Source: Collodictyon triciliatum (Eukaryota). From it: a DNA stretch of 55,882 bases. The position numbers and the translations under genes are program-made. A model generated the notes under the pieces. That model was not told the origin of the DNA. It did not search any database and saw only the letters and a list, made by a program, of their open reading frames with translations. How positions within the stretch are numbered: position 1 is the stretch's first letter; each line of letters begins with the position of its first letter. Positions 1-55,882 of this stretch are shown here, piece after piece. The stretch lies in NCBI GenBank assembly GCA_043381765.1, contig JBHJMP010000301.1, positions 1 through 55,882 on the forward strand, in the 5' to 3' direction.

Positions 1-195
1 TAGTTTAGTTTAGTTTAGTTTAGTTTAGTTTAGTTTAGTTTAGTTTAGTTTAGTTTAGTTTAGTTTAGTTTAGTTTAGTTTAGTTTAGTTTAGTTTAGTT
101 TAGTTTAGTTTAGTTTAGTTTAGTTTAGTTTAGTTTAGTTTAGTTTTGTTTAGTTTTGTTTAGTTTTGTTTAGTTTTGTTTAGTTTTGTTTAGTT
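1..195. repeat. (TAGTT)n / (TTTAG)n pentanucleotide microsatellite, intronic
   Basis: Perfect TAGTT array degrading to TTTTGTTTAG; lies just downstream of a GTGAGT donor (227, minus strand) of the cyclase-like gene. Confidence 0.95.
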
Positions 196-227
196 TTTTT
201 GTAAAAATAGTACACGTCTGCACTCAC

Positions 228-3200
228 AAGATCATCCGCAGGATAAGAATCCGGTCTTTCTTCAAGATCGTTCACACTCGTATAAATGCTTGTTGCAGAC
301 GAATACAATGCTGAACTACCGCCATCGTGTTCGGATGAATCATACAGAGATACTCTGTGAGACGTGCTACGAAAGTTCTCCATTCCGAGTGTATAGACTG
401 ACTTTCCCATTTTACTTATACATATTGTGGTGTTTTGTCCCTGCAAATAATTAATGGAGAACATCTCAGAATTCAACGTAATTTAACAGATTACTTGATT
501 ATGATGTATATAAAGGATATAATATATGCGGCCCAATATGATTGTGAAATAAATGGTAAAAAGGGTTTTTGATACCTGTACCAATTGATAAGTAGACGAA
601 TGAATAAGGATGGATTCCGTTGGTTTTGTTTTATCACACAGTCGTTTTGCATTTAACAAAGCTGTATATACGTCAGGCGAGAATGAATTATTTATGTGTG
701 TGTACTCTTTCTTCGTCTAGATTTATTCGTTGAGGTGTTTTAGTCTCACCAGATCCGTATATGTGGAAGACGTGTTTTTCGTGGCGCGAGACTGATCCGT
801 AAGCTGGTCCGGTGCTTATACCGATGCGTATGTTTTCCTGGAAAAAAGTGGTTTCGATTGATGCAAAATGATTTTGCATATATTTCTCAATGACGATTTT
901 TTTTTTTTGGAGAAAATATCGCGATATTCTAAAATTTCTTATTGTTTAGCCCATGCTTTGAGTCAAACAAAGAGGGAAATGGTGCTCAATCAACGAAACA
1001 GCAACTTACTGATTCAATTTTTTGCTTCATTCGTTGCACAATTTCAGTGGCTAATGCACATACAGAGACTGCTCCTTTGACAGCGTCATTTTCAAACAGG
1101 CTTACAACACCCTGTAGTCATCCAATTGAGTGAGGACATGTTATAGGGGAAAATTAACGTGCTTTCTGGTGTAATTTTTTAATGAGAAAAGATTATACAT
1201 GAATTCAACCGATTCACAATTAATAAAGCCATAAACTTACGACATAGTATTCCCCTTTGAATTTTGGATATAATCCGTAGTTGTTTGTTTATTTGTTTAA
1301 TATTAAGTAAATTTAATTAAATACTGTAAATGTATCACGATAATAGTTTGACGTAGAGTTATGACACTGCTCTTACCAAAAGTTTTTACTTTTTCAACGC
1401 GGTGCCTGCAATAAATTTAATGTATATTATGAAATATATAAAAGTATGTCCTTTTCATTATGGAAAATGAAGAAGCTGAGCAGTTTAATATGGTATTCTC
1501 AGATTTGGTGAACCTACTTTCTTAAGAGGTAGTCCAGAGCCCTGAATTATTGTAATGAAATAAAGTTATCCTTCATATTGAGATGAGATTATTTTTTATT
1601 CATTTTTAAAATCAGTATTTTGTATCGCATGTGCTTGAGGAATTTCTTACAGGAACATGTCTCTAATTCTCGAGACAAAATCATAGCTTTCGGTTGTATT
1701 TGTCAGTTGATGAATCCCTGATAGTTTAATAACAATCACAGTTGATTGCGGGTGGAAGAATGCTGGTATTCTGTCAATATGCTTAAAATCCAGAGATTTT
1801 GATATGTACCTATAATCGATAACATTGAGTCAAAACATAAAATAGTAGCGATGATAGTCTGTAGTATTTAAAAAAAAAAAAAGGAGGGAGAAATGATAAT
1901 CATACGGAGGATATAGACAATTTAATAATTCCATCGATCTAGTTTTTTCGTGGACCAATTGTTGTTGGTAGATGATTGTCTTTTTTTCATTAATCATTCG
2001 CCTACATTTCAAGATGATAAAATTACGACTTGCTACGAATGCATAGTGAATGTCTCCAATGTACATAGTAAGTTTTTTGAACGGACTTTTTTGTTTTCTA
2101 TATAAATATGGTGTATATATATGGGAAGGTGTAGTGGTAAGAGTATGAATCGCCAGTCTGAAAGCATCGTAGGAGGAATTCAAACCTTTTGTCATATTTT
2201 TCGATGAAGTAGCATATGGTAAGGGAGTTAATACTAACAATTAAAGCAGGAAAGGATACTCTGAATATGAGAACTCCTTGTTGGATGAATATAGAGCCGA
2301 TTATGAAAAACAAATAGGATGCTGGGACAGCAACAGCGCTGTGCTGGAATGGCATTCGAAATATTGTGGAAAATAACTAGTTGAAAGCAAAAGAGAAGAA
2401 AATTAGGTGTGGCACAAAATAACACAGGGAAGAAGGGGGGATTTTCCAAAAAAAAAATTACAGGATGTATGAAAAATATTCATTTTTTTATCTATGGTTC
2501 TCAATGTGGGGTGTAAAATTCGAGTGTAATTAGGATACGAGAAAAACTGTACCGTAGTGATAAATATGTTTGGTGTAGGGGGGTCCGTGAAGGGTATCAT
2601 CACTTCACCCAATACAAGGAGAATATGGAGAGAAAGGAAAACCGCCGTTATCACTTTCTGATAGTTTCTGTTCAAGTGTAATTCATCGATTAATCATGTT
2701 GAGTTTAATATAAAATACTAATTAGGTCAAGCCAAATGGTTGATTGATATGACGGGTGCTGGAAAAAAGAATTGGAATGGTTTCGTAATGCTCCACCCTC
2801 CAAACATGAATATAAATACAATATAAAGAAAGAAAGAGAGAGGTAGAACTAAACAAATTGTCAGGGCAAAGGTGAGGAAGGAGGAAGAAAGAGGACGTAT
2901 ATTTCGGGTGATGAAATGCATACTTTCGACATAGACGAGGGTTTCTGATTTTTCTGAATCCGGTGTAAGTGAAAGCAAACGCCAGAAGGCCGAGAACTGC
3001 GATGGGAACGCCTCTTTTGTGAATGTTTTAAGAGAAAGATGTTATTGGGTGCATGAGAAGTCTGGTGTGTGTTTGTGATAAAGAAAACAAAATGAGTGGA
3101 AACAAGTGAGAGTGGCGTTGGGGAGGGATGTAGATGTCAAGGACCTTATGTCATTTTTTGAGAGGGGAAGTGATAGAAATACAGGCGTATAGAGGTAGAG

Positions 3201-3862
3201 CAAAGGTGCAGGGACATAACTGAGAGAAAGAAATAGAGATAAAGAAAGACCGACCCTACGATGAAGACATAGACAGAGACCAGAAGAGCAAGGACCATGA
3301 GGAACTTGAAGAAGAGGACAGTGGGTCTGTACATTCTGTCTGCAAGAGCATCGGCGTAGGCTGCATCGGCCTCCGGGGTGTCGAAGCTGTCATTGGGCAG
3401 CAGGGGATGAGGGGGTGGAGTGTGACAGGGTACGGTAACAAAGATACGAGAAGAGGGCCACGGCACTCACGCCAGGGTGTAGGGGCAGAGGCGGGTCTCG
3501 GCATGCGGGAAGTGTGGGGCGAGAGACTCGAAGAAGGAGTCTGCAGGTGCGGAGCTGAGGCGGCGGTCGGTGCGTGCGGTGCGGGGGACGGAGTGGGTGT
3601 CGGGGACGGAGGAGTGGCTGCCGTACAGGGAGACGGGGGCGGTGGACGCGCTTTGTGGCTGTGGCTGTGGCTGTGGTTGTGGTTGTGGCTGTGGCTGTGG
3701 TGTGTGTGGCAGCGGCGGCAGGCGGCGGGTGCCTGTGCTGGGAGGGCGCTCGGCGTAGAGGCGGGCCGGTCCCGGGAAGTCGCCCCCTGCGTCTGCACCC
3801 GGCAGCGCCAGCGACAGCGACAGTGACAACGCCCGTGTGCGCTGCAGATCCGCCTCGGCCAT
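228..3862 (-). CDS. Multi-pass membrane class III nucleotidyl (adenylyl/guanylyl) cyclase-like protein, spliced, 3'-truncated by the window edge
   Basis: ATG 3862 (MAEADLQR...). Exon 1 (3862-3471) splices in phase to 3386 (FDTPEADAAY...). Several hydrophobic TM exons follow, then the pre-cyclase helix EKTRSMELLNCLYPP and cyclase-domain exons HPQSTVIVIKLSGIHQL, HRVEKVKTFG/EYYV, ENIRIGISTGPAYGSV...VFHIYGS and ALLNAKRLC. The last visible donor is GTGAGT at 227. Confidence 0.85.
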
Positions 3863-4946
3863 CCTGGTGCTCTGACTCTGCCACAGTCACAGACAACCAC
3901 ACGGGTGCGTTAGTCTCGCCCCAGACTCCTCTCTCCCCGCCCGCTCTCTGCGTGTGCTCCCCTCTTGCGTGCCTCCCAATGTCCGCGCCCGCAAAGAACA
4001 TCCGGGCGCAAAGGCGAAGGCCGTGCGGAGACTGTGCAACCATTCTCCTTTCCTGGAATTCCCTCTTTCGGATGGGCTTCGCATTCACAGAGCATGCGGT
4101 GAATTGCTCCTCTTTGGGTCGCAGGGTGTTCGGCCCACAACCCTTCATCGCCTATGGCAAACTCCTTTTTGGATAAAAGCTAAAGACATCGGCAAATTTA
4201 GCCCTTTTGTAGCCACTTCCTAAATAGTTCAATTCCATCTCAGGAAAATCATCCAAAACAGGAATAACATGTATGGTCCATAGACAACAGACCCACATTC
4301 GAATCATTTGGATTTTCAAGATAAGGACACTGAATAATTCGTTAGTATTGATTCCACATTAGGTGAATTAGTAAAGTCTTCTTGGCTGTATCTGCTTTGA
4401 ATTTTTGAACCAGCCCTTCACATGAATCAGCTTTGGCCAATAGGTAATTTTTTTTCCGTTCGTTGGGTGCGATAACGTGCCGATCATATGGCGCAGACCC
4501 ATGCAAAGCGCTCCAGTTTAGTGTTCGTTGACACCCTGCCCCCTGGCACAAAGAGACTGTGAACCCCGTGTGACCCCAATCTACCATGAAATAATGAGGA
4601 CATTTTCATCTCCTGTACCACAACAATTCCCGTCTTAACGAAAAACAAAGTGAACTTGGAGTCTGGCCGATGCTTGTGTGACAACCAGCGAGCCCTCTCA
4701 GCCCTTCTGGTCTCTGCAAACTCTTGCCTTCTCTTCTCTCTTCCATCATTCCTCGCCGCAACACTCCCCCATGGTATCCCTACCTCTGCGCTGGACACCG
4801 TTTTTAAACAGAAAAGGAAAAGGAAAAGGAAAAGGAAAAGGAAAAGGAAAAGGCCAATTTTCTCACGCTTCTCTTGCCTTTGTGGTCGCCCCTGTCTGGT
4901 GGCGCTGCGGACTTGTTGCGGATGCGCGGCAGAGGGGAAGGAGAAG

Positions 4947-5957
4947 ATGAGTTCGTCGGAGGACGAGGAGGTGTACACGGTGGAGAAGATCCTTGCGCGC
5001 AAGAAAGTCCACGTAAGCAGCACCGAGACCGCCCCGCCGAGAGCGCCCCACTGACCCGAAGACTGACATGCAGGGCCGCTGGAAGTACCACCTCAAGTGG
5101 CTGGGCTACGAGGAGACCACGTGGGAGACGGAGGACAACCTGATCGGGTGCCAGGATCTGCTGCAGGAGTTTCTGCGGCAGGAGGACGCCAAGGACGGGC
5201 GGGCAAAGAAGGACAAGGACAAGGACAAGGACAAGGAGAAGGACAAGGACAAGGAGAAGGACAAGGACAGCGAGTCCACCACCCCGGCAAAGCCCGCCTC
5301 GCGCACCCCGGCAAAGACCCCGGCAAAGACCCCGGCCGCAGAGGCTGTGCGCCGCTCAAAGAGGAGGCTGGACGACGACGACGAAGACAACGACAACGGC
5401 GTGGCTCTGCCCTCCGGGCCGTCTGCTCCGCCCCCTGCGGCCGCAGCCTCCACCCCGGCAAACGCCCCCGAAGCCCGCCCGTCCCCCGCGACCAGGAAGG
5501 CCGTGCAGCGCGAGGTCAAGCTCTTCGACTCCCACTGCGAGTTCAGCAGCGACCCCGTCGAGATCACCGGCGCCCGCATGGTCGACGGCAGACTCTTCCT
5601 CGGTGTCCGCTTGTGCGTTGCCCTCCCGCCCTCCTTCTCTCTATCCACTCCTTTTCTTCTTTTTCTTGTTTTTTCCCTTTTTTTTCCCCCTTTTTCCCCT
5701 TTTTTCCCCTTTTTTCCCTTTTTTTTCCTTTTTTTTCCTTTTTTTTCCTTTTTTTCCTTTTTTTTTCCCTTTTTTTTCCCTTTTTTTTTCCATCCACTGA
5801 CTCACGCCAATCCCCCTTTGTCTGTAGCGACGGCGAGGAAAAGGCTATCAATTACTACCTTGCTTCCCTCCTCAACGTCAAAATACCTCAGCTGGTCATC
5901 AAGTTCTACGAGATGAGGCTCAAGTTCGACACTCCAAAACCCGCCAAAGCAGAGTAG
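4947..5957 (+). CDS. HP1: HP1/Swi6-like protein (chromodomain + hinge + chromo-shadow domain), 3 exons: 4947-5012, 5074-5612, 5828-5957
   Basis: YTVEKILARKKVH|GRWKYHLKWLGYEETTWETEDNL (chromodomain aromatic cage Y/W/Y); KD- and PAK-rich hinge; PVEITGARMVDGRLFLGVRF...NVKIPQLVIKFYEMRLKF (chromo-shadow). Both GT-AG introns are phase-consistent. Confidence 0.92.
5630..5790 (+). repeat. Polypyrimidine (T-run/CC) low-complexity tract in HP1 intron 2
   Basis: Runs of T interrupted by C/CC, followed by a CTGAC branch-like motif and the TAG acceptor at 5827. Confidence 0.85.
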
Positions 5958-6547
5958 CTTCAAGCCCCTGGTAACCACTTTCTATCATCCCGCTGTCTTT
6001 CATGCCATGCCTCTTCCCAAACAATCCCAGAGACTCACTGCCATTTTCAAAACTTTGAAACACTCCTTTCCTCAACACGCAGGTACCACTGTTCGTTTCT
6101 GTGGCCACTTCAACTTTTTTGCCTATTGATCGCTTTTTTTTTTTTTTTCATTTTTATTCTATCAATGATTACTTCCATTCCTATTTCATGATTTTTCATT
6201 TTTTTTAAAAAAAAAAAAAAATTCCCCGAGGGATTTCGACAAAAGACCTCTTTCCTTCAACCAGACACATCAGTTTTCCCTGCTTCCAGCTCTGCTATTT
6301 TATTTTTACTTCAAACCATCTGAATCACATCCTTCCTTTCACACTATTCGTTGTTACATACAACCTGATTAAACCCGACTTTTGCTCCACAACTTACTAT
6401 ATCCTATTCATGAACTGGAAGACAGACCATCCCCTCCTTTGCAGAGTCTCAGCGCTTTAATTATGATGTCTATGAACAAGTTTAAGTTTGCAACCGCCTT
6501 TTATCATGTAGAAACCGTATTTTATACTATGCATATTTAAAGTGCGA

Positions 6548-6891
6548 TTACCACGAACCTCTGCACATGGGAAATGGGTGCGCAACGTAACAATCGGCAA
6601 CCAACAGAAATTTCAAGTATGCTTTGGTTTTATACTGGATGACATTCGACTGCAACCACAAGATTAAAGAGCTCTTCTGTTGTCTCCATACCGAAGCCTT
6701 GGCAAGCTTTATGAATTTATTCTGATTCCTGAGCTCCTGCGCAGTAGTAAAGGCATTAGTTGTCAAACTGTTACTATTACGCTAGTTTATATATACCGAG
6801 TGTTCTATGTAATCCAGCTCCAGGATGGTTTCATGAGTGATGTGGCGTCGGTGGCTCACATCCAGCATGGGACTCACGTATCACTGTCCAT
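6548..6891 (-). CDS. Possible small spliced hypothetical protein
   Basis: Phase-consistent exon candidates MDSDT|LTTNAFTTAQELRNQNKFIKLAKAS|SNVIQYKTKAYLKFLL bounded by GT/AG; no recognisable domain; ends uncertain. Confidence 0.3.
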
Positions 6892-7342
6892 GTCTCTTGT
6901 TTTTGTTTTTGTTTTTGTTTTTGTTTTTGTTTTATTGTCATACGTCCCACATTGTCCCAGTAACTTTATGTGGAGGAATGCGTCAGCAAACCACCATCGA
7001 TGCAAAACGAAGCCCCGCCACAGCACTCACAGTCCCACCGTTCTCTTCCCTTTTCACCCACACCCAACGACAATTATATAATCCTCTTCATATCGTACTA
7101 ATTCGTTTGTTACCGCCAATCATCAAAATGATGCTGATTTTTCTAATCCATCGCTGTGAGAGATTGGCCGTGAGTCAATACGTGTGCATACGTTCGGATG
7201 GTGGCAGATGTGGGGACGCGGTCGGTTATCTGGGGATTGTGTTCATCAAAACAATTTATGTTTTTATAGATGGAGCATCATGCATCCGTGATTGCTCAGT
7301 AAAAGTACCCTACTCCGGCTACAAGCTCGTTGCAAAATGACA

Positions 7343-9361
7343 TTATTTCCTTTGCAAATTTGTTGATGATGATGCTGGTGGAAAATGCAATATTTTTGGG
7401 CCTCCGCGTTGTATACGAACCCCGCCTGCTTCTCTTTGCAACACGTCTATCCTGTTCTTCAAGTTGCTGATTTGTGCATCTCTGTCCCTAAGTGAATGAC
7501 AGCCCTGCATCAATATACTATTTGCTTTCCTCGCGTCATAGTCTCATGGGAAACTATAAACAACAATCATAGAAGCTACTCGTGATGAAAGCTTTCATAA
7601 CCAGATAATTGTGTGATAGTTCAGATGCTAGGAAAGAGAATGAAGATAGGATATCGGGCGATTAAATGAACTATTAGAATCAAATTATCTTCTCCATAAA
7701 TTTAATCACCGTATATCCGCCTGTAGGGACCGTATTGTGGATGTATAATCAGCTTTTGGTGGAGATTGGGGCCTAGTACCGGGGGATTTGCGCGGTTCTG
7801 GAATCGGAATCGTTTGCACAGCTATAGAGCGGTAAGAGTTTGAGACAAGCAGTAGAGTCGGCTGGCTTGAGGTCCTCATATCATTCATGCTCTGTATTTG
7901 TGACTCTAATTTCACAATCCGATTGTACATTTCTGCTATTTGAACACGGGACGAAGTTAACTCTGCCATCATCTATATTAATTATTTTAATTGAATATAG
8001 ATAAGAAGGTGCTTAAACAAGGCTATGCTAAGCTCTTCGCTGTTCAAGGAGCTTATTCACGTAAACAATTGGAAAAACAGAGAGCACTGCTTACAAGGAC
8101 TCGAGATATATAGCTCGAATCGGATTAAAAATTATCGGTAAAGACCCCGCAGTATGGAAATGAATCTATGTGATACGTAAATATAGGGTCACTTGCTTTT
8201 TTTTCTGAATCTATGTCCTTTGTAGGCATTTTGTTTTGGTTTCCACGATCTTCGAATCTCTTCAAGGCAGCCATCCCTTTAACTTGTTGTAGCTCCGCCG
8301 TTAAAGATGTGTTCATGTCCTCCAATTTTGCAATCTTTCTTGTAAGCTCATCATTTTGAGCGCTTGATAATTGATTCATCATAGTAATCTATACAGAAAG
8401 GGAATAGATAAGAAAAGCGTGTCCCCTGACATTCCTAAGTAATTACATGATTTGTTGTTATCCTTTATTCGATTCAAGGGAAGGGGGATTTTTATGAATA
8501 ATTACATGAAACAATAAGGTCCATTCAGAAAAAAAATTTGACTTATATTATAATGGGTGGGCCATTCTCATTATTGGCGACTGATAACAGCATGTCTCAT
8601 CACACAGCACGAACCCAAATTAGTGTATTCTATGTTGGTTTGTAAATAAAGCGCTTCATCACCTGTTCTTCAAATTCTATTTTCATCTGTTGCTGTAATT
8701 CAGCCAGACCCTGCTTGTTTCGGACACCGAGCTGTTGCTAATCAAATTGTGTTCAAAAGTTATTACTATACGAAGATAGAGGCCATTTTTTAGATTTACT
8801 AGCAATATATATCGCAGCCTGACCACAGCCTTCCATAGTAACTATTTTCGAGTAGTCTTTTTTTTTTTCTTTTTTTTTTTTTTGTAAGTTTGCAACCATG
8901 CGCCCCATCGCGCAAGCTAGGTAAATTGTTGGTTTATAGAGCAGGAAATGTGGAGTCAAAAATATACCCCCTTTTGTGGTGGAGTATCGCTCATATAATG
9001 ATTTATCGAGGGTACCCACGTTGACGGTTTTGGATATCTCAAGCTCCCGTTGCAAGTGATTGATCATGGCCTTTTTTGCCTCTAGCTCTTCCATCAGGGT
9101 GCTCATAGTTTGCTTCAGAGACAGTATCTGCTTCCTCTAATATTTCATACGTCGCAGTGAGCTGAGTTTGAAGGCATTATGATTCATACATAGTTGTCTT
9201 TGAAGCTGATATTCGACTGTATCAGGCCTTCCTGTCAGTTCGCACCATTTAAAAGGCACAGACAGTACAGATGTGGTATATTCCCGTACCTCCGCTTGGT
9301 GGAACTCGTAGCATGGCGGAAGTGCATCGTCCATGAGCCCGTGCATTTGAGGAAGCTGCAT
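7343..9361 (-). CDS. Hypothetical coiled-coil protein, spliced; both termini uncertain
   Basis: Heptad-rich exons RKQILSLKQTMSTLMEELEAKKAMINHLQRELE, NDELTRKIAKLEDMNTSLTAELQQVK, MAELTSSRVQIAEMYNRIVKLESQIQ and LRDRDAQISNLKNRIDVLQRE, flanked by AG/GT sites. Confidence 0.65.
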
Positions 9362-10244
9362 CATCTGGAGCAAAGTTACTCTCAACAGCTTCAGTGCGGG
9401 TCTGGACCGAGTGCCGTGCGGAGTGGTGACCGCCTTTTGTTGCGTTTGCCAAGCAGGATCGCCGCTTTCTGGATCGGTTCAAAACGGTGAAATATAAATG
9501 CGGAATATATATATGTGTAGAGATCAATTTGGTATATATAGACAATTATACTGTTGCTGCACAAGTAAATATACGTGCGATTATAATTATATACATGAGA
9601 AAGCAAGAGACATCGCAACAGTTTCGGAAGCGCATTCGAATGCTCAAATGTTCAAATGTTCGAACATGCTCTCTGCTTTGAACGTTTTTGGTTCTATCGG
9701 TGTCGTGCTCAGGCCATTCGAAGGAGTCAGAAACTTTGCCGAGGGAGATAAGGTCAGGACAGGGTGAAGGCGCAACAGTCGAACAAGACAGATAACGCAC
9801 ATTCCAGCTCATGGCTTCCCGGATCCATCCAACTACCCACAGCAAATTGAGGAAGAACTGGTCTTGGGCTGCATGGTAGATTGGAAATCATGGTTACCTT
9901 AGACTCAAGTGCTCTATAGCTGATCTCTCCTTGTAAAACTGCTCTGAAGGACTGATCAGAAATAGCTGGGTTTCATAAGCCTGACTCTTGGCCTTGTAAA
10001 CGCCTCTCCCAGAGTTTAACTCCAAGCTTATCCCTCGCGTTGGTGCAGCCTTATCTCACGTAGCGATTCGCACCAGTCTCACCCACACCTTCACCACTCC
10101 CCAGGAATCTCTTCCTTGTCACCCCTCTTGAAGCAAACTCAGATAATGACGACTTTGTCCCTCACTTTGTCATAATGCCAGGCTTCCCAGGTTCTGACGC
10201 AACAAGACCCGACCCCACGCCACCCAGCCTAGCAGACTAGTCCG

Positions 10245-13200
10245 ATGTGTATGTCATTCTACACACCTTACTGCATATTTCATAGCGCTCTGCCCGAAGC
10301 TCCAACAGGAGAGTGCAGGCTTTCTTTTTTCACCAGCTGTGTTGATACCCTTCTCACGACAGCCGACTCGTTGTACGCAATCGCCGTCTTGATCGACGAG
10401 ATCAAACATGAGGATGCGCAGGTGCGCCTCAACTCCGTCAGACGCCTGCCCGACATTGCCAAGGCCTTGGGGCCTGAGCGGTCACGAACCGAGCTTATTC
10501 CCTACCTTCAAGGTTGCACGGTCCTTCAACGTCTATTTGTTTTGTTTTGTTTTGTTTTGTTTATGCTGCTTTGCATGCACTCGCTCTTTCTCACCATCAT
10601 CCCCTCGCTCCGTCTCTGTGTCAGCAAAGAAGAGCATTACTAATTTTACAAAGTATGACTCGGCCAGGAATCCTCAGTATCCCTTTTTTTTTTAACCGAT
10701 ATAGAATTCGTGGAAGATGAAGAGATATCTCTTGCCCTAGCTGAAGAGTTTGGTAACATCATCGAACTCATGGGAGGACAGGAGCATGCAGGCATCCTAA
10801 TGGCCCCGCTGGAATCTCTTGCTGGTGTGGAGGAAAACGCCGTTCGAGAAAAGGTGCGGCCACTATACTGAAAAGCATTTAGATCAGACTGGAGTAGCTC
10901 TAGTTTGATTGAGAAACGTCAGATGTGATGTTTATTTTTCTCCTTTTGAATATCCATAGGCAGTCGAATCCATGTGTAAAGTTATAGACAGACTTTCACC
11001 CGAAGCAGTGACGAGCTCTGTGATACCAGTCATCCAACGCATGTCCACTGGTGATTGGTTCTCCTCAAAATCATCAGCCTGTGGCCTCTTTGCCTCTGTC
11101 TACCAAAAGTCTGGTGCTTCAAAAAACCAGCTCCGAAAGTATGTTCTATCATGATAATTCTAGGACCTCAATAATTCTACATCTAGAATCTCAAAAATAT
11201 CTTAATTTTTCCTTGAAAGTCTGCATAATTTTGCAATATTTATTCATCTTAATATGATAGCATTTTTACTATTCTATGCCAAGACGAAACCCCTATGGTC
11301 AGACGCGCAGCTGCCTCTAATCTCGGAGTATAATATGTTTTCTTGATCATGATTTAGACAATTCATACTGTTCACAGTTCTATGTATTCTCCTTGGACGT
11401 TTACTGGATCTAAGATAGTATACTCAAACGACACAATTTTCTGTATAGAAACTTGCAAAGAAGGTCGAGAAGGAGCATATTAAGGGTGACTTTATTCACC
11501 TGTTAGGGAAGCTCGCCGAAGACGAACAAGATTCTGTCCGCTTGCTTGTCGTTGAAAGCTGCATCTTGATTGGTGAGTTGCTCTCTCCTGAAGAGAATGC
11601 GACATATATCCTGCCCACCATCAAAACATGCTCGGGAGACAAATCATGGCGCGTTCGGTATATGGTTGCTGATCGCTATGCTGATGTGAGTAAACCATTT
11701 TAGCTATATTTGAGCAATTATGGATGCAAACATTATAGAAATTACCATATTTACACGAAACTGTGATGAACAATTAGTTAAGCAAGACCATGGGGCAGCA
11801 AATAACCAAGTCAGAGCTGGTACCTTTATTTGTAAAGTTATTGAGGGACAGCGAAGCCGAGGTCAAAACTGCTGCGGCATTCAAAGGTGTAGTTGGCTAG
11901 TGTTTTAAACACACCACCGAGCTTTTTTCTTCTTTTGGTAGAGATAGTTAGCACGTGATGAGTTTCCTGTTCCATTTACGCTGTTATATTGGCTGGAAAC
12001 TTACCATTTCTTTATGTTACCAGTGGCCAGTTTTGCAGCATCTCTAACACCTGACATCACAATCAAGCACATTATTCCATGTGTTCGAGAACTTGCTGGA
12101 GATTCATCACAACACGTTCGATGTAATGAATCCGTGTCAATTTTTTGAAGTTCGCCCATCATTCGGGTGCTTGTCATGTGCTTAGAATGCATCGCAAGAT
12201 GTAATTATAGCGCACGTTACTGTGTGGATGATTCGTTTTAATTTCTCACATTGGCATTCTTAGCTGCCCTGGCTTCTGTCATCGTCGGGCTTGCATCTCA
12301 CATAAGTCGAGGCAACGTAATAGACACCTTGTTGCCCCTCATCTTGAAGCTTCTGAAGGATGAGTCATCCGAGGTTCGGCTAAATGTTATCTCCAAACTG
12401 GATGCGATGAATCAATCTGTGGGACTGGAGCTCTTATCACAGGTAAATTTCCAACACATAGAAATTTTTATGGTCCTGTGTCCAACCGCTTTTCAAGCCA
12501 TTAAAAGTATGTCGAGGGATTTGAGGTCATAATTCAATGAGGAAAACACAAGTTTTTTTTCTCTTTCTTATAGCTTACCCCGTCTTGTACATATTCGCCT
12601 CTTAATTCTCCACAACCATAACCATATTTTACATCTAGGCTCTTCTTCCAGCTATCGTAGAGCTTGCCGAGGATGGCCACTGGAGAGTTCGATTGGCCAT
12701 AATTGAGCAAATGCCTCTCTTGGCCACACTGTTTGGTGTGAAATTCTTTGATGAAAAATTCAACAACCTCTGCAGTGCGTGGCTGGGTGATTCCGTGTAT
12801 TCTGTCAGAGAAGCAGCTGCTCTAAATCTCAAGAAATTAACTGAGGCCTTTGGTGAGTGTTGAGTCACCCCGATTGACAAGCTTTCAACGATTTATTGGG
12901 CGACTTCCCCTAACTATGATCTACACACGTTAAGGTGTCGAATGGGCTCGCTCGAATATCATACCAAAACTCTTATTGATTTCACAACATCCGAACTATC
13001 TTTTCCGAGTGACCTCTCTTCACGCTCTCCAAGTATTATATTCAGCTGTCACACCCGACATTATCAATAGTTCTCTCATACCTATGTTGGCAAGGTATGC
13101 TGCTTGATTATCGTACATATTGCGAACTCCTTAATTAATGTGACTTCTTCCCACCTAACCTCGTCACGCTTGCTGCAACCTCATAGGCTCGGCACAGATA

Positions 13201-13534
13201 CTATTCCTAACATCAGATTCAACGTCGCCAAAACAATTCAAGCACTCCTGCCTTCTATGGAGCCGTCTGTGGGTGGGTTGTTTATTCCGTTCAGCAGCAA
13301 TATTGAATCAATCATATTATGTGATGCAAACCTAATGCAAGGATATTTCTTCCTGCGCCGAGCTTAATTCATCACATTTTCTGTGCGCAACCGACTCTCT
13401 CGTGGTTTCTGCACAATTTAATTCTTACACATTTCATTTTAGTACTACAAGTGAAACCCATCGTTGGGCGCATGGTGGATGACCCCGACCGCGATGTGAA
13501 ATATTACGGGACACAGGCATACCAGAAATGCTAG
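10245..13534 (+). CDS. PPP2R1A: Serine/threonine protein phosphatase 2A scaffold (A/PR65) subunit, HEAT repeats, about 13 exons
   Basis: ATG T|intron 10249-10362|CC gives [26 protein letters not shown]; also [103 protein letters not shown] ends at 13534. Confidence 0.97.
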
Positions 13535-14829
13535 TGCACCTTGTGACATACACAACGCTTTGGTCTTTGTTGATGGGGAAAAAATCCATCGCCCCTCACT
13601 CAATCATACTGCGACGATTCCATGCACTGCCGATACTTGCCTTTCTTTTTAATGTTATCAAAACCGTGTGTAACGCCCCCATAGCGGAGAATAAAGGATA
13701 AAAAAAAAAAATAAACAAAACATTAATGACGAACGACAGAAATACACGCACCGTGGGTGTCCTGAAAGAATCCGACAATGAAGTCTCCGGGTTCCTTTGC
13801 TTTCGTCCGTGACAGCTAGATGTGCCCGTGGGTTCAGTATAGTCTGATTGCGCCGCGCTGGCCACTCGGAAGGTTGGGCGTGCGGGTTAGAAAGTAAGGC
13901 CATTGACAATCAAATAAAGGAAAAAATAAAATAAGATGTTAGGCCATTGACGAGCATCACAAAGATGCCCATGCGCTTCGCATGAGGTTATTTCATCGGT
14001 TGAATCCCTGAGGGCTATGACCACGACACGAAACACGTTTTGGTCGCCCCCGAGAACGGGCTAATCTGGCGCTCTGTCGGCAGTGATTCAGAAAGACAAA
14101 AATGTATTCAACTGGCTTTTGGAGAGCGCGGATTTAAATAACTGATTGAATGAGAGGCTTCAAGTTTGCTTCGGTTGAAGTAGGTTTTTTCTAATCGACT
14201 TGGTTCTTGAAAGGATTGGTCAGAGAGCGCTGACCCCTATCACCCCCACTTTTCCAAGACATGACCATAATAAACTCACGGCCAATCATGCATAAAACAT
14301 TCTAGCTGCATCACTACCTGTCCATTGTATTTCAATTCATTCAGAGGTATCTTAATAAAAATCGACCACTAATACACATAAAAAACACAAACACCACTCC
14401 ACACCTCACACTCTTTTCTCATGTCTTCTACTCCGAGTAGCTGATTGTCCATTTCTGTGTAATTTGAGCTTAAGCCTCGCGTGTGTTTATCTTTTGGATT
14501 TTAACTTTCATTTTTAAAATATTGCTCGAACTCAAGAGTCTACACTTTCATTCCAAATGCTGGTGGCGGCTACTGGTAGCGTGATTTATGAACAAGCTAC
14601 GTCCTGTCCTTGAGGACTCTACAAGCTTATCTTGACCCTCTGTCGCAGCAGCTCCACAATATCTTTGACTCATATCTCAAAGCCTTTAGAAAAGACTGAA
14701 CCTTTGATATTCGAATCTCACACATTCTATTTGATTGTGAGGACTCTCCTCATAATTCAGATTTGGGTTAGGGTTGGACTTGAGTGGGCTAAGAAAATCT
14801 TGATATAAGCCCTCATGTCCAATATTGAA

Positions 14830-16616
14830 TCTAGCGCTTGCCATTGCTTTTCTGTACATTTTGTTGGGGTGATGCATTTGAATATGGATTTCGTACAGTT
14901 GTTTCAAATGATAACTGTGCTATTGATTCCGGGTATGTGAAAGGAAGCGACAAAGTCCACTCCGACATGCTTAGCAGCATGGTGTTTCAGCGAGGTGGAT
15001 TGTTTATTTGTGCACCATTCCAAAAAAAAAAAAAGCATCGCCGCAATGAGTGTCCCATCAGCTCACCACACACAGCTCTGCGTGCCGTATATCCCTCGCC
15101 TTGGTATCTTTGTAATGGTCGTCGGAACCCTCACTCACATCTGGACCTTGCAGCCTTGCATAGAATACTGGCCATTGACATATCTGCATTGCCCAATAGA
15201 AAACATCCAATCAAACCCTTGTGTAAAAATCCGAGACATTACAGGACCAATACAAACCATTCAAACCATTCAAACAAAAGATAAGAAGTGGAAGTTATGC
15301 GACCATCGAGATTACAGCAACCGTCTCACCATGTTGTTTGTACCATCCAGTGCTTCAAGCATGCAGAGTTTATTGATGGTATCCGGAATTCTAGTCAGCT
15401 GGCACATACCATAAAATTTGTCAAAGTGGTGAGTCAGTGCGAATGGAAAGTGAAAAAAACAAAAAAACATCGAGTGTGCATCGTTTTGATACAACCTTGA
15501 TTTTTCTCTACTCTCGCTTATTGTCTTTACACTTATTTTCTTCATCCCATTGTATGTGGTACCTTATTGTTTGAAATGTCTAAGCATCGAAGCGAAGAAA
15601 TAGCACAGACCGACTCGGGAAAGTCGACCAGCTATTGGATGCGCATGGTTATCATTCTCTTCTGTTGACCATGTGTACTCTATTTTACAAGAACGAAGCT
15701 CACATTATTTGCTGCTAGGCACAAGTATGTCATCCTCGTCATGAGTGTCATGGTATCTGGTAGTCTGACCATCTTCATTCCGTACAAACTCAAGCATTCG
15801 TATCGCATTTGTGAGGTGGTAGGCACCCATCCCGTCTGCACAGCAAGGTCAATCTGGACGCATGGTTTCAATACATCGCTCATGGAGGTCTTCAGATTAA
15901 ATGGATTACCGTCTCATACAACTGAAGGTCGCTTATATTCCGCAACGTTTTGTTCCAGCACGGAAGTTTCTTGAGTCCACGCGGCGCCCTTCTGAAGCCT
16001 GGTTTGATACACCCTGCACCCCAGAGGTCTTTCAACTTTATGAGTGCTGTAATCTGGGGCGGGAGCTCCTCTATCTACACATGACCATACCAACTTTTCA
16101 ATAAAATGAATCAACAAGTAAAATGAATCAATAAGTAAAATGATTCCATCAATAAAATGATTCCATAAAAGACTATAGCCCTGAATCAAACATGGGTAAT
16201 ATTAAAAGATTGGTGGTAGCAGAATATACAGGATTCCCCATGACATATAGACGGGTGAGGCTGGTCAGGCATGATATTTCCGGTGGCAGTGCCGATATCA
16301 TATTGAAGTCAACTTCAAATTGCTTGAGGCGGGTCAAACACGATATTTGCGGTGGTAGCGATGCCACCTCGCCTCGGCTTGCGTCGAGATAGGTGAGACC
16401 TGTTAAGCATGATATTTCTGGCGGTAGAGACAAGAGCGTACCGGAGCTGTCGCCAATGTCCAAATGCTCCAAACGAGTTAGCAAAAATATCCCACGCGGC
16501 ATGGGCATTAGGTTTCTTCCGTACAGGTTCAGCTCCGTACGAGCTTGGAGGGCAGTGGTGTCAGAATCTCCCGTGGTTTCGCATAGCGCCTCAAGAAGAG
16601 CGACGTGGTTGGACAT
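14830..16616 (-). CDS. Leucine-rich-repeat protein, spliced; 3' end uncertain
   Basis: ATG 16616 (MSNHVALLE); repeated LxxLPPEISCLTxLTxLD units; downstream in-phase exons IEELPPQITALIKLKDL, LPDTMTLMTRMTYLCLAANN, LVDFPESVCAISSLRCLDISNNK and LTRIPDTINKLCMLEALDGTNN. Confidence 0.85.
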
Positions 16617-17351
16617 GGTGAGGAGCTTCAGAGTGTTTGTGAGTTTGGTGTGTATTGGTGAGATACGGGGCACTGGGTTGTCTTGGAAAAGCGCTTCGCA
16701 TATGAAGCCAGAGCACTGTTTGGTAGGCACAGAGTTGTGCAGGTTGGAATAGCAAATGACGAGGAATGATCGAACACACGCACTGACGTGTCTTTGGTTG
16801 TAGAATGAATATGTCGTTCAGTGGCGGGTATTTGACAGGAATGGTTGCAAGTGCGGAAGGCTTTGGGTGGAGGATTGACAGGTGCAAGTGTATCGCAAGG
16901 GAAAGGTGTATTGTGGGTGTAGACATTTAGTCTTTTTTGCAGCAACAACCTTTTTTTTTTCCATAATCGCAGCCAAACGCTGAATAATAAGGGAACGGGT
17001 ATTGTTAAACCGCGAATAATTTAATGGGACACGTGCAAATCATCGGAATTATACCAAATATCCCACCAAAAATACATTTAAACAATTAACAGATAATGCT
17101 TTCTTAATTAAAGTCTACGATATTCATCTGCTTAGGAATTTCCAAAGCCATATGGATATTTTTTTTTTAAAAATAAGGCTGTGTGTAGTGCGTGTTGGCG
17201 CATTATTAATTTGTGAAGTAAGATGCAAGAATCTGAAACTAGATAAGATACGGGGGCATGGCGATAAGACTAGGTAAACGAATTGATGAGGTAGGTAGAG
17301 TCAGCGGTAGTAATAAACAACAGAGAACTTTGACGGAACTTGTAAATAATA

Positions 17352-21996
<4,645 letters not shown>

Positions 21997-22249
21997 GCTC
22001 CATCACGCCCTCGATCGGTTGGCTCCTTTCATTCTTTTCTTTTTTTCTTTTCTCTCTTTTTTTTCTTTTTTTCATTTTCCCTTTTCTTTTTTCTCTCTCT
22101 GTCTGTCTTCCTTTTTGTTTTCTTTTCTCTCCGCCTTCCCTTTTTTCTTTTTCCGTTTCTCTCTTCATCTTTCGTTATTTTTCTCTTCTATTCAACAGTC
22201 CCGCACTTGCTGCTCTTTGCTGCGGCGCTGGTGCTGTTGTGTCCTCGCG

Positions 22250-25886
<3,637 letters not shown>

Positions 25887-27008
25887 ATACTCGGCATATC
25901 AACCCAGCGGAAAACAAAGATTACTCACCGACCAGAGCTTTCGAGGATTTTCATAGGAATGCAAACCTATGACATTATGATTAAAAACTTCTTACGTTCT
26001 TCCTATGAACTTAAACATATTCCTCTTGAAAGACGTTCTTTCATTTGATTAAAGTCTGCAACGTTACATCAAAATAAACACAAAAACTCTAAAAGTAAAT
26101 CAAAGTGAAGTAAGGGAATTGAAAAGTTCATAAGGAAGGCACTGCAATAAAATATTATAACGTGAATCTAATTAAATTTGAAAGGTTTATCCTTTGGCTA
26201 TCGTGCATCTAAAAGGTAGTTTCCACGTTTCTAATTGACTTCCAGGGCTCTTCTACTTTGTCTAAAAAGTTCAATTCAATATATCTGTCGTCTTTTTGAA
26301 TCAAGAATTACTGAAAGGAAAATCATGGTCTATGAAATTTAACAGAAGCATTTTCGTACATCATTCAACAGAGCTTCATACGCTTTAAAAAAACCTTCAA
26401 AGCAGACAAAAAGAAAAAGTGTGTACAAAGCGCAGGTTCACCTGGCAGAGGAAATGTGCAGAGGTTGGTTTTTATTTTTTTTTTTCCATTAGAGTTACTT
26501 ATTGATTATCTACTCGTAGTTTAACTCTGATAAACTTGCTTTTACAAAATATTAATTATATAATATATTGAACAATAATAATTACACGTGAAACACACGT
26601 TATTTAATGTTACAAATATTCCGTAGATGCAAGTTAAGTATATGAAAAGTTTTCGATTTTTGTGGGAATCTTAATTTGTGCCGATAATTTAATAGCTAAC
26701 GCATCACAATAGCCAAAAATTTATTATAAAATCTAGAAGGTCTATATGGTTCAACATTTTTAAAAAGCTTACTCTTACGGATGCTATATTGCATAGGTAT
26801 CTTATTTGGAAAGAAATCCGTCAATACAAACGAAATATTGTTTTTTTCTTCTTTAATCTTTATTGGTGCCTTTTCTTTCAAAACTATCCTCAAAATGGGT
26901 CATGAAAATGACTCAAAATTTACTTCCAGGATAAACTTTGTAAGAGTTAGTGAGACCAGAGTGGAGGTGGCATTGAGCAGATGAGTGTGACAAACCAACA
27001 GAACCCAT

Positions 27009-27958
27009 TTAGTCCATGAATGTTGTTTGTGTGAGATAAGCAGGAGAGTCGTCTGTGGTGGTGACCTCTAATCCGGTACTACCTTCTTGCTCCATTATAT
27101 TTTCAGCCTGTACATTTATTGTTGAACGCAGCATGATGCTGGTATCCTCAACTGCTGTATAATTCATTGCCATTTGTTCTGGGGGATTAAACGGGAGTCT
27201 TGAAGATGAGGCCTGCATCGGGGGTGAAAAAACTGAAGGAGGAGTGTAATCCTATGGAGGTAAATGATATATCATACGATCAGATGATGATAAAAGTGAA
27301 TTCAACAAAAAGAATTCGTTAGTTTTTCTTCTCCAATCTGACATATAAAATAGAAATATTTGCAAAGAGCGTGTTTAACTATGCTGTTGTAAAGGGAATA
27401 AAGAGAATATTGTCACTGCGTACAGAAGAGGTGAAATCCATTCGTAAAAGGAGAGAACCAGCATGAGCACCCTTTGCATCGATCATTCCAACCCATAATT
27501 CTTTGTAATCACATAGCATAGTAATAGGACAGACGAACGAACCCATTAGGTCGTCGATAAACATGTCACTGTCCATCACTGATATTGTAATGTTCTTGTG
27601 AGCGGACTGCGGTGGGATATATCTGATTGTTATTGAAGTAAACGTTGAGCTGAGCTGATGGAGGAAAATATTATCTTAAACATGATGGCTTAGTCAATCT
27701 TCTGTGTTGGTGACTACTATATTGTTTTTTTTTCTGTGAAATGGAGAAAAATTGGCATGGAGAAATAGTTCCTTACATATTTGCAGTGAAATCGAAATTG
27801 GGGTTTCTCCCTCCACTCGGAATAACCTTTGACTTGTAAACACTTTCAAATTTGACTACTGCATAAGGATCCTCCTTGACTAAGGCGTCGGATGTACGAA
27901 TTCAGGAAATACAGAGAAACAGAAAATCAGTTCTGATGGACAAGGTGCATTTTTTACA

Positions 27959-28049
<91 letters not shown>

Positions 28050-28321
28050 GCATGCTGCTCATATGAAAATAAAGAAAGCAAGCACGAAGTAAAGGCTGGA
28101 AACCGCGAATGAAGATATCAACAAACCAAAAAACTCTGTTCTGGGCAAGTCCTTGGCTCGCACGACTATTAGTTGTGTATCAAATTTAGCCTTGGGGCTT
28201 GATTCACCAAATAAGATAAGAAAATGAACTCTACGGTGGCCGAGGACAGAAGAAAAAAGCAAGGCAAAGCAAGGCAAGCTTTGATCCGCGTACCAGTCAC
28301 TTTGAGCTGACCATGTTCCAT
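27009..28321 (-). CDS. C2-domain protein, about 5 exons
   Basis: MEHGQLKVT|VVRAKDLPRTEFF|DPYAVVKFE...KSKVIPSGGRNPNF|ITISVMDSDMFIDDLMG...GSLLLRMDF (C2 strands with the DxD...DD Ca-loop motif); TAA ends at 27009. Confidence 0.85.
27959..28049. repeat. (TTA)n microsatellite, intronic
   Basis: Perfect trinucleotide array. Confidence 0.95.
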
Positions 28322-28364
28322 TTCCGAGGCACTTTTCGCTTTGCTTTTACCTGTGTGTTATTTT

Positions 28365-28399
28365 GTCCGGGTTAGTCCGGGTTAGTCTGGGTTAGCCCG
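28365..28399. promoter_or_regulatory. Three 10-bp-phased copies of GTCYGGGTTA upstream of the C2 gene; putative regulatory repeat
   Basis: gtccgggtta gtccgggtta gtctgggtta gcccg, 45-80 nt upstream of ATG 28321. Confidence 0.3.
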
Positions 28400-28876
28400 T
28401 GCTCAGTCGTGGCGAGATCCTCTGTCTGGCATCGGCGCAGCGCCGCCCAGAGCAGGTCTCAGAACTGGGACAACTTTCAGATACGGATCGGACTGGGCCA
28501 ACCCGAGCTATTTGGTCGGCTGGGAGCTTTTCTTATACGAGTCCCTGGCAGGATTCATTGAATAGCCCCATATGCAGCACTCCACAATAGTATTAGATCT
28601 GAGATGGCATTTACCTTTATGTGGCATTTGCTAGTGCTGTCGCTTCCAGTGCCCTCATCGCGTTTGTGGTTGATATTGTTTACACTCTTATGATATTACA
28701 CTGGAAGACAAACAAAGAATAAACGCTATTATCTGTTAACTGATTTATATATGTCGTGTTATTTTAACTTGAATAGGCGTCAGTGTACATGATTGGTTTT
28801 GTTATTTTGTATTCTGTCAGGAAGAAGGCAAGAAATGAGTCAAGGTTGAAAGAGGATTGAATGTATGCACATTTAT

Positions 28877-30083
28877 CTAGTTTTCTCCGGAAGCGCTCGA
28901 AGTACTGGGCTCTGGCGTGTTGCATGAGTTCTTCTTTTTCAGTGCAGACACTTGCTTCTCTAGTTCCCTCTTTCGTGCTGTCATAAAAGTAATGTGTGGT
29001 GAGCAATTTCTGAGACCCTTTCATTTCTATCAAGCTGCTAGGTATTTTTTCTCTTATAGAATGATGGAAGAGTATATGGCTTGCAATTTATGCTACTCGT
29101 TGGCATCTCTTGTGATGTGTATAAAGTTTGGGCATTTATGATTCAGCTCGTCGGATGTGTATATCTGCATACCTTCCACAGCTTTCTTATCATGTATAAC
29201 CGGAAGAAACTTTGATACAATAGCGTTTTCTGGGTCTGTAGCTAGCACTAGAATTTATTTGGGATGATTAATGTGCAAATAAAAATGACTTTTTTACACT
29301 AAACCCCACTCCATATTATGTTATGGGTAGCGAATAGACAATATATGAGAAGAGTGAATAATAATCGGTATAACATTTTCATAATGATACTGAATAGGTG
29401 ACATATTTCGAAAGCTGCATATAAGGGTATTGTTTGTATCACTCCGGTCCCGAAAGACCCGAACGATTCTCATTTGGTTGGCCTGGATACCTATGTTTGC
29501 GATGTCCATGGCGTCGTCCCATCGCTCTGCAACCACGGCCGCATAAAACTATTGTCAGAGAGTCCTTTACAACCCGGAAGTGAAGGAGAAAAGGGGGTGA
29601 AACAAAAGAGCAGCATTTATCCGTTCGCTGGGTGTGCCGGCCGAAAGGCAGTCGAAACACGGCCCGAGCCAACAACCTGCACAGCGAACCCACCTTCTTC
29701 AAGAGCGACGCGGTGGCGGGCCTTTCGTCTTTGCCCGCGTCTGCAACCCCGGCGGGGTGGGGGCCGGAAAGAGGCCGATGGGCTGTGGTTGTGGCTGCTT
29801 CATGCGGCTGTGGCTGTGGCTGTGGCTGTGGCTGTGGCTGTGGCTGCCGAGGAGAGGGCGAGCGGGATGACAGCGGCCGTTGCGCTGCGGCTCGCCGAGA
29901 CCCAAGCGGGGGCTGTGCGGGGCTGCTGTGTGTGCCGGGCGGCGCTGAGTTTGGGGCCAGCGGTGGCAGGCGATCCCACGAGCCTCTGCGCGGCCCTGCG
30001 GCGTGTGCATCCAACGCGGTCGGGGCAGCAGGCAGCGGCCGGTTTGTGTGCCCCGTGGTCGGGGAGACAGGCAGGTGTGCCAT
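28877..30083 (-). CDS. ERICH2-like (glutamate-rich protein 2 core helix pair) protein, 4 exons
   Basis: Spliced core PATASLLKK|FYAAVVAERWDDAMDIANI|VLATDPENAIVSKFLPVIHDKK resembles, from memory, the ERICH2 conserved region (F..A........A......IL..EPEN.....F...I). Pro/Gln-rich exon 1; TAG ends at 28877. Confidence 0.6.
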
Positions 30084-30207
30084 GTCTAGGCCGCCTGCGT
30101 GGTCGCTGGTTGCGTTCCTTTTTTTTAAGTGTTTTCTTGTGTTGTGTTTGTTTTTTGTTCACGTTTTTTTTTTTTGTGTGTGTTGTATGTGTTTTTTTTA
30201 TGCATTC

Positions 30208-33200
30208 CTAAGACGGGTTCACGGCATCGGGATGGCAAAACAGAAAGTGGTGGTGGAGTCTGTAATCAGAACAGTAAGGGTCGGAGCATAAGCGCGGATG
30301 GGTATGCTGCGACTGGTGGTCCATGTTACTCAGCTCCCTGCAAAGCCCACCAGAGGGACATGTCGGCAGATTACCCACAATCCGCGAATGACCATTCGCG
30401 AAGGCGGCGCGCCCTAATTTCTCAGAAAACACGCGGAGGTTGGAACAAGGGTCGTCTGGGTCATCCTCCTGGATGGCTATCACCACCTGTCGAGAAGAAA
30501 AGAGTAGAACAGAATAGAAAAGAAAGATGATCAAGAAAGTTATAAGCGTCTGCATATAATTTGTATGGCTCCCGACCAACTACCACTACCAGCAACTTGA
30601 TGTATCAAGAGAGCCGAGCTAACACAGCTCGGTGAGGATGAAAAATAATCTGAAGGATAAGTTACAAAACTGGTCCTGTTAACACAAAAGATTCAAGACA
30701 TGTTTGTTTATTATTATCTTTTTCTTTTTCAATGAATCGAATAAAGGGAAAAAAATCTTTTTCTTTTTCAAAATTACAGCTGGTACTCACCTTTTTAAAA
30801 AAAACTGCAAATTGATAGAGCAGTGAGCGGTAGACTTCAGCTATAATATGATTTGGGTTTTCATATTGTTTGTCACATCCTAGAGGAACTAACACTAGAG
30901 CAGTTACTTCGTTCTGGACAGCCGTGCGAATAGCCCATTCTATCTTCTCCCTCACAATATAGAGGTCAACGAGGTTCATGTCCCCGTCTCTATCAAGCCG
31001 TGGGTTTGGTACTGGTGAAACACTCATGACATCACAGGTAAATGGCTTATTCAAGTAAGCATAGCCATAAAGATATCCTTTTCGAAAGACAACAACATCC
31101 TCGGTAGATATTCCGCCCCCTCTGCCACGGAAAGACCTTGCCAATGGATATCCCACAGCGCGGGTTGTCTGCACAGCAACATTCCAATTTGAATCCAAAC
31201 TCTGGCAAATGTTTGACTGGCGAAACAGAGACTCCTCTTGACTTCCAACCCTTGCTTTGTAATCTCCACCAGGTTTTTCGGGATTAGCAACTGACAATAA
31301 TGCAACTTTGAATCCTTCATCTGACAAGCTCTCTGCCACCGTTAGGGCATCAACACCAACAACACGGACGATACATTCACCAACAGGAGTTCTCTTGTTA
31401 ATTTGTATCGGAAGAAATGAAAATACAGACTGTTTTGGGCGAGGCAGAGTAAGAGCTTCCCCTTTTGGGGTCATGTAACTTCCCTTTCGAAGACATTCGA
31501 TTGTCGTACCCATCACCATTAAATGCATAGAAGCAACGTGCTTCTGAACATCAATCGAATCTCTTTTATTTCGACTTATTACCCCTGACTTTATTTCCGC
31601 TATGTCCTTCAACCACGTATCTGGATCCCATTTTTTATGAAAAACGGGATGGTTTGAAGGAATATTCCAAACATTGTGGATTTTTGCAAGACTCTGGCTA
31701 ATAAACATGGAATCAGAGGGCAATCCATGACACTCAGAGTTTATCTTGTTTCCACCAACAAGGTTGTCTGTGCATTTATCACATATTTCAGGTATGACGC
31801 CAGATATTTGATTAGATTCTGACATAAACCTTGGTAACGCTCCATTTCCAAAGTGATATGTATCATTTGCCATAGCATTCTGCTCATGTATTCGATGAGC
31901 AGTCTTTTTATCGTACCCATGTAGATCTCTTTTACTGACATAAATTGTTTCATTTTCCAGAGCTACTTCACCCTTCTTAGCCAAGGAGTCAAGGATCTCC
32001 AATGTCGATATATACAGGTACAGCAATCGAGAATCTACTTCGTATACAGATATCAATTTTCCATTCAAAGCAGAGTTCAAAGTATCATATAGTAGATGGG
32101 AATCAATAGTAAACTCTGGACCATACGCATATAAACAGAAAGGAATCAGCTGAACTGTTATGGATTCTATTATTAATTGTCCACTTTCAACCCTGAAGTA
32201 ATCTGTGATGCTTCGGAATGATATATGAAGAAATTTACAGTTGTCCAAAATGCTGATTGTTGCTTCATACTCTGCTAGTAACAATCTCAATTTTTTCGCA
32301 CATGAGAGAGAAGCGGGGAAGTCCCGAACAAAGCACTCGATTGGAGAAGTTCTCAAAACGCTAAAAACATATTCATCAAGCGACATGGTACGAAGGTTTA
32401 CATACTCTATACAAGACTGGGCTGAGCTAAAAATTAACAACCCCAAGTTAAGGGTATTTGATATTATGATATCTACAATATTAGAGTCTCTTTTTTTTAG
32501 TTTTTCTACCAGTGCACCAAACATAACGGCAAAGTGTTCATTTCTTAAATGAGGAAGTAGTATGGCTGCATATGTGTGATTCATGTCGTGTTCTACAGTA
32601 GTATGCTGGAATTGTGGGGGAAAAGGTAATCTTGATGAAGGTTTTGAAACCAAACTGGAGAGCATGCTAGTTTTAGCATTAGATATTGCACCATCCGATG
32701 CACGATTCTCTATGGCTGTTGATGATTTACTTGCTGACTTTCTCGTTAATTTTGTCTTCCTTTTTCCCTGAAGCCTCGAGTACGCCTCATCTTCAGATCT
32801 GGTGTTTGTTTTTGGGATGACAGTATTATGTATTTCCCCAATTTGGAGCTGTGTATTGGATGATTTCCTTTTCCACTTGAAAGATAACTGTAATGAAGAG
32901 TTTATGAAAAGAAAAAATTTATTCCTTTGTTTAGATGGGCGAAAGTGGTCGAAGAATTGAAGTATGGTTCATAATCTATATGGCCTAAAAACAAATATGT
33001 GAGTGTATTTGGTTCAAGATTTAAGTTATTTTTTTTTAGGAAGTGTGCCTTTGTAATACAACATTAGAATATTATTTGCAATGAAGTGAGACACTAACCT
33101 TGTAATCCGTCATGTTTTCTTCAAAGCTGCTCCACATCTCATCAAAATCAGAATCCTTAAATATGACAACATATTCATCAGAAATCAAATGAAGAAAATT

Positions 33201-33593
33201 CCAGTTGGGGGCCAGCTTAAACGATATCAGTTCATCACAAAGTTCTTTTGCTCGACCTCTTGCACTTCGAATTACTACTAGAGTGTCTGGCTCACAGCTT
33301 AATTGGATCTGAATGGATATTAAATATTGTAAATAAATGAACCGTAAGGGACTAATGGGTAATTTTACACCCACAAAAAAGTGAATGGAAAATGAAAGCA
33401 ATGATAAGCGGGGTAACTAAACTTTGTTGTTGTTTTTGTTGTTTTTGTTGTTTTTGTTGTTTTTGTTGTTTTTGTTGTTTTTGTTGTTTTTGTTGTTTTT
33501 GTTGTTTTTGTTGTTTTTGTTTTTGTTTTTGTTTTTGTTTTTGTTTTTGTTTTTGTTTTTGTTTTTGTTTTTGTTTTTGTTTTTGTTTTTGTT

Positions 33594-33677
<84 letters not shown>

Positions 33678-34134
33678 AATAAAAGAAAGCTGGGTTTAAT
33701 GTCATCCTCGTGATTTGATAGGTGCCACAAAATGAAGATAAAAACGATGCAGATAAAGCATACTTTGGGTGTGATATGAGCGTGAATGATGCAAGAAAGA
33801 GAAGGCGTTTTGAGGATAAAGAGTGAACAATATAGGAAAAGAAATGTCTAAATGGCCTGTTTAAGCGTGGCTGAGAGACATAACGAGTGGTGTATCTGAG
33901 GGTGGCAGGTAAAACCTTTGCATTTTCGATTTGGATGGGGCTGTCGAGGACAAAGAGCTCATAAAACTTGGATAGGCTTGTCGTGGTAACAAGAGCCGCA
34001 TTTGACCCAGTGTCCATGTGAATGTTTCTGACGTCCAAGACAACACGGTACGCCCGAGACAAGCCAGATTGCAGTTTCTCGCGCGTCAGACGCACCCCTG
34101 CGTTGCAAGTGAGACGCACTCGGAACGTAGACAT
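30208..34134 (-). CDS. Microbial-type poly(ADP-ribose) glycohydrolase (DUF2263/TIGR02452 macrodomain) with long N-terminal region of degenerate RRM-like units and two C-terminal PBZ-like zinc fingers; about 4 exons
   Basis: ATG 34134 (MSTFRVRL). Large exon about 32888-30791 contains VRVVGVDALTVAESL...KVALLSVANPEKPGGDYKARVGSQEESLFRQS, EDVVVFRK, CDVMSVSPVPNP and ALVLVPLGC...NP. Final exon VVIAI...CPSGGLC-x7-H-x5-H, CSDPYC-x6-H-x5-H; TAG ends at 30208. Confidence 0.85.
33423..33663. repeat. Compound (TTGTTTTTG)n-(TTTTTG)n-polyT tract in PARG intron 1
   Basis: Graded 9-mer, 6-mer and mononucleotide arrays. Confidence 0.95.
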
Positions 34135-34425
34135 GACCGCACAACGCGCAGGCCGATCAAAGAAACTCAAGCGGGCCTATTCTCTCTTTACTCTTTATTC
34201 TTTTTCTCTTCGTCAGATGAGTCCTTTGTGCGCAGCTGGGCCAAGCGAGGCTGGGCGGTTCGTTTATTATTGGCGTGTGGGTTGTGTGGGTTGTCGGGTG
34301 CCGCGGCTTGTGAATGACCCAGACAGGCAAAATTCCCGCTTTGGGCACAAAGAGACGGGGAGGGAAGGGCAGCGTTTGGAGCGACTTGTGCTGTGAATCC
34401 CGTCGCCCGGCCGTGGCTCGCGGCC

Positions 34426-36794
34426 TCAACGAGAGGTCGTCCCGAACTGCGCAAAGAACTCGCTGGTGGGCTGGTTTGTGTACACGCTATTGTACAGATG
34501 GTCGTATCTGTGGCTGGGCGATTAGAACAACTGCTGCGCCCTCGTTTCAGGTGAAGATACAGCAAGGCAGGGAGTGTGGCGACAATCGAGCAACAAAGAT
34601 TCACCTCTGCTTATGCTCTTCCGCCTGTCTCTCATGCTCGCGGTGCTGTTCTTGAAGTTGGCGCTGGCTAATCCGCTTTTTTTCGCGCTCTTGAAGTATG
34701 GCACTGCGCCTCAATGCTTCTTGCTGTTGGTCCCACTGCCTCTGCTCTTCTTGCTCGAGTTCTTTTTGAGTCTGGGCAAATTGTTTGCCTTGTTAGTGGA
34801 TGCGTGAGAACTTGTAAGGTGACAGGTCGGGAAGATACCACAAGACACATCAGACATCCACCAGGCATATAAACACCTATTATTACTGGAATTGTTTTGG
34901 ATATGTAAAGACCAGGCCAACTGTTTACCATTTTTTGCTTTCGCTGTCTTTCTTGTTCCTTTAAAATTGCCTCGCGTTCTCGTGCGCTCATTCCTTTGTA
35001 TTGTGCAGTGATTAACCTAAGTATGCGGATGCAAAGTATATTAAATCACTATTTTGACATTATTTAAGAGTGAAAATATAATGAGTATGTAAGGATTGCA
35101 TTACAGACATCAGCAGTACCTCGTATCCAACAAATTATGTTTGAAAAAACAAAATATAGCTGCGATGAAAAATTAAAAGGAAGAAGGAAAAAGAAATCAC
35201 CAGTTAATTGAAGAGGTTCAATTACCTGTTTGGCATCGTTTCACTAAAGGCAAGAGCTGGGTTTTCTGTCATCATGTCTGCATGGAGGATGTGCTGGATC
35301 TCTGATTCAGACTGTTGCGCATCTTTCAGGCGGTATTCCAAATCTTTCTCTCTCTTTTCTAGAGCCTAGGAATATGGGAAAAAATATATACAGTTTCTAT
35401 GATTACTTTTATTCATCATTTACGGTTTAAAATCAATGATATTTCTCTTTCTTTTGTTCAAAGTATTTAGATTGATTCGTCAATATAAAAGTTGTAGCAA
35501 GGTGGGCCGTGATATTGGAAGTTTGCTGATTTCCTAAAGATCGTACATACATTTGGAATATTTAGCACTTACTTGATGACGGTGGTAGCTCCCAAGCATC
35601 ATAACATCATGCTTTCTTCGTTCTTCAAGTTCCCGCTCAATATATGAGGCTTCCTGAAGAAGAGATGCTTCCATGTCCTCGTATTGCCTATGATTATAGC
35701 AATTGGTTGATTGAACTCTCTGGGGGTTCTCTTTATGTGTTTTATTGTTTTGAGCTGAGTCATATTCACGGAATGTTGTACTGGTGCAAGAGGTATGGTA
35801 AGACAAACCTGTCTAATGTACGCTCCTGGGTGCGTCGTTGTGATTTCTCCTCTGCGTGTTGTTGGATCCAAACTCTCATCTGTTCTTGTTGAATTGCTTT
35901 TCTTTCTGGATTCGACAGGTCCTCTCCAACAAATTTCTGCATGCTGGAAGGCCCGATTCTTGGGTCATCGTCACTAATCTGAATGACATGAATGGAAACA
36001 CATGTTGATTTTGATATAAATATATTCACGATAGCACTAGATCCGGCAAAAAAATAATAATAATAATTGCTGGTGTTGTATATCAGAATAATTAGAGTTG
36101 ATATTGAGCTACACAAGAACATGTCATTTTTCATCAAAAACTTAACAATTTAATTTATGTACGAAATGATGAATATGATTGGATAATAAAAGAATCATTC
36201 AACACGCACTCTGGCAGGAAGTCCTTTCTTGAGTGATTCTGGGTCGTTCAAATCAAACTCCCTGCGACTTTGGAATGTTTGGTGATCTTTCCGATAGGAA
36301 ATGATATTTTCGATTTGCTTCTTTCTAAATTCTTGGCGGTCCTTCTCTTGCAACTCTAACATGACTGTCTGTTCACGTACCATGTTTTCTACATTCGGAC
36401 CATCATATTAGTGGTTGCTGCTCCATTTATAACACGGAGCAACAAATCCATCAATAAAAATAAGAATATTAAAAATAAAAAAAAAGGTGGCTGTAGTGCG
36501 CGCATGTAAATATCAATCAAGTGAATTGAAATAAGCAAAGTACCGAAATACGCTTCCCGCAACCTTTCTGCCTCTTTGGCCTCCTGCTTATCATGGATCT
36601 GCTTCTGTATCCCTTCTGTGTCGATCTGTGTGTGGGAGGTGCTTGAGAATACATTTGGAGTCGATCTCAAAATGAAAGGCACGCCCAACTGCGACCACGC
36701 AAGGAGTGGACAAGGACATGGGAGCTATCATGCCCCTTTTCTCTCAAAGACACTCACCCCAGCGACTGAACACTGCCATAAAAGAGGACACAGA

Positions 36795-36889
<95 letters not shown>

Positions 36890-37086
36890 GGAATGATGAA
36901 GAAAAAGAAGAAAAGATGAAGGGAGGAAGTGGAAGGGCAAACCCCAAAGTGGCGCTTGTATGGATCGAGAACAGCCTTCTTGCGCTCTTCCTCCGCGATG
37001 CGGCGACGCTCTGTGCTTGCTCTCATCTTGTCTTCAGCAGACAGGATGCGGCGTGAGAAGGTGTCGGGTTCGGCCGGAAGGCTCAT
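34426..37086 (-). CDS. RIB43A: RIB43A-domain axonemal protofilament ribbon / microtubule inner protein (RIBC1/RIBC2 family)
   Basis: ERRRIAEEERKKAVLDPYKRHFG|IDTEGIQKQIHDK; QTFQSRREFDLNDPESLKKGLPAR|ISDDDPRIGPSSMQKFVGEDL; YKGMSAREREAILKEQERQ; C-terminus VYTNQPTSEFFAQFGTTSR then TGA ending at 34426. Confidence 0.95.
36794..36889. repeat. (AAT)n microsatellite in RIB43A intron 1
   Basis: Perfect trinucleotide array. Confidence 0.95.
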
Positions 37087-37682
37087 TGCGGGGACGGGCT
37101 GTGCTGTTGGTGCGGCTGGGACGGAGAGTGAGGCGCGTGTATGTGAGGCTGAGGACGCGCGTTGCAGGGCGGCACTTTGGCACGGCAGAAAGGTGGAGGG
37201 ATTCTGGTGCTGTGTGTTGGGGGCGGACGATCGGCGCCGGTGTGGAGCGGGTTGCCATTTGACAAGGCAGGCGGGAGCTGTTGGGAAATGGATATAAAGG
37301 GAGTAACGGTGTTTGTGGCTGCGTTTGTGGAAATTACTTTCTCTGCAGCACAATTGCGATAAGAGGCATATATTTTCTTGCAGGAGATTTCATATCTATA
37401 TATTTAATTATACGAGATGCTGAGTTGTTGCATGGAAGCATTCTGCAGACGGAACATTCCTGAGTGTGACTTGTCGCCCTCGCTGCACACAAGCCAGTTT
37501 CACCAAAGAACTGTGGGGCGCAACGGAGCACACTTCTGCCGCGACCCAACACGGCCAACAACAACAGCAACCACTAAGGCAGAAGACGCAGAGGATCGCC
37601 CATGTTCGCGTCGCTTCGACGAGTGGGCGCAACACTCTCCTCCCTCAGGAACCCTCTCTCAGCGTTTTCCTCCTCCAGAAGA

Positions 37683-39605
37683 ATGGACGCCGGCGAAACC
37701 TTCCACGGCTCTGTGCCCCGCTACGATCGCCACCTGGTTGTCTTCACAGACAAGCTGGACTGGTGAGCTGAAGACCAACCAGGCCTTGACACTTGCATCT
37801 TGCTTTTTTTCTTTTTCTTTTCCCTTTTTTCCTTTTTTTCTTTTTTCTTTTTTTCTTTTTTTTCTTTTTTCCTTTTTTTCCTTTTTTTTTCTTTTTTTCT
37901 TTTTTTCTTTTTCTTTTTTGCTTTTTGCTTTTTGCTTTTTGCCTCACCTGCGGGCTATTTTTTTGATGCCGGCCCTCACACTCCCCTATGCAGGACACGA
38001 AACGCAGAGGACGACAACTCTTTCCTCCGTGCCTTCAGCGACAAACTGGGTCTCAAGAAGGTCTGTGCTTGTTCTCCGCCGACATTCCGCGCTCTTTACT
38101 CGAATGCTTGTCTCGTGTGCGCATGTGTTCCACTCGGCTGTGGCTTTCAGTCTCCGTTGTCAACACGCTGCCGTCCAGCATCAGACCGTTGGCCCAACCC
38201 TGGCAAGAGTGCGCACCAAAGGCCGTTAAGCGTGGCGGGTGCCGATCCCGAAAACATCGAAACAATTGTTGGAAACATATGCGCGCATCTAGGCGCGTGC
38301 GTCCAACAATGCCGCATGTTGGCTGCGTCGGTTTTGCGCCTATGAATTGTTTTTTTTTGTTGCTATCCTTTGCTCTTTGGATTCATGACTATGTTTTTAT
38401 TTTCTATTGACTTTTAGAGTTACATCGCACGTAAAGTCAAGTTCAGCACCGCAGGTGCCTTTGGTGTCCATGATGACTTTGGCAGCGCAAAGCAGGTATA
38501 ATTGATCGTTTCCTCGTCATATCCACAACAAATGACCGTTGTTCAAAGGCATGCCATAGAATAACGGAAAACTGGAGTGATACTGAACATGCGGGCTGTG
38601 CATTGAACATATATTCTCTTTATCAAAACTGAAACTCGATTCTTTCTGTATTCTAACCGAAATTCAACCAACTGAACAGGGCGCTTTCAATGTCGCCCTT
38701 TTCCCTGATAACATCCTTTTCAAGAATATGACGGAGGAACACATAGATAAGTTCGTACAAGATGTCTTGCTGGATGAGAAACAAATCGATGGAATCGAGC
38801 AACAGCCCATCCCCGCAAATCTAGTGAGCTTTTATATTTGGGGAACTATTCTTGCTTGACATTGTTACTAATGATAGAGTACTTTCTTATTTTTTAAAAA
38901 AACCAAAAAAATAATATCTGTGAAAATCAAATTGCATAGTCCACCTCTCAGACAAACAATGCGATGAATCGAATTAAACACATCCACTGAGTAGGACGGG
39001 TCAAAAAAGTGCCGGATATTTGTCTGTACTCATATGACACGGGATGCGCGGTGCGGGAACATGGGCCCAGCTATCTTGAAGACTTTGCAAGAGGAGGTGG
39101 CCGGACGAGACATAGCGGAGCGTGTGCATCTATATGGAATCAGTCATGTTGGAGGTCATCATTTTGCCGGTGAGTTTCTTGTATCGCCAATAAACATATT
39201 CTAGCAAAGCAAAGCAAAGCAAAGCAAAGCAAAGCAAAGCAAAGCAAAGCAAANNNNNNNNNNAAACAAAACAAAACAAAACAAAACAAAACAAAACAAA
39301 ACAAAACAAAACAAGACAAAACAAAGCATGTATGTGTTGTGTTGACCGCACTACGCTCGATTTCTTAAGGCTAAGAACATTCAACAATACTGAAAGGTAC
39401 AGGAAATGTGATTGTTTATCCTGGTGGAGATTGGTATGGGCGTATGACTACTGATGAAGTCCCTAAACTCCTGGACAGCATATTTGGGTCGAAGGAGGTT
39501 TTCACATCCCACTGGCGAGGGCGGATGGGACTTATTCACGAGAGACAGGAGGAGTTGTTCGAGCAATGGGATTGTGGAAATTGTTCCAAGGCCCTTGACT
39601 GGTGA
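37683..39605 (+). CDS. APD1: Sucrase/ferredoxin-like thioredoxin-fold [2Fe-2S] protein (Apd1/Aim32 family), 6 exons
   Basis: GSVPRYDRHLVV...W; IFVCTHMTRDARCG (C-x8-C); SHVGGHHFAGNVIVYP (HxGGH); WYGRMT; HWRGRMGL; ends CGNCSKALDW then TGA. Confidence 0.9.
39203..39327. repeat. (AAAGC)n / (AAAAC)n microsatellite with a 10-N gap, intronic
   Basis: Two pentamer arrays either side of N 39254-39263. Confidence 0.9.
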
Positions 39606-40027
39606 CATCCTCTTCCAGCATTGTGGCTCAACCACAAGAGCATCTCGCAGTAGATAGCATTAAACAGACTCATTAAGTGAATAAATAAATTAAACAAAAC
39701 GAAACAGAAACTCCGATAGGCGGCCATGGCGCACTCCAGTGCATTGGGAATTCATCCACAAATTATTTTTCTTTTCAACCTCCTACGCTGGTCTATGGAG
39801 CGTCAGGCTCATCAATATTACATTTTACTACTTTGTTAATGTAACACAGTAATCTACTTAGGCTTAAACAAACCTAATACACATGGAGCATCAGTGCAAT
39901 CATAAACCCATTCACAAATAATGACAAAACATCTTACAATTAGCTTTCAAAAGGAGATTCAAGATTTGCGCCCTGCTATTTGGGTTCAAGGTCGTTTATG
40001 TCCAATCAACGGTAGAGCTGTGTTACT

Positions 40028-42489
40028 TTAATATGGAGCATATTGCTTCGGCTTTCCCTTCGTTGTGGCTTCCGTTGGAGTCTAATTATAAACCAATTAG
40101 TGGTAGAAGATTAAGGATAAAGGGTAAAGAATAAAGGATTGCCATCTTTGAAGAGGAGCGTGCTGATGACGACGGAGGAGCAGACACGGGATTGGTACCC
40201 CAAATGCACAAGCGAGAATCTTCTCCGCCTGTGGCCAAATACGCGTTCTAAGAATGGTTGCATACATATATTAGCATAAAGTCCAAAGACGCTCTGAAGT
40301 TGTTTATTCGATCAGAATTAGTACATCAAAATCCCAGACAAAACACCGGATGACATCGGAGTGTCCGCCTTGAATGGCCTGACAGACGTGGAATTGGTTT
40401 GATTCCACCCTGGCGATCATCAGCACCCCCCTGGGAATGGTACGAGGGTTAATCATAAGAAAAAATAAAAAAAAATCCCATGGTTGTTGACCCATCGGCC
40501 CAGCAGGTCAGCAATACAGATAGCAGTTCGATATGCAAATATTATATTACTCAACAGTGCCACATAAGAGATATAGATGACCAGTAGAGCCAGAATAATG
40601 ACAATCTAATTAAATTGTAAACGCTTGTTATCATGACTTTGTATTTGATATGGCAAAAATTAGATATAATATTAATAATAATTTTAAACGAAAAAGTTGT
40701 GTGGAAGGAATAAACCCGGACCGATCATGTAATTTACTGGCTGAGCAAAAATCCGGCTTAGCTCTTCTCGAGGATTCTCCAAGCTTAGTATTCGGCTTTC
40801 CTAGAATTGATGGTGCGGGTTGATGAACTCCAAAATGTGCGCATAGAGCCATATTCTTAAGAGGGTGGCGTTTCATGGGTACGAAATGATGGAAATAGAG
40901 TATATACAGTTTGCACATTCCAAATGGAAAACGTTTCCACACTGGTTGTTGCGCAGAGGAACTCGTTGTTGGGTCCGAACAATTTCATCTTAGCAACAGA
41001 ATTTTCGATGTTGACCACTACAAAAAGAGCAAATTTAGAAAAGAGCGAAAGTAACACATTCACTTTCGTAGATACGGACGTTTTTTTTTTATTACATATA
41101 ATCATACTCGTTGAAGAATGTATGCATGAGAATGAACCAAAATGTAAGACACCTTTTACAAGAGCCTCATCATCATCTTGAATGGAAATATTGTAGAACG
41201 ACACCAAGCCATCAGCAGATCCAGTAACCAAAATGTTTGGGTCTTGGGGATGGAATATCATCTGGGGGAATTATATTAAGGAATATGTGTACTTTACGGC
41301 GACATCAATCATATACAGATCCACTTAATCGCCTTTTTTTTTTAACAAAGATACTGAGGTTTATGGACCTGTGTAACAACATCTGTATGTGCATTTTCAA
41401 AGTGGCGAATGGATTGCTTTGTCCTCCGTGCAAGGTCCCTGGTTAGTGATATCACAAAGGTGAGCTTAGCGAGTAATCATATGTTAAGGAAGGGAATGGA
41501 GGCAGGGTGCGCCGACTTAGTTGAGAGCGAAATGATCACACGTAACTAAAGTCTGATCACGTGAGTCGGTGACTTGGATGTAGAATGAGCGAGAGCATCG
41601 TCGTATACAAACCAGACAGTCACGTGGAATTCCGAGCCAGCAGCGATCAAGGTTTCATCGGCATTTACTGCCAGGCAGAAATATTGGGTGGTGGAGCCCT
41701 TACCTGCACCAAACAAAAGAAAAGGATGAGAAACAGGGATCAGCTGGTGAGTAGCAGGTAATTAGAAACAATATCGTATGCGGTTTCTCTAATGTTTGCT
41801 CTTTCCACTTTGTTTTCCGTGGGTCTTTTATAGACAACATCTCGCTGCATGCCAAAAGACTCACCACGAAAAGTGCACATTCGCGCACCGGTGTTGACAT
41901 CCCAGCAAATAACGCTTCCATCTGAGGAGGCTGAAGCCAGAAGGTGGTTGCTTCTGGGGAAAAAGACTGCCTGGTAGAGAAAGGAGAAAACGAAAAATAT
42001 AATAATTATATGATTAAAATAAATTAATAAAAATAAATAAATAAATAAGTAAAAGAAATGAAAATGAGTCTGTCGCCTGAGGCATTCACCCAGACAAAGC
42101 GAGGGTTTCAGCACGTCTATGTAAGGAGGCGCGTTATCGACAGCCAAAGTGTCAAACCTGATTGACAGGGCCGGTGTGGCCGGTCAGCTTGTTGCGGAGA
42201 ACAAGCTCATGCTGGGAATAGAGCTTGATCACGCCGTCCGAGCCGGAGGCGGCCTGTGGACGGTTTTGCGATGCTTATGTTTTTGAGTGTAAAAAAAGAA
42301 GAAAAAGAAGAAAAAGAAAAAAGAGGTATGTTTTTGACTGCGTCTGGTGCAGCGCCAGAGGACAGGCCGGCAGGCACCCGAAGGGGTTCTTACAAGGAGG
42401 GCGTTTCCCTGCGCGAGATCCATGATGTATGTGGCATCCTCTGCGCCGAGGGTGAACGTGGTCGAGTGGGCCAAGCTGTACTGCGCCAT
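40028..42489 (-). CDS. WDR89: WD40-repeat protein, WDR89-like
   Basis: SDGVIKLY...LTGHTGPVNQ; LLASASSDGSVICWD; FENAHTDVVTQMIFHPQDPNILVTGSADGLVSFYNI...DDDEAL; SVETFSIWN; GGHSDVIRCFVW...LATGGEDSRLCIW; C-terminal K..YAPY then TAA ending at 40028. Confidence 0.85.
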
Positions 42490-42888
42490 GCTCTGTGCGG
42501 GTCTGCCTTGGGTCTCCTGCTGGGTCGGTGGTCGGTGCAAGCGGCGGTGTGGCGTGCTCGTGGCTGTCGCCTGCCGCGCTTTGAACACGGTTCAGCAATT
42601 CTGGAAATTATAATAATATGCTTATTAGAGGGGTATATTCTTCATTTATGGCAGTGCTGCGATCCAACACATATATTAAAATCGCAGATGAATGTACATA
42701 CAGCGCATGAGGTTTGGTGCACGTGCTTCCGTGTTCGGAATCGGCCACGTCGCTTCTGCATCGGCTCATCAGTGTCGCTTGCGCAGCGTGATTATCACGG
42801 GAATGAATCGGAAAAGAGAGAGGCCGAGCGAGTGGGAAGGCAAGAGGGGGCGGAGTGCCAGCAACCTAACCCCCACCGTGCAGCACCG

Positions 42889-45800
42889 ATGGCCCGGCCC
42901 CCAAGGCGTATCCACAGCAGCGCAGTGCTCGTCGGCCTTGTTCTGGGTGAGCGCCTCTTCTGCACAGCCCACACGGGCCTCCCTCTCTCACGCCCGTCCA
43001 CACGACTCACCCTGCGTCCTCGCAGCCTCAGCCGCCCTCGCCGCAGCCGCCACTGTCGGGATATCCATCGCAGAGCGCACTGGTTCCATTTTCCGTTTAT
43101 TCTGTTCTATTGTGTTCTATTCTGTTCTGTGGTCCTGCACAAAAAGTTGAAAGGAAGAATAAAAAAAAAAATAATTCTATTCTGTTCTGTACTGTACTGT
43201 TCTATTTGTGTGTGTTGTGTCGTATCTTTCCTTCCTTCCTCCCTTCCTTCTTTTCGTTCTAATTCTGCCGATCCGTGATCGCAGCCTCTCCCGCCGGGGC
43301 GTACTACACCGCCGCTTACCGCCAGTTTGTGCTGCACGGAAAGGACAGCAGCTACGCCTTCCGCGTCGATCGTGACGGAAATCTCGAGCATCTCCACTGG
43401 GGAGGGTCTGCATCTTTGTTATCAACCTCATTTCTTCTCTGGTTACTTCTCCGACTACTTCTCCGACTACTTCTCTGACGACTTCTCTGACTACTTCTCC
43501 GACTACTTCTCCGACTACTTCTCCGACTACTTCTCCGACTACTTCTCCGACGACTTCTCCGACGACTTCTCCGACTACTTCTCCGACGACTTCTCCGACG
43601 ACTTCTCCGACGACTTCTCCGACTACTTCTCTGACTACTTCTCCGACGACTTCTCTGACTTGTACTCTCACCGCGGACAGACGGGTCGATGAGGCCGACG
43701 ACCTGAGCTTCCTGGGCTCAGACAGCATCCCCACGTCCTTCGACCCTGGAAACAAGAACGCGATGCTCCTCGAGTTCTCTGGTACGACGTAAATGCACCA
43801 CCCAATATATCCCGTCTACATCGCACTGCACCGGGCAGAGCCGTCAACCCACTCATCCGCCCGCCATAGACTTCGGCACCGGCGACTTTCGCTCCCCTTC
43901 GGTTCTGATTGAATACACGAATGGCTCCCGCGTCTCCCCGTTCGTCTACAAGTCGCACACGATCTCTGCCGGTTTGTAGAGCCTCCAAACCCACCCTGTG
44001 AAGAACCATCAGCCGCCTCAGGAGAGCCACGTTTTAAAGTGTCTTGTCCATTCAGGAAAGCCCACCGTCGACCCAGCCCAACCAGCGGTTTATGTCGAAG
44101 CAAACTCCGAGGCATCCACCCTCAAGGTTACCATGGTTGATCCGCTCTCACTTGTCGAGGTACTTTCTCCCAGAGCCCAATCTCGAACTCATTTACCTTT
44201 TATTGTAACAAAATATTTATGCATATTTATAAAAAAAATAAACCACCAAACCACCAAACCACCAAACCACCAAACCACCAAACCACCAAACCACCAAACC
44301 ACCAAACCACCAAACCACCAAACCACCAAACCACCAAACAAACAAATGGACAAACGTACCCGCACTCAAGGCACACTCCCAAACATTCATGACATGTGAT
44401 TCTCACATGACATTCCCCTCATACATCATCAAGACGCCAGCAGCATGCTACTTTTACAATAACTAGTAAATAAAATACTTACAGGTGGATCTGTACTACG
44501 TCGTTTATCACAATTTTGACATAATCTCACGCCGAACAGTCATCCGCAATACGTCAAGATCCAAGGTATTTCCAATAAAGAAATAAATTGAAAAGATCAA
44601 GCATTTCATACCGTTTTCTTATGTACTTTATACTTTAATCCTTTCATTCCTTGCCTCCTTGCCCTTTTTTTCTTCTTCTTCATCTCGCACGCTTTTTGAC
44701 ACTTTCTCTGGAAACCATCGCACATATTCTTTTCTCTTTTCCCCGGCTCAATATCGAAGTTACGATTCCATGTTTACTGCGCACCCACAACCATTCAATC
44801 ATTTGTATAGATAGTACTTCTGTCGGTCAACAGCGCTACCATCGACTTTCCCACTCGAAAAGACTTCACATTGACCAGCTTAACAGGGGCGTGGTCACGA
44901 GAACGCTTCATTACCACTCGCCAAGTTGATATAGGTCTGGAACTCGTTGAAAAAAAAAGAAAATGAAAGGGAAAACTGCTTCTTTTTTTTTTTTTTTTAT
45001 TCTTTCTTTCAATTTGTGCAAGATGACGAGGGTTTTGGGTTTATAACGGGAAACAAGGATAATATAGTAGTACAAAGACCAGAAGTTCACTGATTGACGT
45101 AATGACGCTTTGTTGGCCGTCTGATATCTACTGATTGGAGGGTTTCTGATTTAACTCAGGATTCACTAACACTGAGAGCCGCCGCGGAGCTTCTAGTCAC
45201 CAAAATAACCCCTTCGGAATTATCTCATTGGGGTTTGTGGCCCCATACAGTAAAGAAAAAAAATCCACCTACTTTTCTTCCATTCAAGGTGTGATGTGTT
45301 CTAGATATTTACCTCGAATGAAGGGACTGTGCGACTGATTGTTTCATATGTTCTATCCTCATGTAACCTAATGGCGAACCTAGATGTGCCACTAACCCAG
45401 CATGATATATCAACCTTATAAAATTTACCAGATTCTCATACACAAAATCTTTCATTATCAACCATGGTAGATGATTTTTGTTTCTTCTTTATATATATAA
45501 AGGTGAAATATGATGATAGCAACACGCCTGATTCGTTATTCTCTACGATAAAAAAAAAAATCTCTTAGACCTTATTCAGAGGACAACGGAGAACATTTTG
45601 GTTTCTCCTTGGTCTACAGCGGAAACTTCCTGTTGGAGCTGGAGCGTGTTCAAACAGGTCACTCATTGCCTCCATTTCCTTGCCTGTCTCGAGCTCGTTT
45701 TCCTTTTCCCTTTAAGCAAGGACGGCACGCTGATAATCCCCTTTGTCAACCATAGGCAGACTTCGTGCGAATATGGGTATCAATCCTTTCAATTTTCGAT

Positions 45801-48800
45801 GGAATCTGGATGCAAGCTCGTCCTTTGCTTCTCCTGAATGCGTTTTGGTCTATTCTGGGTCTGGAATTAGGTAAAACAAAAAGAACAAAAACAAAACCAA
45901 TGAATTTCCATCTAGCCTTATTGTTCATTCAGCCCTTGAAAGGAACTTCAACTAATGGCACCTCACAACAATATAGTCTAGTCACTTCACGTCACGTCAC
46001 GTCACGTTTTTTTTTTTAATCTAGTAACCTAAGTCGTCAACTCCATCGCCTCTATGCGACACGTCTGGCACGCGGGGTCTGGCGTGACCTGCCTCGACCA
46101 ATTCTCGTAAACAGGTGAATATCTCTCAGTTCTTTTTCCTCCCATAAGCCCATCCCTGCAAATCTAGACCACGAAGCATAAAATTCGAATGTATAGTTGG
46201 GAAGCCATGTATTTTGATGTCTCGGATACCAAAATCATCAATAACCTTGCCATACCTGCTGCTGAAATGGGAATCGAGCTTATTGTTCTGGATGACGGCT
46301 GGTACGTACAATATACCATAAATAATTTTCCCCCAGAACACAGCCAAACCAAGAAAGATGTTTTTTTTTCTCAAACTAATATCAATACCGAAACCAAAGA
46401 CACCATTCAGGCTATCATAATTTATGTGCATGCCATATTTAGGTTTGGGCAGCGTGACAATGACACTTGCTGCCTCGGAGACTGGACTGTCAACCCCAAG
46501 AAACTCCCGAGAGGACTAGGAGGTATGAATATGAATCATATCATAGTAAGAAAACCATGTCGTTTGTATACATCTGATACCATAAGTGGTACTATTTTCG
46601 ATTGGTCAAAATATCGCATCCTTCTCAGGCCTGGCTGCCGATATCAACAAGCTTGGACTTAAGTTTGGCATATGGATGGAGCCTGAGATGATAAGTGAAA
46701 ATAGGTAGCATAAAATTGATTAACTCAATTGAAATGTGTTTGTCAGAAAAGTTAAGGATATGCGCACTACACTAATTTGTACTGATGATAAACGTAAGGA
46801 ATGAAAATAAAAAATAAAAAATAGCCTCAGCTGGCGCTCATTTCCTATCCGTCCAATTTTTTCGCGGTTTAATATGAACACTTATTCTAGCGACCTATTC
46901 CGGGCGCATCCTGACTGGGCTCTTCAAGTCCCTGGGCGCCCTAAGACCGAGAGCCGAAATCAACTGGTTTGATTATCCTCACTAAAATCTAGAGCTAATT
47001 ATCCTCTCAATATTATGGATGCGCACAAAAGATAGCTGGAATGACATTCTCTGATATTCTGTTCAAGGTCCTTGACCTCAGTCGCGCCGAGGTCCGCGAT
47101 TTCATGGTTACATCTGTGTCAAATGTTCTTAACAGCGCAAATATCGAGGTAATTTTAACATTGGCCCCCGTTCTTGGATGCGTCTGTTGAGCATTCATTT
47201 GCATCATAAGCGCTCAAAGAGGGTTATGATGTACTTTCTGGATATCAACTATTTGGTCGTTAGCCCATATTGTAAAATGACTATAACTATGATTATAACA
47301 ATGGCTATAACAATAACAATAACAATAACAATAACAATAAGAATAACAATAAGAATAACAATAAGAATAACAATAAGAATAACAATAAGAATAACAATAA
47401 GAATAACAATAAGAATAACAATAAGAATAACAATAAGAATAACAATAAGNNNNNNNNNNNNNNNNNNNNNNNNNNNNNNNNNNNNNNNNNNNNNNNNNNN
47501 NNNNNNNNNNNNNNNNNNNNNNNNNNNNNNNNNNNNNNNNNNNNNNNNNAACAATAATAATAACAATAATAATAACAATAATAATAACAATAAGAATAAC
47601 AATAAGAATAACAATAAGAATAACAATAAGAATAACAATAAGAATAACAATAAGAATAACAATAAGAATAACAATAAGAATAACAATAACTATTACGACT
47701 GACAAGAATAATATTGTTAAATAAATAAGCAATAAACCTCACGACTAAAACAAACGATATTTTACTTATGTGATGACAGTATCTTAAGTGGGATTTTAAC
47801 AGGTTTGCTGACGGAAAACATAGGACTTTATCATTATAATTATTTTTTTTATTTTACATTTATTTAGTGATGAACTTTTCAAAAAAATGTCAAAATCATG
47901 TCAATTGCAAAAAAATCTCACTCTAACCATTTGGCAACATCATGACTTGCAACAGACACTTGACAGAAGTAATGAGCTCCAAACTTTCCGCTGAGCAGCA
48001 AGGAGAACTGTACCATCGTTTTGTCCTTGGAATTTACAACGTGATGGACCGCCTCACTCGGGCTTTCCCTAATGTCAGCTACACTAATTTGAAAGAATAT
48101 GTTGCTGTGCCCAAGCCATAGGTCAAAGTATTCATTCCTAATTTCTTGTCCTCGTGACTGTAGGTCTTGTTTGAAAGTTGTTCAGGTGGCGGTGGAAGAT
48201 TCGACCCAGCCATGCTCTACTACATGCCCCAGGTTTCGCCATATGATTCAGTGCCAAAAAGCACGAGGATATCTGCAATTATATTTTCTCGCAAGCACAA
48301 AGCTAATCGCATCGTCTTTATTCACAAAATACTTCTACTTAACCACAGGCGTGGACTAGTGACAACACAGACGCTGTCTCACGAGTAAAGATACAATACG
48401 GAACATCGCTAGCATACCCTGCTATCATGAGTACTTTTAATTGTTTTTTTTTTTGAGAAGCCTGAGCTTCATCCAACACTGATATCCATAAATAATCACA
48501 GTGGGCGCACATGTGTCCGCTGTACCTAACCACCAAACCGGCCGTGAAACGAGCATGCGGTCCAGGTTTGTAAATCTGTTTCTAAATGTCTCCTTTTTTT
48601 TTTTTTTTTACCTCGAAGCCTACATCACAGCTGGTTACTGAACTTTATTATTTAAAATCCCTTATTATGATATCCTTATATCTCAAATGCAATAAAACTA
48701 GGACCTTGGTCGCCTATGGAGGAGGCTCGTTTGGATATGAACTTGATCTATCCAAGCTGACCTCAGCAGAAAGGGCTGAAGTTCTCCACTATACAACTCT

Positions 48801-49477
48801 TCACGCCACGGTCGAGCCCATTGTGAGATTGGTGAGAATTCTTTGTGGTACATGACCCTCCCGGCCTCTGAAAGAAATTAAGGGCAAGTTTGGTTGCATC
48901 ACTCTTGTTAAGAACTAGAACCTGCTGTGCTTCCAAAACATTGAACCATGCTAATTAGGGAGACTTTTATCGCCTGCATTCTCCCTACGCGGCCAGCGAC
49001 GACGGACGCCAGTTTGCAGCGTGGATGTTTGTCTCACCAGACCAAAAGCAAGCTGTCTTTTTCGCTTTCAACACAGATATGTACCAGACCGTGTGGAATC
49101 TGCCTGTTAGTACATTTCATTTCATTCAAAAATACGATACTATGTGACTTGTCAGCATCGCTCCGCCTTTTTCTATTTTTCAAACATACAAGTCATACAT
49201 TGCGTGACAGTTTCCACCAAGTGGCACATAAGACAATTTTAAATTGCCATACAAACGCGGGTTAATCATTATATATTCCAACCAACAGAGGGTGAAGCTT
49301 CAAGGACTTCGATCGGACCTGAAGTACTTCATCGACTCCCCCATCTACCGCGCCAACCCATACTCTGGACAGACACTCCTTTCGTCGGGACTGCCGATTT
49401 CATTCTCCTTTGACGCCCAGTCCATCATGTACGTCATCAGCGCAACCACCACCCACGGGACTGATACTCGCTTGTGA
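42889..49477 (+). CDS. Alpha-galactosidase, glycoside hydrolase family 36 (bacterial/fungal melibiase type), predicted signal peptide, about 25 exons
   Basis: [80 protein letters not shown] (nucleophile Asp); [20 protein letters not shown] (acid/base Asp); [27 protein letters not shown]. Hydrophobic N-terminus [17 protein letters not shown]. Confidence 0.96.
43444..43660. repeat. 12-bp minisatellite (ACTTCTCYGACK)n, about 18 copies, in a GH36 intron
   Basis: Tandem acttctccgact / acttctccgacg / acttctctgact units. Confidence 0.95.
44240..44338. repeat. (AAACCACC)n octamer repeat, intronic
   Basis: Perfect 8-mer array. Confidence 0.95.
47305..47690. repeat. (AATAACAATAAG)n repeat spanning a 100-N gap (47450-47549), intronic
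   Basis: 12-mer/6-mer arrays on both sides of the gap. Confidence 0.95.
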
Positions 49478-49761
49478 ATGCGATAGCATAAATCGCCGCT
49501 GCGTACACAACTTTCGTGATTCTCAACCCAGAGAGCTGTGTGCGAAATGCAGTGATATTCTTTCCCGCATAATTCTTACGTTTACAAAGAGTGTCTTGTG
49601 TTGCCCTTGAAACAGACTTGAAAACAAGGAGAGGAATCTCTGGGTCGGCTTGTATTAGAACAGCAACATGAGAGCCTAGTTATAATTATGCAAATACACG
49701 AGTCCATTTATCAAGAAGACACTGGCGCTCTGAGCCACCATGCGTGAACACGACCGCGTCG

Positions 49762-51537
49762 TCAGAAGCCTGCGTAGGTGGAAAAGACGTTGAAGAAGTG
49801 GGTAATCCCTTCCTCGTCTTCGAAGCCCAGGACCGTACCACAGCTCCTGCACGATTGTTCAGGTTAGTGAGACCGACGAGCGATACACCCCCGTCCATTT
49901 TGTTTAAGGCGGAAGCGAGCTTTACTGCGGCGCAGCCACCACAATTCTCACATAGTCTTATAGGATAAATATAAATACATGAAATATGAAAAGGGGCCGC
50001 GAACGATGGAGAATCTGATAGGGAATGCGATAGAAGGGATAAGTAAAAGAGACACATAGATACACCCGAAAACGCACCCGCAGGTAACACGGAAGAACCT
50101 GGATTCTCCGGGGTGATGTAAACCGCCGTTTGATGAAACAGGTGCCGATCGGTCGATATCACAACCGCGCGGAAACATTGTCCGATATTGGTCGTCGAAC
50201 TCCTCGTGCCTAAAATATGGTCGCATTCAGTTTCAGTGATTCTTTAAAATTATTTTGCTCCAGTAAATATGTATTGCATGCTGGACACGGTTCCATATCC
50301 AACCAACAAGAATTCATCACCATGAGTGTCCGTGTTTACACGCATCGTATGATTGGTAGAAAAAAAAAAAGGGGATGTTAAAATACTAAACGACACGAAC
50401 TCTTGAGAGTCGAGGCAAACAGTCACAAAGCAAAACGGACAATGGAGAATGGCGTCTGAATGCACCTGGTCAATAATATCGCCTGTGCCATAAAGTTGTA
50501 TTTACGCATTCGATATAGACTCGTAACCAAAATATTATAGCATGCGTGACTTAGTATCGCACAGAGGTGAACACCAAGACATATCGTCTGGGGAGACTAC
50601 AATAACCTGGCAGATATCTGAGGCGCTCTTTTCTGATCCATTGCAAATCCCGCTCATCCTTTTTTGGGTCATAAAACAAATCATCATTTGTTGGTAGAGG
50701 TTTGCTTTGTTTTCGGGCTGAAAGAAGAAGAATCGTAAGTCTGAATATGTTTCACAACTACGGTGACATTCTATTTCTGTAATGTAAGTAGCAGTAATCA
50801 TTCATTCAATTATTATTATTATCATAATTACCATCATCATCATCATCATCAGCATTATTATTCGTCAAGATCGAGAAAAGTAGCACAAAAAGCTACCTTG
50901 CCCATCGCCCATCTCATCTTCGTCCGACCCACTGTCCATATAAGCCTCATCGTCCAGCTCCTCTCTGTTGGAATAAAAACACCGAATGAATACTCTGAGG
51001 TGAAGAGGGCTGCCTGTTTCTATCTTGCAATATCCGTATAACATATGAATGAAGCACGCAGAAAGCTCTGGCTATGTTGCATTTGCTCCTCCCATCTGCC
51101 GGCGACATAGCATCCACAGATACCAGGCAATCCCCGACCCACCTGGGCTTGTAGTTTGACTCCGAGTCGCTGCTGTTCGCGGAGCTTTCGTCTCCACTGG
51201 TGTCTTTACACCCCACATCGCTTTCGTCCCCGCTGCAAAGAGCCTGCTGTGTTGCACCTGTGTGGGCCTTTGGCGCAGAGGTATGCCGACTCCGACCACT
51301 CCTCTGGAGCAGCCGCACCTGGCGAGCAAGCCGTGCTGCCTGATGAAGTAGCAAAGCGCGTCAGCAAACAAAGCAGCACTGAGGCAGCCGGCAAGCTGAG
51401 TCTGCCCCAGAGAGCCGCGGACTGGACAGCGGACGCCTTCGAGTCAGTCGACGCGGAAGTACCTGTCGCTCCAGGTCCTTGAAGCTTCGTGCAGGGCCGG
51501 CTTCTCGCTGGCTTGGTGCTGTGTCCTCTTGCTCCAT
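49762..51537 (-). CDS. EAPP: E2F-associated phosphoprotein (EAPP)-like protein, about 7 exons; start uncertain
   Basis: PTNDDLFYDPKKDERDLQWI; SDAILHCPFCFVTVCLDSQE|HEEFDDQYRTMF...C; RVTCG|SCGTVLGFEDEEGITHFFNVF (Eapp_C Cys pairs); TGA ends at 49762. Confidence 0.85.
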
Positions 51538-51982
51538 GCTGCCTTGTGTGTGGGCACCTCTGGGGTTGTCGGGCAAAGCGTGTGTTTGGGGCTTGGTTTT
51601 TTGCCTGTGCATTCATTTTGGCGTGTTTCCTTGCTTTTATTCCTCTGCGTGGTTTCAGTAGCAGCAGGTCTGCGGTACGCCGGCCCGACGGCTCGATGGG
51701 GCGAGGGCGAGGGCGAGGGCTGGCTATGCGGCTGGCTATGCGGCTGGCTATGCGGCCGTCCCAGCTGAGTCCACTTCCTCGTCGCTGAAGTCTTCGTCCC
51801 ACCGCGAACCGCGGAGAAGCATCACGGTTTCGTGCTGCAGGTGCGGCATGTCGTTCACGGACTTCATTCGGAACAGGAGGCTACACAAGGGTGGCAGCCG
51901 CAGGGTTAGCGAAGCTTCTAGAGAGGCGCACCCGATGGGTTCGGGCGACAAGGCGTGGACGGAGATGGCGGGTGTTTACGCA

Positions 51983-54900
51983 CTAGGTTTTAGACCGCTG
52001 TATTGTGTATGTGACCACGGAGAGAGAAAGAACAACGCCCACAAGAACAACGGCAAAGGTCGACACGGAGAATCCGGGTCTCTCGGGGTTGTCCTCGACT
52101 GGGCACGGGAAGACTTCATCTGCAGCTACAGAGCCGTGTCTGCAGAGCGCAAGCGGATCGACGATGTATCTGTAAGTTTACAGGATATTGCATCAGTTGT
52201 TAAATTGCGCAAGGAAAACATTCGGACAGGTTTTTTTTTTTTTTGAAACCAAAAGTCTGAATATTGTGTTGCACAGATACAGGAGGAGAGTGTTGTTCGA
52301 TGACCGCTGTATATTATGGTATCTGTGAATTCAAATTGGTTAACGCGGACTTCTTCACCGTGAAAGAACCGATGCAATGACTTGGTGGTTTATATGGATT
52401 CTGTGAAGGATTTGCCACACAAAAGTCCCCTTCCTTGACAAATCCATTTGAACTATACATTTATTAATGTTAGAGCAATCAGAACAGTTTGAGTACCAAA
52501 TAGTTGCATTTTTGACACGAGTAGGTCATTTCTTTTTTCTTTCTTCCTTCGTCTTGAGAATGGATATATCAAATACCAGACTCACCATGGATAGTCTGCT
52601 TCAGAGCATCGTCTGGTGATAGGAATTCCCGTGAATGTCTTTACCCAACCAGGGTCGATTCTAATTTGGTGTGGGTCCAATTCCTGTGTCATTGTGTCGA
52701 GAAGCGTAAGGGTGTGCTCGGCGATGTGTGATAGTGTGGATAGAGGGTCGAACAGAGAGGTTCCGTTGATCAATGAGTGGGATAGACCTTCAAAGTTTTG
52801 GAACCTTATGACCTATGTTAAGGTGGAAGTTTATATATTTGTTCAAAGAGTGTGTTCGTGATAAGCGATGGATGACTAAAAATTTTATTAGTATTTTGTA
52901 TAACAAGTCGTGCACTAGTTCTCCGGATTCAAAATTTCTCAAGTGAACCGATTGAACAGACGTCTCGGAAGAGTGTGGCTTATTTAACAAAGCAAAACGC
53001 AAGCGCAATGATGACCTGGGATCATGTTTTAAATCCAAATGTAATGTGATCAACGAATTATTTTTTTTTTTTTTGGAAAAATGATAATAAAGTACATGAT
53101 GTCACTCTGGACAATTGCTATTTGTAGCGGACTCGCAATCACTTCGGAAAGAACTGTGAAGTCATTCTTCTTTGATTGAATGAGCAAAATCCCAAGTCTA
53201 ACATGTATGCAGCTTTTGTCATCTAAGGGCTCATCAAGTCCTAAATGTTACCACAATTTACAAGGAATCGTATAAAATATGCCAAAAATAATCAGACACT
53301 GACAAGCGAGTGAATAAAATAGACCGCAAAATGGTCAAGAAAGCAATATACCCATATGGTCATCCTGCATGAGCCTCCGATGAAGCATGACTTCCATTTG
53401 CCCCTCCTTTATGCTGGCCATCCCGTGACTTTGTTGAGTGAACACTGATAATGTGTGCTGAGAATCATTGATGAACGCGTATGTGTTCAAAGGCTTATAG
53501 TTTGACGCAGTTTTAAAATCAGGCCAGCTAGTTGCGTCAAAATCATTCTTTACTTGTTCGAAACCATTATGGTTGTAAAATCTTCCCTCGTTCTGTATTT
53601 GAAATGATTTTCAGAATTTTTTTTTTTTTAAAAAAAAGTCACCAGTGCCCAATGAAAAATTCAAATGCAGCGCGCAGCGATAACCAGCAAAAGGGTTAGG
53701 GAAAAAAAATATTGAGCAATAAAGACGCACCTTTATATCTGTTTCTAGGTTGATGATAATTTCAGTATTTGGTGCGATTGGCTGCGTATTTTCGAATCCA
53801 TAATGGATCATTTTTCCAAGGTCGTTCTGCATTATCGGGCGGATTTATTCAGACAGTTAATTTCTTACCTTCCAAATATGTAATTCAGATACAAATCAAA
53901 GCGCGAGCGTTCACAAATAGGCTCTATTAAGTTCAGCGGGAGGAAAGAAGGAATATAACAGGGAAAATAAACCTTAAGATTTCGATACAACCGAAAATAT
54001 TGTGTAATATTTCCATTGAAGATTTGGAAAACTTCTTCGACAAGCTCTGTTTTCAAAACTCGAATTTCCTTGGGACAGCCATCTTCCAGTAATTCGGCAT
54101 TTCCTTCTGGCATGAATAGATAAGCCCCGCTCTTGGTAGAATGATACTGTAAAAGTTTGATGCCCAAAGTTGTTGAAGAGTGATTTATATCTACAACCTA
54201 ACAGAAAAAAAGTGACCATATGGTGGACATATCGAAGGTTCTCGCTTTGTGTAGAGAAAAAACTATTCAAACGAAAATCGAAGCTAATAATGCAGCGAAT
54301 AAGGAAACGTAAAAATTTAACATACATTGGTTGGTCGTCCATGTTCTCCCGAAAAAAACAAAGAGATATGATCATTTGATATTGAAAATGAGCTGTTTTT
54401 GAATCCGCAAGGAACAACATCATATGCCGATGTCTTTTGCTCAGTTTTTTGATCATCAATTTTGGCATTCTTGTTCAAGATCATTAGGTATGTTTCATAA
54501 CCAAATGAAGGTACATTTACATTGAACGAAACTATAAAAGACTGACCACCAGGATGAGGACCTGTAGCATCAAAATGTACTGCAATTATTATTATTATTA
54601 TTTTTTTTTTTTACTAATAAACGCCTTTTTGGTAAAAAAATAGAAATATAATTTAAGAAAAGTGCGGTGTGGAGAGTCTCTTACTTTTCGAAATATTCGA
54701 TAGATCTGAAAATATTTGGGCTTCTGTATGTACATTTTTTGAATCTATTATATCAACACTATAGCTGCATAATCCTTCACATAAATCAAGAACATTAACT
54801 CGAATATCTACATACTGAAGCCTAAAATCATGGAATAATTAGTGTCAGTTTCAGACGTCTATTCGGATACAGATTACAGATGAAAGAGAGTATAAAAAAA

Positions 54901-55882
54901 AAGCACAGATCGAAATAGTTACGGGGAGATAGACAATATGGGAATGTATTAGAATTTCTAGTTTATACTCTAAAATTAGAAACATAAACATAAACCAACC
55001 TCTCCCGATATTTATGGTTGAAAACTGTCAAATATACCGTCGAGTTCAAATATACTTCAAATATGGTAGAGTTAGGGCCTTTCTTTAGATCGTTATATAT
55101 TTGAACATGAAACGTCGGATTGTCCTATGCGATTCCTAATTTTAGGAGCATGAATTAAATTGCAATAATGTAGTTGTATGCCTACCTTAATATGACTAGC
55201 CAGAACATATTTTAGCAAGGCAGAAAAAGCAATCTCCATTTTGAAGAAAGAATCAAGTAGTTTCTCAGAGTAATCGTTTACAACTCTTTCCTTTGAGGTA
55301 CCTTGATATTTTCAGCCTCAATTTAATTAATGTATTCCACAGGAAATGTTTAGCGGTGGACGAAGTCCATAATTACTAATTAGTAGTATATGCGTCTCCG
55401 TATCCCTAACCAGTTATTGCATCATGGTGATTGAGCAGAGCAGAGGTATTTCTAGCACCACAAATAACTGGCCATATGTCCTTCGGGAAAGGCTTGGCGC
55501 TGTGTATGACGAAAATGTTATTCAAATTAAGACTAAAAAAAGGTGTGTATGTGTAGCGGGGGAGGGTCTATGTCTGAATTAACCTGGGCTGCTCATCATA
55601 CCTAATTTCAGACAACTGTCGAGCGATGATGGCTATAGCTTCCAAACTTTGTAGCATATTGTCATGCAGTCGAACTTTTTGCTTGAGGGCCGGCCTCGAC
55701 GTATAATGCCCGCCCCAGAATCCACCCCAAGGGAAATCTTCGAACGGAAAATAATCCTATATGACAAACATGTAGCATCAAAAGTGTCAACATCAAGAGG
55801 AGAGGTGAATGGAAAAAATAAGTTGGATTTATGACACAAAGACAAGCAAACAAAAAAAAACAAAAAAAACAAAAACAAAAAA
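51983..55882 (-). CDS. Alpha-mannosidase, glycoside hydrolase family 38 (middle + C-terminal domains); 5' part outside the window, 3' end tentative
   Basis: ARNTSALLNHHDAITG|TSKERVVNDY; KSGAYLFMPEG; FYNHNGFE; QSHGMASIKEGQMEVMLHRRLMQDD..GLDEPLDD; IRIDPGWVKTF. A hydrophobic last-exon candidate ends with TAG at 51983. Confidence 0.88.

Follow-up and report, generated by a model that had tools for sequence, protein, structure and literature searches.

Our analysis of a 55,882-nucleotide stretch of Collodictyon triciliatum DNA (the window) points to a single gene of four exons, read from the minus strand in this intron-bearing eukaryote and predicted to encode a 934-aa multidomain PARG of the microbial (bacterial) type. 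We put the probability of this reading at roughly 0.55, a joint figure for the single gene, its domain order and the reader/eraser mechanism proposed for it. From the N terminus, the predicted protein would comprise two short modules (one per exon), a disordered S/K/T-rich linker, three ferredoxin/RRM-like modules, a PARG macrodomain in which QEE is intact, and tandem PBZ-related CCHH fingers. By analogy with solved bacterial PARGs, the macrodomain would remove terminal ADP-ribose units. The two fingers, by analogy with the tandem PBZ of APLF, would tether the putative hydrolase to ADP-ribose polymers or ADP-ribosylated targets, while the N-terminal modules may offer protein or nucleic acid another surface to bind.

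Table 1. Positions of the gene's features in the window; protein-level features are predicted.
Feature	Position	Strand	Content
Exon 1	33916..34134	-	73 aa, ATG at 34134; N-terminal module 1, no fold prediction
Intron 1	33309..33915	-	GT..AG ends; poly(A)/(CAAAAA)n microsatellite at 33423-33663
Exon 2	33099..33308	-	70 aa; N-terminal module 2, no fold prediction; phase 0
Intron 2	32888..33098	-	GTTAGT...CATTACAG
Exon 3	30791..32887	-	699 aa open frame carrying the linker, the three RRM-like modules and the bulk of the PARG domain
Linker	32588..32887	-	First 100 or so residues of exon 3; S, K and T abundant; KRK clusters
Three predicted beta-alpha-beta-beta-alpha-beta (ferredoxin/RRM-like) modules	31913..32578	-	Exon 3 residues about 104-325
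PARG macrodomain with N-terminal helical extension	30791..31720	-	Exon 3 residues about 390-699; continues into exon 4
QEE catalytic triplet	31232..31240	-	Within PGGDYKARVGSQEE
Diphosphate-binding loop, atypical	30851..30886	-	PLGCDKQYENPN; relatives A-L-G-C-G-A-F-x-N-P-P
Intron 3	30487..30790	-	GTGAGT...polypyrimidine tract...CAG
Exon 4	30208..30486	-	92 aa + TAG; macrodomain's final strand and helix (VVIAIQEDD...) followed by tandem fingers
Finger 1	30298..30360	-	CPSGGLCRELSNMDHQSQHTH, C-x5-C-x7-H-x5-H
Finger 2	30232..30288	-	CSDPYCSDYRLHHHFLFCH, C-x4-C-x6-H-x5-H

The four exons proposed by the initial annotation join at three GT-AG junctions, all in phase 0, to give one frame of 934 codons with a single terminal stop; the third intron, first placed at 30790-30488, shifts by one base. 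An in-frame stop lies immediately upstream of the exon 1 ATG (ORF 33352-34176). With a slash marking each splice site, the donors read AAG/GTTTTA, AAG/GTTAGT and AAG/GTGAGT, and the acceptors of exons 2 and 4 read CCATTCAG/ and ...TTCTCGACAG/G. From Met1 through finger 2, the joined product is collinear with P0009, a transcript-derived protein of Diphylleia rotans: 203 of the 832 aligned positions are identical, and none of the three junctions, that of exons 1 and 2 included, shows a gap. Exon 1 begins MSTFRVRLTCN where P0009 begins MFKVKLTSN (17/62 aligned residues identical), exon 2 is collinear at 14/64, and exon 3 at 147/614. The intron 1 repeat, read as an open frame, would give a K/Q run that is absent from P0009. 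At the last junction, FFKK/VVIAIQEDDPDDPCSNLRVFSEKLGR aligns straight across with KYRVVRFAVIEDH-NSRHSNFAPFDRQFNR of a bacterial PARG, P0004.

Contigs from run X1, 98-99% identical to the window over the longer pieces, differ from it at ten coding positions, eight of them synonymous and the other two I>L and L>M. Intron 3 carries five substitutions and a 39-nt gap in this comparison, and exon 4 two changes, both synonymous in the finger frame. It is possible that there is no finger exon at all, and that the intron 3 donor is read through to a stop at 30662, leaving the downstream CCHH frame as an untranslated chance resemblance. One X1 contig does cross intron 3 unspliced; the kind of run, DNA or RNA, is only guessed, so this contig would be uninformative if DNA and would reflect intron retention or pre-mRNA if RNA. 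Against read-through, the conserved VxFAIxD strand of the macrodomain is encoded in frame by exon 4 and would be missing, the changes in exon 4 are synonymous in this frame, and the tail aligns to P0009 (E 1.1e-9). Given also the low background of the finger pattern described below, we consider it very improbable. The splice into exon 4 is thus supported by homology, and exon 4 appears to be genuine coding sequence that completes the macrodomain and supplies the finger pair, much as the initial annotation held when it joined a finger exon to the PARG exon.

Profile, predicted fold and the QEE triplet together support assignment of the catalytic domain to the microbial PARG clade, as had been proposed. 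The domain matches PF10021 (E 1.3e-12; 48.8 bits, cut-off 23.5) and falls just below the TIGR02452 cut-off (48.6 against 50) with a query that was the unspliced ORF, without the part of the domain encoded by exon 4. A HMMER search returned 1265 matches at E<=1e-3, and all 150 of the 150 among the matches listed cover query residues 390-699. The signature NPEKPGGDYKARVGSQEESLFRQS, encoded at about 31285-31214 on the minus strand, lies inside the PF10021 match and overlaps the DUF2263-type signature noted earlier near 31233-31274. The predicted PARG domain, with pLDDT 80-98, finds the Thermomonospora curvata PARG 3sih in Foldseek (E 3.9e-10), and the model aligns to that structure with Z 24.9 and rmsd 2.5 over 233 residues; generic macrodomains score about 14. 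Across 72 relatives the triplet is Q in 71, E in 71 and E in 69, and the window has both QEE and the adjacent SLFRQSN. A mechanism has been described for bacterial PARG (PMC6445106). Among these proteins, the window domain appears to be a divergent member, with its predicted activity left open.

Neither of the two standard loops, GGG and G-C-G-A-F-x-N-P-P, fits the window when it is compared with the 72 relatives. In the Gly-rich loop the third G of GGG is D (GGD), where 65/72 relatives have G. The diphosphate loop reads GCDKQY in place of GCGAF and includes a G>D change (G in 71/72; the sole other D is in P0009), one inserted residue present in 0/72, and a P>N change (P in 69/72). The departures in the two loops also include G>R and A>S, and the altered positions are conserved at 90% or more, in 65 to 71 of the 72. 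The same departure can be seen against the catalytic loop of the Deinococcus radiodurans enzyme (DrPARG), which is GGGFLGGAQAQEE (PMC6445106) where the window has GGDYKARVGSQEE. Because residues this conserved have been replaced, the domain may have changed or lost its substrate binding or its activity. The macrodomain could then be a scaffold that binds ADP-ribose as a non-catalytic reader, or an enzyme of changed specificity acting on another ADP-ribose conjugate, if the altered Gly-rich and diphosphate loops block normal PAR exo-hydrolysis. The five replaced G/A/P positions and the insertion favor such a change, as does the closest relative: P0009 has the same G>D, has D for the first Glu (QDE) and is missing the greater part of the loop, which suggests a sub-branch drifting from the standard site. 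Nevertheless, the retained Q-E-E and SLFRQSN, the confidently modeled domain and its close fit to the T. curvata enzyme count against it, and we think a switch of this kind unlikely. The predominance of synonymous X1 differences indicates constraint, which does not separate enzyme from reader.

Both CCHH strings that had been read in the final exon are present with the spacings given for them, and they share one frame. In a six-frame translation of the whole window (111,760 residues), the pattern C-x4/5-C-x6/7-H-x5-H has four matches, two of which are this adjacent pair; the tandem pair is non-random and not a product of chance. Finger 1 scores 19.9 bits on an HMM of 196 fingers from relatives, a score reached by 4/1000 ligand-keeping shuffles and 0/1000 composition decoys. 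On the C-x5-C finger HMM, finger 2 attains just -3.2 bits. BLASTP with the 64-aa tail finds, besides P0009, P0076 (E 4.9e-8) and P0021 (808-836, E 4.85e-5), the last of these aligning to finger 1 a stretch that Pfam calls PBZ. In alignment, finger 2 matches the second finger in P0009, P0007, P0076 and the rotifer-type arrays, HP-x-LC linker and F-x-F-x-H ending included. Conservation extends to the ligands, the finger 1 Gly, the HP-x-LC linker and the finger 2 aromatic. These alignments make the window pair homologous to the two leading fingers of the arrays found after PARG in related rotifer and protist proteins.

The PBZ identity given to them by the initial annotation holds in part. Their homologs include PARG-linked fingers that Pfam calls PBZ, some of which match APLF, but the window fingers themselves have no such match: a Pfam search of exon 4 returned no family, PBZ (PF10283) included, at E<=10, and a PDB sequence search with the fingers matched neither APLF nor CHFR. 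PF10283 likewise recovers 0/6 Diphylleia relatives; among 12 others, two pass (P0021 at 34.5 bits, P0068 at 44.1), four fall below the cut-off and six give nothing. PARG-linked rotifer fingers do match APLF by sequence, the rotifer fragment P0176 finding only APLF in the PDB (E 0.0051). Like the APLF pair (2kuo, 2kqb), the window pair consists of C2H2 fingers that lie side by side and span about 20 residues each. The ligand spacing in APLF is x5/x6/x5, so that both window fingers are one residue off; the x7 form seen in finger 1 is accepted by Pfam as PBZ in P0021 809-833. APLF also has Y-G and Y-R-K-N-P, residues that the window fingers lack. In the published PBZ consensus, K/R stands at C-3, F/Y-G follows the first Cys and a basic pair the second, and F/Y precedes the last His by two positions (PMC4756826). 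Of the non-ligand residues in the consensus as given there, finger 1 retains the Gly alone, with S at the first F/Y (C+2), H at the last and no basic pair, and finger 2, a C-x4-C finger with no Gly and no basic pair, the last aromatic alone. We call the fingers PBZ-like (PBZ-derived) rather than PBZ because two defining features are missing.

With no Pfam PBZ match, spacings one residue off and most consensus residues missing, PAR binding by these fingers is something we infer, as is zinc binding. Tandem PBZ fingers cooperate in PAR binding, and a human PBZ finger without critical residues, that of SNM1A, may not bind PAR (both PMC4756826). The window fingers could similarly be zinc modules of PBZ descent that have lost PAR binding and serve a structural role or bind nucleic acid or protein, a possibility we take seriously while holding it somewhat unlikely. 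The degenerate consensus positions and the missing Pfam match would fit such a loss. What favors the tether is that the fingers directly follow an ADP-ribose-processing domain, as they do in relatives with Pfam-passing PBZ, and that ligands, Gly, linker and aromatic have been conserved.

Confidence is low in the models of the N-terminal region. The linker has pLDDT 27-41 and no secondary structure. AF2 models of the three modules reach pLDDT 57-76 in one case and mostly 50-76 overall, with a mean of 47.8 in a second model. From these low-confidence models Foldseek retrieves mostly multi-RRM proteins (among the best, Prp24, E 8.1e-5, TM 0.25), and VIA-align gives RRMs at Z 7-8, with the first module equally close to ABM-type ferredoxin folds. 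The strings singled out earlier (NAALVTT, LGLLIFSSAQ, FLHISFRS, LLYLYIST) are all present. Their interpretation as degenerate RRMs gains from the predicted topology and the fold matches of low-confidence models, but not from sequence: residues 1-590 hold no strict or relaxed match to RNP1/RNP2 patterns, exon 1, exon 2 and the first 429 aa of exon 3 give no Pfam RRM match at E<=10, and no repeat is detectable between the N-terminal modules. We therefore describe the three modules, with low confidence, as RRM-like.

It is tempting to speculate that this array delivers the PARG to ADP-ribosylated RNA ends or 2'-OH sites, making the protein an eraser of ADP-ribosylated RNA. Bacterial-type PARGs undo the 2'-OH ADP-ribosylation of RNA made by RhsP2 and are active in vitro on RNA and DNA ends whose 5'-phosphate is ADP-ribosylated (PMC11833690), and the predicted modules most resemble RRMs. 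The missing RNP motifs and Pfam matches, the low-confidence models and the equally good match of the first module to ABM-type ferredoxin folds weigh against the idea, as does a locus at which no ADP-ribosyltransferase or RNA-related neighbor was seen, and we regard it as improbable. A bolder form, in which five degenerate RRM-like modules, a PARG with a remodeled diphosphate loop and ADP-ribose-reading PBZ-derived fingers make up a lineage-specific eukaryotic ADP-ribosyl-RNA eraser in protists related to Diphylleia, is a longer shot still. The antiviral or antitoxin defense once suggested for this gene finds nothing at this eukaryotic locus that points that way.

The fusion itself is not new, contrary to what the initial annotation implied. 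A bacterial-type PARG carrying multiple PBZ repeats is already on record for the bdelloid rotifer Adineta vaga (Perina et al. 2014, PMC4245714, citing Slade et al. 2011), and many relatives have the same architecture; the window gene is thus a variant of a known fusion. Like the window protein, the bdelloid examples P0068 (2297 aa, from Adineta vaga) and P0030 (1903 aa, from Rotaria) carry C-x5-C-x6/7-H-x5-H fingers, linked by HPP-x-C, straight after a microbial-type PARG, and the two window fingers align to the first two of the rotifer arrays. The rotifer proteins have 5 to 14 fingers and standard GGG and GCGAF loops, whereas the window has two, more degenerate fingers and atypical loops. Other domains differ as well, with a RanBP zinc ribbon in P0068, a WWE in P0076, and five N-terminal modules in the window. 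The solved bacterial PARGs, from T. curvata (3sig/3sih) and D. radiodurans (5zda-5zdg), resemble the window in QEE and predicted fold (Z 24.9 and 20.5) but are single-domain proteins of about 250-277 aa that lack both the fingers and the N-terminal modules.

The bacterial-type PARG structures found here are single-domain only, and eukaryotic multidomain forms have merely been listed in surveys. Together with its Diphylleia counterparts and P0027, a protein of the malawimonad Gefionella okellyi, the window extends the fusion of PARG with PBZ-type fingers beyond rotifers into deep-branching protist lineages. To this the locus adds a predicted N-terminal ferredoxin/RRM-like array and a remodeled substrate loop with QEE retained, neither of which our searches found paired with a bacterial-type PARG. 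If active, the protein would be a natural test of reader fingers tuning an exo-glycohydrolase, and of bacterial-type PARG action on nucleic-acid ADP-ribosylation in eukaryotes; if inactive, it would exemplify a PARG becoming a reader.

Closest among the matches listed are two proteins from the Diphylleia rotans transcriptome (EukProt EP00002), P0007 (903 aa, HMMER E 6.2e-38) and P0009 (1135 aa, E 2.7e-32), both with the same tandem finger pair after PARG. P0007 departs from the window in its standard loops and in an N terminus without detectable sequence similarity. P0009, which follows the window over its full length, N terminus included, is 24% identical overall and, unlike it, continues into a long tail with two more fingers.

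The window is DNA of an intron-bearing eukaryote in which long open frames are sparse, and the match to microbial-type PARG lies in a minus-strand, stop-to-stop frame of 768 codons (30662-32968). Four predicted exons, listed in the table, join into a 934-codon frame with a single stop, at its end. At the last intron (30790-30487), the donor fits the consensus, AAG/GTGAGT, and the acceptor has a polypyrimidine tract. The alignment with P0004, a bacterial PARG, bridges the junction between exons 3 and 4 (FFKK/VVIAIQEDD...NLRVFSEKL aligned with KYRVVRFAVIEDH...NFAPFDRQF), which indicates that exon 4 provides the conserved end of the macrodomain; sequence homology thus supports the predicted last intron. 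Among relatives of comparable length, the closest is P0009, a Diphylleia rotans protein deduced from a transcript. The spliced product and P0009 are collinear, from MSTFRVRLTCN / MFKVKLTSN through to the second finger, and align free of gaps at all three junctions, with 203 identities in 832 aligned residues (17/62, 14/64, 147/614 and 25/92 for exons 1 to 4).

Predicted exons of the PARG gene
Exon	Position	Strand	Phase and splice sites
Exon 1	34134-33916	minus	phase 0, GT-AG
Exon 2	33308-33099	minus	phase 0, GT-AG
Exon 3	32887-30791	minus	phase 0, GT-AG
Exon 4	30486-30208	minus	phase 0, GT-AG junction with exon 3

Profile and structure comparisons agree on the catalytic domain. The 30662-32968 frame matches PF10021 at E 1.3e-12 (48.8 bits, cut-off 23.5) and TIGR02452 at 48.6 bits (cut-off 50), and the signature NPEKPGGDYKARVGSQEESLFRQS, on which the initial annotation had based a bacterial-type PARG, is present where it had been placed. 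Among 1.84 billion representatives, HMMER returned 1265 matches at E<=1e-3, 309 at E<=1e-10 and 3 at E<=1e-30; the best 150 of the 1265 all pass through exon 3 residues 390-699. When the 667-aa ORF was searched against proteins by word index, only three of 8000 scored candidates were matches, all of them bacterial. AlphaFold2, from a 73-row alignment, models the PARG part of exon 3 at pLDDT 80-98, and the model resembles T. curvata PARG (Foldseek E 3.9e-10; VIA Z 24.9, rmsd 2.5 over 233 residues) and D. radiodurans PARG (Z 20.5), with ordinary macrodomains at about Z 14.

The Q-E-E residues are retained, as they are in 71, 71 and 69 of 72 relatives, but conserved positions in the loops are changed. 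GGG has become GGD (G in 65/72 relatives), and there are single replacements of G by R (G in 67/72), A by S (A in 69/72) and P by N (P in 69/72). The diphosphate loop reads GCDKQY in place of GCGAF; its G>D position is G in 71/72 relatives, and the one inserted residue occurs in none of the 72. Judging from sequence and model, hydrolase activity is thus plausible, though by no means certain. Because of these loop changes, a PARG domain that acts as a reader, or as a variant of altered specificity, is a serious rival to a working eraser. The G>D change is common to P0009, which has QDE in place of QEE. The diphosphate loop of P0009 is mostly lost, and this protein may be a non-catalytic paralogue.

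Both CCHH strings that the initial annotation had read as PBZ-like fingers lie in exon 4 where it placed them. In the 111,760 residues of the window's six-frame translation, the pattern C-x4/5-C-x6/7-H-x5-H has four matches, and two of the four are this adjacent, in-frame pair. Such fingers occur in 39 of 162 collected proteins from outside the window, mostly as arrays directly after the PARG domain; named sources of PARG-finger proteins are Adineta vaga, Rotaria species and the malawimonad Gefionella okellyi. Two Diphylleia proteins, P0007 and P0009, have the same finger pair as the window, and the aligned tails follow P-C-x5-C-R-[DE]-L-x4-H-x5-H-P-x-L-C-x4/5-C-x6/7-H-x-F-x-F-x-H. In BLASTP searches of the 64-aa tail against 177 collected proteins, P0009 (E 1.1e-9) and two further finger-bearing PARG relatives, P0076 (E 4.9e-8) and P0021 (residues 808-836, E 4.85e-5), were matched; residues 809-833 of P0021 are its best Pfam PBZ stretch. 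On an HMM built from 196 fingers of relatives, finger 1 reaches 19.9 bits; 4 of 1000 shuffles that preserve the ligands attain this score, and none of 1000 composition decoys does. Finger 2 scores -3.2 bits on this C-x5-C finger HMM, and the case for its homology comes from the tandem alignment.

Even among relatives the PBZ profile is patchy, with PF10283 above its cut-off in two of 12, below it in four and absent from six. The sole PDB sequence match of a rotifer fragment, P0176, is the APLF tandem PBZ (E 0.0051). Exon 4 of the window had no Pfam family match at E<=10, no usable match in the ESM Atlas, and neither APLF nor CHFR in a PDB sequence search, which returned one chance-level TetR entry (E 0.56). 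The spacing of each finger is off by one residue from that of APLF, and most non-ligand residues of the PBZ consensus, as set out in PMC4756826, are missing. It is this combination of homology to the relatives' fingers with absent database matches, shifted spacing and lost consensus residues that leads us to call the fingers PBZ-like; by their sequence, they are derived from PARG-linked PBZ-type fingers. PAR binding by the pair is an unproven prediction from sequence. P0009 has a second CCHH pair at its far C-terminus (residues 1072-1117), after a low-complexity spacer of about 220 aa. P0076 joins a microbial-type PARG to an array of nine fingers and to two WWE domains (residues 1734-1992; PF02825, E 4.8e-23), so that a single eraser carries PAR readers of two types.

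The most likely reading is that the gene product would act as an ADP-ribose glycohydrolase, with the PBZ-derived fingers targeting it. The observation behind the initial annotation is confirmed, and the PARG-plus-finger architecture stands on profile, fold and tail homology; its proposals of PAR reading and of RRMs fare less well. The architecture is not new in kind: Perina et al. (2014, PMC4245714) note an earlier identification of several PBZ repeats in an Adineta vaga PARG, and their domain figure of PARG and bactPARG enzymes shows these repeats. Among the literature matches listed, none described the Diphylleia proteins or RRM-like modules joined to a bacterial-type PARG. A 2025 report (PMC11833690) shows that RNA ADP-ribosylation can be reversed in vitro by bacterial-type PARGs.

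The N-terminus was matched in sequence searches by P0009 only (BLASTP E 1.2e-4 over 284 residues, with a second stretch from HMMER). At E<=10, Pfam returned for exon 1, exon 2 and the first 429 aa of exon 3 only DUF6839, in exon 2 (E 0.2), and the ESM Atlas gave no usable match for the N-terminal 440 aa. The recurring pattern reported for this region did not emerge as a sequence repeat: BLASTP among the N-termini of five family proteins paired only the window with P0009, and hhalign between five modules detected no similarity (probabilities <=0.2). Two AlphaFold2 models place three consecutive beta-alpha-beta-beta-alpha-beta modules at about residues 104-325 of exon 3, with pLDDT 57-76 in the first and a lower mean of 47.8 in the second, which covers the N-terminal 236 aa from a five-row alignment and whose fold matches are leads only. 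Foldseek with the N-terminal model returned almost exclusively multi-RRM proteins (Prp24 at E 8.1e-5, Raver1, U2AF65, HuR), at TM-scores of about 0.25. A Foldseek-independent scan matched the third module to RRMs at Z 7-8, and the first equally to RRMs and ABM-type ferredoxin folds, in both cases within a Z range common for unrelated matches. No RNP motifs were found. Given these fold matches and the absence of RNP motifs and of a sequence repeat, "RRM-like" is a reasonable description of the modelled fold and not a family assignment. Weak DUF4283 matches lie just N-terminal of PARG in P0015, another finger-bearing relative (residues 34-85, E 0.14), and in P0068, a relative from Adineta vaga (residues 589-642, E 0.024); an alpha/beta module preceding PARG may be widespread in the eukaryotic group of finger-bearing relatives.

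Contigs from three coded sequencing runs match parts of the window; the kind of run is guessed, and they carry no weight for or against expression or splicing. Those of X1 cover only 30164-32047, in pieces, and are 98-99% identical to the window over the longer ones; X2 and X3 cover only low-complexity sequence at 30164-30199. Eight of the ten coding differences in X1 are synonymous, including both in exon 4, and the others are I>L and L>M. Intron 3 has five substitutions in about 265 covered bases and is crossed unspliced by one X1 contig, which is uninformative on splicing as the run kind is guessed. It also has a 39-nt gap: positions 30716-30754, which lie where a GAAAAAGAAAAAGAT-like unit is repeated, are absent from X1 contig 4, and this is an indel that is polymorphic among close strains.

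Within intron 1 lies a poly(A)/(CAAAAA)n array of 240 nt, which on the plus strand (33423-33663) is T-rich, with period 6 (TTTGTT) followed by period 18 and a long run of T. The array gives an open frame a K/Q run and hence spurious low-complexity family matches, and we rejected as such artefacts the Pfam and NCBIfam matches of frame 33352-34176 (among them ZIP and DNA polymerase III tau). The PARG stop is closely followed by a GC-rich block (about 29400-30200) that is open in all six frames and includes a GGCTGT hexamer array of 10.8 copies (29781-29846). A 214-aa ATG frame in the block had no family match, and the block is probably UTR or intergenic repeat.

Neighbouring frames encode chromo, chromo-shadow, LRR, ankyrin, RIB43A, WD40 and melibiase fragments. 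The RIB43A fragments (PF05914, E 4.9e-19 and 4.8e-4), in at least two exons, lie directly upstream of the PARG gene on the minus strand (34668-36149). RIB43A is a ciliary protofilament ribbon protein, and its presence makes it likely that the source organism is flagellated or ciliated. At 5017-5957 on the plus strand, a chromo domain (frame 5017-5916) and a chromo-shadow domain (frame 5067-5957) occupy two overlapping frames, in what resembles an HP1-like gene whose two domains are separated by an intron or a change of frame.
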